Positions 1-64,000 of a DNA stretch of 64,000 nucleotides are shown one piece after another. Position numbers and translations under genes: made by a program. The stretch comes from Enterobacterales bacterium. Lineage in GTDB: Bacteria; Pseudomonadota; Gammaproteobacteria; Enterobacterales; GCA-2746155. Where the stretch lies: the NCBI GenBank assembly GCA_965250035.1, contig OZ252282.1, positions 593,395 to 657,394 of the forward strand, written 5' to 3'. Position 1 is the first letter of the stretch. Every line of letters begins with the position of its first letter. Below the pieces are notes generated by a model, which was not told where the DNA came from, searched no databases, and saw only the letters and a list, made by a program, of their open reading frames with translations.

Positions 1-921
1 GCGGTCATCATAACCGAAACAAATATCCCTAATCGCGAGAACCTGGCTTATTTCGGCAATTCAAACGAGGCACATGCAATTTATAACTTCGCGCTGCCGC
101 CACTGTTATTACATGCACTAGTCTATGGTGATGCGCAGTATCTCAATAATTGGTTGATGAGTATGCCGCCAGCACAGGATGGAACGACCTACTTGAATTT
201 CATTGCCTCACACGATGGCATCGGTTTGCGTCCAGTCGAGGGGATTCTGGAGGATGACAGAGTCGATGAGATGGCTCGGTTGATGCAATCATTCGGTGGT
301 CGTATTTCCTGGCGTAATCTCAGTGATGACCAGGTCAGGCCTTATGAAATTAATATCAGTCTCTATGATGCATTCAAGGGCACGATCAAAGGACCCGACG
401 ACTGGCAAATGCAACGCTTCATTTGTGCCCACGCAATCATGTTAGGTCTAGAAGGAATTCCAGCGATCTACATCCATAGTCTGGTCGCGACTGAAAACGA
501 TTTCGAGCGTGCTGACAACCTATCCCATAATCGAGCGATTAATCGACACGTCTGGGACGCCGATGAACTCGAAGAAAAATTAGATGATCCTGAGAGTCAC
601 CACCATCGAGTTTTCAACCGGTTAAAAGAGATTATCACTATCCGTAAGAAACAAAAGGCATTCCACCCGAACGCTACCCAGTTCACATTGCATTTGGGGG
701 AGGGCATCTTTGCCTACTGGCGTCAAAGTCGTCGACGTGAGCAGAGTATCTTCTGTATCTATAATATCAGCGACACACATCGTGAGTTACCGCTGAACCG
801 AGTCAACCTGGTCGGGACAGACTGCTGGTATAACCTGTTATCGGACAAAGTGTATCAGGATTTACGGGCCACGATTCAACTGGCGCCCTATGAATTTCTG
901 TGGATATCGAATAAGCGCTGA
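1..921 (+). CDS. GH13 sucrose-phosphorylase-family enzyme, C-terminal part (5' end outside window)
   Basis: Frame 1 is open from base 1 and runs into the 154..921 ORF. Motifs [30 protein letters not shown] and [10 protein letters not shown] are typical of sucrose/glucosylglycerate phosphorylases (GH13). Confidence 0.65.
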
Positions 922-961
922 TTTGGATTATCACACCTGGTATATCAAATAAGCGAATTCG

Positions 962-1963
962 TTATGGGTTTAGCTTTTCCAGTTTTCTATTACAACTTAC
1001 TTTTATCCTTATCTTGATATTACCCAGTGCTAACTGCTCCTTGTCGTACTGTTCGTAGATATTTATAGGAAGTCCAACTTTCTCTCTATCTAATTTCCAT
1101 TGAGTAAAATAGTCATCATAAATCTCTTCGTATAAAGTTATTGCTTCTGGTCCGATTTCTTTTAATGCTTTTTGAAGCGACTCTTCGCTGCCCTGTACTA
1201 TAGACAAAGTCACATTAATTAGTTCATATATAGCAATTCTACGCACCTTATCTTTCAGTATTTCTTGCTTGATAGCATCACGATCCAAATCCTCATTTGT
1301 ACTATCGAGTAATTTATTATTTGCAGAAATCCTATCTTTGAGTATCCGAGTGATATTGCTTAAAGCAGTTATATGGCCATTAACAGCAGCTTTGAAAAAC
1401 CAATGAACTGACTTAGTTATGGCTTCGTCGTCGTATTTGTTTTGTGAAACTTGCCTGGGGTATGTCGGTTGATATTGTATTTCTGGTGAGTTAAAAGATT
1501 GGTTTGTCGCAAACCAATGATAATTTATCCCTAAAGCGTACATCGCTAGTGAATCGCCGTTAGTTGTCAACTCTATCAATTGAGATTCTGTATAGTCACC
1601 ATAGGGCTTTAACTCATCGTATGACATGGATAGCCTTTCCCTAGAGAATATTTGGTACGCATATATATCTTCATCATAGAGCAAACTATCAGATGACGTG
1701 CAGTCAATAGAATCCGTTTGAAGCATATGTTGCAATTCTTTATACGACATATCAGAGAGCGTTCGCACGGTATCAGCTGCTACCTCTGTTTCCTCTTCTG
1801 CTGATACATTTTCAATTTTTGTATTTGATGAAGGACCTGCACTAGCTACATTAACTGTATCCGATACTGGTGCAATTGTCTCTACCGGCTCATCGCTTGA
1901 GTTGTAATACAGGGCAAGACCTATGATGAGTATTGTGAGTATGGGGATTACAATCCGTTGCAT
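962..1963 (-). CDS. hypothetical membrane-anchored protein with possible Sel1/TPR-like repeats
   Basis: 333-aa ORF with an N-terminal hydrophobic helix (IVIPILTILIIGLALYY). Segments GDSLAMYALGINY and WFFKAAVNGHITALSNI resemble Sel1-type repeats. Visibly AT-rich compared with the flanking genes. Confidence 0.45.
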   Translation of the reverse strand: MQRIVIPILTILIIGLALYYNSSDEPVETIAPVSDTVNVASAGPSSNTKIENVSAEEETEVAADTVRTLSDMSYKELQHMLQTDSIDCTSSDSLLYDEDIYAYQIFSRERLSMSYDELKPYGDYTESQLIELTTNGDSLAMYALGINYHWFATNQSFNSPEIQYQPTYPRQVSQNKYDDEAITKSVHWFFKAAVNGHITALSNITRILKDRISANNKLLDSTNEDLDRDAIKQEILKDKVRRIAIYELINVTLSIVQGSEESLQKALKEIGPEAITLYEEIYDDYFTQWKLDREKVGLPINIYEQYDKEQLALGNIKIRIKVSCNRKLEKLNP

Positions 1964-2186
1964 CGGCTTAACGTTCCATTTGAACGGTCAGTCAATTATA
2001 CCGAGTTGAACCTTGGACAGGCAATCTCGTTACTGAACGGCAGATAAGTCTCTATCCTAACCCATTGTAGGTGTTGCAGTAGTTGGTATATCCTATGAAG
2101 ATGCATTTGATTACGACACAACGGTGAGTATTGATGCAGGGAAGTGACATTGGAACCATGCATAGGCATGTAGGTAAAAGGCTTAA

Positions 2187-2243
2187 ATGAAATCAATCAA
2201 AGTACTATTCGTCTGCATGGGTAATAATTGGCTATCTAATTAA
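2187..2243 (+). pseudogene. displaced 5' fragment of the LMW phosphotyrosine phosphatase gene (18 codons, then stop)
   Basis: ATG at 2187 encodes MKSIKVLFVCMGN, then NWLSN and a stop. The first 13 residues match the N-terminus and start of the CX5R P-loop of the intact phosphatase at 6440 (MEKIKVLFVCMGNICRSP). AAGG lies just upstream of the ATG. Confidence 0.7.
2196..2226. repeat. left copy of a 31-bp imperfect direct repeat (candidate attL-like junction)
   Basis: atcaaagtActattcgtctgcatgggTaata matches 6449..6479 at 29 of 31 positions in the same orientation. Confidence 0.8.
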
Positions 2244-2587
2244 ATCAATAAGGTACCTTTCTTTGTGTACCATTTTGTATGCCACTAGTAACTAACCTGT
2301 GGTCTGATAAAGTCATGGCTAACTTCAATAATAATGTGGAGCACTATTCATCGATTGATCAATCGCATTCATAGGAATAAGATGTAATTGAGCATGGAGC
2401 ATACTAAGTTATTTATTGGAGTCAGATAATCAGTCTAGAAAGATAATGAAGTGTTAACTTTCTACGTGCCGTACACCAGAATAATATTTTTTCAGAAATA
2501 AGACAGGAATTGGTGTATCACAATAGTAATTAATGTTCCTTATCATAATTAGTTACTTCAGTTGTTATTGCATATTGGATGTGAAAA

Positions 2588-4273
2588 ATGGAATTAAGTA
2601 GTGTGAGTCTGGAAACTTCTGGTCTTCTCCGATTTACTATCGAGAAAACTTTATCCTATTTTGGAAAGGATGATGATACAAGAAAGACCAATGATTGGTT
2701 AAGGCAACATATTGAAGTCGGTTTAGTTCGTGCATCTAATGTACAGGGAATTGGTATGACGCAACCAATTCCTATCGATGACATTTATCAAAAAACCCGT
2801 TTGTATCATCCAAAACCAGAGAAACGTAAAAAGGTTAAATCTATTATTGACCTAGTAAAGGTAGAAGATGGAGCAGTAATCGTAGCGGGTCCTGGTGCCG
2901 GTAAGAGTACTTTAATGCATTGGGCATATCTTAAGTTTCTCAGATGTGAGAATGTAGTTCCATTGCTTTTTATACTGCGTCTTAAACATGGAGTTGATGA
3001 CCTTTCTAGATTTATAAATGAATTACGAAATACTAAAGTAACAAGTATAAAAGAAGCAAAGATCATATTACTTGTCGACGGTTATGATGAAATACCTATT
3101 GAGGAACGGAAGAGAGTTTCTGAATTGTTAGTGAAATTTCTTGGAATGCAGCGAGGTGTATTTGTTTTAACATGCCGAAAGCATTACTCAATTATTGATC
3201 TTCAAGCACCGCACTATCATATTGATAGATTTTCAAACCGAGATGCAAAGAAGTTTGCCCGCGCTTTTTTTAAAGCTCATTCATCTGAAAACGATGCTGG
3301 TGATCTAATATCAGAATTGACAGAGAAGGGTTTTGGAGATTTTATTGGAAGTCCACTGATGTTAACACTTGCATGTGTTCTCAAAACAGGGCCATTACCT
3401 GAACTACCCAAACGATCAATCGGGCTGTTGAGACGAGCTTTAGATACACTTACATTCAGGTGGGACGAAGGGAAAGGTGTATCTCGTGACGGGAAGATCC
3501 CTTTAGATGGTGACGAAAGAATTCGTTGTTTAATGAAAATAGCATATTCATTCAAAAAACCCGTCGGTCGAGAAGAAGATGCTTTACATATTATTGATGA
3601 ACATTTACAGCAGCTACAAAGAACTGAAATAAGCACAATACAGTTATTAGAAGAATTAGCACAATGGTATGGATTACTTGTGCCTACATCAGATGGTGAA
3701 TGGGAGTTTGTCCACCGCACGTTACATGATTATTTAGCTGCTAGGTACTGGGTAGAAAGTGGTGAATTTTGGGCTCATGGATTAATCGAATGGGATACAA
3801 GAGCAGCCTATGCAGCATGCTTAGTACCCGATGCTACAGAGTATTTAAAAAGAGCATTAATTGAATCACCAGACGATATAGTGTTCGCTGAATGCCTAGC
3901 AAATGGTGCTGCCTTTGACTCTTTAAAGGTTGCTCAATCTATGATTGAGAGAGTACATAACAAAAAGACTCGGAGATGTATGTCATATGATAAGTCTAAC
4001 AAGCACATAATTGTTTCATATAAAGAAGATATATGGAGTAACATGAGTACGCAGTTCCTTGATGCTCTAATTCAAGTTGCAAGTAATGGAGCTAACAAGT
4101 CTCATAACGCGATACTGGCGTTATCTTTAGCAGAATCGTTGGGACGCGAAATACGTTATAAATCGATAGATAGGAAAGACTTGAGAGGTTATTTGTTCAC
4201 CGTTTCTATTGGAGATCGAGAGACTGTTGACTTTAGATTTAACGATGTCATTGAGGATAAAAAATCAACATAG
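2588..4273 (+). CDS. NACHT/STAND P-loop NTPase, short form without recognisable fused effector or repeat sensor
   Basis: Walker A VIVAGPGAGKSTL, Walker B ILLVDGYDEIP, sensor-like VLTCRK, GSPLMLTLACV and winged-helix-type EFVHRTLHDYLAARYW, in the order expected for NACHT. About 90 aa precede and about 150 aa follow the core. AT-rich codon usage. Confidence 0.8.
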   Translation: MELSSVSLETSGLLRFTIEKTLSYFGKDDDTRKTNDWLRQHIEVGLVRASNVQGIGMTQPIPIDDIYQKTRLYHPKPEKRKKVKSIIDLVKVEDGAVIVAGPGAGKSTLMHWAYLKFLRCENVVPLLFILRLKHGVDDLSRFINELRNTKVTSIKEAKIILLVDGYDEIPIEERKRVSELLVKFLGMQRGVFVLTCRKHYSIIDLQAPHYHIDRFSNRDAKKFARAFFKAHSSENDAGDLISELTEKGFGDFIGSPLMLTLACVLKTGPLPELPKRSIGLLRRALDTLTFRWDEGKGVSRDGKIPLDGDERIRCLMKIAYSFKKPVGREEDALHIIDEHLQQLQRTEISTIQLLEELAQWYGLLVPTSDGEWEFVHRTLHDYLAARYWVESGEFWAHGLIEWDTRAAYAACLVPDATEYLKRALIESPDDIVFAECLANGAAFDSLKVAQSMIERVHNKKTRRCMSYDKSNKHIIVSYKEDIWSNMSTQFLDALIQVASNGANKSHNAILALSLAESLGREIRYKSIDRKDLRGYLFTVSIGDRETVDFRFNDVIEDKKST

Positions 4274-4323
4274 TTAGTTATTGAATAGTTAAAGTATTAA
4301 GTAGATGACATGAGATAATAGTG

Positions 4324-4467
4324 ATGAAAAATAAGTACTACTTAACTATAATGACTTCGGGCGATAGAGTAATGGAAACTCGCTTGCTGAGAGGCAAGAG
4401 TCTAGTAAGGTTCGATTCCTTACCGCCAAAGGATATTTTGATAGTGTCTTTTGGCGGTATGGATTAG
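4324..4467 (+). CDS. possible 47-aa small ORF (below the ORF-track cutoff), ending 2 nt before the next gene
   Basis: My own translation: MKNKYYLTIMTSGDRVMETRLLRGKSLVRFDSLPPKDILIVSFGGMD, with TAG at 4465-4467 and the next ATG at 4470. No clear Shine-Dalgarno before 4324. It overlaps the hairpins listed next, so coding status is uncertain. Confidence 0.3.
   Translation: MKNKYYLTIMTSGDRVMETRLLRGKSLVRFDSLPPKDILIVSFGGMD
4405..4459 (+). promoter_or_regulatory. two overlapping hairpins: a tRNA T-arm-like hairpin and a 10-bp stem just upstream of the first HEPN gene
   Basis: GTAAGG-TTCGATT-CCTTAC (4405-4423) mimics a tRNA T-arm (GGTTCGATTCC). TACCGCCAAA (4421-4430) pairs perfectly with TTTGGCGGTA (4450-4459) across a 19-nt loop. 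The two structures share bases, so they are mutually exclusive. Confidence 0.35.
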
Positions 4468-4469
4468 AT

Positions 4470-5273
4470 ATGGTTGCCTCTAATCAACAGCTGTACAGAT
4501 ACCATGTAAATAATAATCGTTCAGTAGAAATAGCCCTTAAAAATACATCGTTGGCTGCTAGAAAAGCTATATCTGAAGAAAATGCAACTGCAACGAAATC
4601 ATTTGTTAGCCTGTATGCATTTCTTTTAGGAGCCTGGACTGAAAATAGACACAAGAAGTTACTGTATGAAAGTCCTGGGTTATCTGATCAAGAAAGAAAT
4701 CAAATAATTATAAAACCGACCCAATTAGAAAAATGGGAGAAGTTAATCGAGGTTGCATATCGAAAACACTATCGAATACCGGCAGCTTCACTAGATTATA
4801 ACTCTCTTTCTTTTACCGCTGCCGCTCGATATGTAGTTCTGAACGAAATATTAAACCAAGACCTTAAAAGTGTAATTGAGATTAGAAATAAGTTAGCTCA
4901 TGGTCAATGGGTATACCCTTTAAATAGCAACGAGAATGATATTGAAAATGGAAAATATCAAGCTTTAAATCAGGAAAACCTTGCGGCTTTACAATATAAA
5001 AAATCTTTAATAACTGTTCTTGCTGATCTAGCACATGACCTTGTTGTTTCTCCTCCAACATTTGAAAGAGATTTTGATAATAAATTTCGGCGAATCTCAA
5101 ATACAAGATTGAATTTACAAAATAGAAGTTATCAGAACTATGCTCAAAAGCTTGTAGAAAAGAGAAAGAGAGGAATCCAAAAACGAAAAATTAATGTTAC
5201 ATCTGGTAGTAAGCGATCACGATCTATTTTTGAGAAATTATTTGGTCTAGATAATTTAAAAGAAAGGTATTGA
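4470..5273 (+). CDS. HEPN-domain protein (Abi-like predicted RNase) with a basic C-terminal tail
   Basis: Rx4H motif in SVIEIRNKLAHGQW (R139/H144 of the 267-aa ORF). Helical-looking sequence. K/R-rich tail KLVEKRKRGIQKRKINVTSGSKRSRS. AT-rich. Confidence 0.65.
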   Translation: MVASNQQLYRYHVNNNRSVEIALKNTSLAARKAISEENATATKSFVSLYAFLLGAWTENRHKKLLYESPGLSDQERNQIIIKPTQLEKWEKLIEVAYRKHYRIPAASLDYNSLSFTAAARYVVLNEILNQDLKSVIEIRNKLAHGQWVYPLNSNENDIENGKYQALNQENLAALQYKKSLITVLADLAHDLVVSPPTFERDFDNKFRRISNTRLNLQNRSYQNYAQKLVEKRKRGIQKRKINVTSGSKRSRSIFEKLFGLDNLKERY

Positions 5274-5276
5274 TAG

Positions 5277-6017
5277 ATGAGTAGAACAGACGAGGCAAAA
5301 GTTGAATTTGATGAATTAGTCGCTGAAGGCAAAAAAATTCTTAAAAGTGTATTGGCTGATGAAGATAAGAGCTGGGGTAACTTTCAATGGGTATATCAAA
5401 GTTGGTATACAAGAGCACTACCTGCAGTCGAGTTGATTGCCCCAGACAGATATGAAGAATTTCGTAGATATTACGAACCTGACCCTAAGAGAAAGAGTTT
5501 GGGTTATGGGACCTATGTGATTCAAGATTTCTTTAAGGGGGTTGCTCCAAATAATTACAATTATCCAAATTTTGATACTAAAGAACAGGTTAAGACAGGT
5601 GTTTATAATCAGTTAACTTTGATTAAAGGTATAACATCTCGTATTAATTCAGTGCTAGCTGATTTAGAAACAGAAATATATACGGAATTTAAAGATTCAG
5701 AAATAGAAACTGCACGAGCTTTAGTAAAGGTAAGTGCAAGAGCTTCTGGTGCTCTTGCTGGTGTAGTATTGGAAGGATATTTAAATAAATTATGTACATC
5801 TCATAACATAAAATTTAGAAAAAAAGCACCTACAATATCTGATTATAACGAGGCATTAAAAAAAGCTAAGATACTCAACACTCCTACATGGAGGAAAATT
5901 ACCTATCTAGGCGATATTCGAAATCTGTGCACACATAAAAAAGATGTTGAACCTACAAAAGTTCAGGTAAGTGAAATGATAGACGGGGTTGATTGGGTTT
6001 TGAAAAATATATTTTAG
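5277..6017 (+). CDS. second HEPN-domain protein (DUF4145-like C-terminal half), translationally coupled to the previous gene
   Basis: Rx4H motif in YLGDIRNLCTHKKD near the C-terminus, preceded by ASGALAGVVLEGYLNKLC, which fits the first HEPN helix. The ATG lies 3 nt after the upstream TGA. The N-terminal ~130 aa have no motif I recognise. Confidence 0.6.
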   Translation: MSRTDEAKVEFDELVAEGKKILKSVLADEDKSWGNFQWVYQSWYTRALPAVELIAPDRYEEFRRYYEPDPKRKSLGYGTYVIQDFFKGVAPNNYNYPNFDTKEQVKTGVYNQLTLIKGITSRINSVLADLETEIYTEFKDSEIETARALVKVSARASGALAGVVLEGYLNKLCTSHNIKFRKKAPTISDYNEALKKAKILNTPTWRKITYLGDIRNLCTHKKDVEPTKVQVSEMIDGVDWVLKNIF

Positions 6018-6076
6018 GAAAGTAATAGCTTGTACGAAAGATACAATTACGACTATCTCATTCTCAAATAAACTGA

Positions 6077-6409
6077 CTGAAAAGGAATACGCGCAAGTTA
6101 GAAAAAGAACATTGGACTTATCCATACTGTAATCGCGGCTGCACATTAGGAGATGATGATATTAAGCTTTGTGAAGATGAGGCGTATCTAGCGAAAGATC
6201 ATTGTTACATGAAAGCAAACTGTAAGATAATCATCTGCCCGTTTCCAAATTGTAGGAGATTAACTATAAAAGTACATAGTTTTAACTGCACTGATGGGCT
6301 TAATTATAAATTACAAAAACAATGGTCATTGATACCTGAAGTAAATGCGAAGCCTTTCCTAGATTATATTCCTAAATAGCTACGAGATGATTATTTTGAG
6401 TCTAGCTAA
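6077..6409 (+). pseudogene. decayed and truncated DUF4145-type gene (N-terminal Cys-rich zinc-ribbon-like part only)
   Basis: My own translation: ..EHWTYPYCNRGCTL..IICPFPNCRRLTIKV..WSLIPEVNAKPFLDYIPK*LRDDYFESS*. There is no ATG at the expected start, an in-frame TAG at 6377-6379, and the reading frame ends at 6409 before any HEPN-type domain. The W-x-L-x-P..AK-x-F-x-DYIPK-x-[LI]R-x-DY pattern is what I recall for DUF4145-family N-terminal regions. Confidence 0.45.
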
Positions 6410-6439
6410 GTTATTGATTTTGTGACACTGAGGTATAGC

Positions 6440-6922
6440 ATGGAAAAGATCAAAGTTCTATTCGTCTGCATGGGCAATATCTGTCGTTCGCCAACGGCTC
6501 ATGGCGTGTTTCAAAAGCTGGTCGACGAGGCTGGTTTGAGCGAGCAGATTCTTGTCGATTCGGCTGGAACCATTTCTTACCATGCGGGCGAAGCACCCGA
6601 CCCTCGATCCAGTCAGACGGCCCTGGCGCATGGAATAGACTTATCGCCTCAGCGATCAAGACAGGTGAACGATGATGATTTTGAACGACAGGACTATATC
6701 CTCGCGATGGATTACGACAACCTAAGAAACCTACAACAACAATGTCCTGACCAGTATCAACATAAGCTTCAACTCCTTCTATCCTATCACTCTGACCAGT
6801 ATCTCGATGAAGTACCCGACCCATATTATGGTGGTGCGGATGGATTTGAGACTGTATTCGAGATGATCAACGAAGCATGTGGCGCACTACTGTCTAACAT
6901 TCGCTCAACCCACTCAATTTAG
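6440..6922 (+). CDS. low-molecular-weight protein-tyrosine phosphatase
   Basis: P-loop VLFVCMGNICRSP (CX5R) and DPYYG aspartate loop. ATG at 6440 with GAGG at 6430-6433 is preferred over the GTG at 6422 given in the ORF track. Confidence 0.85.
   Translation: MEKIKVLFVCMGNICRSPTAHGVFQKLVDEAGLSEQILVDSAGTISYHAGEAPDPRSSQTALAHGIDLSPQRSRQVNDDDFERQDYILAMDYDNLRNLQQQCPDQYQHKLQLLLSYHSDQYLDEVPDPYYGGADGFETVFEMINEACGALLSNIRSTHSI
6449..6479. repeat. right copy of the 31-bp imperfect direct repeat (candidate attR-like junction)
   Basis: atcaaagtTctattcgtctgcatgggCaata lies inside codons 4-13 of the intact phosphatase gene and matches 2196..2226 at 29 of 31 positions. Confidence 0.8.
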
Positions 6923-7226
6923 AGTTTACTCATCCACTTTGTCAGAGTTTTGCCGATTTTCGCGAATTTTCACCCTACATTTGGCAATAATCCCGCAAAA
7001 ATGGTACAACAGGGGGCCTGAAATGGCTCATAATGGTTACGTTAACGTTTGTACTTAAGAAAAGCGACTAACTGATTCTATTATTGAGGATTTTTAGGCG
7101 GTTGGATTCATGCAAATTTAACGACCGAATTAGATGACTTTAACGCGGTGGCTAGTTACACTAGTTTCGCCAAAGTACAAACTGCACTATTTTCCAATTG
7201 ATCATAAAAATAACTGGAGTATTGGG

Positions 7227-9659
7227 ATGAGATTTAATAATAAAAAATTATTATTACCACTAGCCATTAGCATGGCAATTTACGGACCGACCGCCGTCGC
7301 ACAAGAAAGCGATGATGTAGACGATGATGAAAATGTCGTCATCGTAACCGCTCAGAAACGTTCTGAACGATTATCTGAAGTACCCATCGCGATGAGCGTA
7401 TTCGGTGATGACAAGATTGATCAGACCGGGGTGCAGGAATTGCGCGAACTCGGCGATTTCATTCCCAACATGGTGATAACTCAGGGAACAGATTTTAACT
7501 CCCGTATTTATGTCCGTGGTGTCGGTGCAGCTTCAAGAAACATTGGTTTCGATTCACGTGTTGGTGTCTATCTTGATGGTGTATACCTCGGCCAGGGACC
7601 GTCAGTGAATCAGGATCTGGTTGATCTACAACAGGTAGAAGTTCTCCGTGGACCACAGGGTACGCTGTTTGGTAAGAACACGGTCGCCGGTGCGATTAGC
7701 ATGGTATCCAAGAAACCCGATGAATACTTCGAAGGGAAGGTGACACTCGGTGCTGGTAATTATAATGCCAGAGAGATGAAGGCGAGCATCAATCTGCCGC
7801 TATCAGATAGCATCTACCTGAAAGTAGCAATGTCAGATCGCGCGAGAGACGGTTACATCACAAACGTCTACACCGAAGGCCAATTACCAACAACGTTAAA
7901 TACCGTCGTCGCGGGGGTACCAGTTTTCAACATCGCACTACCGGGACCAATCGAGACTTCTACACCACCCAATACAACGGATGACTATAATAACCAGGAC
8001 ACTAACTCCTATCGAGCACAAATTCGTTTTGCTGTCGATGAGGACTTAGACATCAATCTGGCATTCGATGGCCTGGAGTCAGCTCGAGCTTCCGTCTTAG
8101 GTGTACCAATTACCTCGACGTTTGGTGATACACCCTTCAGCTTTGCAGACACGTCTAATAACGAAATCAATGAAAGTTTCAGAAATCGTGAAACTCGCGA
8201 TATCGAGGGTGCTAGTTTAAATATCGAGTACACCTTCGACAATGACTATACATTCCGCTCGATCACCGGTGTTCGTGATACCGAAATCTACTATGGTAAT
8301 GACACTGATTACTCGCCATTGGATTTCTTATTCCTCTTTTATCAGGATATCTACAAGCAAGATTCTCAGGAATTCCAGCTTATTTCACCCGATGATGCGA
8401 AGTTTAAATATGTTGTCGGTCTGTATCTATATGAGCAGGAGTCGACAACGATTCGAAATGCGATAGCCGGTAATGCGGGATACTTCTTCGGTGTTCCTGT
8501 CGGTGGTGGTGCCTTTAATGATGGCCAGGTAGATACCAGCAGTAGTGCGCTGTACGTTAGCGGTAGCTATGAATTCAATGACCAATGGACATTAGGATTC
8601 GGTGCTCGCTACTCGGATGAAGATAAGGATGTGAATTGGCACCTGGATGGTAGCACTTCAGGTAGTTTTGGAATTGGTAATACGCCTTCATCTGGTCTGA
8701 AAGACACGCGTAACGATACCAACTTCTCACCCGCTATCAGTTTGAATTATGCCCATTCAGCCGATACCAACATGTATGTTAAATACTCGACGGGTTTCAA
8801 GTCGGGCGGCTATAACCTCGATTTCGTAACCCAGTCGGACATCGAAGCGGGTCTGGAATTCGATAAGGAAACCGTAGACAGTATCGAATTAGGTATGAAA
8901 TTGACCTTACTCGATAATCGAATGACCCTGAATATGGCCTACTTCGATTCTACGTATGAAGACTATCAGGTTAATCAGTTCTTCGATCTAGGTTTGGCAG
9001 CAGATGGCACACCCTTGACCTCGATTCGTATTGAAAATGCGGCAGAGGTGGACACCAGTGGTCTAGAGTTTGAGATGAACTACCGAGTGACCGATTCGTT
9101 GACATTAACCGGCTCGCTCGGCTTGCTGGATGCAACCTTTGCTAGCTTCCCTAACGGCGCAAGTACCGAAGTCATCACCGCAGGTGGTACTCTGGCTCGC
9201 GTACCCGAAGACGCCGCTGGCAATGATCTGCCCTATGCCGCAGACCTGACCTCAGCATTCGGTGTTGAGTATGTCGGAGAAATTAGCTCATGGGATATGC
9301 TCACTATGTTCCGTCTCGATGTGACACACACCAGTGGTTATTTCACAACCATCAATAACGTCAAGGAACGTATCGTACCCGGTACACACCCGCTGACGTT
9401 TGCTCTGGATTTACCAAACTTCCTAGGTTCGGCCACGACATTACCAACGGTACCTTATGGTTACATCGAATCAAATACCATGCTCAATGCGCGCTTCGGT
9501 TTGATGAGTAATGATTCCGGATGGGAGGTCTACTTTTGGGGTAGGAACCTGACGGATGTTGATGAGCCAGTTGATAGTTTCCGTGAATTCTTTGGAACGC
9601 TGGTCAATACACCACGTACTCCCAGAACCTATGGTATAGAAGTTATCTACACATTCTAA
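7227..9659 (+). CDS. TonB-dependent outer-membrane receptor
   Basis: Signal peptide MRFNNKKLLLPLAISMAIYGPTAVAQE. Plug region VVIVTAQKRSERLSEVPIAMSV and VEVLRGPQGTLFGKNT. Long beta-barrel ending in the terminal aromatic YTF. ATG at 7227 with GGAG at 7215 is preferred over 7134. Confidence 0.85.
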   Translation: MRFNNKKLLLPLAISMAIYGPTAVAQESDDVDDDENVVIVTAQKRSERLSEVPIAMSVFGDDKIDQTGVQELRELGDFIPNMVITQGTDFNSRIYVRGVGAASRNIGFDSRVGVYLDGVYLGQGPSVNQDLVDLQQVEVLRGPQGTLFGKNTVAGAISMVSKKPDEYFEGKVTLGAGNYNAREMKASINLPLSDSIYLKVAMSDRARDGYITNVYTEGQLPTTLNTVVAGVPVFNIALPGPIETSTPPNTTDDYNNQDTNSYRAQIRFAVDEDLDINLAFDGLESARASVLGVPITSTFGDTPFSFADTSNNEINESFRNRETRDIEGASLNIEYTFDNDYTFRSITGVRDTEIYYGNDTDYSPLDFLFLFYQDIYKQDSQEFQLISPDDAKFKYVVGLYLYEQESTTIRNAIAGNAGYFFGVPVGGGAFNDGQVDTSSSALYVSGSYEFNDQWTLGFGARYSDEDKDVNWHLDGSTSGSFGIGNTPSSGLKDTRNDTNFSPAISLNYAHSADTNMYVKYSTGFKSGGYNLDFVTQSDIEAGLEFDKETVDSIELGMKLTLLDNRMTLNMAYFDSTYEDYQVNQFFDLGLAADGTPLTSIRIENAAEVDTSGLEFEMNYRVTDSLTLTGSLGLLDATFASFPNGASTEVITAGGTLARVPEDAAGNDLPYAADLTSAFGVEYVGEISSWDMLTMFRLDVTHTSGYFTTINNVKERIVPGTHPLTFALDLPNFLGSATTLPTVPYGYIESNTMLNARFGLMSNDSGWEVYFWGRNLTDVDEPVDSFREFFGTLVNTPRTPRTYGIEVIYTF

Positions 9660-9743
9660 CAATGGAGAGAATGCTGCAGTTAGCATTACCACTGCAGCTC
9701 ATGACTCGAAAAATAAAAGTAGAATATAATTAGGAGTTATTTC

Positions 9744-11969
9744 ATGAAAAATTTTAAAGTTGTACTCTCCACCTTAACAGCAGCCGCCATGCTCACAGGA
9801 CTCACCGGTTGTGGTGGAGTAGAAGATATCCCGGATGCATTTTCATCCCAGACTCAGTCTGTGCCTGCGCGTATGGATCTGGTGTATTCACCGGCCGGAG
9901 GCGATCTGCCGTTACCCAATGACTTGTTGTTTAACGGTTCTAGCGACTTGACACTGAATCTACCGGCAGCCGATCCGACGGACTTCTCGGATCCTCTCGC
10001 TGCCGCAGGTACTTTGGATGGTTGGTCTGCTACCGCGCCAATCTCGATGACCTTTAACAGTTCTGATCCAGGCGTTAGTCTGAATGCTTCATCTGTTGTC
10101 GGTGGTGACACGATTAGAGTTTATAAGGTCAATACACTTCGTTCAGAGGTGGTGCCTGGTACTGGAATCATTTCACCAACAGGACCGGTGACGAGTATTG
10201 AACGCGAATTGGTCCCAAATCTGGAATACGTGGTGGTTGCAAATGGCCCACGTTCAGTCGCTATTATTCCAACCGCGCCATTAGAGCAACAGGCAGGATA
10301 CATGGTTGTCGCGACCAATGGCCTGTCTGACTCCGATGGTGAAGCAATTCTCAATGATGCTGAATTCGCTATTGTCAAATCGACGAGTCCACTTGACCCA
10401 AATACTGAAGAAGGCGCTCTGGAACCGGTCAGAGAATTAGTAAATGCCATGATCACAGCGACAGAAGCCTTTGGTGGCCCGTCGCGTTCTGAAACTATTG
10501 TGGCTTTCCAGTTTACGGTACAGTCTGTCGGTGCGGTGATGCAATCAGCCAAGCTGGCCATCATTGATGGCCCACTCGCTGCGGGTGCAACACCAGCATT
10601 GAGTTTCAGTAGTCTATTCACTGATACCACACCCTTTACAGGCATCGGTGCTGCGGATCTCTACAAAGGATCCATTGCCCTGAATTACCTGTTAGGTGTG
10701 CCGTCGGTTGAGAATCCTACCGCGCCTTTAAATACCTTCTGGCGAGCGGCTGAGCAATTACCACTTGGGCCGGGTGGAGCCTTAGTTCCAAACCCACTGC
10801 TCCCAGTGTTAGGTGATTTCCTGACCTATGCCAACTCATTCCCTGGTGTGAATTCTGTTGAAACAGCACCGCTTCTGGTGTCAATGCCTAAGGCAGCATT
10901 GTGCCCTAAGCCAGCGAATGGCTATCCAGTGGCTATTTTCCAGCATGGTATCACCTCTAACAGAACGGCTGCACTTGGAATCATGGATGCTATGGCTGCC
11001 CCACCTAGTTGTCGTGCGGTGGTTTCAATGGATCAGCCACTCCACGGTATTTCGGCGAATGATCCGGTTCACCTTGGCTTACAGGCTGCTTCTGGTGGAG
11101 CCATCGGATTATTTGAAGGCTATACGGCTGGCGGTTTACGTGAGCGAACCATGGGTGTTGATTACTTGGACAATACCACTGGTGCCCCGGGTCCAGATGG
11201 CATAGCTGATTCTTCAGGCGCACACACAATTAATCTGGCTAACCTGTTAGTTGCACGTGATAACCTGAGACAGGCGACACTTGATTTATTGTACCTTGAA
11301 AAAGCGATTGCATTCATGGATGTAGATGGTGGTGGTACCGATTTCGATGCCACTAATATTACATTCGCTGGTCATTCATTAGGTGGTATTGTCGGTTCGA
11401 ATTTTGTAGCCTATTCAGATCTGGTTCAGGCTGCTGCGCTGGTTAATCCGGGCAGTGGTATTGCTGGATTACTTGATGCGTCGTTAACTTTTGGCCCAAG
11501 AATTCGCGGTGGTATAGCTGCAGCGGCGGGTACCACGGTTGATGCACCGGAGTTTCCTGCTCTGTATGCACAGTTCTTATTCGCTGCTCAAACTGTGATT
11601 GATCCAGCGGACCCTGCGAACACAGCGGCGTTTGCACTGGTTAATGATGTACCGACGCTTATGATGCAAAACCTAAATGACAGTGTTGTTCCAAATTCAG
11701 TGGCAACGGCACCGCTTTCGGGCACTGTTCCAATGGCACGTGTGCTAGAAACTGTTCCTGTTGCAGCCTCTGCTCCGGGCCAGGTTGTCGGTAGTCGACT
11801 GTTTAGCAGACTTAACTCAGGTCTTCATGCAACGCTACTGACTCCTGCTGGCACTGCAGGACCAACTGAGTTTCTAAACGTAACAACGGAGATGCAGACT
11901 CAAGTAGTGTCTTTCTTCGCGAGTGGTGGAGCGGCACTTGTCGTTTCAGACCCTAGCTTATTAGACTAG
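9744..11969 (+). CDS. secreted lipoprotein lipase/esterase (bacterial lipase N-terminal domain plus alpha/beta hydrolase)
   Basis: Lipobox LTGLTGC. N-terminal region with LPLPNDLLF and DGWS, as in VolA/Pla-1-type lipases. Nucleophile elbow FAGHSLGG. Confidence 0.7.
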   Translation: MKNFKVVLSTLTAAAMLTGLTGCGGVEDIPDAFSSQTQSVPARMDLVYSPAGGDLPLPNDLLFNGSSDLTLNLPAADPTDFSDPLAAAGTLDGWSATAPISMTFNSSDPGVSLNASSVVGGDTIRVYKVNTLRSEVVPGTGIISPTGPVTSIERELVPNLEYVVVANGPRSVAIIPTAPLEQQAGYMVVATNGLSDSDGEAILNDAEFAIVKSTSPLDPNTEEGALEPVRELVNAMITATEAFGGPSRSETIVAFQFTVQSVGAVMQSAKLAIIDGPLAAGATPALSFSSLFTDTTPFTGIGAADLYKGSIALNYLLGVPSVENPTAPLNTFWRAAEQLPLGPGGALVPNPLLPVLGDFLTYANSFPGVNSVETAPLLVSMPKAALCPKPANGYPVAIFQHGITSNRTAALGIMDAMAAPPSCRAVVSMDQPLHGISANDPVHLGLQAASGGAIGLFEGYTAGGLRERTMGVDYLDNTTGAPGPDGIADSSGAHTINLANLLVARDNLRQATLDLLYLEKAIAFMDVDGGGTDFDATNITFAGHSLGGIVGSNFVAYSDLVQAAALVNPGSGIAGLLDASLTFGPRIRGGIAAAAGTTVDAPEFPALYAQFLFAAQTVIDPADPANTAAFALVNDVPTLMMQNLNDSVVPNSVATAPLSGTVPMARVLETVPVAASAPGQVVGSRLFSRLNSGLHATLLTPAGTAGPTEFLNVTTEMQTQVVSFFASGGAALVVSDPSLLD

Positions 11970-11990
11970 TCTATCAAGCTAATTGAACAG

Positions 11991-12020
11991 AAAAGGCCCA
12001 CTCAATGAGTGGGCTTTTTT
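11991..12020. terminator. bidirectional rho-independent terminator
   Basis: AAAA-GCCCACT-caatg-AGTGGGC-TTTTTT. The 7-bp GC-rich stem is flanked by an A-run and a T-run, at the junction of the convergent lipase and EEP genes. Confidence 0.75.
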
Positions 12021-13044
12021 ATAGGTCTACCGCAACTGCGCAGTGATCACTGAGCATGTTCTCAACGGTCATGTCTTGAAAATCGAATATCTGTGCTGAT
12101 TTTTTAATCGCATGGTGACTGGTATTGCCGACGATGATGTGGTCAATCGGTGCGGGGTACCATGGATGGCAACCAATCAGGTCCCTGGTGACAATATATA
12201 GACTTGTCGAAGTGTCTCTAAGATCGCGGGTCATACGATTGTACGGTGCCGAAATACGATGATTTAGATCACCGATGATCAGGTAAGGGTTGCCAGATGA
12301 TTCGGACGCCTTTATCCAGTCCTGTAGGATAGGGATCTGCATTCCAAGTAGTTCGCATGCCTCTCCATCCTTGCGTTGATAATTGTCAACAAAGCAACCA
12401 CTCTTAAGATGCAGATTTAATATGGTCGTTTCGCCCAGCGGCGTGTCGACTGTAATGGCCAGGCCATATCTGAGTCCAGGCCTGTTTAGTCCGAATCCTC
12501 GAATAGTATCAATACGATTCACTGCAATAGACTTGCGGACAGCAAATGCAACCTTTTGCTGAGACGAGACATTTCCGTTATCTCGACACTCATAGGACTC
12601 ACTGTCTGGCCTATCCGACATAATCACCCGCCACTCATTTGCTGGAAATAACAGGTGGGCTGCTTCGGCTGAGCCGACCTCCTGCAAGCCGACGATATCT
12701 GCATTCAGGGAAGTAGCATATTGTTTGAGTGCCTTTACCTCTTCTGTTGTTCGAGGTTTGCAGCCACTGTCGATAGGGTAGGCCAAGTGCTCTACATTCC
12801 AGGTAACGACTCTGAGATGTCCTTTGTCAGGTTGAATCTCGCTGTGTTTCTGATGGCCTCGCTGTTTGCTAGTAGACTCTGGACTCTGCTGTGCCTCAGC
12901 ATGGTCTATATGATTTGTCGACGTAAATTGGGACTGGTCATCCTGAACGGTAATGGCACTACAGGCCGCTAGGAAATATATCAATATGCTAAGTATGATT
13001 GTCTGCTGTAGTCTGTGCAAAATGGTGTCTCCGATTATGATCAT
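12019..13044 (-). CDS. endonuclease/exonuclease/phosphatase (EEP) family lipoprotein
   Basis: Motifs LRVVTWNVEHL, DIVGLQEV, IIGDLNHR and the C-terminal LSDHCAVAVDL are the EEP catalytic set. N-terminal lipobox-like YFLAAC. Confidence 0.75.
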   Translation of the reverse strand: MIIIGDTILHRLQQTIILSILIYFLAACSAITVQDDQSQFTSTNHIDHAEAQQSPESTSKQRGHQKHSEIQPDKGHLRVVTWNVEHLAYPIDSGCKPRTTEEVKALKQYATSLNADIVGLQEVGSAEAAHLLFPANEWRVIMSDRPDSESYECRDNGNVSSQQKVAFAVRKSIAVNRIDTIRGFGLNRPGLRYGLAITVDTPLGETTILNLHLKSGCFVDNYQRKDGEACELLGMQIPILQDWIKASESSGNPYLIIGDLNHRISAPYNRMTRDLRDTSTSLYIVTRDLIGCHPWYPAPIDHIIVGNTSHHAIKKSAQIFDFQDMTVENMLSDHCAVAVDL

Positions 13045-13269
13045 GGGTCAGATTAATGCTCTGAAAATTGATTTTGAGTGTTTTAATTTTTCGAACCGTT
13101 AGTGGGCCTTACGTGAATTAAGTGGCATCAGATACCATCGGTTTGAATTAATGTCAGGATAAAACACACCCCTTTGTTTACTTTTATAGTATCAATGATC
13201 TGTGTCTTCATCTAGCGGCGTACCTCAGGATGCATACACGCATTAACAATTCAATCTTGAGGATTCAAA

Positions 13270-13779
13270 ATGAACACATTAATCAAACGAATTAGTAGCA
13301 TTATTCTGGTCGCGGCCGTTATTACAACAAGCGCAATTTATGCGGGCGGTGGCTACAAGAAAAGTAGTAAAGACATCGTTGACATTGCCGCATCTAACAA
13401 TGATTTCAGTACATTGGTCGCAGCTGTCAAGGCAGCTGGCCTGGTGGATACACTGAAGGGTGATGGGCCATACACGGTATTTGCACCGACCAATGCCGCT
13501 TTCGCAAAGCTCCCAGCGGGTACGGTTGAAGATCTGCTGAAGCCAGAGAATCGTGATCAGTTAGTTAGCATTCTAACCTACCACGTAGTCGCAGGTGAGG
13601 TTCTTGCGAGTGATGTCGTAAAATTAAGCGAAGCTGCGACCGTGCAGGGCACGAGTGCATCAGTCAAGGTATCAAATAATGGTGTCATGATTGATAATGC
13701 CAATGTTGTTAAAACTGACATCAAAGCATCAAATGGTGTAATCCACGTAATCGATTCAGTTATTTTACCCAAGTCATAA
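13270..13779 (+). CDS. fasciclin (FAS1) domain protein, secreted
   Basis: Signal peptide, then [20 protein letters not shown] and [13 protein letters not shown]. Confidence 0.8.
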
Positions 13780-13803
13780 TCACGACATTAAGCGAACTAA
13801 ATG

Positions 13804-13833
13804 AAAAAGGTGAGCCTAAGCTCACCTTTTTTT
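13804..13833. terminator. bidirectional rho-independent terminator
   Basis: AAAAA-GGTGAGC-ctaa-GCTCACC-TTTTTTT between the convergent fasciclin and rne genes. Confidence 0.75.
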
Positions 13834-13851
13834 ATGCCTTGTAAACTCAGC

Positions 13852-16698
13852 TCAAGATTTTGCAGAATCCATTGACTCTTCGGCATTGTTCTTTGCCTCG
13901 CTAGCGGAAGCGTCGGCTGCCTTGTCGACTCCCGGCGCTGTTGCTTCTGCAAATACCATCTCGGCTTTGGGCTTTGGCTTCTGTTCTGTTTTGGCTTGCT
14001 CTACTGCAACCTCATCCACGGTGGATGGCTTTGCGGCTGGTGTAGAGGCTGGCTCTGGCATTTCAACCGGAGCTGGTGCCGTTGCCGCGGCATTAACCAT
14101 GTTTCCAAGACTTGCCTTGTTGTCAGTGGCAGGCATTTCAGCTTGTCGATGATCAGGCTTCTTGGTTTGCTCGCTTGATGCTCCTGCATCAGCAGACTGA
14201 TCCGAATATATGGGCGCGACCGCAGGAGCGTTTGCAGAACTAGTCTTCGGCTTCGAGGCGACTGGTTTAGCGGCTACCGGTTTCGCTTCAGAAGCTGGTT
14301 TTGCAACAGGTGCTGGCTCGGGAGTCTTATCACTAGTCTCCTTGGCTTGTTGGCTCTCGGCTGGTTTCTTAACCTGTGCTGCTTTCTGTGGTGCCTTCCT
14401 AGATGAACTCTTTGGCTTGGCCTTGGAGTCGGGAGCCTTCGACTTATCCGATGTCTCAGTTGCCACGGCTTCTGTAGTCGCTTCAGTCGAAGGAGCTGAC
14501 TGTTTAGCAGGGGCCGCTTGCTTCGCTTTTGGCTTAGGCTTGGCTGGTGTAGCTGGCTGCTTTTTCTCTGCCACTTTTTCTGACGTCTTCGATTGCGTCT
14601 GTTGCTGCTGTGGTTTCTGTTGTGCCTGTTGCTGTGCTTGCTGCTGCTCTGCTTGTTGCGTCACACTGGCATCTGGTTTTGCACGACGTTGATTTCGCGG
14701 CTTACGCTCTGGCCTTGCAGTCTTATCATTGGTCCTCGTCGTTGGTTTTTCCTGAGCAGTCTGGTTACGGGTGTTCGCAGGCTTGCGTTGATTCGTCGGC
14801 TTACGACCGCTGTCTCGGTTGTTCTGTTTGTTATCCGATGGCTTGTTTGCCGCCTGCTTATTCTGATTCTGTCTATTATTTCTAGGCTGCTGCTTACGAT
14901 TATTAGGACGCTGTCTGTTATTCGTCCTGGTCGAGCTTCTGCGTTGTCCCTGTTTCTTAGGCTTAGACTTGCCTTTACCGATGCCAAACAATGTTTTAAG
15001 TAGACGCTGGATCAAACCAGGCTTCGATTTTCTAGGTTTCCTGGTATTCTTTTTCTTGTCAGCTTTAGGCTGCTTGGATTGCGCGACAGGAACCGCTTGA
15101 GAGGCAGTATCTGCGAGCGATACAGCGGGTACATCAGTCGAGTTACGCACAACTTTAGCATCTGAGGCGATTGGATTTTCGAGTTCAGGCTGGCTAACCA
15201 GGTTGTAGCTGACGACGTCATTCTCTTCACCGGTACGTAATCGCTTGACCTCAAAATGCGGTGTTTCCAGGTATGGGTTTGGAATCACTACCACTCGTGT
15301 ATTTTGTCTGCGTTCAATTTGCTGAAGCACCTGGCGTTTTTCGTTTAGCAAGAAGGTCGCCACTTCAACAGGCAGTATGCACTCGATTTGACCAGTGCTA
15401 TCTTTCATCGACTCTTCTTCGATGAGTCGTAAGATTGACAGGGCAAGAGATTCTACATTGCGGATATTGCCGACCCCATTACAACGTGGGCACACAAGGC
15501 TTGAATATTCTTCGAGCGAAGGACGCAGACGTTGACGAGACATTTCCATCAGTCCAAATCGTGAAATGCGACCTACCTGGATTCGGGCACGATCCCGTTT
15601 TACAGCCTCTCTGAGGGTGTTTTCGACTTTTCGTTGATTCGATGTCTTATGCATATCGATAAAATCGATGACGATTAGGCCACCGATATCACGCAGCCTT
15701 AACTGCCGAGCGATTTCTTGCGCGGCTTCGATATTGGTATTGGTTGCTGTTTCCTCGATATCTCCGCCTTTGGTTGCGCGTGCCGAATTGATATCGATCG
15801 ATATCAGGGCTTCTGTTGGATCGATAACGATACTACCACCAGAAGGTAGGCTGACTTCGCGCATGAAGGCACTCTCGATCTGAGATTCAATCTGATAGCG
15901 ATTGAACAATGGGATCTCATGCTGGTATAACTTTAAGCGCTTGACGAAATCAGGTCTAACGAGCTCCAGATGGCGTTTTACATTCTGAAATCCCTGCTCA
16001 TTATCAATTAATATTTCGCCGACATCCGGGCGTAGATAATCTCTGATAGCCCTTATGATGACATCACTTTCCTGATGGATCAGGAATGGAGCAGGGCGCT
16101 CTTCGGCGGCCTTGGTAATGGCAATCCAAAGTTGTTCGAGCACCGACAGGTCCCACTGGATTTCTTCTTCCGCCTTGCCAACTCCTGCAGTACGAACGAT
16201 TAGCCCCATGCCACGTGGTGCTTCCACGCTTCGCATGATGTCACGCAATTCTGTTCGGTCATCGCCCTCGATACGGCGTGAAATACCGCCCGCTCTGGGA
16301 TTATTCGGCATGAGGACCAGATAACTGCCAGCCAGACTGATGAAGGTCGTAAGCGCTGCACCTTTGTTGCCACGCTCTTCCTTCTCAATTTGTACGATGA
16401 TTTCCTGACCTTCGGAAACAACATCCTTGATATTCGGTCGACCCTTGAAGCTGTAGCCTTTGGGAAAGTAGTTTCTAGCAATCTCTTTTACAGGAAGGAA
16501 ACCATGTCGTTCGGCGCCATAATCAACGAAGGCTGCCTCTAGGGAGGGCTCGACTCTGGTTATTTTGCCCTTGTAGATATTGGCCTTTTTTTGTTCTCTA
16601 CCGGGTACTTCAATATCGAGGTCATATAATTTTTGACCATCGACCATACCAACGCGCAACTCCTCTTGTTGAGTTGCGTTGATAAGCATACGTCTCAT
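13852..16698 (-). CDS. rne: ribonuclease E
   Basis: N-terminus [31 protein letters not shown]1 domain, catalytic core ([26 protein letters not shown]). Long basic/Q/A/K/P-rich low-complexity C-terminal scaffold. Confidence 0.95.
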
Positions 16699-17100
16699 TG
16701 TTAATTATTCCTTTTCACTAGTGACAGCGATTAGGATCAGAACAGAATTAGAATAGCAGGCTACACGTGTGCCTGGGCAAGCGTTATTGATGTTTATAAA
16801 ATATTAAAATTCAAATGGTTACGCTTCGATATTAATGTTAATTATATGCTTTTTAAGCATAGCTTTCATGATTAATAATGTCTTCTGAGTTATGGCAGAA
16901 GGTATAAATTCTATTGTTCTGATGTGTTCCGGATAATCGCGGTCTTATCATCTTTTCAGTTATCTTGAACTGAAAACTAATTATTCATTCGTAGCCAGCA
17001 CGCGTGCTGAGCAATGTGTGGTTTAGTTAGCGCACCTTGATGATTGTCTTTTGACTATCAATCATTTACTGTCTGTGCGTTTACACACGTATCATTGTGC
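16699..17100 (-). promoter_or_regulatory. probable long structured rne 5' leader and promoter region
   Basis: 484-bp non-coding gap between divergent rne and rluC with several inverted repeats (TATGCTTtttAAGCATA, CTTCTG..CAGAAG, TCAGTT..AACTGA, CAGCACGCGTGCTG, ATGATTG..CAATCAT). E. coli rne has a long autoregulatory leader. Homology has not been verified. Confidence 0.35.
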
Positions 17101-17182
17101 ATGTAATATTTACAGCGCCGCAATGATAGCAACAAATTGTACATCCGGCAATCACCAAATGGCTTAAGTGGCTGAAAAATAG

Positions 17183-18109
17183 ATGAATAACAACAATACA
17201 GAATTCCAACCCAGCCGCATGATCAGAATAACCGGACAGCAGGAAGGACAGCGAATCGATAATTTTCTGTTCAATCAGCTGAAAGGGGTCCCCAAAACCA
17301 GAATATATAAGATGTTGCGCAAGGGAGAAGTGCGCGTTAATAAGGGCCGGATCAAGCCAACCTACCGCATCCAGGCCGAGGATCAGGTGCGTATCCCTCC
17401 CGTTACTGTGTCACAGTCGAATTCATCTGTCTCAGCATCTTTAACCAAAGTTCAGGATCTCGAATCGCGAATTATTTACGAATCTGAGCGTCTATTGATC
17501 ATCAATAAGCCATCAGGAATGGCTGTTCATGGCGGTTCGGGGGAATCATTTGGCGTAATTGAAGGCTTGCGAAGTCTCAGACCCGATGCACCATTCCTCG
17601 AACTGGTTCATCGTCTGGATAAATTGACATCAGGCTGCTTGATGATCGCTAAACGACGTAGCACCCTGAGGCATCTGCATGAACAATTGCGCAATCACAC
17701 TATAAGAAAGACCTACCATTGTTGGGTTCATGGTCAATGGCCGGCTCGATTGCAAAAGGCAGAGGAATCCATCAAGACGGTTCGATATGCTAACGGTGAC
17801 AGGCGCTCGGTGGTTGATGCCACAGGCAAAGAATCTAAAACCCTGTTTAGGGTACTCAATTCAAGACAAGAATATACCCTGTTAGAAGCCAAGCCATATA
17901 GCGGCCGCATGCATCAAATCAGGGTGCATTGTCAATTTCATGGTCACCCAATCTGTGGCGACCCCAAATACACCTCTTCGGATTATGATAATAAGCCGTT
18001 TAATCGACTCTATTTACATGCCCATGAACTCGTGTTTACCGAACGGCCAGAGGAGGCACCTATTCAGGTCCAATGTGATTCCAGCTCTTTCCTCAGTTTT
18101 TGTGACTAA
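17183..18109 (+). CDS. rluC: 23S rRNA pseudouridine synthase, RluC-like (RluA family)
   Basis: S4-like N-terminus (LRKGEVRVNKGRIKPTYR), catalytic HRLDKLTSGCLMIAKR, and the conserved divergent position next to rne. Confidence 0.85.
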   Translation: MNNNNTEFQPSRMIRITGQQEGQRIDNFLFNQLKGVPKTRIYKMLRKGEVRVNKGRIKPTYRIQAEDQVRIPPVTVSQSNSSVSASLTKVQDLESRIIYESERLLIINKPSGMAVHGGSGESFGVIEGLRSLRPDAPFLELVHRLDKLTSGCLMIAKRRSTLRHLHEQLRNHTIRKTYHCWVHGQWPARLQKAEESIKTVRYANGDRRSVVDATGKESKTLFRVLNSRQEYTLLEAKPYSGRMHQIRVHCQFHGHPICGDPKYTSSDYDNKPFNRLYLHAHELVFTERPEEAPIQVQCDSSSFLSFCD

Positions 18110-18267
18110 ATGTTACTAACTCGCTGATTTAACACTTTAAAATAAAAATTAATTTTCCTATTGTCCTTTTGATGTCATTGACTAAGCTTCGATAATAAAG
18201 CGAAGAAATATTTGCAGATCTTGTATTGGAATTTCGCTATTAGAATTGGTCAGAGGGTTCTTACATT

Positions 18268-20943
18268 ATGGACAAATTTATGGACAAAACGTCACTTACC
18301 GTTAAATTAGCATTCGTCTTTATCCCCATTGTCATACTCTTCGTACTCGTGGACATGTATCTCAGCCATCTCCCGGCAGTAGCTACGACCATCGCCAAGT
18401 TTGTTGCGGCATTTATCATTTTTAATGTCTGGCTGAAAATGAACGTGGCCGATCCTTTGAAGAAATTGGCCGACTATATGGGGGAGGTCGCGTCCGGAAA
18501 TTATGACAATGACATCAGTCGAACCAGACAGGATGATATCGGTAAGTTACAGCAGGCCGTCGATGCCATGCAACGTCAACTCGCAACCAATACCAACGAA
18601 TCCAGAACAGAGTCTGCCGCATCAGCCCGAATAGCGAGTGCCCTGCAGGTATGCCAGGCCAACGTCATGATGGCTGATACGGATCTCAACATCATCTATA
18701 AGAATGACTCAGTCACTGAGATGTTATCGAAACGGGAGCAGCAGATACAAACTGTGCTACCTAAATTCAGCGTCGCCGATCTCATCGGTACCTGTGTCGA
18801 TGATTTTCATGCTAATCCAGCCCATCAACGCGGTATGTTAGAAAGGTTGACCGAAGTGTACAAGACCGATCTCGAACTCGCGGGCCTGACTTTCGGGCTG
18901 ATCGCGACACCGGTATTTGATGATAAAGGGAAACGCCTGGGTACAGTCGTTGAATGGGACGATAAGACGGAACGACTGGCCGCAGAGAAGCAAGCGCGGG
19001 AGATGGCGGCTGCCAATGCCCGTGTTGCCAATGCCTTAAAGGTTTGTCAGGCCAATGTGATGATGGCTGATGCTGATCTAAACATTGTGTATACCAATGA
19101 TTCAGTCATTGAGATGTTGACTGAGAGGGAACAACAAATCCAAACCAAATTACCCAGCTTCAGTGTGGCTAACCTGATTGGTACCTGTGTCGATGATTTC
19201 CATGCCAATCCGGCCCATCAGCGCGGTATGCTGGAACGCCTGACCGAGGTGTACAAGACAGATTTACAGCTCGCCGGCCTGACATTTGGACTAATCGCGA
19301 CACCGGTATTTGATGATGATGGTGCACGTTTGGGCACCGTGGTCGAGTGGGATGACAAGACAGAACGATTGGCGGCTGAAAAGGCTGCCAAGGAACTGGC
19401 TGATAAGAATGCGGGCATCGCAAGCGCCCTGCAAGTGTGCCAGGCCAATGTCATGATGGCCGATAATGACATGAATATTGTGTACTGCAATGATGCGGTT
19501 TCTGACATGATGAAAGAAGCCGAAGCTGACCTTAAAAAGGTATTGTCTTCATTCGATGCCAATAATCTGATTGGTACCTGTGTAGATGTGTTCCATAAAG
19601 ACCCAGGCCGCATCAGGGACTTGGTCGCGGCACTGACCACAGCACACCATACTGAAATCAAGGTCGGTGTTCACACCTTTGGTTTGATTGCAACGCCTGT
19701 GTTTAACGATCTCAATGAGCGTCTTGGTACGGTCGTTGAGTGGCGTAAACGTACCGATGAGCTAGCCATTGAAGCCGAAGTGAATGAAATGGTTACTGCG
19801 GCATCGCAGGGTGACCTGACGAACCGTATTGAAACATCCAACAAAGAAGGCTTCTTCAAGCGACTGGCACTCGGACTCAATCAGCTGGTCGAGGTCGCTG
19901 AGGATGTCCTCACGAATACGGCCGTGGTGTTAGAGGCCTTGTCAAACGGCGACTTGACCAAAACGATCGAAGCCGACTATCAGGGATCATTCGGCAAGTT
20001 AAAGAATGATGCCAATACCACGGTCAACAAACTGACTGAAATCATTACCGAAATTCGAAATTCTGCTGCTTCTGTGTCGAGTGGTGCACAGGAAATTAGC
20101 GGTGGCAACATCGACTTGAGTCAACGTACCGAAGAGCAGGCGAGCGCTCTAGAGGAGACGGCTGCGAGCATGGAAGAGATGACCTCGGCCGTACGGGCGA
20201 GTGCGTCGAATGCGGAGAATGCCTCAGATCTGGCCAATGATGCCTCGAGCAAAGCCCAGACGGGTGGAGAAGTGGTTGGACAAGCGGTCGATGCAATGGC
20301 AGAGATAAATGACAGTAGTGAGAAAATATCTGACATCATTGGTGTGATTGATGAGATTGCTTTCCAGACCAATTTATTGGCGCTAAACGCCGCGGTCGAG
20401 GCAGCGAGAGCAGGAGAGCAGGGGCGCGGATTTGCGGTCGTTGCTGCTGAGGTCCGAAATTTAGCCCAACGATCGGCGACGGCTGCCAATGAGATCAAAG
20501 ATCTAATCCGTGATAGCGTCGACAAAATCAAAGACGGAAGTAAGTTGGTTAACGAGTCTGGTGATACACTCAAGGAAATCGTATCGGCCATTAATCAGGT
20601 CACCACGATTGTTTCAGATATCAGTTCATCTGCGCGGGAACAGGCCGAAGGCATCGACCAGGTTAATACCGCAATTAGTCAGATGGACGAAACGACACAA
20701 CAAAATGCCGCGTTAGTCGAGGAGGCCTCGGCGGCATCAGAAAATATGGCTGAGCAGGCGGCCTTGATGAATGAGTTGATGGATTTCTTCAACACCGGCG
20801 GCGTTGTACAGAGCGCAACACGGGAGAAGAAAAACGTCATTCACACACCCGCAGAAGCGGTGGGCGATGATCCGGGTAAGGCAAATACCACGGCTCAGAA
20901 AAAGGTTGTGCAATCAGATGACGACGGTTGGGAAGAATTTTAA
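18268..20943 (+). CDS. Aer2-like methyl-accepting chemotaxis protein with three tandem PAS domains and a C-terminal GWEEF pentapeptide
   Basis: N-terminal hydrophobic helices and a HAMP-like segment. Three ~131-aa PAS-like repeats. Highly conserved MCP signalling hairpin ([41 protein letters not shown]). Ends in DDGWEEF. Confidence 0.85.
18622..19780 (+). repeat. intragenic triplication (~393-nt period) encoding the three PAS-like modules
   Basis: Units start near 18622, 19015 and 19408 (..[58 protein letters not shown]). Units 1 and 2 are near-identical at protein level and clearly alignable at DNA level. Unit 3 is more diverged. Confidence 0.85.
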
Positions 20944-20955
20944 CGGAATAGATAC

Positions 20956-21234
20956 ATGTCTAAGACCACCATTACATTACCCGAGAAATTTGATATCAGT
21001 GCTGTAAATGGGCTGAAATCGAGAATGGAGAAGGCGCTGGAAAAAGATGTCTCAATGATAGAGATAGGCGCTCAGAATGTTGAAGTGCTGGACTCAGCCG
21101 CAGTTCAGTTATTACTCAGTTTTCAGAAACAGGTGCATTCTGAAGGAAGAGAGGTTCGCTTTATCAAGGCCTCCGAGAAGATGGTTAGTGGTACCGAATT
21201 ACTGGGAGCAACTCAGTTGCTGTCATTGGAGTGA
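20956..21234 (+). CDS. STAS-domain protein (anti-sigma-factor-antagonist-like)
   Basis: 92 aa with VEVLDSAAVQLLL, a STAS-type serine region. Sits between the receptor and cheY. Confidence 0.6.
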   Translation: MSKTTITLPEKFDISAVNGLKSRMEKALEKDVSMIEIGAQNVEVLDSAAVQLLLSFQKQVHSEGREVRFIKASEKMVSGTELLGATQLLSLE

Positions 21235-21267
21235 CTAGTCAAGGAATTTTATTGATGGGAGATATAA

Positions 21268-21627
21268 ATGACTAAAATATTGGCAGTTGACGACTCTGCG
21301 TCGATGCGTCAGATGGTAACCTTCACGCTATCTGGAGCGGGTTATGATGTAAAAGATGCAGCCGATGGACAACAAGGACTGGATCTGGCCAAGCAGGAAC
21401 AATTCGACGTAATTGTCTCTGATGTAAATATGCCGGTCATGGACGGAATCACCATGATTAGTGAAATCCGTAAGTTACCCCAATATCGAACAACCCCCAT
21501 ATTAATGCTGACCACGGAGTCTTCCTCAGACAAGAAAATGGCGGGTAAGCAGGCGGGCGCCACTGGATGGATTGTTAAGCCGTTCAACCCAGAACAGCTG
21601 CTAAAGACAATCGCTCGCGTGGTTTAG
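21268..21627 (+). CDS. cheY: CheY-like response regulator (Che2/F7-like operon)
   Basis: Single receiver domain: ILAVDDSASMR, DVIVSDVNMPVMDG, IVKPF. Confidence 0.85.
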   Translation: MTKILAVDDSASMRQMVTFTLSGAGYDVKDAADGQQGLDLAKQEQFDVIVSDVNMPVMDGITMISEIRKLPQYRTTPILMLTTESSSDKKMAGKQAGATGWIVKPFNPEQLLKTIARVV

Positions 21628-21637
21628 GGTCACTGAC

Positions 21638-23710
21638 ATGGGAATCGATCTTAGCCAATTCCACCAGGTTTTCTACGAAGAGAGCTTCGAAGGGCTGGAT
21701 GTAATGGAAGAGTTGTTACTGGGTTTAAACGACGGTGACCCAGACGCTGAAGCGATCAACACAATCTTCCGCTCAGCGCACTCCATCAAAGGTGGTAGTG
21801 CGACCTTTGGCTTTATTTCCGTGTCTGAATTTACACATGTTCTGGAGTCACTGCTTGATGATATGCGCGACGGAAAACGCGAGGTAACGTCTGACGCCGT
21901 CGATTTATTACTGCAATCGGTTGATTGCTTGCGGGACATGCTAAATTCATTACAGTCTAGCGGCGAATGCGATGCCGGATTGGCTGAATCACTGGCGGCA
22001 AAATTCAAGGCCCTGGAAGGGGGTGAAGCACTCACTAGCGAGGACTCGGAACCGGACTCTGGCGCTGACTCAGTGCAGGATGAATCGGCCGACTGGGATA
22101 TCACCTTCAAACCTGAGCCGCACATATTACATAACGGCAATGAACCGATTCGAATGTTTCGCGAGCTGGCGATGCTGGGTCATGCCAAAATTACGCTCGA
22201 TGAGGATTCGATTCCTGCATGGGATGATCTGGATCCGGAAGAGATCTATTTGAAGTGGCAAGTCAGCCTGGATGCCAGCGTATCTCAGGATGACATTACG
22301 GAAGTCTTTGAATGGGTGCTCGATGAATGCGAATTGGTGGTTACCAGACAACAAGCTGATGTGCCTAGCGACTCGGCGACTGCAGTGATAACGGAATCGA
22401 ATGAAGCAACGGATGACAAACCATTAGAAGTCGTCAGCACGGAATCGCCAGATGAGCAGCTGTCCACATCGACTGAAGTCGCTAAAAAAGCACAACCCAA
22501 GAAAGAGATTAATCGCACCGCGTCATCAATCCGCGTTGATATAGATAAGGTTGATAGCCTGATAAATCTGGTGGGTGAATTGGTGATTACCCAATCAATG
22601 CTTAGTCAGGTTGGGACAGATTTTCATGTCAAGCAGTTAGAAGTCTTGAAACATGGCTTGGCTCAGTTAGAGCAAAATACCCGCGAGTTGCAGGAACGCG
22701 TCATGCAGATCCGCATGATGCCAATCAGTTTCGCATTCAACCGCTTTCCGCGAATGGTCAGAGATCTTGCCAAACAGCTCGATAAGAAGGTTGAGTTAAT
22801 CGTATCGGGTGAGAATACCGAGTTGGATAAAACGGTCATGGAACAGATCGGCGATCCACTGGTGCATCTGGTCAGAAACTCTATGGATCACGGAATTGAG
22901 TCGCCTTCTGAACGCGCGGCAGCAGGTAAAGATGAAACGGGAACAGTTAAACTGGATGCGTTTCATCAGGGCGGTACCGTCATGATCGAGATCACCGACG
23001 ATGGAAAAGGGATCGATCCTGCGAAAGTCTTTGCGAAGGCGGTAGAGAAAGGGCTTATTTCTGCGCAAGATAATCTGTCGGAACAGGACATCTACCGATT
23101 ATTGTTTGAACCGGGCTTCTCAACTGCAGCAACGGTATCAGATGTCTCAGGCCGTGGGGTCGGCATGGATGTCGTCAAACGCAACATTACCAATCTTGGC
23201 GGCTCTGTCGATGTCTATTCTGAATTAGGCAAAGGTTCGACCTTTAGCATCAGACTCCCACTCACGCTCGCAATACTGGATGGACAACTGATTCGTATCG
23301 GGGATCAGATTTTTGTCGTGCCATTGATTTCGGTCAGTGAATCCATTCAAGTCGATACCAGTTTGATCAATCGGGTAGGCGGGGAGATGGATCTCTATCA
23401 GTTACGTGATGAGTATGTGCCTATAATCGACATGGCCTCGGAGTTTGACTTCGATTCTGACAAGAAGAGTATCGAAGATTCGGTATTGGTCGTGGTAGAA
23501 GGTGAAGACCAGAAAATCGGATTGCAGGTCGATGAATTGATGGAGCAGCAACAGGTTGTCATCAAGAGTCTTGAAGAGAATTACAAATCCATTCAGGGCA
23601 TTTCGGGTGCCACGATACTCGGTGATGGCCGTGTTGCCTTAATCATCGATATAGTCGGATTCATCCGAGGTGCTAAGCACTACAAACGGACTGAAAGTGA
23701 TGCAGCCTAG
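21638..23710 (+). CDS. cheA: chemotaxis histidine kinase CheA (Che2/F7-like operon)
   Basis: Hpt P1 domain with FRSAHSIKGGSATFG, dimerisation region, N-box HLVRNSMDHGIE, G-boxes DDGKGID and GRGVGMDVV, C-terminal CheW-like P5. Confidence 0.9.
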   Translation: MGIDLSQFHQVFYEESFEGLDVMEELLLGLNDGDPDAEAINTIFRSAHSIKGGSATFGFISVSEFTHVLESLLDDMRDGKREVTSDAVDLLLQSVDCLRDMLNSLQSSGECDAGLAESLAAKFKALEGGEALTSEDSEPDSGADSVQDESADWDITFKPEPHILHNGNEPIRMFRELAMLGHAKITLDEDSIPAWDDLDPEEIYLKWQVSLDASVSQDDITEVFEWVLDECELVVTRQQADVPSDSATAVITESNEATDDKPLEVVSTESPDEQLSTSTEVAKKAQPKKEINRTASSIRVDIDKVDSLINLVGELVITQSMLSQVGTDFHVKQLEVLKHGLAQLEQNTRELQERVMQIRMMPISFAFNRFPRMVRDLAKQLDKKVELIVSGENTELDKTVMEQIGDPLVHLVRNSMDHGIESPSERAAAGKDETGTVKLDAFHQGGTVMIEITDDGKGIDPAKVFAKAVEKGLISAQDNLSEQDIYRLLFEPGFSTAATVSDVSGRGVGMDVVKRNITNLGGSVDVYSELGKGSTFSIRLPLTLAILDGQLIRIGDQIFVVPLISVSESIQVDTSLINRVGGEMDLYQLRDEYVPIIDMASEFDFDSDKKSIEDSVLVVVEGEDQKIGLQVDELMEQQQVVIKSLEENYKSIQGISGATILGDGRVALIIDIVGFIRGAKHYKRTESDAA

Positions 23711-23720
23711 GGGATTATGA

Positions 23721-24245
23721 ATGACTGACGTAATAGAACTATCACAAACGGATGTCACATTAGAATCAGATGATGCGTCAGAGCTCGCCGTCGCATTAGG
23801 TGAGCAGTACTTGTCATTTACTCTAGGCGAAGAGACATTTGCCGTTGAAATTCTTAGCGTGCAGGAAATCAGGACCTGGGAAACGCCGACATTATTGCCG
23901 CGCTCACCTGATTATATGAAAGGCGTCATAAATTTACGCGGTACCATAGTACCTGTCATCGATCTGCGTTTGAAATTTAACATCTGCAAGCCAGTTTATG
24001 ACGAGACAACGGTAGTGATCGTACTGAGGATACTGGAAGAGGCTAAGATTCGGGTCATGGGGATCGTGGTCGATTCGATGTCAGATGTATTATTTATTGA
24101 TAAGGACAAAATACGAAATTCACCCGAATTTGGCGGCAAGGTTGATGCTGAATATATTGAAGGCTTGACGACCATTGATGGAAATGTCGTAAGTTTGCTT
24201 AAAACCGAAGCGATGTTGGACATAGATGAGATTAGGCATAACTAA
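23721..24245 (+). CDS. cheW: CheW coupling protein (first of two)
   Basis: CheW domain FAVEILSVQEIR..GVINLRGTIVPVIDLR. Confidence 0.85.
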   Translation: MTDVIELSQTDVTLESDDASELAVALGEQYLSFTLGEETFAVEILSVQEIRTWETPTLLPRSPDYMKGVINLRGTIVPVIDLRLKFNICKPVYDETTVVIVLRILEEAKIRVMGIVVDSMSDVLFIDKDKIRNSPEFGGKVDAEYIEGLTTIDGNVVSLLKTEAMLDIDEIRHN

Positions 24246-24290
24246 TCTCATCCTATTTAGGATGATTGAGGACGACAGGAATATCAGCGA

Positions 24291-24800
24291 ATGAGTTTGG
24301 AACAAAACGCAATGGTTGCTAACCAGGCAGACATAGAACAGTTTCTGAGTTTTTTCATCGAAAATGAAGAATTTGCTGTGAGTATCCTCGCGGTAAGAGA
24401 AATTAGAGGCTGGGAAAAAGTAACTCCAATCCCTAATACCCCAGATTACGTCAAGGGATTTATTAACTTACGTGGTCGAGTCGTTCCAATCATCGACTTG
24501 CGACAACGGTTCAATATGGATTTGAAAGAATACACGCGCACCACGGTAGTTATCATTCTCAACATGGATGAGGCTGATCCGAACAGTGAACTAGTCGGGA
24601 TTGTGGTTGATGCTGTGTCTGAAGTGTATGACATCAAGCCGGAGAATGTGCGACCTGCGCCAAAGTTGGGTGGCCATATCGAAGCAAAATATATCAACGG
24701 GATCGCCGAGATAGGTGACAAGAATGTCATTTTGACCGACGTGATGTCATTACTTGATACCGACGAACTGTTGCAGGCGACTGGCGCTATCGATGACTAA
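24291..24800 (+). CDS. cheW: CheW coupling protein (second of two)
   Basis: CheW domain FAVSILAVREIR..GFINLRGRVVPIIDLR. Confidence 0.85.
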   Translation: MSLEQNAMVANQADIEQFLSFFIENEEFAVSILAVREIRGWEKVTPIPNTPDYVKGFINLRGRVVPIIDLRQRFNMDLKEYTRTTVVIILNMDEADPNSELVGIVVDAVSEVYDIKPENVRPAPKLGGHIEAKYINGIAEIGDKNVILTDVMSLLDTDELLQATGAIDD

Positions 24801-24824
24801 CCACGCTGAATTAGGAGTCTGAGG

Positions 24825-25676
24825 GTGTCAGAACAGCCACGTAACCCTAGCCTACGCAGGGAATTCGAATATACAACCGAAGATTTTAAATTTATTCAGG
24901 AACTCGTTTATAAGGTTTCTGGAATTAGCCTATCCGATGTTAAAAAGGATATGGTTTATAGTCGCCTGGCAAGGCGACTGCGCGCATTGAATCTAAAGAG
25001 CTTTAAGGAGTACTGTCAGTATTTACAGAGTAATCAGGCTGTAGAGCTCAACAACGCAATCAATGCGATCACCACGAATCTGACGCATTTCTTTCGTGAG
25101 ATTCATCATTTTGACACACTGAAGAAAACCATTATCCCGGAGTTGATGCAGAACCGTCCGCGTGGAAATCGAATGAGAATATGGTCAGCTGGTTGCTCTA
25201 CCGGTGAAGAACCCTATAGCATCGCGATGACGCTCAGAGAAGCCATGCCAGCAAGGCAGCAATGGGATGTGAAGATCTTGGCGACCGATCTGGACTCGAA
25301 TGTTGTCGCACACTGCAAAGAAGGCGTTTACGACATTAAACGAATAGAGCCGGTACAAGATCGATTGGTGAAACAGTGGTTTAAACCACTCGCCGATAAT
25401 CCTAATAAGGTGAAAATCAGTCCGGACTTAGCCGGTGATATCACTTTTAATGTATTGAATCTGATGGATCACTGGCCAATTCGTGGACCATTCGATGTCA
25501 TCTTTTGCCGCAACGTTGTGATTTATTTCGATAAACCAACGCAACAAAAATTATTTAAACGGTTTTATGATCTGCTGGCTCCGGGTGGAGTTCTGTTTTT
25601 GGGTCACTCAGAACAACTCGGGGCATTTCAGGAAAATTTCGACTCATTAGGCAAAACGACTTTTCGTAAAAAATAA
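24825..25676 (+). CDS. cheR: chemotaxis protein methyltransferase CheR
   Basis: TNLTHFFRE, SAM-binding RIWSAGCSTGEEPYSIAM, IFCRNVVIYFD. GTG start. Confidence 0.9.
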   Translation: MSEQPRNPSLRREFEYTTEDFKFIQELVYKVSGISLSDVKKDMVYSRLARRLRALNLKSFKEYCQYLQSNQAVELNNAINAITTNLTHFFREIHHFDTLKKTIIPELMQNRPRGNRMRIWSAGCSTGEEPYSIAMTLREAMPARQQWDVKILATDLDSNVVAHCKEGVYDIKRIEPVQDRLVKQWFKPLADNPNKVKISPDLAGDITFNVLNLMDHWPIRGPFDVIFCRNVVIYFDKPTQQKLFKRFYDLLAPGGVLFLGHSEQLGAFQENFDSLGKTTFRKK

Positions 25677-25683
25677 CTAACCG

Positions 25684-26334
25684 ATGGTATATAACAGGGA
25701 CAATTTATCTGAGTGTTTGCCAGAATTTAAGCATATCAACCGTTACTTTGATCCGTTGAAGAACATCGTTGCTGCGAAAATTTTACCTGGTGAGTTTTAT
25801 GTCAGCACCTCGGGTGAGATGATTGCGACGGTGCTTGGATCTTGTATATCCGCCTGTATCCGGGATCCAATCGTGCAAATCGGCGGTATGAATCATTTTA
25901 TGCTACCGATTGATAACAAGAACATAGGCCAGGATTTGACCTCAGAGCAATTGGCTGTAGCTTGCCGCTATGGTGATTTTGCGATGGAAAAATTAATCAA
26001 TGTCATTATTTCAAACGGCGGTAAACGTAAGAACCTTGAGGTTAAGATTTTTGGTGGTGGACGAGTCGTGAGTCAAATGCACAGTTCTGATGTCGGTCAG
26101 AAAAACATTGATTTCGTTCATGAATATCTGCGCTATGAAGGGCTAGCGATAAGCTCTGAGGATACCGGAGACATCTTCCCACGTAAGGTGCATTATTTTA
26201 GTGATTCTGGCCGAGTACTGGTGAAGAAATTGCGTACTGTGAATAATCCGACAATTAGCGTACGCGAGGACGATTATTATAGTAAGCTGTTGAAAAAACC
26301 TGAACACACAGAAGAGATAGAGGTGTTTGAATAA
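25684..26334 (+). CDS. cheD: chemoreceptor glutamine deamidase CheD
   Basis: ILPGEFYVS..TVLGSCISACIRD is the CheD catalytic Cys region. Sits between cheR and cheB, as in Che2-type operons. Confidence 0.85.
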   Translation: MVYNRDNLSECLPEFKHINRYFDPLKNIVAAKILPGEFYVSTSGEMIATVLGSCISACIRDPIVQIGGMNHFMLPIDNKNIGQDLTSEQLAVACRYGDFAMEKLINVIISNGGKRKNLEVKIFGGGRVVSQMHSSDVGQKNIDFVHEYLRYEGLAISSEDTGDIFPRKVHYFSDSGRVLVKKLRTVNNPTISVREDDYYSKLLKKPEHTEEIEVFE

Positions 26335-26351
26335 CTCATGGAGTCTGGTGA

Positions 26352-27449
26352 ATGAGTCGCAAAATTAAAGTGCTCGTCGTTGACGATTCTGCACTCATCC
26401 GTCTGTTGCTGACCAAGGCGCTATCATCTTCAGATGAGATTGAGGTGGTTGGCGCGGCAGAAGACCCGTTTGTCGCGCGAGACATGATAAAGCGTACCAA
26501 TCCGGATGTACTGACACTAGATATAGAAATGCCAAAGATGGATGGTATTACCTTCCTGAAAAACTTGATGCGTCTGAAGCCAATGCCGGTGATTATGATC
26601 TCTACCTTGACCAAAAGGGGCGCAAACGTAACACTTAAAGCGCTAGAGTATGGTGCGGTCGACTTCGTTGCCAAACCAGATGCTGACGTCAAAGATAATC
26701 TCATGGCGTATTCGGGCATATTGATTGAAAAAGTAAAAGCGGCAGCGAAGGCGAATGTGAGCCAGGTTGAGATGCCTGAGCGGACCGTGCCGAGCCAGGT
26801 TGCCGTTGAGAAAACTGAACCGCACACGCCATCCGCCGCGCCACGAAGTAAAGCAACAGGATCCGTTGAATTGATTGCCATCGGCGCTTCGACTGGTGGT
26901 ACGGAAGCGATTAAAACGGTATTGACTAATCTGCCAGCAAATTTACCGCCCATCGTGATGGCACAACATATACCACCTGTCTTTAGTACGTCATTTGCTA
27001 ACCGACTGAATGACCATGCAAATATCACTGTGATCGAACCGACTGAGAGCATGCCACTCAAGTATGGCCATGCCTATTTAGCGCCCGGTGATAAGCATTT
27101 GCTGGTCCGTTCCAGAAGTGGCCGTCTCTATGCAGAAATATATGATGGACCTCCAGTGAATCGGCATAAGCCTTCCGTTGAGGTGTTATTTGCTTCAATT
27201 AATCGCCTAGCTGCACATCGAAGTATCGCAGTAATGTTAACTGGTATGGGAGCTGATGGCGCCAAGGCGATGAAGGCATTGCATGATTCCGGCGCGCATA
27301 CCATCGCACAGGATAAGGCGTCCAGTGTGGTATGGGGCATGCCTGGCGCGGTCGTGCAGTTGGGTGGTGCGAGTGAAACACTGGCGATCGACAAGATTGC
27401 GAATCGGATACAACAACTGGTGACAAAAAAGGCGTCACAAAATAGTTAA
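26352..27449 (+). CDS. cheB: protein-glutamate methylesterase/deamidase CheB
   Basis: Receiver domain (KVLVVDDSALIR, LTLDIEMPKMDG) plus methylesterase domain (IGASTGG, GMGADG). Confidence 0.9.
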   Translation: MSRKIKVLVVDDSALIRLLLTKALSSSDEIEVVGAAEDPFVARDMIKRTNPDVLTLDIEMPKMDGITFLKNLMRLKPMPVIMISTLTKRGANVTLKALEYGAVDFVAKPDADVKDNLMAYSGILIEKVKAAAKANVSQVEMPERTVPSQVAVEKTEPHTPSAAPRSKATGSVELIAIGASTGGTEAIKTVLTNLPANLPPIVMAQHIPPVFSTSFANRLNDHANITVIEPTESMPLKYGHAYLAPGDKHLLVRSRSGRLYAEIYDGPPVNRHKPSVEVLFASINRLAAHRSIAVMLTGMGADGAKAMKALHDSGAHTIAQDKASSVVWGMPGAVVQLGGASETLAIDKIANRIQQLVTKKASQNS

Positions 27450-27533
27450 GACCATATGAATAATTTCTGCTATGGTTTAGATAGAGCAATAACAAACACT
27501 TAAATCTAATCAGGTTAAAAAACGGAGATCGAT

Positions 27534-27833
27534 ATGTCTATTTCTACGACTGAAGACAATGGCAAATTAACCATAAAGATAGATGGTCGATTTGATTTCA
27601 GTATTCATCAGGAATTTCGCGCGGCATATGAGAATGCCAGTGATGGAATAAAGCAGTACGAGATTGATATGAGGACTACCTCATACCTCGACAGTTCTGC
27701 ATTGGGTATGTTGTTATTACTCAGAGACTTTGCCGGAGGAGACAGCTCCGCAGTGAGTATTACCAATACTAGTCCGGATGTGAAAAAGATTCTGACCATT
27801 TCTAACTTCGAACAACTCTTCAGCGTTTCGTAG
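27534..27833 (+). CDS. STAS anti-anti-sigma factor, HsbA-like
   Basis: 99 aa with SYLDSSALGMLLLL, the phosphorylatable-serine region of SpoIIAA/RsbV-type proteins. Confidence 0.75.
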   Translation: MSISTTEDNGKLTIKIDGRFDFSIHQEFRAAYENASDGIKQYEIDMRTTSYLDSSALGMLLLLRDFAGGDSSAVSITNTSPDVKKILTISNFEQLFSVS

Positions 27834-27850
27834 CTTGTCATTAATCGCTT

Positions 27851-29533
27851 ATGAAAATTGTCATTGCCGATGACAACAATACCGATCGTTTAATACTCAA
27901 GCGTATCCTAAACACCTTTGGTGGATATGAAGTTCACCCCGCCGCCAATGGTGAAGAGGCTGTTGCTCTTTATCGAGAGATTAAGCCGGATTTGGTCCTA
28001 CTGGATGCCCTTATGCCAGTCATGGATGGTTACGAGGCAGCCATCGAAATTAAGAAAATTGCCGGAGAGGAATTGATCCCTATCATATTTCTCACCTCGT
28101 TAACTGAAGCCTCGGCGTTGGCTAGATGTCTCGAAGTAGGTGGGGATGACTTCCTGACCAAGCCCTATAACAAGATTATCCTGCAAGCCAAGATAAAAGC
28201 CTTTGAGCGCATGAAGGCGTTGCATGATGAGGTGCGTATCCAACGCAATGAAATCCAGCAATTCAACGATCACATGATTCATGAACAGGAAATCGCCAAA
28301 CGCCTATTTGATAACATCGCGCATAGTGGCAATCTGGATCAGAAAAATATCCAGTTCCTATTATCTCCTATGTCAATTTTCAATGGTGATCTGCTACTGG
28401 TCGCTCGAACGCCATCAGATCTCACACATATTTTGTTAGGAGATTTCACGGGTCATGGCTTGCCGGCAGCCATTGGCGCGCTGCCAGTGGCAGATATATT
28501 CTACGGTATGACCGGCAAGGGCTTTTCGGTAGTCGATATCATCACTGAGATTAATCGCCGACTAGCCGTCATTCTTCCGGTTGGCGTCTTCTGTTGTGCG
28601 ACAATCTGTGAAGTGAACTACCGAGAAAATAGTTTAACCTACTGGAGCGGTGGACTACCCGATGGTTATCTGGTGCGGTCAGATCAAGGGATTATAAACA
28701 CCTTGAAGTCAAGGCATCTGCCATTGGGCGTTCTAAAACCCATAGACTTCTCAGTGGAAACGACCATGTTACGATTCGAGGAAGGCGATAAGCTCTATCT
28801 GACGTCTGATGGCATGTTGGAGTCAGAAAATGCGGCGGGTGAGATGTTTGGTGAGCAACGGCTTATCGATATTCTCAATAGCAATACTGACTCGAAAAAT
28901 ACTTACCATGAATTGGTGACAGCCGTTCGAAACTTCGACCACACAGACAGCCAGTCTGATGACTACACATTGATTGAGTATCAGATGAATGAGTCAATAC
29001 ATGCACTGGAATCTAATGTGGCTAATCGTCAGGCACAGCCTCAAGTTCCACTCTCTTGGTCATCGGAATATACCTTTCATATTAGTTCATTACGTTACTT
29101 CGACCCACTACCGGTCGTGTTACAAATCTTAAATGAATGTCCCGGCTTATCAGAATTCCGGGGACGTGTTTTTACCATCCTGTCAGAGCTTTACGCGAAC
29201 GCATTGGATCATGGGGTGCTCGGCCTGGACTCGGCGCTTAAGAACACGGCAGAGGGCTTTGCGAAATTTTATACATCCAAAAAAGAGCGTCTTGAATCAC
29301 TGGAAGAGGGAAGTATCTGTATTCGCATGACGCATGAACCAACCGCGGATGGCGGCCAGCTACGTATTAGCATGCGGGACTCAGGTACAGGGTTTGATGT
29401 AGCGAAGATCAAAACCGATAAAAATGAGTTTTCTGGACGCGGTTTGGCCCTGATAGACTCCTTATGTCAGGATATTCAGTTCTCAAATTCGGGAACTCAG
29501 GTTGATGTATTGTTTGAGTGGGACTATAGTTAA
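27851..29533 (+). CDS. response regulator with PP2C (SpoIIE-type) phosphatase and C-terminal RsbW-like serine-kinase/HATPase domain, HsbR-like
   Basis: Receiver domain (KIVIADDNNTDR, LLDALMPVMDG, LTKPY). PP2C region (LLLVAR..LLGDFTGHGLPAA..YLTSDGMLE). HATPase-like motifs ELYANALDHG, DSGTGFD, GRGLALI. Confidence 0.8.
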   Translation: MKIVIADDNNTDRLILKRILNTFGGYEVHPAANGEEAVALYREIKPDLVLLDALMPVMDGYEAAIEIKKIAGEELIPIIFLTSLTEASALARCLEVGGDDFLTKPYNKIILQAKIKAFERMKALHDEVRIQRNEIQQFNDHMIHEQEIAKRLFDNIAHSGNLDQKNIQFLLSPMSIFNGDLLLVARTPSDLTHILLGDFTGHGLPAAIGALPVADIFYGMTGKGFSVVDIITEINRRLAVILPVGVFCCATICEVNYRENSLTYWSGGLPDGYLVRSDQGIINTLKSRHLPLGVLKPIDFSVETTMLRFEEGDKLYLTSDGMLESENAAGEMFGEQRLIDILNSNTDSKNTYHELVTAVRNFDHTDSQSDDYTLIEYQMNESIHALESNVANRQAQPQVPLSWSSEYTFHISSLRYFDPLPVVLQILNECPGLSEFRGRVFTILSELYANALDHGVLGLDSALKNTAEGFAKFYTSKKERLESLEEGSICIRMTHEPTADGGQLRISMRDSGTGFDVAKIKTDKNEFSGRGLALIDSLCQDIQFSNSGTQVDVLFEWDYS

Positions 29534-29548
29534 CTGATACTTCACAAG

Positions 29549-29893
29549 GTGCAAATAATGACAGAATCCGTAAATTCAGCCATGCTCGATGAGTTAAAGA
29601 TGCTCATGGAAGATGATTTCACTGTATTGCTGGAAACCTATATACAGGACTCAGATAATCGACTGTTGGCACTCGATTCTGCTATCACGTCCCAGAATGC
29701 ATCAGAAGTACGCGAATTAGCCCACTCGTTCAAGGGTAGTTCAGCGAATCTTGGAGCCCAACCACTCGCGGACATCTGCCTGCAACTGGAAACGATGGGA
29801 CGAGAAGAGAACCTCGATGATGCCGCTGCGACATATATCACCCTCAAGGCTGAATATAGTCAGGTCCGCGCCTACTTCAACGATCAGCTCTAA
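29549..29893 (+). CDS. histidine phosphotransfer (Hpt) protein, HptB-like
   Basis: ELAHSFKGSSANLGA is the Hpt phospho-histidine motif. The true start may be the ATG at 29558. Confidence 0.8.
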   Translation: MQIMTESVNSAMLDELKMLMEDDFTVLLETYIQDSDNRLLALDSAITSQNASEVRELAHSFKGSSANLGAQPLADICLQLETMGREENLDDAAATYITLKAEYSQVRAYFNDQL

Positions 29894-29941
29894 CCCGACT
29901 TCACCCTCAATTAGCCGCATATTCCTAATTGCCAGACTGGC

Positions 29942-29957
29942 TGGCATGCCGTTTGCA
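29942..29957 (+). promoter_or_regulatory. sigma-54 (-24/-12) promoter upstream of fliK
   Basis: TGGCATgccgtTTGCA fits TGGCAC-N5-TTGCW with correct GG-N10-GC spacing, ~90 nt before the ATG at 30048. Confidence 0.65.
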
Positions 29958-30047
29958 ACATTCTAGCTATCGTCCATTCATGTGACTCAGAGTGGTTGTC
30001 TTTAAAAACAGCTTTGAGGGTTACATTTGCTAAAGGAAGTTCGCTGT

Positions 30048-32027
30048 ATGTTACTGCAATACTTATTTTCTGCTTCTCAAACGGCTAGCAGTTCTGCCTC
30101 AAATAAAAGCTCAGACTCAGGCACTGGAAAACAGAATGCGAGTGATGGCAGCAATTTACAGGAATTTAACAACGCCTTAAAAAACTCACTTTCAAATGTC
30201 AATAAAAGTGAATCAAAACAACAATTAACAGCACAAAGCTTAACTGATTTATTAAATAAAGAAATGGGGCCTGATCAACAGGATATTCAGTTCTCGTCCA
30301 TCAAACTGACTCCGCTTCAAAAGCAATTAATTCTGCAATCAATTGCCAGACAGCAAAATCCTACTGAGGCTCAATCACAACAGACTACTGGCCAACAAAT
30401 CACGTCGGCAACGCTAGGAGAATTTCAGGATGCGGCATTGGCTCAGGAATCAGGAGGCAAAGCATTGCCGGAAATCTCGCCCGATCAATTGCCAGATCTG
30501 CTCAAACCTAACGCGGCTCAGATTACAAGAGTAGTGCCAGAAAACGAATCTTCAGAGACTGGATTAGTCGACACTGAGGCATTGTTGCCAGGACAACAAA
30601 CAACAAACCCGGGGAGCCTTGAGGGTGCCAGTGGTGAAAATGCCGACTTAAACCAACCCGAACAGACAAGCGCGACGCAAGTCGTAGCTGGTGTAAGTGA
30701 AGCGGATAAGGCTAAACTCCTTGATCAACTTTCAGTGGATGTTAAGTCCCCTGAAGGTGATCCAAACACATTGCAACAACTGGACGATTTAGAGGGGTTA
30801 GGAACGACCAGTGAACAAACGAATGCTCAAAATAGCGAAACCCCAATCCTCTCAGATGCGTCTGATGAATTATTGATTGACCCTGGCAATCGCATAACAG
30901 GCAATGATAGTGAGGATCCGACGCTTACTACAGCTATCCCATCAGCTGTTGCAGGTGAAGGACCATCGACTACGCCAGGTACCAATACGGCTAACGGTAC
31001 AGCCAATGTAGTAGAGAGCCAATTATTGGCTGCGACAAACCCAAGCGCTGGTCAATCGCCTAATAAAGCTGAAGTAACTAGTCCAGCGGCTCCTGCGGTA
31101 ACTACCAGTCAGAATCAGTATAGTGAGCAGCGTATGGCGGACGCTAAACGCTTCGTCACAACCCAGGGGCAATCAGATGCAACCAGCTCACAACGGACCA
31201 TGACAGAAGCCAGTCAACTGGCAGGCCGTGAATCAGGCAGCGAATCTCCCCAGAGATTCATTGACCGCTTGCCATCTGCGGCAGGTAAGCCTACGAATGC
31301 TAAATCAAGCAATGAGACCAAGGTTGCTGCGAAATACACGGATGGCGTGCAGATAAAATCGGATGCGCTCATTTCTAAAGAGTCTGACATCAGGCTGGAT
31401 AAGTTCCTGAGATCAGCAGATATGATGCAGTCTGCAATCAAATCCAACGTTCAGGGCGCTACCACGAGTCCTGCATCACTGGCGATGAATCAGACCGCAT
31501 CAGGATTGAACATAACCCATGCCATGTCTCCAGCGGCTGAAGGGATGAACAAATCAGCCGCAGGTACGACGCCCTCGATCTTCGCAAAAGATGCCGCCTT
31601 GTCAGTGAATGTGCCTAAGCCGCAATGGAATCAACGATTTGCCGAACGCATTAGTATGCTAGCATTGAAGGGGGCGAGTCTAGCGAGAATTCGACTGGAT
31701 CCACCCGAACTTGGCCCCATGTCAGTCAGGATTCAAACGCAGGGTGGTGAGACGTCAATCCAGTTTACTGTCAATAATCCAATCGCTCGCGAACTGGTTG
31801 ACTCTGGCTCCCAGCGATTACGAGAAATGCTGGAACAACATGGCTTCGAATCGGTCGATGTTGGTGTGAATGAATTCAAGAATCAGCATCAGGGTGAGGC
31901 CAATAACGATGATCTCGACGCAGAGGACATTGAATTCCTAGCGCGTAGAGAGGGCGAACTCGATACGGAGTTGAGCCCAATTGAATCATATCAAGACAGC
32001 ATTGGGCTCATCGACATCTTCGCCTGA
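30048..32027 (+). CDS. fliK: flagellar hook-length control protein FliK
   Basis: Q/S/T/P-rich central region. C-terminal Flg_hook-type domain (ARIRLDPPELGPMSVRIQTQGGETSIQFTV..LREMLEQHGF). ATG at 30048 with AAGGAAG upstream is preferred over the TTG at 30027. Confidence 0.8.
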   Translation: MLLQYLFSASQTASSSASNKSSDSGTGKQNASDGSNLQEFNNALKNSLSNVNKSESKQQLTAQSLTDLLNKEMGPDQQDIQFSSIKLTPLQKQLILQSIARQQNPTEAQSQQTTGQQITSATLGEFQDAALAQESGGKALPEISPDQLPDLLKPNAAQITRVVPENESSETGLVDTEALLPGQQTTNPGSLEGASGENADLNQPEQTSATQVVAGVSEADKAKLLDQLSVDVKSPEGDPNTLQQLDDLEGLGTTSEQTNAQNSETPILSDASDELLIDPGNRITGNDSEDPTLTTAIPSAVAGEGPSTTPGTNTANGTANVVESQLLAATNPSAGQSPNKAEVTSPAAPAVTTSQNQYSEQRMADAKRFVTTQGQSDATSSQRTMTEASQLAGRESGSESPQRFIDRLPSAAGKPTNAKSSNETKVAAKYTDGVQIKSDALISKESDIRLDKFLRSADMMQSAIKSNVQGATTSPASLAMNQTASGLNITHAMSPAAEGMNKSAAGTTPSIFAKDAALSVNVPKPQWNQRFAERISMLALKGASLARIRLDPPELGPMSVRIQTQGGETSIQFTVNNPIARELVDSGSQRLREMLEQHGFESVDVGVNEFKNQHQGEANNDDLDAEDIEFLARREGELDTELSPIESYQDSIGLIDIFA

Positions 32028-32047
32028 TACAGCGCCAGTAACAAATA

Positions 32048-32088
32048 ATTGACACCTGTCGATCTTATCCTGTGACAAAGGTGTCAAT
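32048..32088. promoter_or_regulatory. 10-bp perfect inverted repeat upstream of the fliL sigma-54 promoter (enhancer site or fliK terminator candidate)
   Basis: ATTGACACCT-N21-AGGTGTCAAT, ~80 bp upstream of the -24 element and 20 bp after the fliK stop. No T-run follows it. Confidence 0.3.
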
Positions 32089-32169
32089 ATCATGTCAGTT
32101 ACAATTCCTCATATTCCTGCTATATTCTAAGTGATTGTTTTATCTATTGATTATTGAGCCATCTTGAGT

Positions 32170-32185
32170 TGGCTCGATAATTGCT
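32170..32185 (+). promoter_or_regulatory. sigma-54 (-24/-12) promoter upstream of fliL
   Basis: TGGCTCgataaTTGCT has correct GG-N10-GC spacing and lies 31 nt before the fliL ATG. Confidence 0.65.
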
Positions 32186-32216
32186 ATTTCCACTAATATA
32201 AGAAGCGAGACTAGTT

Positions 32217-32822
32217 ATGGCAGAAGAAGATCTATCATTAGACGAACCACAAGACGATGATGAATCAGCAGGTGAGGGTAAAGGCAGCAATAAGATGCTT
32301 TTTATCATCATTGCAGTGTTGGCTGCGATTGTACTGATCGGAGGCGGTTTGACAGCTTACTTTTTACTGACAGCTGATGATGAGGAGCCACAGGCCGTGG
32401 TCACCGAGGTAGCCGATGGTGAACAGGGGCCTGATGATGCCGGTGCAGAAACGACTGAATCGACTCAGGAGGCCGTGAAGAAGATTCCACCACCGCCTAA
32501 GGGTGACGTTATCTATGTTGTCATGCCGGATCCGCTGCTCGTTAATATAACCGCAGGTAAGCGTACTCGGATGATGCAGGTGAGAGTGAATTTCATGGTG
32601 CATAGTAAACAGGCAGAAGATGCACTGAAACTTCACATGCCATTGGTGAGAAACAATCTGCTCGACTTTTTTAGTACTGCTGATGCGGAAGAGGTACGCA
32701 CTCGTGAAGGCAGGAACAAACTTAAAGATGAAGCCTTTGCGATTGCTCAGGAAGTGATGCTGCAGCAGGCAGGTTTTGAGGCCATTGAAATGTTGTTATT
32801 CACCGACTTCGTGGTGCAATAA
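32217..32822 (+). CDS. fliL: flagellar basal-body-associated protein FliL
   Basis: Single TM helix, then VIYVVMPDPLLVNI..RMMQVRVNFMV, typical of FliL. Positioned before fliM. Confidence 0.8.
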   Translation: MAEEDLSLDEPQDDDESAGEGKGSNKMLFIIIAVLAAIVLIGGGLTAYFLLTADDEEPQAVVTEVADGEQGPDDAGAETTESTQEAVKKIPPPPKGDVIYVVMPDPLLVNITAGKRTRMMQVRVNFMVHSKQAEDALKLHMPLVRNNLLDFFSTADAEEVRTREGRNKLKDEAFAIAQEVMLQQAGFEAIEMLLFTDFVVQ

Positions 32823-32835
32823 TTGGGATTAGAAT

Positions 32836-33840
32836 GTGAGTGATTTATTAAGCCAAGACGAAATTGATGCGCTGTTGCACGGCGTCGATGACGGCGATAT
32901 TGATCTAGAAGAAGATCAAGCGCCGCGAGGCGATGCCAGGGCTTATGATTTCAGTGCCCAGGATCGAATCGTCCGTGGTCGGATGCCGACACTCGAGATG
33001 GTCAATGAACGATTTGCCAGACATATGCGCATTAGCCTATTCAATATGATGCGCAAGTCGGCCGAGATTTCAGTCAATGGCGTTCAAATGATCAAATTCA
33101 GTGAATATGTCCACAGTCTTTTTGTACCAACAAGCTTGAACATGGTTCGCATCCGCCCTCTGCGGGGAACATCGTTATTTACCTTCGAGGCCAAACTGGT
33201 CTTCACCCTGGTTGATAACTTCTTCGGCGGAGACGGTCGTTATCATGCCAAAATTGAGGGTCGGGAATTCACACCGACTGAACGACGCATAGTTCACCTG
33301 TTGCTGAATCAGATTTTCCTGGATCTGGCTGAAGCCTGGGCGCCGGTTTATAAACTCAACTTCGAATATCTTGATTCAGAAGTGAACCCTGCGATGGCGA
33401 CCATTGTGAGTCCTTCCGAGGTCGTCGTGATATCCAGTTTCACCATTGAGCTTGAAGGCGGCGGCGGCAATTTCCATGTCTGTATGCCGTATTCCATGCT
33501 GGAGCCGATTCGTGAGAAGTTGGACGCGGGTGTACAGACTGACCGTGATGACGTGGATCTGCGCTGGTTACAGTCTCTTCGTGACGAGATCATGGCAGTC
33601 GATGTTGAGCTCGATGCAACACTGGTCGAGAAGAATGTCACCCTCAACGACATTCTCGAAATGCAGGCGGGAGATATCATCCCGATTGAATTACCCAAAA
33701 ATATTACCGTTAATGCGGGGGGATTGCCGTCCTTCCGCGCCGAGTATGGTGTCTCGCATGGTCATGCAGCACTCAAGATAACCGACATTATTGATAGAAC
33801 CCACATCCTGGCGGGAGTAGGAGAGAGTAGTAATGGTTGA
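32836..33840 (+). CDS. fliM: flagellar motor switch protein FliM
   Basis: N-terminal CheY-P binding peptide LSQDEIDALL. Middle domain and C-terminal SpoA-like domain. GTG start. Confidence 0.9.
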   Translation: MSDLLSQDEIDALLHGVDDGDIDLEEDQAPRGDARAYDFSAQDRIVRGRMPTLEMVNERFARHMRISLFNMMRKSAEISVNGVQMIKFSEYVHSLFVPTSLNMVRIRPLRGTSLFTFEAKLVFTLVDNFFGGDGRYHAKIEGREFTPTERRIVHLLLNQIFLDLAEAWAPVYKLNFEYLDSEVNPAMATIVSPSEVVVISSFTIELEGGGGNFHVCMPYSMLEPIREKLDAGVQTDRDDVDLRWLQSLRDEIMAVDVELDATLVEKNVTLNDILEMQAGDIIPIELPKNITVNAGGLPSFRAEYGVSHGHAALKITDIIDRTHILAGVGESSNG

Positions 33841-34228
33841 TGAAAATAACAAAGATGATGATAAATCATCCGATGACGCTGACTGGGGCGACGCCATGGC
33901 CGAGCAGGCCGCCGCTTCTCAAGCACCCATGAATGAGCTGGTCGACGATTCAGCTGGAGAAAGGGACCGGGAGAACATTGATGTCATCCTCGACATTCCA
34001 GTCACCCTTTCTCTGGAAGTTGGCACCACGGTCATTGCAATCAGAAATTTATTGCAACTGAACCAGGGATCCGTGATCGAGCTAGACCGTTTGGCGGGCG
34101 AGCCGCTGGATGTCAAAGTCAATAACACCCTCATTGCTCATGGGGAAGTCGTGGTCGTAAACGAGAAATATGGTATCCGTTTAACGGATGTCATGAGTCC
34201 ATCTGAACGCATCAAGAAATTGAAGTAA
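33833..34228 (+). CDS. fliN: flagellar motor switch protein FliN
   Basis: C-terminal SpoA domain ILDIPVTLSLEVG..IELDRLAGEPLDVKVNNTLIAHGEVVVVNEKYGIRL. Overlaps the fliM end by 8 nt. Confidence 0.9.
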   Translation: MVDENNKDDDKSSDDADWGDAMAEQAAASQAPMNELVDDSAGERDRENIDVILDIPVTLSLEVGTTVIAIRNLLQLNQGSVIELDRLAGEPLDVKVNNTLIAHGEVVVVNEKYGIRLTDVMSPSERIKKLK

Positions 34229-34668
34229 TGAAACATATTATCCGCTTGAGTCTTCTGTTGTTATTGCCTTCGCACTCACTGTTCGCCAGCACGCCCACGC
34301 TGGGAAACGGAGGTGTTGATGCGATAGCATTCGTGAAGATGTTCATCGGATTACTATTCACGATTGCAATTATCTTTCTACTGGCATGGCTGAGTCGCAA
34401 GAGCAAATTAATTACAAGCCTCCATGCCGAATATCAAATCAAAACACTGGCCACACAATCGCTGAGCAGTCGCGAAAAACTCTGCCTGGTCGAAGTCGGC
34501 GATAAACAAATCCTGATCGGGCTTGCTCCCGGGAGTGTGAGCAAAATCCATGTGTTTGATGAACCCATTTCGGCCATTCCGGCCCCTGTTCATGAGGGAT
34601 CGCCGCGAGATTTCGCCACTCAGTTTAAACAGGCACTCGGGATTCAGACTCGAGAGCAGCGAGACTAA
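34228..34668 (+). CDS. fliO: flagellar biosynthesis protein FliO
   Basis: Small protein with a signal-like N-terminus and one TM helix (LLFTIAIIFLLAWL). ATGA overlap with the fliN stop. Conserved position before fliP. Confidence 0.7.
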   Translation: MKHIIRLSLLLLLPSHSLFASTPTLGNGGVDAIAFVKMFIGLLFTIAIIFLLAWLSRKSKLITSLHAEYQIKTLATQSLSSREKLCLVEVGDKQILIGLAPGSVSKIHVFDEPISAIPAPVHEGSPRDFATQFKQALGIQTREQRD

Positions 34669-34671
34669 GCC

Positions 34672-35406
34672 ATGAGATATCTGTTACTCCTGTTATGCTT
34701 CCTCATAACGGCTAATACGCTGGGCGCTGAGAATGGTATTCCAGCTCTGACCATGACGACCAACGAGGATGGGGCGCAAGAATATTCGGTCACGCTACAA
34801 ATCCTGTTCCTGATGTCAGCGCTAACGGTCCTACCTGCGTTGGTCATAATGATGACATCCTTTACCCGGATAACCATCGTATTAGGCATCCTGAGGCGGG
34901 CCATTGGATTGCAATCCACGCCTTCTAACCAGGTACTCATTGGACTTGCACTATTCCTGACAATTTTTACTATGGCGCCCGTTTTTGAGCGCATTAATAC
35001 GTCGGCTGTACAACCCTATCTGGAAGAGGATATGGGACTAATGCCTGCGATTATGGCGGCTGAAAAACCCCTACGTGAATTTATGCTCAGCCAGACCCGG
35101 CAGACAGACTTAGAATTGTTTATTCGCTTATCACGAGAGCCAGTTGCTGAACTAGAAGAAGTCTCTTTCTTTATTCTGGTTCCATCATTCGTCACCAGTG
35201 AATTGAAGACCGCTTTTCAGATTGGATTCTTGCTGTTCATTCCGTTTCTGGTTATAGACATGGTCATTGCATCACTGTTGATGGCGATGGGTATGATGAT
35301 GTTGTCACCACTCGTGATCTCATTGCCATTTAAAATTATGTTATTCGTATTGGTTGATGGCTGGGCCCTGACCATGGGCACACTGGCCGGCAGTTTCGGG
35401 ATGTAG
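34672..35406 (+). CDS. fliP: flagellar export apparatus protein FliP
   Basis: [37 protein letters not shown] is the hallmark FliP segment. Confidence 0.95.
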
Positions 35407-35408
35407 CT

Positions 35409-35678
35409 ATGACGCCCGATATGGTGATTGACATATTTCGCGAAGCGCTATCGATTGTGATCATCCTGGTAGTCGCGATTATCGCCCCTGGATTATTGAC
35501 TGGATTGATCATTGCTGTATTTCAATCAGCGACCAGTATCAACGAGCAAACCTTATCATTTCTACCGCGACTCATCGCGACCCTGACCACCATGAGTATC
35601 ATCGGGAGCTGGTTCTTCGGCACGATCGTGGATCTTTTCGAGCGTCTGATGCTCAGTGTTCCCACACTGATTGGGTGA
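35409..35678 (+). CDS. fliQ: flagellar export apparatus protein FliQ
   Basis: 89-aa two-TM protein with ..IIAVFQSATSINEQTLSFLPRL. Confidence 0.9.
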   Translation: MTPDMVIDIFREALSIVIILVVAIIAPGLLTGLIIAVFQSATSINEQTLSFLPRLIATLTTMSIIGSWFFGTIVDLFERLMLSVPTLIG

Positions 35679-35682
35679 CGGC

Positions 35683-36483
35683 ATGGATACCGGGATCGCG
35701 CTCGAATTTCAACAAATAGAAGCCTACGTCAAGTCATTCATGTGGCCATTAATTCGGATATCATCCATGATGATGGCGATGGTGGTATTTGGCTCTGCAA
35801 TCCTGTCGGCCCAAAAGCGAATCGTGGCATCATTTGCCATTACGGCAGTAATAATACCCGTGTTACCGCCCATGCCTGATGTTGGGATGACATCCTTTGA
35901 GGGCTGGGGGATTACCATACAGCAAATTCTCATTGGGGTAACGATTGGCTTCATTAGTCGCCTGATATTTGAAACATTCGTGTTGGGTGGTCAGATTGTT
36001 GCTATGTCATCAGGCCTTGGATTCGCGGTGATCAATGACCCCTCCAGCGGCATTCCGATTCCGGCTATTGGTCAATTTTTCCTGATGATGGCCACGCTGG
36101 TCTTTCTGGCGGTTGATGGACATCTATTGATGATCGATATTGTCGTGCGGAGTTTCTATAGCTTGCCGATTTCAACTGAAGGAATCAGCGTGGCGGCCTT
36201 TAGCGGTATATTTGAGCTGGCTGGTAGCATGTTTACGGTTGGTTTAAAGATGGCTTTGGCAGCCATTATTTCGATTTTAATGGTGAATCTGTCATTCGGT
36301 ATCCTGACCAAGGTCGCCCCTTCGTTGAATATTTTCGTCATTGGCTTCCCGATGATCTTAACGTCGGGCCTACTGATCCTGTGGTTCACGATAAACAGTT
36401 TCGATATCTACTTTGATTTGCAGTTCTTCAACGGGCTAAACCTGGCCTGTGAGATGGTATATCTGGAGTGTACAAATGGCTGA
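35683..36483 (+). CDS. fliR: flagellar export apparatus protein FliR
   Basis: Polytopic membrane protein in the conserved position. ATG at 35683 is preferred over the TTG at 35671. Confidence 0.85.
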   Translation: MDTGIALEFQQIEAYVKSFMWPLIRISSMMMAMVVFGSAILSAQKRIVASFAITAVIIPVLPPMPDVGMTSFEGWGITIQQILIGVTIGFISRLIFETFVLGGQIVAMSSGLGFAVINDPSSGIPIPAIGQFFLMMATLVFLAVDGHLLMIDIVVRSFYSLPISTEGISVAAFSGIFELAGSMFTVGLKMALAAIISILMVNLSFGILTKVAPSLNIFVIGFPMILTSGLLILWFTINSFDIYFDLQFFNGLNLACEMVYLECTNG

Positions 36484-37600
36484 AAAAGACGCTCAAGAAC
36501 GCACCGAAGAACCCACGGAGAAAAAGAAAAAAGAATCCCGGGAAAAAGGCCAGATAGCCCGCTCTCGGGAGTTAAACTCGGCTGCAATTTTGATCGTCGC
36601 AGCCCTGGTGTTTATGGGAGTAGGCGGAGCCAGTGCCGGTGCCATTGCAGAGGTATTAGGCCAGAATTTTCGGCTAACCCGGGCCGATATCTTTGATCCA
36701 ACAACACCACTGACGTTTCTTGGTGCCTCAATAGAGCAAGCCTTTACGCTCCTGACACCTGTATTCCTGGCATTGCTAGTTGCTGCACTCGTTGCGCCCT
36801 GTGCGATTGGCGGATTTAGCTTCAGTTGGAAGGCCGCAAAACCAAAATTTAACAAATTATCACCCGCGAAAGGCTTTAAACGCATGTTTGGCAAAAATGC
36901 ACTCATGGAACTCATCAAGAGTATTGCCAAATTCGCTGTCGTTGGCGGGATAGCTTATCTGTATCTGAAGACTGAATTTGATATCTTCATGGGGCTCGGT
37001 CATGGGTCGGTAAAAACCGAGATCATGCACGGACTCTCATTATTGTCCAAGTCGTTTTTAATGGTGGCCTTATCATTAATCCTAATCGTACTCATCGACG
37101 TGCCATACCAGATTTGGAACCATAATAATGAATTAAAAATGACCAAGCAGGAAGTCAAGGATGAGTCGAAAAATACCGAGGGTAAACCGGAAGTTAAGGG
37201 CAAGATAAAAGAACAACAGATGCAGCAGAGTTACCGACGCATGATGGCAGAAGTCCCGAAGGCTGATGTGGTTATCACCAACCCGGAGCATTTCTCGGTC
37301 GCATTAAAATATGATGACTCTCTCATCGCTCCTGTCGTCGTAGCAAAGGGTGTCGAAGAAACGGCGATGAAGATCCGAGAAATTGCGATTCGTCACGACA
37401 TCCCGCTGTTTGCGGCACCACCACTCGCACGGGCAATTTTTTATAACACCAAGATTAATCAGGTTATTCCTGAAGGCTTATATGTCGCTGTCGCTCAGGT
37501 TCTCGCCTATGTCTTTCAATTACAGGAATTCCGTAAGGGGAATGCCAGTCGACCAAGTAAAGTCTCGGATCTGGAGATCCCAGATGATTTAAGGCGTTGA
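36476..37600 (+). CDS. flhB: flagellar export switch protein FlhB
   Basis: MAEKDAQERTEEPTEKKKKESREKGQIARSRE N-terminus, four TM helices and a cytoplasmic domain with the autocleavage site written NPEH (canonical NPTH). ATG at 36476 overlaps the fliR stop by 8 nt. Confidence 0.9.
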   Translation: MAEKDAQERTEEPTEKKKKESREKGQIARSRELNSAAILIVAALVFMGVGGASAGAIAEVLGQNFRLTRADIFDPTTPLTFLGASIEQAFTLLTPVFLALLVAALVAPCAIGGFSFSWKAAKPKFNKLSPAKGFKRMFGKNALMELIKSIAKFAVVGGIAYLYLKTEFDIFMGLGHGSVKTEIMHGLSLLSKSFLMVALSLILIVLIDVPYQIWNHNNELKMTKQEVKDESKNTEGKPEVKGKIKEQQMQQSYRRMMAEVPKADVVITNPEHFSVALKYDDSLIAPVVVAKGVEETAMKIREIAIRHDIPLFAAPPLARAIFYNTKINQVIPEGLYVAVAQVLAYVFQLQEFRKGNASRPSKVSDLEIPDDLRR

Positions 37601-37610
37601 GGTAAATAGA

Positions 37611-39704
37611 ATGGATATTAGTATTAATAATAAGAAAACATCGATCCCCCTGAGCGGACTAGGGACGCCCATTCTAGTGGTCATGATATTGGCAATGATG
37701 ACATTGCCAATGCCCACGCCACTGCTCGATATACTATTTTCATTTAACATCGCTCTGGCCTTGATCGTGATAATGGTGACTGTGTATACCCTCAGGCCAT
37801 TAGATTTCGCAGCATTTCCTACCGTCCTGCTAATTGCTACGTTACTGCGTCTGGCGTTGAATGTGGCATCCACTCGAGTCGTTCTGTTAAACGGTCATGA
37901 AGGCCCTGGTGCAGCGGGTAGCGTCATCGAATCCTTCGGCGCCGTCGTGGTTGGCGGTAATTACGCCGTGGGACTGGTGGTCTTTGCGATTCTGATCATT
38001 ATCAACTTCGTCGTTGTCACCAAGGGTGCAGGTCGAATCTCCGAAGTCAGTGCCCGATTTACTTTGGATGCAATGCCGGGCAAACAGATGGCTATCGATG
38101 CCGATCTGAATGCAGGATTGCTAACCCAGGCAGAAGCGAAAGATCGACGTCAGGAAGTTGCCCGGGAGTCAGATTTCTATGGGGCGATGGATGGTGCGAG
38201 TAAGTTTGTTCGCGGTGACGCGGTCGCTGGTCTATTAATCTTGTTTATTAATATCGCTGGCGGCGTGATGATTGGCATGATCCAGCATGATTTGGATTTT
38301 GGCACGGCGATGGAATACTACGCCCTGTTAACCATTGGTGATGGGCTGGTTGCACAGGTTCCAGCACTCCTGTTGTCAACCTCTGCAGCCATCATGGTGA
38401 CACGTCAGGATTCATCGGAAGATGTTGGTTCGCAGGTCTTTACCCAACTCTTTAAAGAGCCTCGTTCATTGTTCATTTCAGCCATCGTGCTCGGACTACT
38501 GGGTATTATCCCCGGCATGCCACATGTCGCATTCCTTACTCTGGCCGCAGTCGCGACTGGTTGTGGATATATCGTTCAACAGCGAAAAGAACGCGATGCC
38601 CTTGAAGAAGCTCAGCAACCGAAGGAAACCAAGGAAGAAGAACAGCCCGCAGCGCCTGAGACTAGAGAACTGGGTTGGGATGATGTTCAGCCGGTCGATC
38701 CGATCGGCCTGGAAGTGGGTTATCGACTTATCCCACTCGTCGATCAGGCGCAGGATGGTAGCCTGATGGGGCGCATCAAAGGGGTGCGCAAAAAACTGTC
38801 GCAGGAGTTGGGCTTCCTGATCCCCTCGGTTCATATCCGCGATAATCTCGATCTGGCACCAACCGCCTATAAGATTACCCTGATGGGAGTCTCGGCTGGT
38901 CAGGCCGAAATTCATATGGATAGGCATCTGGCTATCAATCCAGGTCAGGTATTCGGTGAACTTCAGGGCATTAAGGGCAAGGACCCAGCATTTGGTTTAG
39001 ATGCTACCTGGATCGAGGAGTCACAGAAGGATCATGCATCATCGCTCGGATACACAGTGGTTGACGCCAGTACGGTCGTCGCAACCCACCTCAGCCAGAT
39101 TCTACAGGACCATGCCCACGAATTGCTCGGTCATGAAGAAGTCGAGCAGTTATTGAAGATGCTGCAACAAAATGCACCGAAGTTGGTTGAAAATCTGGTA
39201 CCGGATGCGTTACCACTCGGGGTGCTCGTCAAGGTATTACAGAATTTATTGCAAGAGCAGGTGCCTATCCGTGACCTCAGAACAATCGCCGAAACTCTGG
39301 CGGAGTATGCGATCCGTAGTCAAGATCCCGCCGTTTTAACCGCTGCTGCGCGCATCGCACTGTGTCGAATGATCGTCCAGAACATCAATGATGGCGCAGA
39401 AGAGCTGAGTGTTATCACGCTCGAGCCATCGCTGGAACAAATCTTGCTTCAGTCTACACAGACAGCTGATGCCGATTCTGGGGGAATAGAACCAGGGCTG
39501 GCAGAACGACTGCAGCGTTCGCTACAGGATGTTGCTCAGCGACAGGAAATTATGGGGCAAACACCGGTGCTTCTGACCGCACCAGCCATACGGCCCATAC
39601 TCGCGAGATTTGCTCGCTACGGTATACCGAACTTGCATGTCCTGTCGTATCAGGAAATTCCTGATAGCAAACAGGTGAAAATTGTTGCAACGGTTGGTCA
39701 GTAA
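37611..39704 (+). CDS. flhA: flagellar export gate protein FlhA
   Basis: FPTVLLIATLLRLALNVASTRVVL, FDxx loop region SEVSARFTLDAMPGKQMAIDADL, and a large C-terminal cytoplasmic domain. Confidence 0.95.
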   Translation: MDISINNKKTSIPLSGLGTPILVVMILAMMTLPMPTPLLDILFSFNIALALIVIMVTVYTLRPLDFAAFPTVLLIATLLRLALNVASTRVVLLNGHEGPGAAGSVIESFGAVVVGGNYAVGLVVFAILIIINFVVVTKGAGRISEVSARFTLDAMPGKQMAIDADLNAGLLTQAEAKDRRQEVARESDFYGAMDGASKFVRGDAVAGLLILFINIAGGVMIGMIQHDLDFGTAMEYYALLTIGDGLVAQVPALLLSTSAAIMVTRQDSSEDVGSQVFTQLFKEPRSLFISAIVLGLLGIIPGMPHVAFLTLAAVATGCGYIVQQRKERDALEEAQQPKETKEEEQPAAPETRELGWDDVQPVDPIGLEVGYRLIPLVDQAQDGSLMGRIKGVRKKLSQELGFLIPSVHIRDNLDLAPTAYKITLMGVSAGQAEIHMDRHLAINPGQVFGELQGIKGKDPAFGLDATWIEESQKDHASSLGYTVVDASTVVATHLSQILQDHAHELLGHEEVEQLLKMLQQNAPKLVENLVPDALPLGVLVKVLQNLLQEQVPIRDLRTIAETLAEYAIRSQDPAVLTAAARIALCRMIVQNINDGAEELSVITLEPSLEQILLQSTQTADADSGGIEPGLAERLQRSLQDVAQRQEIMGQTPVLLTAPAIRPILARFARYGIPNLHVLSYQEIPDSKQVKIVATVGQ

Positions 39705-39729
39705 TTATAGATAACGTGAGGAACTTACC

Positions 39730-40863
39730 ATGAAAATCAGACGCTTTTTTGCTCCAGATATGAAAACTGCATTGCGTCAGGTGAGTGAGGAGCTTGGGCC
39801 AGATGCTGCCATCATGTCGAGCCGCAAGGCGGATGGTGGTGTTGAGGTGGTAGCTGCTTTGGACTACACAATTGAAACGGTCAAAAGCGTCCAGCGCGAA
39901 CCAGAAAAACGTTCGGAGGATGCTAAATCCCAACGTAAGATCGAATGGTCACAGGAACCTAATCTGGTTGCGATTCGTCAGGAAGTGGCTGTACTGAAGG
40001 AGTTGTTGCAGGAACAATTGGGTGAGTTGACCTGGGCAGAAAAGCGTCGTAAAGCACCCGTCCAGTCTGCCATAACCAGACGGATGGTTAACATGGGCTT
40101 TAATGCGCAACTGGCGGATCAATTTGCCGGCCGAATTAATGCGGCAGATGTGGATAGCGGCTGGGAACAGCTGGCCATGGAATTAGCGCATGCCTTACCG
40201 AAATCTGAGACTGATATCCTGGAGCAGGGTGGGATCTTCAGCCTGGTAGGTCCTACGGGTGTTGGTAAAACAACCACCCTGGCCAAGCTGGCGGCACAGT
40301 ATGTACTCAAGCATGGCAACAAGGGGGTGGCTCTGGTTACGACTGACAGCTACCGAATCGCGGCGCACGAACAGTTAAGAACCTATGCGAACATCATGAG
40401 CGTACCGATGCGCGTGGCAGACAGCGCTGAGAAGTTGCAGGAAATTCTAGAAGAGTTCAGCGACAAAGAATTGGTGCTAATCGATACGGCAGGCATTAGT
40501 CAGCGTGATAAGCGGCTGGCACAACAAATGAATTGTCTAATCAACGCTGGGCAGGAAATTCAGTCCTATCTGGTCCTATCAACGACATCTCAAACATCGG
40601 TTCTGCGTCAGGCTGTGAAAACGTTTGGTGTGATCCCACTTTGTGGCGTTATCCTGACCAAACTGGATGAGACGATGAGTCTCGGTGAGAGTCTCAGTGC
40701 CGTCATTGCGAACCAGTTGAAGGTTTCCTACATCACCAACGGGCAGCGAGTTCCAGAGGATATAGCCATCGCAAAACCGACTGAATTACTACGGCTTGCG
40801 GTTGACTTGGAACAACAGATGCAACAGGATTGGATCACTGCAATGCAACGCCAACTGGGTTAA
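39730..40863 (+). CDS. flhF: flagellar SRP-type GTPase FlhF
   Basis: G1 LVGPTGVGKTTTLAKLA, DTAG, and TKLDE G4 motif. Sits after flhA. Confidence 0.9.
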   Translation: MKIRRFFAPDMKTALRQVSEELGPDAAIMSSRKADGGVEVVAALDYTIETVKSVQREPEKRSEDAKSQRKIEWSQEPNLVAIRQEVAVLKELLQEQLGELTWAEKRRKAPVQSAITRRMVNMGFNAQLADQFAGRINAADVDSGWEQLAMELAHALPKSETDILEQGGIFSLVGPTGVGKTTTLAKLAAQYVLKHGNKGVALVTTDSYRIAAHEQLRTYANIMSVPMRVADSAEKLQEILEEFSDKELVLIDTAGISQRDKRLAQQMNCLINAGQEIQSYLVLSTTSQTSVLRQAVKTFGVIPLCGVILTKLDETMSLGESLSAVIANQLKVSYITNGQRVPEDIAIAKPTELLRLAVDLEQQMQQDWITAMQRQLG

Positions 40864-40872
40864 AATGTTGCG

Positions 40873-41730
40873 ATGTATTTTGATCAAGCAACTGGACTTA
40901 GATATATGAACAACCCGAAACCTGTCAAAGTAATCACTGTCTCCGGCGGCAAGGGTGGTGTTGGCAAGTCCAATCTAACCGTAAACCTCGCTGTAAGTCT
41001 CGCTCGTCGCGGCCAGAAGGTCCTCATCATGGATGCCGATCTCGGACTGGCGAATATCGATATCATGCTCGGATTACGGGTAGAAAAGAATCTGTCGCAT
41101 CTGATTCGTGGCGAATGCAGTCTGCAAGATATCATTATTGAAGGGCCCCATGGGATTAAGATTATCCCTGCGTCATCTGGCACCAAAGAGATGGCACAAC
41201 TTTCTGAGATGGAACACGTCGGCCTCATCCGTGCATTCAGTGAATTAACCGATGAAGTAGATATCCTGATCGTCGATACAGCAGCGGGTATCGCTGATAA
41301 TGTCATTAGTTTCGCGCAGGCCTCACAGGATCTGATGGTCGTCGTCTGTGATGAACCTACCTCGATCACTGATGCCTATGCACTGATAAAGATCCTTAGC
41401 CAGGAACATGACGTATTTCGTTTCAGGGTCGTTGCGAATATGGTGCGCAGTGCCGACGAGGGGCAAAGCCTTTATAGAAAATTAACCCGTGTTACTGACC
41501 AATTTCTCGATGTTGCACTAGACTATGTGGGTAGCATCCCGTTTGATGAGAATGTCAGGAAGGCGGTACGTAAGCAACAGGCACTGGTGAGTCTATATCC
41601 CTCATCGCCTGCGAGCATCGCGATTGATAATCTGGCCGAAAAGGTAACCAGTTGGCCAGTGCCGCAAATGGCCAAGGGCCACATTGAATTTTTCATGGAG
41701 CGTATGGTTGGCCAGTCTGTTCTGGGTTAG
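40873..41730 (+). CDS. flhG: MinD/ParA-type flagellar number regulator FlhG (FleN)
   Basis: Deviant Walker A SGGKGGVGKSN. Positioned between flhF and fliA. Confidence 0.9.
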   Translation: MYFDQATGLRYMNNPKPVKVITVSGGKGGVGKSNLTVNLAVSLARRGQKVLIMDADLGLANIDIMLGLRVEKNLSHLIRGECSLQDIIIEGPHGIKIIPASSGTKEMAQLSEMEHVGLIRAFSELTDEVDILIVDTAAGIADNVISFAQASQDLMVVVCDEPTSITDAYALIKILSQEHDVFRFRVVANMVRSADEGQSLYRKLTRVTDQFLDVALDYVGSIPFDENVRKAVRKQQALVSLYPSSPASIAIDNLAEKVTSWPVPQMAKGHIEFFMERMVGQSVLG

Positions 41731-41746
41731 CTGTAACGAATGAAAC

Positions 41747-42457
41747 ATGATAGGAATAGCAATGTACGAGGACACTAGCAAGGCTGATGATTTAGTCACC
41801 CAGTATGCGCCGTTAGTGCAGCGTATCGCCTATCATTTGAAATCTCGGTTACCTGACTCAGTGATGATCGAAGATCTGTTGCAATCCGGCATGATGGGTC
41901 TGTTGGAGGCTGCCGGAAAGTTTAATGACAAGAAAGGCGCCAGCTTCGAAACCTATGCCGGGATTCGTATTCGTGGTGCCATGATAGATGAGATACGCAA
42001 GGGCGATTGGGTGCCTCGTTCCGTGCATAAGAATGCCCGCATGGTTGCCCAGGCGATCACGGAAATAGAGCAGCAAACCGGCGAGCCGGCTTCTGATCAG
42101 CAGATTGCTGACTATCTTGATATTACGGTAGATAAGTACCACATCATCCTAAAGGATGCTGCGAATGGCCATATCCTGGCATTTGACGACCTCGGGGTGA
42201 GTGATGACTACTTCGCCGAGCAGAATAGTGACAGCAATGAGCCCTATCGTGGCATTCACAACGAAAAGTTTAAGCAAAGCCTGGGACAAGCCATCGAGAC
42301 CTTACCTGAGCGCGAGAAACTCGTCTTGGCACTCTATTATGATGAGGAATTGAACCTGAAGGAAATTGGCGAGGTTCTAGGGGTGAGTGAGTCACGCGTG
42401 AGCCAGATTCATAGCCAGGCCATGGTCAGATTAAAAAGTCGCATGTCCGACTGGTGA
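41747..42457 (+). CDS. fliA: flagellar sigma factor FliA (sigma-28)
   Basis: Region 2 (YAPLVQRIAYHL..DLLQSGMMGLLEA) and region 4 HTH (NLKEIGEVLGVSESRVSQIHSQA). An alternative start is the ATG at 41762. Confidence 0.9.
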   Translation: MIGIAMYEDTSKADDLVTQYAPLVQRIAYHLKSRLPDSVMIEDLLQSGMMGLLEAAGKFNDKKGASFETYAGIRIRGAMIDEIRKGDWVPRSVHKNARMVAQAITEIEQQTGEPASDQQIADYLDITVDKYHIILKDAANGHILAFDDLGVSDDYFAEQNSDSNEPYRGIHNEKFKQSLGQAIETLPEREKLVLALYYDEELNLKEIGEVLGVSESRVSQIHSQAMVRLKSRMSDW

Positions 42458-42532
42458 AACACTGGCGATTTGTGATTTTTAATATACAATTAGTATTAGA
42501 GACAGAGATTACACACTGCTACGGAGGTTAGC

Positions 42533-42919
42533 TTGGATCCTGACATGAAAATTCTCATTGTTGATGACTTCTCGACAATGCGACGAATTATTAAGAACTT
42601 ACTTAGAGATTTAGGATTTACGAACACGTCAGAAGCTGATGACGGTCAGACTGCATTACCCATGTTGCAGCAGGGAAATTTTGATTTTCTGATAACTGAC
42701 TGGAATATGCCTGGCATGGAGGGGATCGAATTACTCAAGCGAGTCCGTGCCGATGATAATCTGAAATCGATGCCAGTCCTGCTGGTAACGGCAGAGGCAA
42801 AAAAGGAACAGATCGTTGAAGCAGCCCAGGCTGGTGTTAACGGCTATATTGTCAAACCTTTCACCGCAGGGACGTTAAAAGAAAAAATCGAAAAAATCTT
42901 CGAACGTATCGACGGTTAA
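42533..42919 (+). CDS. cheY: chemotaxis response regulator CheY (flagellar F6-type cluster)
   Basis: [42 protein letters not shown] lies 5 nt before the TTG at 42533. ATG at 42545 is the alternative start. Confidence 0.9.
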
Positions 42920-42941
42920 GGATTAGTAGAAGGCCACCTGT

Positions 42942-43673
42942 ATGCTGAATGATGCGCTGATAGATGAAGCCCGGGCACTCGTCGCTGCTTATGATGCGGG
43001 CAATGAAGCAACGGCCAAGGCGCATTATGAAAAATTGACCGCAATCAGTGAACAAACACTTTTTCGTGAAATTGGCAAACTAACGCGCGAATTACACGAT
43101 ACCCTAAATAATTTCCACCTTGATAATCGACTAACGACCCTTGCCGCGCATGATATTCCCGATGCCAAAGATCGGCTGGAATATGTCGTTAAGATGACTG
43201 CTGATGCGGCCAATAAGACAATGGATGCTGTCGAAGAGGGGATAAAAATTGCCGCTGTCCTGGAAGCCGATTCGAACCGTTTGAATGACGGCTGGGTAGA
43301 TGTACATAACAAGAAGATGGAAGGCAGTGCATTCCGCGAACTGTGTGCTGAGACTCAAACCCATATGCAGCAAGCAGCCGACAGGTCTAAAGAGCTGAGT
43401 CGACTAATGCATGAAGTACTCCTGGCACAAGATTTTCAAGACTTAACCGGTCAGGTTATTAATCGTGTCATCAGACTCGTTCAGGATGTCGAGACGAGTC
43501 TCGTAGAGACAATCAAAATGTTTGGTGGTGCTCAGGATTACGATTCAGCAGTCAAACAAGACAGAGAACTGGAAAAAGGAGCGACCGGTCCTACTGTAAA
43601 AGCGAAAAAGACAGATGAAGTGGTGGCCGATCAGACTGATGTGGATGATTTGCTATCAAGTCTTGGGTTCTAA
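42942..43673 (+). CDS. cheZ: CheY-P phosphatase CheZ
   Basis: Catalytic region AQDFQDLTGQVINRV and C-terminal CheY-docking peptide DVDDLLSSLGF. Confidence 0.9.
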   Translation: MLNDALIDEARALVAAYDAGNEATAKAHYEKLTAISEQTLFREIGKLTRELHDTLNNFHLDNRLTTLAAHDIPDAKDRLEYVVKMTADAANKTMDAVEEGIKIAAVLEADSNRLNDGWVDVHNKKMEGSAFRELCAETQTHMQQAADRSKELSRLMHEVLLAQDFQDLTGQVINRVIRLVQDVETSLVETIKMFGGAQDYDSAVKQDRELEKGATGPTVKAKKTDEVVADQTDVDDLLSSLGF

Positions 43674-43685
43674 GGATTTCCTGGT

Positions 43686-45902
43686 ATGTCATTTGAAGCA
43701 GATGAAGAACTGTTAGAAGACTTCCTGATTGAAGCAGGGGAGATTCTCGAGGCATTGTCAGAGCAATTGGTCGAGCTAGAGAATAATCCCGATGACCTTG
43801 ATCTCCTGAATGCCATCTTCCGTGGCTTTCATACCATCAAAGGTGGGGCTGGATTCCTCGGCCTGAACAACCTGGTTGATGTAACACACGTTACCGAAAA
43901 CATATTCGACTTACTGCGAAATCAAGAGCGTTCCCTGACGGCTGACCTGATGGATGTAATCCTGCAGGCGCTCGATTCTATCAACGAGATGTTTGAAAGT
44001 ATCAAACAGCGCGAGGAACCGGAAGCCGCTGATGCTCAATTAATCGAGGATCTGAATACCTTTAGCGAACCTGAAGGGGAAGAGGACGAGGCTGAAGAAG
44101 AGGACGTCGAGGAAGAAGAAGACATAGCCGAAGAGCCCGAGGAATCCGGATCAGGTGATGATTCAGAGATGTCCGATGATGACTTTGAAGCCTTGCTCGA
44201 CGAATTACATGGCAAGGGTGGGTCGCCAGGCGAAAGCGAAGACTCAGCAAAGTCCAACAAATCGGAAAAGGCGGATAAAAAACCCGCTAAGAGTTCGACT
44301 GACACGAAATCCGATGACTCAGAGATGACGGATGATGATTTTGAGGCACTGCTAGACGAGTTGCACGGTAAAGGTGGAACACCGGGCAAAGAAGACGCAT
44401 CAAAGTCGACCAAGGAAAAACCAGCGGCTAAGAAAAAGCCTGCCGCCAAGAAAAAACCCGCCGCCAAGAAGAAAGCCGCGGCAAAGCCTAAGGCAGACGA
44501 ATCAAATCTAATGAATGATGATGATTTTGATAGTCTGTTAGATGAGATTCACGGTAAAGGTAAGGGGCCAACCACGGGCTCAGAAACAGACGCTAAAAAG
44601 GATGCCAAGCCAAAGGCTAAAGCGGCTCCCAAGGCGGCTCCCAAGGCGGCTCCCAAAGCAAAAGCAACACCAGCCAAAGCCAGTCCGTCTCCTGCAGCTG
44701 CCAAACCTAAGCCGGCGGCGAAGGTCCCTACGGGTGAAACCACGGTGCGGGTCGACACCAAGCGACTCGATGTCATTATGAACATGGTTGGTGAGTTAGT
44801 ATTGGTCCGTAATCGTCTGAACATCTTGCAACAGCAACTGGCCGATGAGGGCTTATCTGCTACTGCGCAGAACCTGGATTTAGTCACGGGATCACTTCAG
44901 GCTGCTGTTATGAAGACCCGCATGCAGCCAATCAAGAAAGTATTTGGACGCTTCCCTCGCGTTGTGAGGGATCTCGCCCGAAATCTCAAGAAAGAGGTCA
45001 AGTTAACCCTCGTTGGTGAAGATACTGATTTGGATAAGAATCTGGTGGAAGCACTTGCGGATCCACTCGTCCACTTGGTCCGTAATTCGGTCGATCATGG
45101 CGTTGAAATGCCAGATGTGCGTGAGAAGGCTGGCAAAGATAGAGTGGGTAACGTGACGCTGTCTGCCGCCCAAGAGGGTGACCATATCCTGCTGTCTATT
45201 GTCGATGACGGTGGTGGAATGGATGCTGAAAAATTACGCAAGATTGCCGTAGATAAAGGCGTCATGGATCAGGAAGCGGCTGACCGCTTATCAGACAAAG
45301 ATTCCTACAGCCTGATATTTGCGCCTGGTTTCTCGACCAAAACAGAAATCTCAGACGTGTCAGGTCGTGGTGTGGGAATGGACGTCGTTAAAACCAAAAT
45401 CACGCAACTGAATGGCACGGTCGACATCGACTCTGAAATGGGGGTCGGTACGACCATCAGCATTAAGGTTCCCTTAACTCTGGCAATCATGCCAACGCTT
45501 ATGGTTGTGGTTGCGGGCCAGACATTCGCATTGCCTCTCGCCAGTGTGAGCGAAATCTTCCATCTCGATCTGAGTAAGACGAATATGGTGGATGGCCAGA
45601 GAACAATTATTGTACGTGAGAAAGCTATTCCACTTTTCTATCTCGAACACTGGCTCGTTCGCGGCGCTGATACCAGCTCAACCAAGGAAGAGGGCCATGT
45701 GGTCATCTACCAGGCGGCGAACAAGCGTATTGGTTTCGTCGTTGACTCACTTGTCGGTCAGGAAGAGGTCGTCATCAAGGCGCTGGGTAAGAGTTTGTCA
45801 GGTACACCAGGGATGGCTGGAGCGACGATCACTGCCGATGGTGGCATCGCTCTTATTCTCGATGTGCCAAGTCTTATGAGTCATTACTCAGGTCATCGCT
45901 AG
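43686..45902 (+). CDS. cheA: chemotaxis histidine kinase CheA (flagellar cluster) with a long repeat-containing linker
   Basis: P1 domain FRGFHTIKGGAGFLG, N-box HLVRNSVDHGVE, G-boxes DDGGGMD and GRGVGMDVV, P5 CheW-like end. Between P1 and P3 lie acidic repeats and an A/K/P-rich tract. Confidence 0.9.
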   Translation: MSFEADEELLEDFLIEAGEILEALSEQLVELENNPDDLDLLNAIFRGFHTIKGGAGFLGLNNLVDVTHVTENIFDLLRNQERSLTADLMDVILQALDSINEMFESIKQREEPEAADAQLIEDLNTFSEPEGEEDEAEEEDVEEEEDIAEEPEESGSGDDSEMSDDDFEALLDELHGKGGSPGESEDSAKSNKSEKADKKPAKSSTDTKSDDSEMTDDDFEALLDELHGKGGTPGKEDASKSTKEKPAAKKKPAAKKKPAAKKKAAAKPKADESNLMNDDDFDSLLDEIHGKGKGPTTGSETDAKKDAKPKAKAAPKAAPKAAPKAKATPAKASPSPAAAKPKPAAKVPTGETTVRVDTKRLDVIMNMVGELVLVRNRLNILQQQLADEGLSATAQNLDLVTGSLQAAVMKTRMQPIKKVFGRFPRVVRDLARNLKKEVKLTLVGEDTDLDKNLVEALADPLVHLVRNSVDHGVEMPDVREKAGKDRVGNVTLSAAQEGDHILLSIVDDGGGMDAEKLRKIAVDKGVMDQEAADRLSDKDSYSLIFAPGFSTKTEISDVSGRGVGMDVVKTKITQLNGTVDIDSEMGVGTTISIKVPLTLAIMPTLMVVVAGQTFALPLASVSEIFHLDLSKTNMVDGQRTIIVREKAIPLFYLEHWLVRGADTSSTKEEGHVVIYQAANKRIGFVVDSLVGQEEVVIKALGKSLSGTPGMAGATITADGGIALILDVPSLMSHYSGHR

Positions 45903-45963
45903 ATCTGCCGATAACATTCTTGCACGGCTGTTAAGCCATTATAATTATTAATAAGGTGTTCTT

Positions 45964-46716
45964 TTGGACAGGCTCAGCTTAATCGGTTTTACATTAGCAC
46001 TTATTGCCATACTCGGTGGCCAATACATCGAGGGCGGTAGCATTAATGGGCTGCTGGATGCCCCTGCGGCTCTCATCGTATTCGGTGGCACCATCGGTGC
46101 TGTCATGTTGCAATCTTCCAGTAAGTCATTTCTGTTAGCGATGAAGCTATCCGTATGGGTCTTCAAACCACCGGTTGATAATATGATGGCCGGGGTGAGG
46201 AAGGTAATTAACTGGAGCATGGTTGCCAGAAAAGAAGGACTGCTCGGACTAGAGGAGGCCGCCGATACCGAAGTGGATCCCTTCACGAACAAGGCACTTA
46301 ACCTTTTGGTGGATGGTGGAGAACCTGAAATCATTCGGAGTTCTCTGACGGTGGATATGCACGCCAGGGAATATGAACACCTGATGGCGTCACGTGTTTT
46401 CGAAGCCATGGGTGGCTATGCGCCAACGATCGGTATTATCGGGGCCGTCATGGGCTTGATTCAGGTCATGAGCAACCTCAGTGACCCTGATAAGCTAGGC
46501 CCAGGCATCGCGACGGCATTCGTCGCAACAATATACGGCGTGGCTTCTGCGAATCTGTTGTTTCTTCCCATTGCCAACAAAATTAAACAACTGGTGCATC
46601 GACATTCTCACTTTGAAGAGATGTTGGTTGAAGGCATCGTGGCAATCGCTGAAGGTGAGAATCCGCGAATCATAGAGGCCAAATTGATGGGTTATATTCC
46701 AGATGGAGAGCGTTGA
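45964..46716 (+). CDS. motA: flagellar stator protein MotA family (MotC-like position)
   Basis: TTG start giving MDRLSLIGFTLALIAILGGQYIEGG, plus PTIGIIGAVMGLIQVM and ATAFVATIYGVASANLLFLPIA. Confidence 0.85.
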   Translation: MDRLSLIGFTLALIAILGGQYIEGGSINGLLDAPAALIVFGGTIGAVMLQSSSKSFLLAMKLSVWVFKPPVDNMMAGVRKVINWSMVARKEGLLGLEEAADTEVDPFTNKALNLLVDGGEPEIIRSSLTVDMHAREYEHLMASRVFEAMGGYAPTIGIIGAVMGLIQVMSNLSDPDKLGPGIATAFVATIYGVASANLLFLPIANKIKQLVHRHSHFEEMLVEGIVAIAEGENPRIIEAKLMGYIPDGER

Positions 46717-47714
46717 TGCGCCGCGTTCTGGAGAAAGAATCAGAAAATACTGATCGCTGGTTAGTATCCTATGCGGATTTCATCACCCTGCTATTCGCCT
46801 TTTTCGTGGTGATGTATTCCGTATCACAGGTGAACGAAGGTAAGTTCAAAATCCTATCAGAAACACTGGTAGATGCATTCGTACAACCGGAACGTAGTCT
46901 ACAGCCGATTCAAGTGGGTGAAGTTAACCGCACTGAAACTGAGAGTTCCGGTGATGCCGTCTATGCCAGTGATTACTTTGGTGAGCCTGCGACACCGGAA
47001 TCGGAACGTGCATTCGAAGAAATCAGAGAGGAATTTGCCCATAGTCTGCAGCAGCTCATCGAAGCAGATGTAGTCAAGTTAAGATCCAATGAACACTGGT
47101 TCGTCATCGATATGCGCTCTGGCATGTTATTCTCAAGCGGAAGTGACGACCTGACTCAGGCCGGTACTGAACTAATTAGTACCATCGCAGATGAATTTAT
47201 TGACCAACCGAATGCCATTCATATCCGCGGTTACACCGACAACATTCCGATACGTAGTCGGCGATTTTCCTCAAATTGGGCACTGTCATCTGCTCGCGCT
47301 GTGGCGGTATTGGAACTGATGCAGCAGGTCGGCATTTCTCCCGAGCGAATGGTTCCAGAAGGGTACGGTGAACATCAGCCGGTTGCTTCGAATGACACGG
47401 CTGAAGGACGCGCCATCAATCGACGAGTCGTCATCGCCATGTCAAAGTATCCGCCAGCAAAGAGTGAACTCGAGCGACAGGCCATCGATGAGGCGACACG
47501 GCAGTTATCTGGTGATAACAATCCACCACCAACGAATGGGCAACCCAATGCTAACTTGTCGCAGCAACCACCGACAGCGCAGCCAGCCAATAACCAGGCC
47601 TCTCCGGCAGCCGATCCGAGCAACATTAGACTCATTCGTGCTCCTGATGGTACCCTGACTATTACGTCGGCGAGTGATGATGACGATGATAATCAGGACG
47701 ACGGGACTAACTAG
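46713..47714 (+). CDS. motB: flagellar stator protein MotB family (MotD-like position) with OmpA-like domain and a P/Q/N-rich tail
   Basis: RWLVSYADFITLLFAFFVVMY plug/TM segment with the conserved Asp. OmpA-like region ..NWALSSARA..NRRVVI. 4-nt overlap with motA. Confidence 0.85.
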   Translation: MMRRVLEKESENTDRWLVSYADFITLLFAFFVVMYSVSQVNEGKFKILSETLVDAFVQPERSLQPIQVGEVNRTETESSGDAVYASDYFGEPATPESERAFEEIREEFAHSLQQLIEADVVKLRSNEHWFVIDMRSGMLFSSGSDDLTQAGTELISTIADEFIDQPNAIHIRGYTDNIPIRSRRFSSNWALSSARAVAVLELMQQVGISPERMVPEGYGEHQPVASNDTAEGRAINRRVVIAMSKYPPAKSELERQAIDEATRQLSGDNNPPPTNGQPNANLSQQPPTAQPANNQASPAADPSNIRLIRAPDGTLTITSASDDDDDNQDDGTN

Positions 47715-47734
47715 GCCAAACTGGCGGAAAGACT

Positions 47735-48538
47735 GTGATGAATACCTGGGTTGTAGCAAATCAAAAAGGCGGAGTCGGCAAGACGACAACAGCCATTAGC
47801 CTTGCCGGTATTTTGGCACAACAGTCGAATCGCGTGTTAATGATCGACTTTGATCCACATGCTTCCCTGTCGCAATACTTTGGCGTACGAATTGACGATC
47901 TGAAACGATCGATCTTTGATATATTTGATAGTGATGTCGGACTGACTCAATTTGCCCAGCAGGGTATCCTGACGACCAACCAGCCAAACTTGTCACTCGC
48001 TCCTGCGAATGTCGCCCTGGCAACCCTCGATAAGAAATTTGGTCAACAGAAAGGCCTCGGGTTAAAACTGTGTCAATTCCTTGAACATGTTAAAGATGAC
48101 TATGATTTTGTCATCGTGGATTGTCCACCCATGCTTGGCGTATTGATGATCAATGCCCTGGCTGCCGCTGATGAGTTGATCATCCCAGTACAGACCGAAT
48201 TTCTGGCGATTAAAGGTCTTGAACGAATGCTCGCTACGACTGAAATGGTGTATAAGAGGCAACAGCAAGCTCCGAATTTCACCGTCGTGCCAACTTTGTT
48301 TGATCGACGAACGCGTGCCAGCGTCGATTCACTTCGCTATCTTCGTAAACATTATGAGGAAATTCTGTGGCGCTCGGTCATCTCAATCGACACACATTTT
48401 CGTGACGCCAGTCAGGCACATGTTGTACCATCTGTTTACAAACCTGACTCGCGAGGTGTGACTCAGTATCAACAGCTATGTCGGGACATCGATAAAGGAT
48501 CAATCAACCGCTTTGTGAAGATTATGGAGGCCGTGTGA
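47735..48538 (+). CDS. ParA-family ATPase, ParC-like (chemotaxis-array positioning type by context)
   Basis: VANQKGGVGKTTTAISLA deviant Walker A. Located between the stator genes and a CheW-domain protein, as in Vibrio/Pseudomonas che clusters. Confidence 0.75.
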   Translation: MMNTWVVANQKGGVGKTTTAISLAGILAQQSNRVLMIDFDPHASLSQYFGVRIDDLKRSIFDIFDSDVGLTQFAQQGILTTNQPNLSLAPANVALATLDKKFGQQKGLGLKLCQFLEHVKDDYDFVIVDCPPMLGVLMINALAAADELIIPVQTEFLAIKGLERMLATTEMVYKRQQQAPNFTVVPTLFDRRTRASVDSLRYLRKHYEEILWRSVISIDTHFRDASQAHVVPSVYKPDSRGVTQYQQLCRDIDKGSINRFVKIMEAV

Positions 48539-49365
48539 GTTTGAAATCCGATAAGGCGAATGTGGCTATGGAAAGCTACCTGGATGATTTATTTGAATCA
48601 ACCACTCCTAGTCAGGAAAAGGTCCAATCCGCACCGCTCGATACTAAAAAACACTACCCATTGGGTACAGAGCAAAAACAATTATCTTCAGAACAACGTC
48701 ACCAAATCGAGCGGGTAGAGCGCCTGCTGGACGACTATAACCAACGCCATCAGAAAGAGACTGACGTTAAGGACAATATCAGTTTGCTGCGCCCTGTCCT
48801 GGAACCTGAGATCGTCATACAGGAAGAACATGCCGAGGATGTGGCGGAAGAAACGGCTGTCGAAACTCAGGAAGAGGTAAAGCCCGAAGCGGTCATTTCA
48901 TCCACTATACGCGCTGATTTCGAAGGGCAGCAATTTCAAGCTCTGATGTTCAGTGTGGCAGGTATGGATATCGCTGTACCATTAATTTCCCTAGGCGGAA
49001 TTAGCCGTATGGATAAGGAAGTGACGCAATTGTTCGGTAAGCCAGACTGGTTTATGGGGCTAACTCCTGGAATTAATGGCAATATCAATGTGGTCGATAG
49101 TTGTCGTTGGGTGATGCCTGAACGGTATGGCGAAGCCAAGACTAAAGGACTGAACTATTCGTTTATTATCATGCTTGGCGACAGCCAATGGGGACTCGCT
49201 TGTTCTCATGTCCAGAATGCCATTAGTATTGAACCCGACAATATAAAATGGCGAAGCAACGACAGCAAACGACCCTGGCTGGCAGGCATGCTGATTGAAG
49301 AGCGATGTGTTCTGCTGGACGTTGATGTGATGATTGAGCTCCTTAATTCAGATTATCAACGTTAA
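48535..49365 (+). CDS. CheW-domain protein, ParP-like
   Basis: C-terminal CheW-like domain (QALMFSVAGMDIAVPLISLGGI..). Overlaps the upstream ParA-like gene by 4 nt. Confidence 0.65.
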   Translation: MSLKSDKANVAMESYLDDLFESTTPSQEKVQSAPLDTKKHYPLGTEQKQLSSEQRHQIERVERLLDDYNQRHQKETDVKDNISLLRPVLEPEIVIQEEHAEDVAEETAVETQEEVKPEAVISSTIRADFEGQQFQALMFSVAGMDIAVPLISLGGISRMDKEVTQLFGKPDWFMGLTPGINGNINVVDSCRWVMPERYGEAKTKGLNYSFIIMLGDSQWGLACSHVQNAISIEPDNIKWRSNDSKRPWLAGMLIEERCVLLDVDVMIELLNSDYQR

Positions 49366-49510
49366 TTAACAATTTCTTTCGACATCATCGTATAATGTAC
49401 TATAGTAATCATAGACATAGCGATGATTGCATTGGTATGAATTATGCAGGTTATCTGTCGTTACTGGCAGATAGTCAAGATCTCGACATCTTTGGCACAG
49501 GACATTTGGT

Positions 49511-50005
49511 ATGAGTACAGATAGCGATAGCAGGGTCTCAAGTAAGAGTGAGGCGGAAGATCCAGTTCTTCAATGGGTAACATTTCGCCTATTTAATGAA
49601 ACCTACGGTATTAACGTGATGCAAGTTAAAGAAGTATTACGTTATACAGAGATTGCCCCTGTACCCGGTGCACCAGCCTTTGTTCTAGGGATCATCAATT
49701 TGCGCGGTAACGTGGTTACAGTCATCGATACCAATAATCGATTTGGATTGCCCAGTTCCGAAATTACTGACGATACGCGTATCGTCATTATTGAATCTGA
49801 GGACAACGTGATCGGTATTTTGGTCGAGAGTGTAGCTGAGGTGGTCTACCTGCGTAAGTCTGAGATAGAACCAGCCCCGAATGCTGGCACAGAAGAAAGT
49901 GCCAAGTTTATACAGGGCGTGTCTAATCGCAACGACGACTTATTAATTCTGGTAGATCTAAATAAGTTACTAAATGAAGAGGAATGGGCGGAGTTCGACT
50001 TCTAA
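49511..50005 (+). CDS. cheW: CheW coupling protein (flagellar cluster)
   Basis: WVTFRLFNETYGINVMQVKEVLR..GIINLRGNVVTVIDTNNRFGL. Confidence 0.9.
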   Translation: MSTDSDSRVSSKSEAEDPVLQWVTFRLFNETYGINVMQVKEVLRYTEIAPVPGAPAFVLGIINLRGNVVTVIDTNNRFGLPSSEITDDTRIVIIESEDNVIGILVESVAEVVYLRKSEIEPAPNAGTEESAKFIQGVSNRNDDLLILVDLNKLLNEEEWAEFDF

Positions 50006-50424
50006 CCCGACCAAAATCGACTATGATCTACCTGTATATTTCCACTGCCTTACTGGCGGTGTCGCTACTGATGTTAGCCATTCAAGTGCGCAATCAGTCT
50101 AGCCAAACGCGTAAATACGACAAGCGAATCAAACACTTAGAGAGTGAACTCCAGGCTGCAGCATTGATCAATCAAACGCTGGGTAAACGCCTATTGGCGA
50201 CGGAGTCTGAAGGCCGACGCATGGACGGCCTAATCGCTGAACTGCAGGAGTTTGGTAAGAACGATCTGTTCCAGCAGAAAACATTCAAACAGGCCAGTAA
50301 AATGGCACAGCTGGGCGCATCGACCGATGAGTTACGACGGAGTTGTGATTTGAGTCAGGGAGAAGCTGAGTTACTCAGGCACCTGAACCAGTCAGAATTG
50401 CCGGCTACGGCGGAAGTACATTAG
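49984..50424 (+). CDS. DUF2802-like membrane-anchored coiled-coil protein
   Basis: One TM helix (IYLYISTALLAVSLLMLAI), then a helical region. Holds the conserved position after cheW in polar-flagellum clusters. The start may be the ATG at 50023. Confidence 0.55.
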   Translation: MGGVRLLTRPKSTMIYLYISTALLAVSLLMLAIQVRNQSSQTRKYDKRIKHLESELQAAALINQTLGKRLLATESEGRRMDGLIAELQEFGKNDLFQQKTFKQASKMAQLGASTDELRRSCDLSQGEAELLRHLNQSELPATAEVH

Positions 50425-50427
50425 CGA

Positions 50428-50775
50428 CTAGTCGCTATTATCTTCATCTGGTGCTGGGAGTTGTGCCGGTATTTCATAGTCTGGTGCTTCCGGCGGCACC
50501 CAATTATCCGGTACCTTGCCTTGCAAGTAGTAGGCAAACGCGATGATCTCAGCGATTAATTCATACAGTTCGCGGGGAATTTCTGTCCCAATATCGAGGG
50601 TTGCGAGCATTCTGCTTAACACTGGGTCATTGTGAAGGTGTACACCATTTTCTTCAGCAATTCGAACCATCTCCTGAGCAACAGCATTCGTCCCTGAGGC
50701 GGTGATCTTAGGCGCCGATATCTGGTCGTAACTCAGTGCGACTGCCGTATCAATCTCTGAACGTTTATCACTCAT
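50428..50775 (-). CDS. FlhB C-terminal-domain-like small protein (EscU/YscU/HrcU-type switch-domain homologue)
   Basis: ALSYDQISAPKITASGTNAVAQEMVRIAEENGVHLHNDPVLSRMLATLDIGTEIPRELYELIAEIIAFAY aligns by eye with the post-cleavage FlhB cytoplasmic domain. No TM region. Confidence 0.7.
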   Translation of the reverse strand: MSDKRSEIDTAVALSYDQISAPKITASGTNAVAQEMVRIAEENGVHLHNDPVLSRMLATLDIGTEIPRELYELIAEIIAFAYYLQGKVPDNWVPPEAPDYEIPAQLPAPDEDNSD

Positions 50776-53066
50776 CAGCCAGTCGCTCCAAAGTCGATAC
50801 CAATGTCTTTCAATTCTGCATGAGCGACATTAATGTCTTCCAGGCTGATGTCTGAGCGGCGAATACTGTCATAAATGTAGTTGATCTCAGAATGTATCAG
50901 CTCGACTGTTTGCGGGTATTCCGCCAGGAATCGGATATCAACAGAGTCATTTTGCCACTTCAACACGGCACGTATTTTTCCGAGTTCAGGAATATCGAAC
51001 TGGAGTATGAGCGACCAGACTTTCTCCGGTTTCTCTCGATCATTGCCAGCTTCCTTTCGCATAAGGATCTGTACCAGATCGGTCCCAATATTCTGCCAGA
51101 CCGGTAACTCAAAGAACCATTGGGGTGCCAGGGTGTCTGGACGTAAATTACTGAGTTGATTTGATTGCAGGCGGTTCATCGCCCGGCTAGTTTGGGTCAG
51201 TATTTGTGTCAGGATTCGGATCAACTGGTTAGGTAAGTCGGCAGGTATGCTTCGGCTTGTCATGCCATGCAGCTTTTGCTTGACCAGTTTTACCAAATCG
51301 GGTTGCGCCTGGGCCGACGGTGTGAGGAGGGGAGACTGGCCCGCCTGTGGTGATGCTGGTTGCGTACTTTGAGCATTCGTTTGAGCGCCTGAGTTTGCCG
51401 ATTGGAGCTTCGCGATATGGTACAGGGAAGCCGAGATTACGCGCTGAATATTGGCTTTGAGGTCCTGATGTATCGAGGGTTGCGTTGTCGGACTATTGGT
51501 ACGGTTCATAGCTGCTTTCGCTTCGAGAAAGTTGCCCGATTGTCGTATGGCTTTTTTTACCTCAGCCGCTGTCTTCAATTGCTTCACATCGGGAACATAA
51601 CGATGCAGATCTTTCAGCGCGACGGTGACATCTCGACTGGCTTTATTTAATAGTTGTCCAGACTCTGCACGGAGTGCGCGTTTATTATCACCTTGCCACT
51701 GATTTAATCGCGCGAGTTGGGCGAACAATGTATTTAATTGCCGGCTGATGTTTTGTGTTGCGCCTGAGAGTCTTTGGGATTCTTGCGATACAGTCGTGGC
51801 GAGTAATGGAAAACTTTCACTCTGTGGTATCACGATAGGCACTGAAATCTTCGGTTGAGTGTATGCCTTGATCGCATCCGCGGTATTCGCAGGGGCGTTT
51901 GTAACCGGAATATTTGTCCCTGAATCAATGGCCCGGTTAGTGGTAACGTTGTTTTGACTAGTGGTCTCACCGGCTGATTCTTTATGTTTGTTGGAGGTCA
52001 GTAGGTCTACCTCATCAGACACTGTGGCATCTGCCGGCACTGTGTTTCGCTGTGCACTGTTCGGCTGTTGTTCCATTTCGATTGGCATGGAGCCAGCCCC
52101 AGAGGCCGTTGGGTTCATTGACTTCTGCCCAGAATCGCTACCTGCCACGGAGGAATTCGGTGAGTTATCGGCTGCATTTTTCGGGCTCAAGATAGCCCCA
52201 TCTGATGGTGTCGCTGACGTAGTCTGAACCATTCGATCGCTGGTTATAGATTGGGAATTGTCTGATTTTGCCGTAATTGGCTGTTGTCCATGAATGCCAG
52301 GCGAGTTGGGTTCTGACAGCACCTTGCCTAACTGACTAGACAGGGTATTGAGAGCCGCCGGCTGATTCGACTGACTGGCAACCTGTTGATTAGCGCCAGA
52401 TGGGTTTTTTTCAGTATGACTCTGGCTGATACTAACCTTGGGATCAATATTTGTCGCTGTAGCCGTGATAGTGTTCGCTGTATTACTGCGGCTAGCTTCG
52501 CCTGCTACGGATGGCTTGGCGCCATCGGTTGTCCCGGCACTAGCAGAGGATACGACAGGAGTTTGTGTCGACGAGGGGGCACCTGACTGGATGTAGTTCA
52601 TCAACGCCTGTGTGGTTTCAGATGATGAATTGAAGTCAGGATTGACCTGCTGGATTAATGCGATCAATTTAGTCGTATCGATCAGTCGTTCGGGTACTGC
52701 CTGGATATCACTGACAAGCTCAGGGGACCGGCTTAGGGGGGCATTTTGCGCCGCACTGTCGCGAATTACTTCGACCTGTAATTGTTCGCCACTGATTGCC
52801 ACGACCTGTAACATCAATTTATTGTCAGCGTCAGGTCGCACGGCATCTAACTGGTCATTTCCTAATACCAGCCGTGTGTCCTGAATAATTAACACGGCAT
52901 TGGTCCGATTATTAATCTCCTCAACGACAAGTTGGGCCTCAACCACTTGGCCCGGTACAAGAGAATTCAACAGCTGCTGTACAGCTTTCAGAGAAGCAAG
53001 CTGATCCTGGCTAAGAGCAATTGCTTTGAGAGGTGATATTTCTAAATTGACCGGAAGCTGGGACAT
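50775..53066 (-). CDS. FliK-like (hook-length-control-like) protein, second copy in the window
   Basis: 763 aa with a long S/T/Q/N/A-rich central region. The C-terminal block WFFELPVW..VWSLILQFDIPELGKIRAVLKW..DIRFLAE..LIHSEINYIYDSIRRSDISLEDINV resembles the Flg_hook domain. The start of the downstream flhB-like gene overlaps its stop by 1 nt. Confidence 0.55.
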   Translation of the reverse strand: MSQLPVNLEISPLKAIALSQDQLASLKAVQQLLNSLVPGQVVEAQLVVEEINNRTNAVLIIQDTRLVLGNDQLDAVRPDADNKLMLQVVAISGEQLQVEVIRDSAAQNAPLSRSPELVSDIQAVPERLIDTTKLIALIQQVNPDFNSSSETTQALMNYIQSGAPSSTQTPVVSSASAGTTDGAKPSVAGEASRSNTANTITATATNIDPKVSISQSHTEKNPSGANQQVASQSNQPAALNTLSSQLGKVLSEPNSPGIHGQQPITAKSDNSQSITSDRMVQTTSATPSDGAILSPKNAADNSPNSSVAGSDSGQKSMNPTASGAGSMPIEMEQQPNSAQRNTVPADATVSDEVDLLTSNKHKESAGETTSQNNVTTNRAIDSGTNIPVTNAPANTADAIKAYTQPKISVPIVIPQSESFPLLATTVSQESQRLSGATQNISRQLNTLFAQLARLNQWQGDNKRALRAESGQLLNKASRDVTVALKDLHRYVPDVKQLKTAAEVKKAIRQSGNFLEAKAAMNRTNSPTTQPSIHQDLKANIQRVISASLYHIAKLQSANSGAQTNAQSTQPASPQAGQSPLLTPSAQAQPDLVKLVKQKLHGMTSRSIPADLPNQLIRILTQILTQTSRAMNRLQSNQLSNLRPDTLAPQWFFELPVWQNIGTDLVQILMRKEAGNDREKPEKVWSLILQFDIPELGKIRAVLKWQNDSVDIRFLAEYPQTVELIHSEINYIYDSIRRSDISLEDINVAHAELKDIGIDFGATG

Positions 53067-53196
53067 AGTTGTTTCGAAACGTTATATATTGCTTGTATCG
53101 GCAGACAGTTATCCATATATAGGTCATAATCGTAACATACTCTGATACTAAAGCAGTGCTCATGCCCTGCACTGAACAAGACCAACAGGATCTGAT

Positions 53197-53958
53197 GTGA
53201 TATTTCAAAATATTAAACAAATCGTCATGCTGTGTGCGGCGGTGGCCATGCTCCAAGGCTGTGCAACGGTTGAGAACACAGTCGAATCTGACCCATACGA
53301 ATCCTTTAACCGAACCATGTACGACTTTAACAAGGGTGTCGATACCGTGGTGCTGAAACCACTCGCTAAGGGTTATGATACCGTGGTGCCTGATCCGGCC
53401 AAAAAGGGAGTCAGTAATTTCTTTGCTAATCTGGACGAGCTTCCCACGGCTGCGAACCAATTCCTACAGGGAAAGTTTGCGGATGGCCTTAGTGATCTCG
53501 GCCGTTTTACGATCAATGTCCTGATGGGATTTGGCGGCTTCCTGGATGTCGCAAGCCATTTTGGCATTGAGTCGCATGATGAGGACTTCGGCCAGACTCT
53601 CGGTGCCTGGGGCATTGAATCAGGACCCTATCTGGTTTTGCCATTTCTCGGACCCTCATCCGGACGGGATGTTTTTGGTCGACCGGTAGACAATCTTGCC
53701 ACTGTGCAGGACCAGATCGATCACATCGCAACCCGAAACTCGGTGCATTTCCTGAACCTGGTCGACCTACGTTATCGTCTGCTACCTCTGGATGCCCAGC
53801 TAGAAGATGCCGTTGATGAATATAGTTTTGTCAGGGATGCTTATTTGATGCGTCGCGAGTATCTGGTGTATGACGGAAATCCGCCGGAGCCTGATGATCT
53901 TTATGACGACGAGTGTCTGGATGAAGATGATGATTGTTTTGACGAGATCCTGGATTGA
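53197..53958 (+). CDS. mlaA: outer-membrane lipid asymmetry lipoprotein MlaA (VacJ)
   Basis: Lipobox MLQGC, then DPYESFNRTMYDFNKGVDTVVLKPLAKGY and GPYLVLPFLGPSS. GTG start. Confidence 0.85.
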   Translation: MIFQNIKQIVMLCAAVAMLQGCATVENTVESDPYESFNRTMYDFNKGVDTVVLKPLAKGYDTVVPDPAKKGVSNFFANLDELPTAANQFLQGKFADGLSDLGRFTINVLMGFGGFLDVASHFGIESHDEDFGQTLGAWGIESGPYLVLPFLGPSSGRDVFGRPVDNLATVQDQIDHIATRNSVHFLNLVDLRYRLLPLDAQLEDAVDEYSFVRDAYLMRREYLVYDGNPPEPDDLYDDECLDEDDDCFDEILD

Positions 53959-53979
53959 TCTCGTCTAACCTGTTATCTC

Positions 53980-54288
53980 TCAGGGATGAATCTTATCGAT
54001 GATGGTTGATAACTCGTAGCCACCGGATTCAGCGGGTGTTGAGCGGATTACTTTAACGGTCGCTTCGAGGGGAGGAGTCACTGCTGTCGCAGGTTTAAGC
54101 TTTACCTCAATCAAGTCGCCCTCAGAGAAATCCTCATTAGCGACAAACGCAATTCCCGTGGCACTCAGATCTTTGCCGACTCCCTGTTGCCAGTCATTTT
54201 TACCAACCGCGCTGTATTCTATTGGCGCGTTTATGAACATTCGAATGAAGTCCCGCTTCTCAGAGTATTCTTGATCTTCTCTACTCAT
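53980..54288 (-). CDS. single-domain PilZ protein (c-di-GMP-binding type)
   Basis: KRDFIRM (RxxxR-like) followed by DLSATGIAF (DxSxxG). Confidence 0.7.
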   Translation of the reverse strand: MSREDQEYSEKRDFIRMFINAPIEYSAVGKNDWQQGVGKDLSATGIAFVANEDFSEGDLIEVKLKPATAVTPPLEATVKVIRSTPAESGGYELSTIIDKIHP

Positions 54289-54443
54289 AATTCACCTCAT
54301 ATATCGTTTCGGGCCGCATTTAGATAGGCTATTCATAAAGCATAGCAGGAAAAAACAAAAATTCACCAGTTTTTCAATAAATTATTGCGACTCTCATCCT
54401 CAGGCGCGTATGATAATTAGCGACGCTCACAAAGGGGAAAATC

Positions 54444-55769
54444 ATGATAAAAGTAGGATTATGGATCGGATTGTTGGTCAGTCTTTTTAGCTCGGCTGTA
54501 CAGGCTGACTCGGGTCTTGAGGATAAAATTGCGCAAGATTACGATGATTATCTACAGCCACTATTCGTTCATTTTCACGAAAATCCTGAGTTATCGCTCC
54601 TTGAGTTTAAGACAGCGGCTCGAATGGCGAAGGAGCTCAGGGCGGCTGGTTTTCAGGTGACTGAGAAGGTGGGTGGCACAGGGGTCGTGGCGATGATGGA
54701 GAACGGGGATGGTCCGTTAGTGATGATGCGTGCCGATATGGATGGCCTACCTGTCGAGGAAAAGTCCGGCCTGAGTTATGCCTCGAAAGCGACGCAAAAG
54801 GACCCGATCACCGGCAATATGGTGCCCGTAATGCATGCCTGTGGCCATGATGTTCATATTACTAGCCTGGTCGGAACGGCCCGCTACATGTCCAATAATA
54901 AAGACTTGTGGCGTGGGACACTGATGCTCATCGTGCAGCCGGCAGAAGAGCGAATCATGGGCGCAAGAATGATGGTCGAAGACAAGTTATGGGAGCGTTT
55001 CGGCACGCCTGATTATGCGCTGGCATTTCATGTAGGAGCCCAATTGCCATCCCATAAGATTAATGTTGTAGGCGGCAGTACCTATGCTGGCTCGGACAGT
55101 CTGGATATCATAGTCCATGGGATTGGCGCCCATGGTGCCTCTCCCCATTCCGGCAAGGATCCAATTGTCTTGGGCTCGCAGATAGTTCTGGCGTTACAGA
55201 CGTTAATATCCAGAGAGCTGCCTCCTCGTGATGCGGGCGTCATCACGGTTGGTTCGTTTCATGCCGGTACAAAACATAATATCATTTCCGACCGCGCGCA
55301 CTTGCAGGTGACGGTCCGTAACACCAGCCTTGAAACCCGCAAGCTTTTGCTTGAAGGCATCGAACGCATCGCCGTGAACCTCGGCAGAGCCGCCGGATTA
55401 CCGGAGGACAAATTACCTGAGGTTATCTACTCAGAAGAGAGTACCCCGCCGACACTCAATGACGTGGCGTTGGCAGAGCGGCTGAAGACCAAATGGTTGT
55501 CGCAGTTTGGAGAGGAGAGGGTGTTATCCGTCCGTTCAAAGGGCATGGGGGCGGAAGACTTTCCTTATTTCACCACCGATCCGGCAATACCCAGTGTGTA
55601 TTTCGCCGTGGGTGGTACGCCTCTGGAGGACATTGAGGCAGCACGTAAAGGCGGAGCACCGGTACCGAGCCATCATTCGCCACTATTTAAAATTACGCCT
55701 AAGCCTGCCGTGGTCACTGGGACTACGGCGACGATCCATGCATTACTAGAGTTAATGCCGGCTACCTAG
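54444..55769 (+). CDS. M20-family amidohydrolase (hippurate hydrolase / N-acyl-amino-acid amidohydrolase type), secreted
   Basis: Signal peptide. MHACGHDVH metal-binding motif, QPAEE, GEDF-like MGAEDFPYF. Confidence 0.8.
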   Translation: MIKVGLWIGLLVSLFSSAVQADSGLEDKIAQDYDDYLQPLFVHFHENPELSLLEFKTAARMAKELRAAGFQVTEKVGGTGVVAMMENGDGPLVMMRADMDGLPVEEKSGLSYASKATQKDPITGNMVPVMHACGHDVHITSLVGTARYMSNNKDLWRGTLMLIVQPAEERIMGARMMVEDKLWERFGTPDYALAFHVGAQLPSHKINVVGGSTYAGSDSLDIIVHGIGAHGASPHSGKDPIVLGSQIVLALQTLISRELPPRDAGVITVGSFHAGTKHNIISDRAHLQVTVRNTSLETRKLLLEGIERIAVNLGRAAGLPEDKLPEVIYSEESTPPTLNDVALAERLKTKWLSQFGEERVLSVRSKGMGAEDFPYFTTDPAIPSVYFAVGGTPLEDIEAARKGGAPVPSHHSPLFKITPKPAVVTGTTATIHALLELMPAT

Positions 55770-55783
55770 GAGGGAAATGCCGG

Positions 55784-56107
55784 CTATTTCTCGAGATATT
55801 GTAGTTTGTCAGGCACCCCATCCCATTGTTCGGCATCGTCGGGTGATTTTTTCATCTCGGTAATATTCGGCCATTCTTCTGCCAGCTCAGCATTTAGTTC
55901 TATGAAGACCTCCATACCCTTGGGTACATCGTCTTCCTCGAAGATCGCCTCAGCTGGGCACTCGGGTTCACAGAGGGCACAATCAATACATTCGTCAGGA
56001 TGAATCACCAGGAAATTGGGCCCCTCATAAAAACAGTCTACCGGGCAGACCTCGACACAATCGGTGTATTTACATTTGATGCAGTTGTCGGTTACAACAA
56101 AGGTCAT
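55784..56107 (-). CDS. fdxA: 7Fe ferredoxin (FdxA type)
   Basis: [51 protein letters not shown] gives the [3Fe-4S][4Fe-4S] cysteine pattern. Confidence 0.9.
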
Positions 56108-56142
56108 CTTACTCTCCTAACAATTAATGATGTCCAGTTGAA

Positions 56143-58716
56143 CTAATTAAGCTTTGATTTAAGTTTATAAAGCAATTCCAGCGCTTCTCTCGGGCTGAGA
56201 TCATCAAGGTTGATGGATTTTAAAATATCGCCAACGCGTCGGCTAGTCTCAGATTCTTTCGAAGGTGGTTGGTCTTGGTTACAGACCTGCTTAATATGGC
56301 CCGAATCATACCTTTTTCCCTCTAGAGTTTCGAGCTTTTTAGCGGCATTATTAATGACGTCGAGTGGCAGGCCGGCAAGCTTCGCAACCTGTACACCATA
56401 GCTGTCGTCTGTGGGGCCTGGCTTGAGTTGATGCTGAAACACAACCTGGCCTAGATACTCCTCGGCACTGAAATGCATATTGATGATACTGGGATGGTGC
56501 TCGGCCAGTTCAGTGAGCTCGAAGTAATGCGTAGCAAACAAGCAGAATGCTTTATTGTGCCGGGCGATGTACTCAGCCGCTGACCAGGCCAGTGACAAGC
56601 CATCGTAGGTCGAAGTGCCACGCCCCATCTCATCGATTATCACCAGCGACTGATCATTAGCGTAATTGAGTATGCTCGCGGTTTCGCTCATCTCTACCAT
56701 GAAGGTTGAACGCCCCGATGATAGATCATCGCTTGCGCCAATCCGGGTAAAGATCCGTTCCAGTGGGCCGAAACGAGCCTCTGTTGCGGCAACGGGACAA
56801 CCACAGTGGGCCATGAGGGTAAGCAGGGCTACTTGACGCATGTAGGTCGATTTACCACCCATATTGGGTCCGGTAATCAGGTGCAGCCTTTGCTCAGAGT
56901 TCAGGTGAGTGTCATTGGCGACGAAGTCTTGTTCATTAACCTGCTCTACGACTGGATGCCTGCCGGCATGGATCACAAGCCCTGGCTCTTCAGTGAACTC
57001 TGCACGACAAGTTGGGATGGTCTCGCCATAGGATGCAAAGCCATTCAGGATATCTAATCTGGTTAGCACCCTGGCCAGGCCATACAGTTCAAAGACCTCG
57101 GTCGCTAGTTGTGATAATAGGTCGTGATAACATTTCTTCTCAAGGGTAAGGGCGGCCGATGACGAACTGAGTAAATGTTGCTCCAGATCTTTTAATTCCG
57201 GCGTGATAAAGCGCTCGACGTTTTTCAAGGTCTGGCGTCTATCGTAATCTGAAGGTGCCTGGTCCGATTCCCGGCGACTAATTTCCAGATAGTAGCCATG
57301 GACCCGGTTATAGCCAATTTTAAGGCTACTTAATCCCGACCGCTCGCGTTCTCGTTCTTCCAACTCTGCCAGAACGGTCTCTGAATCGACGCTGACAGCG
57401 CGTAATTGATCGAGTTCTGCGTTGTATCCCCTGGCAATTACGCGACCATCACGAATGACGACCGGAGGATTCTCTACGATTGCAGCGCGCAATCGTTCAT
57501 AAAGGTGATCCAGGGGATTAATATTGTTACCGACCTGTTGCAGGCTAGCCGAATCACTTTCCAGTAACATGCCTCGGATTGCTGGCAAGACAGCCAGCGA
57601 ATCACGCAGGCGTGACAGATCTCTGGGTGTAGCAGAGAGTAGGGCGATACGTCCCGTGATACGCTCGATATCTGCAATCTGACGCAGGCAATCGGACATG
57701 GCATCGGACAGCGACAGCTGCTGGATATCCTGCACAATATCTGCACGCTGATTAATTCGTGCATGATCCGTGAGCGGGGATTCTAACCAGTCAGCCAGTT
57801 GTCGACTACCCATGACCGTGGCGCACTGGTTTAATTGAGCGAACAGGGTGTGATCTGATACCCCAGATATGCTCTTGGTCAATTCCAGATTTCTGCGACT
57901 GGTGACATCCAGTTGCAGGCTGTCGCCGCGTTTAATTATGCTAACTGATTTAATGTGTGGCAGTGCCGTCTTCTGGGTAAATTGTAGATAGGCTAATAGG
58001 GCACCACCGGTGGCATGAAACAGCGGCTTGTCATCACATTCGAAGGCGTGCAAATCAGCCACTTCAAACTGTTGGCAGAGCTTGTCTTTTCCCGCACGTG
58101 GCTCGAACTCCCAGTCCGGGCGCGGGGTGAAGGTCAGGTGTGAATCGGTTAGTGACGCATAAAATGATTCAGAACACAGAACCTCCTGACAGTTAAAGCC
58201 AAGCAAATGGCTCATGAGTTCATCCCAGCCCGACAGGAACTGGGTCTTGAATTCTCCTGAGCTGAGGTTTATCCAGCTGAGGTTAAATTGACCATTCACA
58301 TTTTTTTCGACGGCAGCCAGTCGGTGGGTCACCACTTCCTGAAGTAGCGCCTCATCCGTAACGGTCCCCGGCGTCACGATGCGCGTCACTTTGCGCTCAA
58401 CGGGTCCCTTGGATGTGGCGGGATCTCCAATTTGCTCACAGACAGCAACGGTTACACCGAGCTTGACCAGGCGGGCGAGGTAGCCATTGACTGCGTGGTA
58501 GGGCACCCCTGCCATGGGAATATCTTCGCCATTCGATTTACCACGCTTGGTGAGGGTGATATCGAGCAGCCGGGCCGCCTCAATGGCATCATCGTAAAAC
58601 AGTTCATAAAAATCACCCATGCGATAGAACAACAGGATGTCTGGGTTTTCAGCCTTAATTTTGAAGTACTGACGCATCATGGGCGTGTGGGTATTGTCAG
58701 TTATATTCTGGGTCAT
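56143..58716 (-). CDS. mutS: DNA mismatch repair protein MutS
   Basis: [41 protein letters not shown]-terminus, Walker [31 protein letters not shown] at 58716 is preferred over 58770 by similarity of N-terminal spacing to E. coli MutS. Confidence 0.95.
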
Positions 58717-58886
58717 GAAATCATCGATTTGTCGTTCATAGGGACGATTATACAGGCTTAACTGTGGCATTAAATAGTCAGACTTATGTCAGTCTGATAT
58801 ATAGGGTGGTATGATCGACTCAGAGATTCGTAAACTGATTTTAAACCTGATATTTTCATACCCAGCCATGGGACGGGAGACTTCAT

Positions 58887-59264
58887 ATGATCGATTTTAA
58901 AAACGCCGCTGTGTTCAAATTGAAACCCATTGATGCAGATGATGTCCGAGAGGATTTTCACAAGTTTCTTATCACTGATGAGACGATTTTTGCGGCTTTC
59001 AAGACGGTGCGAGATCAACTGGTGTTCACCAATAAACGCGTGATTGCTGCCAATGTTCAGGGGCTGACTGGTTCCAAGGTAGATTACACCTCGATTCCAT
59101 ACAACAAAATCCAGGCCTATTCAGTCGAGTCATCCGGCACCTTCGATATGGACTGTGAAATCGAAATATTCATCAGTGCCGTGGGCAAAGCGCGTTTTGA
59201 AATCAAGGGAAGCTTTGATGTGATTCGCTTTAATCAGATCCTCAGCGAACAGGTACTGGATTAA
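58887..59264 (+). CDS. bacterial PH-domain (YokE/DUF1696-like) protein
   Basis: 125 aa with ..FLITDETIFAAFKTVRDQLVFTNKRVIAAN..TSIPYNKIQAYSVES.., typical of bPH-type small proteins. Confidence 0.55.
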   Translation: MIDFKNAAVFKLKPIDADDVREDFHKFLITDETIFAAFKTVRDQLVFTNKRVIAANVQGLTGSKVDYTSIPYNKIQAYSVESSGTFDMDCEIEIFISAVGKARFEIKGSFDVIRFNQILSEQVLD

Positions 59265-59266
59265 TC

Positions 59267-59749
59267 ATGCAAGAGACACTAGATAAGTTGATTCTCCAGC
59301 TCAAGAAACGGCGCCTGACAGTGAGCGTGGCGGAATCTTGCACCGGGGGAATGGTGGCAGAAAGATTGACATCGATGGCCGGCGCATCGAGCTATTTTGA
59401 CTCCGGATTCGTTGTTTACAATGCCAAGGCTAAGAACCGCATGTTGGGTGTGCCAGAAGCATTAACCAAGGCATCAGGTGAGGTCAGTCGCAATGTTGTG
59501 GTCGCGATGGCGGATGGCGCAGTGAAATGCTCAGAGGCCCATTTTTCAATGGCGATAACAGGCATCGCGGGCCCCACGGGTGGAACGACTGAGAAGCCAC
59601 TCGGTATGGTGTGGATTGGCTGGGCAGGTAGAAACTCAGAGACCGAATCGAAGTGTTTTCACTTCAAGGGCGACCGAACTGCGATACGCGAACAGGCCGC
59701 GGAAGAGGCGATGTCAGGCTTAATTCGCTATATGGTAAAAAATACTTGA
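59267..59749 (+). CDS. pncC: nicotinamide-nucleotide amidohydrolase PncC (CinA C-terminal domain)
   Basis: LTVSVAESCTGGMVA and ITGIAGPTGG. Conserved position upstream of recA. Confidence 0.85.
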   Translation: MQETLDKLILQLKKRRLTVSVAESCTGGMVAERLTSMAGASSYFDSGFVVYNAKAKNRMLGVPEALTKASGEVSRNVVVAMADGAVKCSEAHFSMAITGIAGPTGGTTEKPLGMVWIGWAGRNSETESKCFHFKGDRTAIREQAAEEAMSGLIRYMVKNT

Positions 59750-59768
59750 TACTACTCATATAAGTAGT
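59749..59768. promoter_or_regulatory. 20-bp near-perfect palindrome upstream of recA (operator candidate, not a canonical LexA box)
   Basis: TACTACTCATATAAGTAGTA: the half-sites are reverse complements at 9 of 10 positions. It starts at the last base of the pncC stop codon, 150 bp before the recA ATG. Confidence 0.3.
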
Positions 59769-59917
59769 ATACAATTACTCATGTATAGAGAAACGTGACT
59801 GTAGCCTGAGTAGACATATTCTTAGTATATATTCAGATTTAATCTATCGCAAATAATATTGATACGATCCTATTATTAATTTACCCCATGATGGGAAACA
59901 AACACGGAGACATTCGG

Positions 59918-60955
59918 ATGAATGACAACAAGAAGAAAGCATTAGATGCGGCACTTGGTCAGATTGAGCGGCAATTTGGTAAGGGCTCGGTCATGAGAAT
60001 GGGTGATGAAGATGCTATGGCTAGAGATCTCGATGTCATATCGACCGGCTCTCTCGGTTTGGATGTTGCACTAGGTGTTGGTGGCTTTCCCAAAGGGCGC
60101 GTCGTAGAAATCTATGGCCCGGAGTCTTCTGGTAAGACGACGTTGGCATTACAGGCAGTTGCCAGTTGTCAGCGAGCCGGTGGAACTGCTGCATTCGTGG
60201 ATGCAGAACATGCTCTGGATCCGATTTATGCCGAAAAGCTTGGCATTGACGTCGATGAGCTGTTGGTCTCTCAGCCAGATACTGGTGAACAGGCCCTTGA
60301 GATTACCGACATGCTGGTGCGTTCCGGCGCAGTTGATATCATCGTGGTCGATTCGGTAGCAGCCCTTACACCTAAAGCTGAGATCGAAGGCGATATGGGC
60401 GACAGCCACATGGGCCTGCAGGCGCGACTGATGTCACAAGCCTTACGTAAGATAACCGGCAACATCAAACGATCCAACTGCCTGGTTATCTTCATTAACC
60501 AGATCCGAATGAAGATTGGCGTCATGTTTGGTAACCCTGAAACCACAACGGGTGGTAATGCGCTTAAGTTTTATGCTTCAGTCCGGCTGGATATCCGTCG
60601 TACGGGGGCCGTTAAGCAGGGCGATGAAGTCGTTGGTAATGAGACGCGGGTTAAGGTCGTTAAAAACAAGGTGTCGCCGCCATTCAAGCAGGCGGAGTTC
60701 CAGATCCTATATGGCGAAGGCTCCAGTCTACAGGGTGAGATTATTGATATCGGCACCAAGCTTGGATTCATCGATAAGGCCGGCGCCTGGTACAGCTACC
60801 AGGGAGAACGTATCGGCCAGGGTAAGATGAACGTCATTCAATATCTGAAAGAAAATACTGAGATGGCTGACGCGATTGAGGCACAGATTAGAGCAGAGCT
60901 ATTGCCACAGAAAAAATCTGCTGCAGACGCTGAGCAGGCCGAGGTAGAGGCCTAA
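59918..60955 (+). CDS. recA: recombinase RecA
   Basis: [23 protein letters not shown], Walker [13 protein letters not shown], and L2 region. ATG at 59918 with GGAGA 7 nt upstream is preferred over 59888. Confidence 0.97.
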
Positions 60956-60978
60956 TCGGTTAGCCCAAAATCTCTGCG

Positions 60979-61467
60979 ATGACGGATCCCGATCAGGATA
61001 ATCCTGAAGAAGTCTACAAACAAGCTAAAATGGCGGCTCTTGATCTCTTGAGCCGTCGTGAGCATTCTGCCCTAGAAATCAAAAAGAAACTCTCTCGTCG
61101 CCGTCATTTCTCTGAGCTCGAATTTGATCGACTATGCGAGGAACTGCAGGAGGCTGGCTGGTTGAATCAGACTCGCTTTGCCGAGAGTTTCATCCGTGCC
61201 CGGAGAAACAAGGGGCAAGGTCCGGTCAGAATTTCCCATGATCTCAGATCTAAGGGGATCAATGATGCCGAATCTGCAGGAATTCTTGAACAGTATGACG
61301 ACTGGAATGAGCTCGCGTTCGACGTATTACAAAAGAAAGCCAGCCTTTGGTCAAATGATCTGAAATTGCAGGCCAAATGGCAGCGTTTTCTCATGCAGCG
61401 TGGCTTTGGATTCGATTCGGTTCGATATGCCCTCAATAAGCTGAAGACACAATCACTAAATTCGTAG
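60979..61467 (+). CDS. recX: RecA regulator RecX
   Basis: ALDLLSRREHSALEIKKKL and a repeated three-helix pattern. Sits directly after recA. Confidence 0.85.
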   Translation: MTDPDQDNPEEVYKQAKMAALDLLSRREHSALEIKKKLSRRRHFSELEFDRLCEELQEAGWLNQTRFAESFIRARRNKGQGPVRISHDLRSKGINDAESAGILEQYDDWNELAFDVLQKKASLWSNDLKLQAKWQRFLMQRGFGFDSVRYALNKLKTQSLNS

Positions 61468-61583
61468 TTTGTTGCACTATTTATTGCCCTCGCGGTGGTT
61501 ATACTAGCTGCAAAAGTTTACAATAGCCCCTCTTAAATATCGGCCTTATTAACAGGTCAAAATGAGTTAGTAAAAGGTGTTCA

Positions 61584-62651
61584 ATGTCTTTAACTGTGAA
61601 ACCCCTGGCACCGGAAGATAGAGGTGCCTGTCCAGAAACATTTGGCTTCGGTAGCAGCTTTTCAGATCATATGTTTAGTCAACATCATGCGCATGACAAA
61701 GGCTGGTATGATGCGGCAATCGAGCCATACCATAACCTGGTACTGGATCCCTCTGCTGCCGTACTGCACTATAGTCAGGAGATTTTCGAAGGATTAAAAG
61801 CGTATCGCAGGAACGATGGCGGCGTGAATCTGTTTCGCCCAATGGAGAACATGAAGCGTTTTAACCGCTCGGCCAAACGGATGGTGATGCCTGAAGTTGA
61901 TGTTGATTTTCACCTGGATGCACTGACTCAACTGATCGCACTCGATCAAGCCTGGGTGCCTAATGATCATGGTGCTTCACTGTATATCCGGCCTGCGATG
62001 ATAGCCTCTAGCTCCAAGCTTGGTTTAGGTGCAGCGGCTAACTACATCCATTTTATTATCACCGGACCAGCTGGCAGTTACTTCAAGGCCGGATTCAACC
62101 CAATTCCAGTCTATGTCGCCGATGAGTATCGCAGAGCGGTTATCGGTGGTGTTGGTGAAGCAAAGACTGGCGGTAACTACGCAGCAAGTCTGTATATCTC
62201 GGAAGAAGTGGCGAAACAGGGTTACAGTCAGGTGCTCTGGCTTGATGCTGTTCATGGCAAATATATTGAAGAAGTGGGCGCCATGAATATCTGTTTCGTA
62301 TATGAGGGAAATCAAATAGTTACGCCTGAACTCTCAGGTAGTATCTTACCTGGAATCACCCGTGATTCTATCCTCAAACTTGGGCCAAAATTGGGCTATG
62401 AGACGGTTGAAGCACGCATGGACATCAATGATGTGCTACAAGACATCGATAATGGCAAAATCACTGAAGTCTTCGGCTGCGGTACAGCTGCCGTTATCTC
62501 TCCGGTTGGTGAATTATGTTATCAGGGTAAAAAACACCTGATTAACGATAATCAGACGGGTCCTGTGTCAAAGGCCTTATTCGATAATCTGATTGGTATT
62601 CAATACGGTGATCTCGAGGATCCCTTCGATTGGATCGTAAAAGTCACCTAA
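61584..62651 (+). CDS. ilvE: branched-chain amino acid aminotransferase (class IV, long form)
   Basis: YSQEIFEGLKAYR, ASLYIRP, GVGEAKTGGNYAASL, ILPGITR. Confidence 0.85.
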   Translation: MSLTVKPLAPEDRGACPETFGFGSSFSDHMFSQHHAHDKGWYDAAIEPYHNLVLDPSAAVLHYSQEIFEGLKAYRRNDGGVNLFRPMENMKRFNRSAKRMVMPEVDVDFHLDALTQLIALDQAWVPNDHGASLYIRPAMIASSSKLGLGAAANYIHFIITGPAGSYFKAGFNPIPVYVADEYRRAVIGGVGEAKTGGNYAASLYISEEVAKQGYSQVLWLDAVHGKYIEEVGAMNICFVYEGNQIVTPELSGSILPGITRDSILKLGPKLGYETVEARMDINDVLQDIDNGKITEVFGCGTAAVISPVGELCYQGKKHLINDNQTGPVSKALFDNLIGIQYGDLEDPFDWIVKVT

Positions 62652-62685
62652 CCAAATCACCGGTCAACTCAATCACAAGTCTTAG

Positions 62686-62716
62686 ATTGCACCATATAAT
62701 TATTGAATGGTGCAAT
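62686..62716. terminator. 10-bp hairpin between convergent ilvE and lpdA (terminator candidate, no T-run)
   Basis: ATTGCACCAT-ataattattga-ATGGTGCAAT. Confidence 0.35.
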
Positions 62717-62916
62717 GAGCAACAGCTTCTCATTAAAAAGTCGAAGACGCCGTAAACACATCCCTGTGGGCTTGGCGACTGCTCCCTGCAGTCGACACTT
62801 CTTTTTTTAATGTGTAGCTATTACTCCCGAATTCTCGCAGCCGAATGAGGTATAGAATATTGATAAGATTGAGGTGGCCGTGCAATAAACACTTAACCAC
62901 CTCGTCGATTGATATA

Positions 62917-64000
62917 CTAGATATGTATGGCGTGTCCGAGGCCATCCAGAGCGGCTTCCAGGCTGGCTTCACCCAGAGTCGGATGGACATGGATAGTGCC
63001 AGCAAAGTCTTCCAGGCAAGCCCCCATTTCCAACGCCATTGCATAGTGATTACTCAATTCAGCAACATGAGCACCCACTGCCTGAATACCCAGTATCAGG
63101 TGATTGTCAGCACGCGCGACTACTCGCACGAATCCGCCATCACGACCGGCTTGTTGGGTCATCGCCTTACCGATGGCCGCGAAGGGGAATTTACCAATCT
63201 TGATGTCATACCCTTGTGCCTTGGCTTCATCTGGCGACAGGCCGACGCTGACGATTTCCGGCTCGGTGAAACATACGGCGGCTATCGCCGTTGGATCGAA
63301 TGGCGTCTTTTTGCCAGCAATGGTCTCGGCAACGGCTTCACCCATAGCGGATGCGCGATGGGCTAGCATGGGCTCGCCAGTGACGTCTCCAATCGCCCAG
63401 ACATTTCGCATGGCGGTCTGGCAGTATTTGTCCACCTTGATAAAGGGGCCATCCATATCCAATACCATGTTGCTTAAGCCCCAGCCTTCTGTATTTGGCT
63501 TTCTGCCAACCGTGACCAGGACCTTGTCGGCATTGATCGTCTGAATCTCCCCAGCAGCTGTCTCATAGGCAAGCTCTACACCATCCGCAGTATCAGTGAC
63601 TGCCTTGGCTTTGCATTGGGTGAGCAAGTTCGCCTTGTGCTTCTTCAGCCAGTTCTTGACTGGTTTGGTTAATTCCGCATCGTACTGTGGCAGGAGGTTG
63701 TCTGCCGCTTCAATGAAGGTGACTTCTGAACCGAGTTTGCGGTAGGCAATTCCCAGTTCTAGCCCTATGTAACCCGCACCGATGACTGCGAGGCGTTTCG
63801 GGACTTCAGACAGTGACAGTGCTTCGGTTGAACTGATGATATGCTCAGAATCGCCGAGGAAAGGCAGGTCGACTTCCTTCGAGCCCGTAGCGAGGATTAC
63901 ATGCTCAGCCTCAATCTTTACCTCTCCTGTTTCAGTTTCAACGACACAGGTTTTACCGTTGGCAAAAGTCGCCCAACCCTGTATGCGTTGTACCTTATTC
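62917..64000 (-). CDS. lpdA: dihydrolipoyl dehydrogenase, C-terminal ~360 aa (5' end outside window)
   Basis: The minus-strand frame stays open from the TAG at 62917-62919 to the window edge. Motifs VWAIGDVTGEPMLAH, AVCFTEPEIVSVG and the C-terminal interface IHVHPTLGE. Upstream part shows GYIGLELG (NAD-binding). Confidence 0.9.
   Translation of the reverse strand, partial: NKVQRIQGWATFANGKTCVVETETGEVKIEAEHVILATGSKEVDLPFLGDSEHIISSTEALSLSEVPKRLAVIGAGYIGLELGIAYRKLGSEVTFIEAADNLLPQYDAELTKPVKNWLKKHKANLLTQCKAKAVTDTADGVELAYETAAGEIQTINADKVLVTVGRKPNTEGWGLSNMVLDMDGPFIKVDKYCQTAMRNVWAIGDVTGEPMLAHRASAMGEAVAETIAGKKTPFDPTAIAAVCFTEPEIVSVGLSPDEAKAQGYDIKIGKFPFAAIGKAMTQQAGRDGGFVRVVARADNHLILGIQAVGAHVAELSNHYAMALEMGACLEDFAGTIHVHPTLGEASLEAALDGLGHAIHI

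Follow-up and report, generated by a model that had tools for sequence, protein, structure and literature searches.

The SXT/R391 ICEs, conjugative elements of about 100 kb that carry int and xis, integrate site-specifically at the 5' end of prfC and give this gene a new 5' end and promoter. A gene 5' end supplied by an element is a well-documented architecture (PMC4482086). In the dusA islands, the 5' end of the target gene is replaced, and imperfect 21-bp attL/attR repeats flank the inserted DNA (Farrugia et al. 2015, PMC4482086).

Leader RNAs that resemble tRNAs, and RNAs that control toxins, have likewise been described. The yjdF riboswitch is a tRNA-derived or tRNA-shaped 5' leader with D-loop and T-loop elements, in which the T-arm pairs with the Shine-Dalgarno region in the OFF state, while the ON state adopts the tRNA-like fold (PMC9142559). 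In AbiF/RCd22, a conserved structured non-coding RNA lies ahead of a HEPN-type abortive-infection toxin and represses it in cis and in trans (PMC12373285). Allo-tRNAs are non-canonical tRNA-like genes of environmental bacteria that neighbour toxin-antitoxin or mobile genes; their acceptor/T stems are 8/4 or 9/3, their anticodon loops are real and their variable arms long, and some allo-tRNA-like sequences are apparently unused in translation (Mukai et al., PMC5389517).

The locus considered here lies in a window of 64,000 nucleotides, the whole stretch of DNA that was analysed, and consists of low-GC DNA (the islet, 2227-6439, plus strand) whose genes are all co-directional with a gene for a low-molecular-weight protein-tyrosine phosphatase (LMW-PTP). 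The 31-bp direct repeats that an earlier note had reported at its borders were borne out: the 31-mers at 2196-2226 and 6449-6479 are identical at 29 of 31 positions, and both mismatches fall at synonymous third-codon positions. When counted from both ATGs, a repeat search extends the pair to 40 nt (34/40 identical, spacing 4253), with a left copy at 2187-2226, of which 2196-2226 is the tight core, and a right copy at 6440-6479 inside the working PTP gene, both on the plus strand. Similarity stops sharply at 2187/6440 on the left edge and at 2226/6479 on the right. The 31-mer has no third copy in the 64 kb with up to three mismatches allowed, the best other 40-mer match in the window is 24/40, and none of 100 dinucleotide shuffles produced two 31-mer matches.

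The left copy opens a dead 18-codon PTP stub (2187-2243, plus strand, on the putative attL side), which reads ATG AAA TCA ATC AAA GTA CTA TTC GTC TGC ATG GGT AAT and, after codon 13, continues as AAT TGG CTA TCT AAT TAA. As had been noted earlier, and as direct reading confirms, this stub retains its own ATG and ribosome-binding site (AAAGG, 5-9 nt 5' of the ATG); its product, MKSIKVLFVCMGN followed by NWLSN, thus comprises PTP codons 1-13 and then five unrelated codons before the stop. A six-frame motif scan found the stub to be the sole second PTP start in the window. Just inside both direct repeats, a 10-nt sequence, AAATCAATAA (2242-2251), forms a perfect inverted match to TTATTGATTT (6411-6420). 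When the 80-nt termini were shuffled 2000 times, only 13 shuffles gave a match of this length or longer (p about 0.007), and the pair is a possible candidate for a recombinase-binding or terminal motif.

The right copy, on the putative attR side, belongs to an intact gene (6440-6922, plus strand, 160 aa, with GAGG upstream) that matches Pfam LMWPc at 1.1e-42 over the full profile (positions 1-144 of 144) and displays the hallmarks of the family, namely the CX5R(S/T) P-loop near the N-terminus, as CMGNICRS, and the DPYY loop. This gene starts ATG GAA AAG ATC AAA GTT CTA TTC GTC TGC ATG GGC AAT ATC TGT CGT. Its ribosome-binding site and codons 1-3 are contiguous with the low-GC islet DNA, and it aligns to the PTP gene of L083, a syntenic locus in a relative, from 6452 onward. 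The N-termini of PTP in relatives (n = 19) follow the pattern MK[QSTP][IVL]KVLF; the stub (MKSIKVLF) conforms to it and the working gene (MEKIKVLF) departs from it, which is what first codons derived from the insert would predict. The N-terminal pattern and the low-GC contiguity together support the earlier proposal that the start of the working gene comes from inserted DNA.

The islet is set apart from its surroundings by composition. GC content between the repeats is 0.32-0.40, against about 0.45-0.52 in the flanks; gene by gene it is 0.33-0.38, against 0.42-0.53 for the other genes of the window, ORF 962-1963 apart, and base composition is uniform along the islet. The exception, a 333-aa reading frame outside the left repeat (962-1963, minus strand, GC 0.37, no Pfam family), is replaced in L083 by a PALP-family gene; since this ORF is both low in GC and missing from L083, the left flank is not demonstrably native. 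No third att copy that might explain it was found in the window. At the right end of the islet, six-frame translation reveals a start-less Cys-rich reading frame (6074-6379, plus strand), whose only callable ORF is 6209-6379 (56 aa) and which matches no Pfam family; it is a decayed gene fragment. In agreement with the earlier note, neither the islet nor any integrase-sized ORF elsewhere in the window proved to encode an integrase, excisionase or transposase. The window also carries a recA gene at 59888-60955.

Besides the RNA and gene 2 described below, the islet encodes a P-loop STAND/NACHT-like NTPase and a third protein. The NTPase (2588-4273, plus strand, 561 aa) has the Walker A motif GPGAGKST; it matches Pfam NACHT at 2.2e-4 (21.6 bits, below the gathering cut-off of 26.7) and, partially, the NCBIfam antiphage EruA NACHT region at 8.1e-10, and it matches no PADLOC system. 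Gene 3 (5277-6017, plus strand, 246 aa) encodes a DUF4145/HEPN-like protein with an RNLCTH motif; it is unrelated to gene 2 and missing from all other gene 2 loci. In about 85 other loci, the NACHT gene, gene 3 and the pair of gene 2 and its RNA never occur together; the cargo is a mosaic of defence-type genes that are each distributed independently, not one element.

The earlier note had suggested that relatives be searched for a single PTP 5' end, and such sites were found in other species: L083, L084, L087 and L177 each show one uninterrupted PTP 5' end directly after the upstream gene. These relatives share only 69-75% PTP protein identity with the window and none is of the same species; the nearest sampled PTP is 75% identical, and intergenic DNA is not alignable. 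L083 is collinear on both sides, with an amylase on the left and PTP, a TonB receptor and a lipase on the right; it contains no counterpart of the islet and no match to window positions 921-6440. No PTP stub occurs at 80 more distant PTP loci, and any targeting would therefore be limited to a narrow clade.

A second lineage shows variation at the same position. In L089, a fragment matching Arm-DNA-bind_3 (5.6e-6) lies about 180 nt 5' of the PTP ATG, oriented away from it and accompanied by tandem ttgggcacaat repeats. The match to an arm-type DNA-binding domain suggests that this fragment is a relic of a P4-type integrase; it has no homologue in 5.8 billion proteins, and in L088 its deletion has gone further than in L089. 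The L089 element, which was recovered without its left junction, shares no sequence with the islet of the window. Between L177 and L089, PTP DNA is identical from codon 5, codon 4 differs and the upstream sequence is unrelated. Across L088, L089 and L177, the PTP genes show no differences in 411 nt and two to four within codons 4-13, a stretch of 30 nt (Fisher p = 1.8e-5 for the confinement of differences to these codons, L088 vs L177). Synonymous conservation between the window and L088 is 8/9 in the core vs 36/97 elsewhere (p = 0.004), a contrast that is significant in one of five pairs only. The contigs of L088-L091 all end just 5' of PTP, and these breaks suggest strain heterogeneity upstream of the gene.

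On this evidence the repeats are probably the attL and attR of a Campbell-type insertion at the PTP 5' end, and this insertion was probably made by an integrase that has since been lost. A single reciprocal recombination would have joined the chromosomal LMW-PTP 5' end to a similar site carried by a circular mobile element, with the crossover falling within the identical 17-bp CTATTCGTCTGCATGGG, between the two mismatches. The promoter-proximal ribosome-binding site and codons 1-13 of the chromosome would thereby have been left as the dead stub 2187-2243, and the ribosome-binding site and first codons of the element would have become the start of the working PTP (6440 onward). The recombinase would most probably have been a tyrosine integrase encoded beside attR and later deleted, and the present islet would be an immobile remnant retained for its cargo. 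The start-less fragment at the right end and the integrase relic that shrinks from L089 to L088 may be signs of such decay. With no integrase beside the att site, the islet is filed as a remnant of such an island and not as an active member. The earlier reading, that of an element which integrated site-specifically at the start of a gene and supplied a replacement for that start, is supported: relatives do carry a single PTP 5' end, and the stub belongs to no other gene. A transposon or insertion sequence was rejected, as there is no transposase, the repeat of 31-40 bp is imperfect and gene-derived, and the inverted repeat is just 10 nt and lies inside the ends.

The same topology might also have been produced with no integrase ever involved, by RecA or by homology-facilitated illegitimate recombination after transformation, with 30-40 bp of PTP homology carried over from a previous host. 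This is unlikely, even though neither the islet nor the window holds a recombinase, recA itself lies in the window (59888-60955), and the mosaic cargo is as expected of DNA assembled by recombination. Moreover, the repeat belongs to a strongly conserved coding motif, KVLFVCMGN, and DNA donated by any related strain would therefore contain it too. However, a repeat of 31-40 bp that carries two mismatches barely reaches, or falls short of, the homology usually needed by RecA for efficient exchange; the incoming copy has its own ribosome-binding site and ATG and stops precisely at the end of codon 13, the design of an attP that rebuilds its gene and not of a random fragment; and the second lineage has its integrase relic at the same position and its variation within the same codons. 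We infer an integrase rather than a RecA crossover, as well as the direction of events and the later loss of the integrase.

It is quite improbable that the repeats are instead the scar of an older element, between whose fixed att sites the cargo was replaced or accreted at a defence hotspot. Such a history would fit the cargo genes that never co-occur in about 85 other loci, the decayed fragment at the right end, the extra low-GC gene outside the left repeat and the contigs of L088-L091 that break just 5' of PTP; yet neither internal junction repeats nor extra att copies are detectable, composition is uniform across the islet, and the scenario adds to the Campbell-type insertion rather than contradicting it. 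It is very hard to credit that the PTP 5' end was first duplicated locally and that the insertion(s), unrelated to it, came later, or that the match is due to chance; nothing specific favours either beyond the existence of two copies. Chance is opposed by the shuffles (0/100). A tandem duplication should carry identical upstream sequence, whereas the two copies differ fully in codons 2-3 and upstream and yet have a bounded core in common, and the insert is compositionally foreign.

The integration style being already known, the more unusual aspect of the islet is its RNA-HEPN module. Upstream of gene 2 lies a tRNA-shaped RNA domain (4360-4427, plus strand), reported by ARAGORN as 'tRNA-???', supported by covariation and matched by a covariance model at 113 bits. 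It comprises, on the same strand, an acceptor-like stem (4360-4363/4424-4427), a D arm (4367-4381), an anticodon-like hairpin with a 6-nt loop (4383-4398) and a T arm with the loop TTCGATT (4405-4423). A -10-like TATAAT (4347-4352, plus strand), the best promoter-like match on this strand in the region, is positioned about 8 nt 5' of the RNA's 5' strand; 45 of 74 family members have a TAnnnT hexamer no more than 15 nt upstream, and in 31 of them it lies 7-9 nt 5' of the acceptor strand. Just 3' of the tRNA-shaped domain is a hairpin (4429-4463, plus strand) that pairs 4429-4438 with 4442-4451 and whose right arm reaches 4462. This right arm can alternatively pair with the 3' strands of the acceptor and T stems (4418-4427), which buries the Shine-Dalgarno-like GGA at 4461-4463, 5' of the gene 2 ATG at 4470. 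The two folds are mutually exclusive and both covary, and the predicted ground state is one that buries the Shine-Dalgarno sequence. Compensatory changes are found in 24 of 29 pairs, and covariation of the tRNA shape was seen on both an unfitted and a fitted alignment.

The leader is present 5' of gene 2 in all 83 fetched homologous loci with enough upstream sequence, and absent from 1.2 Mb of control sequence. It matches no Rfam family except, marginally, the generic tRNA model: for RF00005 the window copy gives no match at E<=1, and 2 of 14 members, at 29.8 and 27.3 bits, lie close to the threshold of 29. The Rfam yjdF riboswitch model has no match at E<=1, either in the window or in 14 diverse members. 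A genuine tRNA gene was rejected, as the acceptor stem is 4 bp and not 7, ARAGORN could assign no anticodon, and the anticodon-like loop ranges from 0 to 8 nt across the family where 7 would be expected. The leader is an undescribed tRNA-shaped RNA that is always paired with a predicted HEPN RNase.

Gene 2 (4470-5273, plus strand) encodes an all-alpha protein of 267 aa with a PADLOC match to PDC-M26B (1.5e-5). In its Rx4H motif, RNKLAHGQW, residues R139, N140 and G145 never vary; H144 is kept by at least 90% of members, and N takes its place in one member. While the window protein itself is below Pfam detection, PF18735 is matched by 20 of 32 family members (best 1.1e-6), and others match HepT, MAE_28990 or Apea. 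The AlphaFold model is all-alpha (pLDDT 88.5); its best Foldseek hit against the PDB is not significant (E 0.34), and a sequence search of the PDB gave no match. The protein is predicted to be a divergent, RiboL-PSP-like HEPN RNase, and its family spans several bacterial phyla. Assignment to the AbiF/Abi_2 type III toxin-antitoxin systems was rejected, with no Abi_2 Pfam match in 32 members and no match of the RNA to an Rfam abiF motif, in the window or in 14 diverse members.

It is about an even call that positions 4347-5273 constitute an undescribed RNA-protein defence or toxin module, in which a bistable, tRNA-derived leader is paired 1:1 with a divergent HEPN RNase family, the tRNA-shaped fold acting as sensor or antitoxin and the alternative hairpin keeping the toxin untranslated. 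More tentatively, and by analogy with yjdF, the leader could be a cis-acting translational switch that holds a toxic RNase off until the tRNA-like fold is stabilised. Either a tRNA-recognising factor or the RNase itself would bind or stabilise that fold, and the leader may in addition be an RNA antitoxin, the role that RCd22 has towards AbiF.

Compared with known systems, the islet resembles the dusA islands with their DAI integrases (PMC4482086) in several respects: the integration point lies within the start of a conserved housekeeping gene, which remains intact while a vestige of its original 5' end persists; the insert is bordered by imperfect direct repeats, each a few tens of bp long; and the cargo includes defence genes and remnants. 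It differs in that the target is LMW-PTP and not dusA, the islet is only 4.2 kb, the window has no integrase, and the only linked one is the relic in L089, a fragment of an arm-type DNA-binding domain typical of P4-type enzymes. Unlike SXT/R391, the islet is without any mobility genes.

The leader resembles yjdF in its two covarying folds and in a predicted ground state that buries the Shine-Dalgarno sequence, but its downstream gene encodes a HEPN protein, and its acceptor and T stems are 4 and 6 bp. With the type III pair AbiF/RCd22 it shares a standalone RNA-plus-protein arrangement in defence or mobile contexts; the RNA of this candidate pair, however, is a single tRNA-shaped domain rather than repeated motifs. 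In contrast to the allo-tRNAs, the leader has a 4/6 geometry and an 'anticodon' loop of 0-8 nt that is often a tetraloop, and it is fixed 1:1 to one protein family.

The two 31-nt sequences that the earlier note had described as direct repeats, at 2196-2226 and 6449-6479, are identical at 29 of 31 positions, and their mismatches (A/T at 2204/6457 and T/C at 2222/6475) both fall at synonymous third-codon positions. In a repeat search, the pair extends to 40 nt from both ATGs, with 34 of 40 positions matching at a spacing of 4253; the runner-up among 40-mer matches within the window reaches 24 of 40. The similarity has sharp edges, with none 5′ of the ATGs and none past ...AATA. When up to three mismatches are allowed, these are the only two copies in the 64 kb, and two matches arose in none of 100 dinucleotide-preserving shuffles. 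The left copy lies in an 18-codon stub that, as claimed, has its own ATG and ribosome-binding site (AAAGG), and the right copy forms the 5′ start of an intact low-molecular-weight protein-tyrosine phosphatase (PTP) gene, whose 160-residue product matches Pfam LMWPc over the full profile (1.1e-42) and contains both CX5RS and DPYY. Just inside both ends of the islet, the low-GC DNA between the repeats, there is also a perfect 10-nt inverted repeat, AAATCAATAA (2242-2251) and TTATTGATTT (6411-6420), separated from the left repeat by 16 nt and from the right one by 20 nt. It was equalled in 13 of 2000 shuffles, and could be either a recombinase-binding motif or a product of chance.

Between the repeats, the GC content is 0.32-0.40, as compared with approximately 0.45-0.52 outside; gene by gene, the three cargo genes lie at 0.33-0.38 and all other window genes at 0.42-0.53, except for an ORF at 962-1963 (0.37). 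Exact-protein look-ups returned the same strain only, and the closest PTP relatives are 69-75% identical. A scan of genome contigs with PTP was dominated by the universal FVCMGNIC motif and gave a top match of 60% identity. On both flanks, the locus of the 75% identical PTP (L083) follows the window in gene order, with an amylase on the left and PTP, a TonB-dependent receptor, lipase, phosphatase, fasciclin and RNase E on the right. A PALP-family gene precedes the PTP start of L083 by 27 nt, and window positions 921-6440 have no counterpart anywhere in this locus. In L084 and L087, PTP comes directly after a GATase gene, and the order in L177 is Rieske-type oxygenase gene, 138-nt ORF, PTP. Each of these four loci has one PTP start, an uninterrupted site of the kind that the earlier note had proposed to look for in relatives.

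The PTP N-termini of 19 relatives read MK[QSTP][IVL]KVLF or a close variant of it. The stub, MKSIKVLF, fits this pattern, whereas the working gene, MEKIKVLF, does not, as is predicted by the model of the earlier note, in which the stub is the old start and the insert supplied a new one. The single PTP starts of the relatives, the N-terminal pattern and the low GC between the repeats together support replacement of the PTP 5′ end by insertion. PTP calls of 148-152 residues were considered as further disrupted 5′ ends and rejected, as the one in L087 (P0016) is a late start call with MKPIKVLFVC found upstream. No PTP 5′ stubs were found among 80 distant PTP loci.

The low-GC ORF at 962-1963 (minus strand) lies outside the left repeat and encodes 333 residues with an N-terminal hydrophobic segment, matching no Pfam family. 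At its position, L083 carries the PALP-family gene, which is of the same length and on the opposite strand. No third, degraded att copy that would account for this ORF left of the stub was found in the window, and the ORF may reflect a foreign block larger than the repeats imply, or a separate acquisition.

The locus is built as a Campbell-type single reciprocal crossover would leave it, with two hybrid sites, of which one is a dead remnant and the other a rebuilt gene. The exchange would have occurred within the identical 17-bp stretch CTATTCGTCTGCATGGG, which is flanked by the mismatches; the restored attB would read ...AAAGGCTTAA ATGAAATCAATCAAAGTA CTATTCGTCTGCATGGG CAATATCTGTCG..., and the circular attP ...GAGGTATAGC ATGGAAAAGATCAAAGTT CTATTCGTCTGCATGGG TAATAATTGGCTATC.... 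The same architecture of 5′-end replacement and imperfect flanking repeats is found in the dusA-specific islands, which integrate in the 5′ end of their target, swap in island sequence and are flanked by imperfect 21-bp attL and attR (PMC4482086). The islet was said to lack an integrase, as was the remainder of the window, and this holds: none is present in the islet, a tblastn search of the window with the recombinases and transposases of other loci revealed no integrase, and ten integrase-sized window ORFs correspond to flagellar, chemotaxis, RecA and other housekeeping functions. At the right end of the islet, a Cys-rich reading frame at 6074-6379 (HWTYPYCNRGC...CPFPNC...), which presumably resembles the zinc-ribbon N-terminus of some DUF4145 proteins, is start-less, its first start codon lying only at 6209. 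This is a sign of decay, and the frame is probably what is left of a gene.

The crossover architecture, the dusA precedent, the lack of an integrase and this sign of decay together make it fairly probable that the islet is what remains of an integrative island whose integrase has since been lost, and thus, among the alternatives that the earlier note had listed, the decayed remnant is the one we favor. A RecA-mediated or homology-facilitated illegitimate insertion would have made use of the same short homology, and is unlikely to have been the route. Turnover of cargo between fixed scars agrees with all of the data, and we hold it to be quite improbable. The cargo genes precede PTP with no plus-strand terminator-like site in between, and read-through from the islet may therefore transcribe PTP.

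A second lineage (P0012, PTP 69% identical) also bears on the PTP 5′ end as an integration site. Four contigs from different samples (L088-L091) all break 90-540 nt upstream of the same PTP, and these shared ends suggest assembly breaks arising from strain-level heterogeneity at the site. In L089, a 98-codon fragment on the opposite strand to PTP, starting approximately 180 nt from the PTP ATG, matches PF13356 (5.6e-6), the arm-type DNA-binding domain that constitutes the N-terminus of P4-type tyrosine integrases. L088 retains the same integrase relic in a further deleted form, which shows that this element has decayed step by step. The stretch from the relic to the PTP start holds tandem ttgggcacaat repeats, three in L089 (region 362-540) and L090 (91-269) and two in L088 (275-441), which could serve as arm-type integrase sites. 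A homology search with the L089 relic returned nothing but the relic itself, and thus no intact PTP-targeting element.

L177, from the same study, has a PTP differing by one residue in an entirely different upstream context. Its DNA is identical to that of L089 from codon 5 on, differs at codon 4 (ATA versus GTT) and is unrelated 5′ of the ATG. Among L088, L089 and L177, there are 0 differences over the 411 nt of codons 14-150 and 2-4 over the 30 nt of codons 4-13, an excess with a one-sided Fisher p of 1.8e-5 for L088 versus L177. Furthermore, the GG[T/C] that varies among these three loci is the same site that differs between the two repeats of the window. The PTP core sequence is AAAGTNCTATTYGTNTGYATGGGNAAYA; between the window and L088, codons for the same amino acid are identical in 8 of 9 cases in the core versus 36 of 97 elsewhere (p=0.004), with other pairs showing weaker synonymous conservation of the core. 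The variation in codons 4-13 and the relic together imply that PTP is met at the same codons by another element, which is unrelated to the islet and carries an integrase relic, and that allele exchange is confined there.

The islet carries three plus-strand cargo genes. The gene at 2588-4273 encodes a 561-residue P-loop NTPase with weak NACHT/STAND matches, which had no match in viral contigs. Gene 2 (4470-5273) is one of a family of over 400 proteins, all uncharacterised. In the RNKLAHGQW motif, every one of 32 aligned members has R139, N140 and G145, and at least 90% have H144, which is replaced by N in one member. HEPN_RiboL-PSP was matched individually by 20 of these 32 (best E 1.1e-6), and the AlphaFold model of gene 2 is confident and all-alpha, with no solved structure matching it. 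Neither gene 2 nor gene 3 gave usable matches to structures by Foldseek or PDB sequence search. Gene 3 (5277-6017) represents a separate large family of 1213 representative clusters, in which DUF4145 is found in 12 of 22 members and an Rx4H motif is nearly invariant. It was rejected both as a paralogue of gene 2 (hhalign probability 0.2) and as its obligate partner, the two being never co-located elsewhere.

The other gene 2 loci, approximately 85 in number, contain no NACHT gene, gene 3, Cys-rich fragment or PTP, the sole exception being a NACHT-like ORF in L101, and gene 2 has no conserved protein neighbor on either side; the islet is therefore a mosaic. The L101 ORF (776-2683), which is distant from that of the window (21% identity) and lies upstream of an RNA and gene 2 module, could reflect coincidence or a loose functional association. 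On a Tara Oceans contig (L092, 1077-16062; the same as L097), the RNA and gene 2 module is embedded in a type I restriction-modification locus, where hsdS and hsdR flank it, and the locus also holds OLD-family/UvrD (Gabija-like) and Fic genes. PrrC, an anticodon nuclease, is similarly placed.

The RNA of this module is a tRNA-shaped domain (4360-4427 in the window), reported by ARAGORN as 'tRNA-???' at 4357-4431, within a leader region (4347-4472) that has equivalents upstream of gene 2 in L092-L176. The leader retains approximately 90% nucleotide identity upstream of gene 2 homologues whose proteins are only 64-73% identical, and a simple T-loop search found it in 80 of the 83 loci that extend far enough upstream. 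An unfitted MAFFT alignment served to build a covariance model, which retrieved only the window copy (113 bits) from 1.2 Mb of unrelated loci plus the window. In 83 gene 2 loci and the window, the model gave strong plus-strand matches (44-125 bits) immediately 5′ of gene 2; in the three gene 2 loci with no match, upstream sequence is missing or the gene start is uncertain.

In the unfitted alignment, the cloverleaf comprises an acceptor of 4 bp, a D stem of 4 bp, an anticodon-like stem of 5 bp and a T stem of 6 bp, followed by a 10-bp hairpin. Of the cells in this alignment, 93.1% are paired, versus 41-52% with slid partners, the covariation score is 0.443 versus at most 0.137, and double-sided changes occur in 22 of 29 pairs; in the model-fitted alignment these values rise to 95.3% paired and 24 of 29. 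The D loop reads AATGGAA and the T loop TTCGATT or TTCGAAT, with hardly any variation. The 'anticodon' loop measures 0-8 nt, is frequently a UUCG or GNRA tetraloop, and hence cannot decode. A -10-like hexamer precedes the acceptor strand in 45 of 74 members, 7-9 nt away in 31 of these, and the RNA therefore probably begins at the transcript start. An old tRNA-derived att scar splitting the islet was considered and dropped, because the RNA travels with gene 2 in approximately 85 loci and covaries. For two members of the gene 2 family (P0165 and P0205), the public gene calls begin too early and translate the tRNA-like DNA (e.g. ...ETRPPRGGSLVGSDSLPPKG...), an annotation artefact that could mislead domain searches.

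In a second covarying fold, the right arm of the hairpin, which reaches an SD-like GGA, is paired with the 3′ strands of the T and acceptor stems; pair 92:136 occurs as CG (44), GC (12) and UA (2), and pair 90:138 as five pair types. The long hairpin that results is predicted to be the ground state, with a median margin of 15.6 kcal/mol, and of the 14 nt preceding the start region it pairs a median of 12. Two mutually exclusive selected folds, one of which hides the ribosome-binding site, point to a cis-acting switch, a function that we infer from sequence comparison. As tRNAs are common targets of HEPN RNases, a tRNA mimic attached to such an enzyme suggests that the substrate of the toxin may be linked directly to its control.

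How, then, do the islet and its leader compare with known systems? Islands that integrate in the 5′ end of a gene and rebuild it are a known kind, to which the islet adds a decayed case with a target gene that is new. SXT at prfC resembles the PTP islet in its 5′-end architecture, and PTP joins dusA and prfC on a short list of protein-coding genes with element-rebuilt 5′-end att sites; searches of the open-access literature gave nothing specific on LMW-PTP as an att site. The islet also shows the aspect of such a site after integrase decay, which aids in delimiting small defence islets missed by mobility-gene searches.

The more unusual item of the islet is the apparently bistable, tRNA-shaped leader fixed to a HEPN RNase family. 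That it is a real structured RNA is well supported, and it is undescribed as far as checked: searches of the open-access literature gave no link of a tRNA-like RNA to HEPN or RiboL-PSP, and nothing specific on PDC-M26. Irregular tRNAs are known near toxin-antitoxin loci (PMC5389517). The same switch logic operates in the yjdF riboswitch, where a tRNA-like fold was shown experimentally to compete with T-loop:SD pairing (PMC9142559), and in AbiF/RCd22 an upstream ncRNA, acting in cis as well as in trans, neutralises an Abi toxin of the HEPN type (PMC12373285). Membership in either family fails, however: the Rfam yjdF and abiF models had no match in the window or 14 diverse members, the generic tRNA model matched marginally in two of the members tested, and all 32 aligned members of the gene 2 family, including the window protein, lack an Abi_2 domain. 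If correct, the leader would be the second natural tRNA fold to serve as a cis-regulatory element, after yjdF, and would add to AbiF a further case of a HEPN toxin with an RNA partner.
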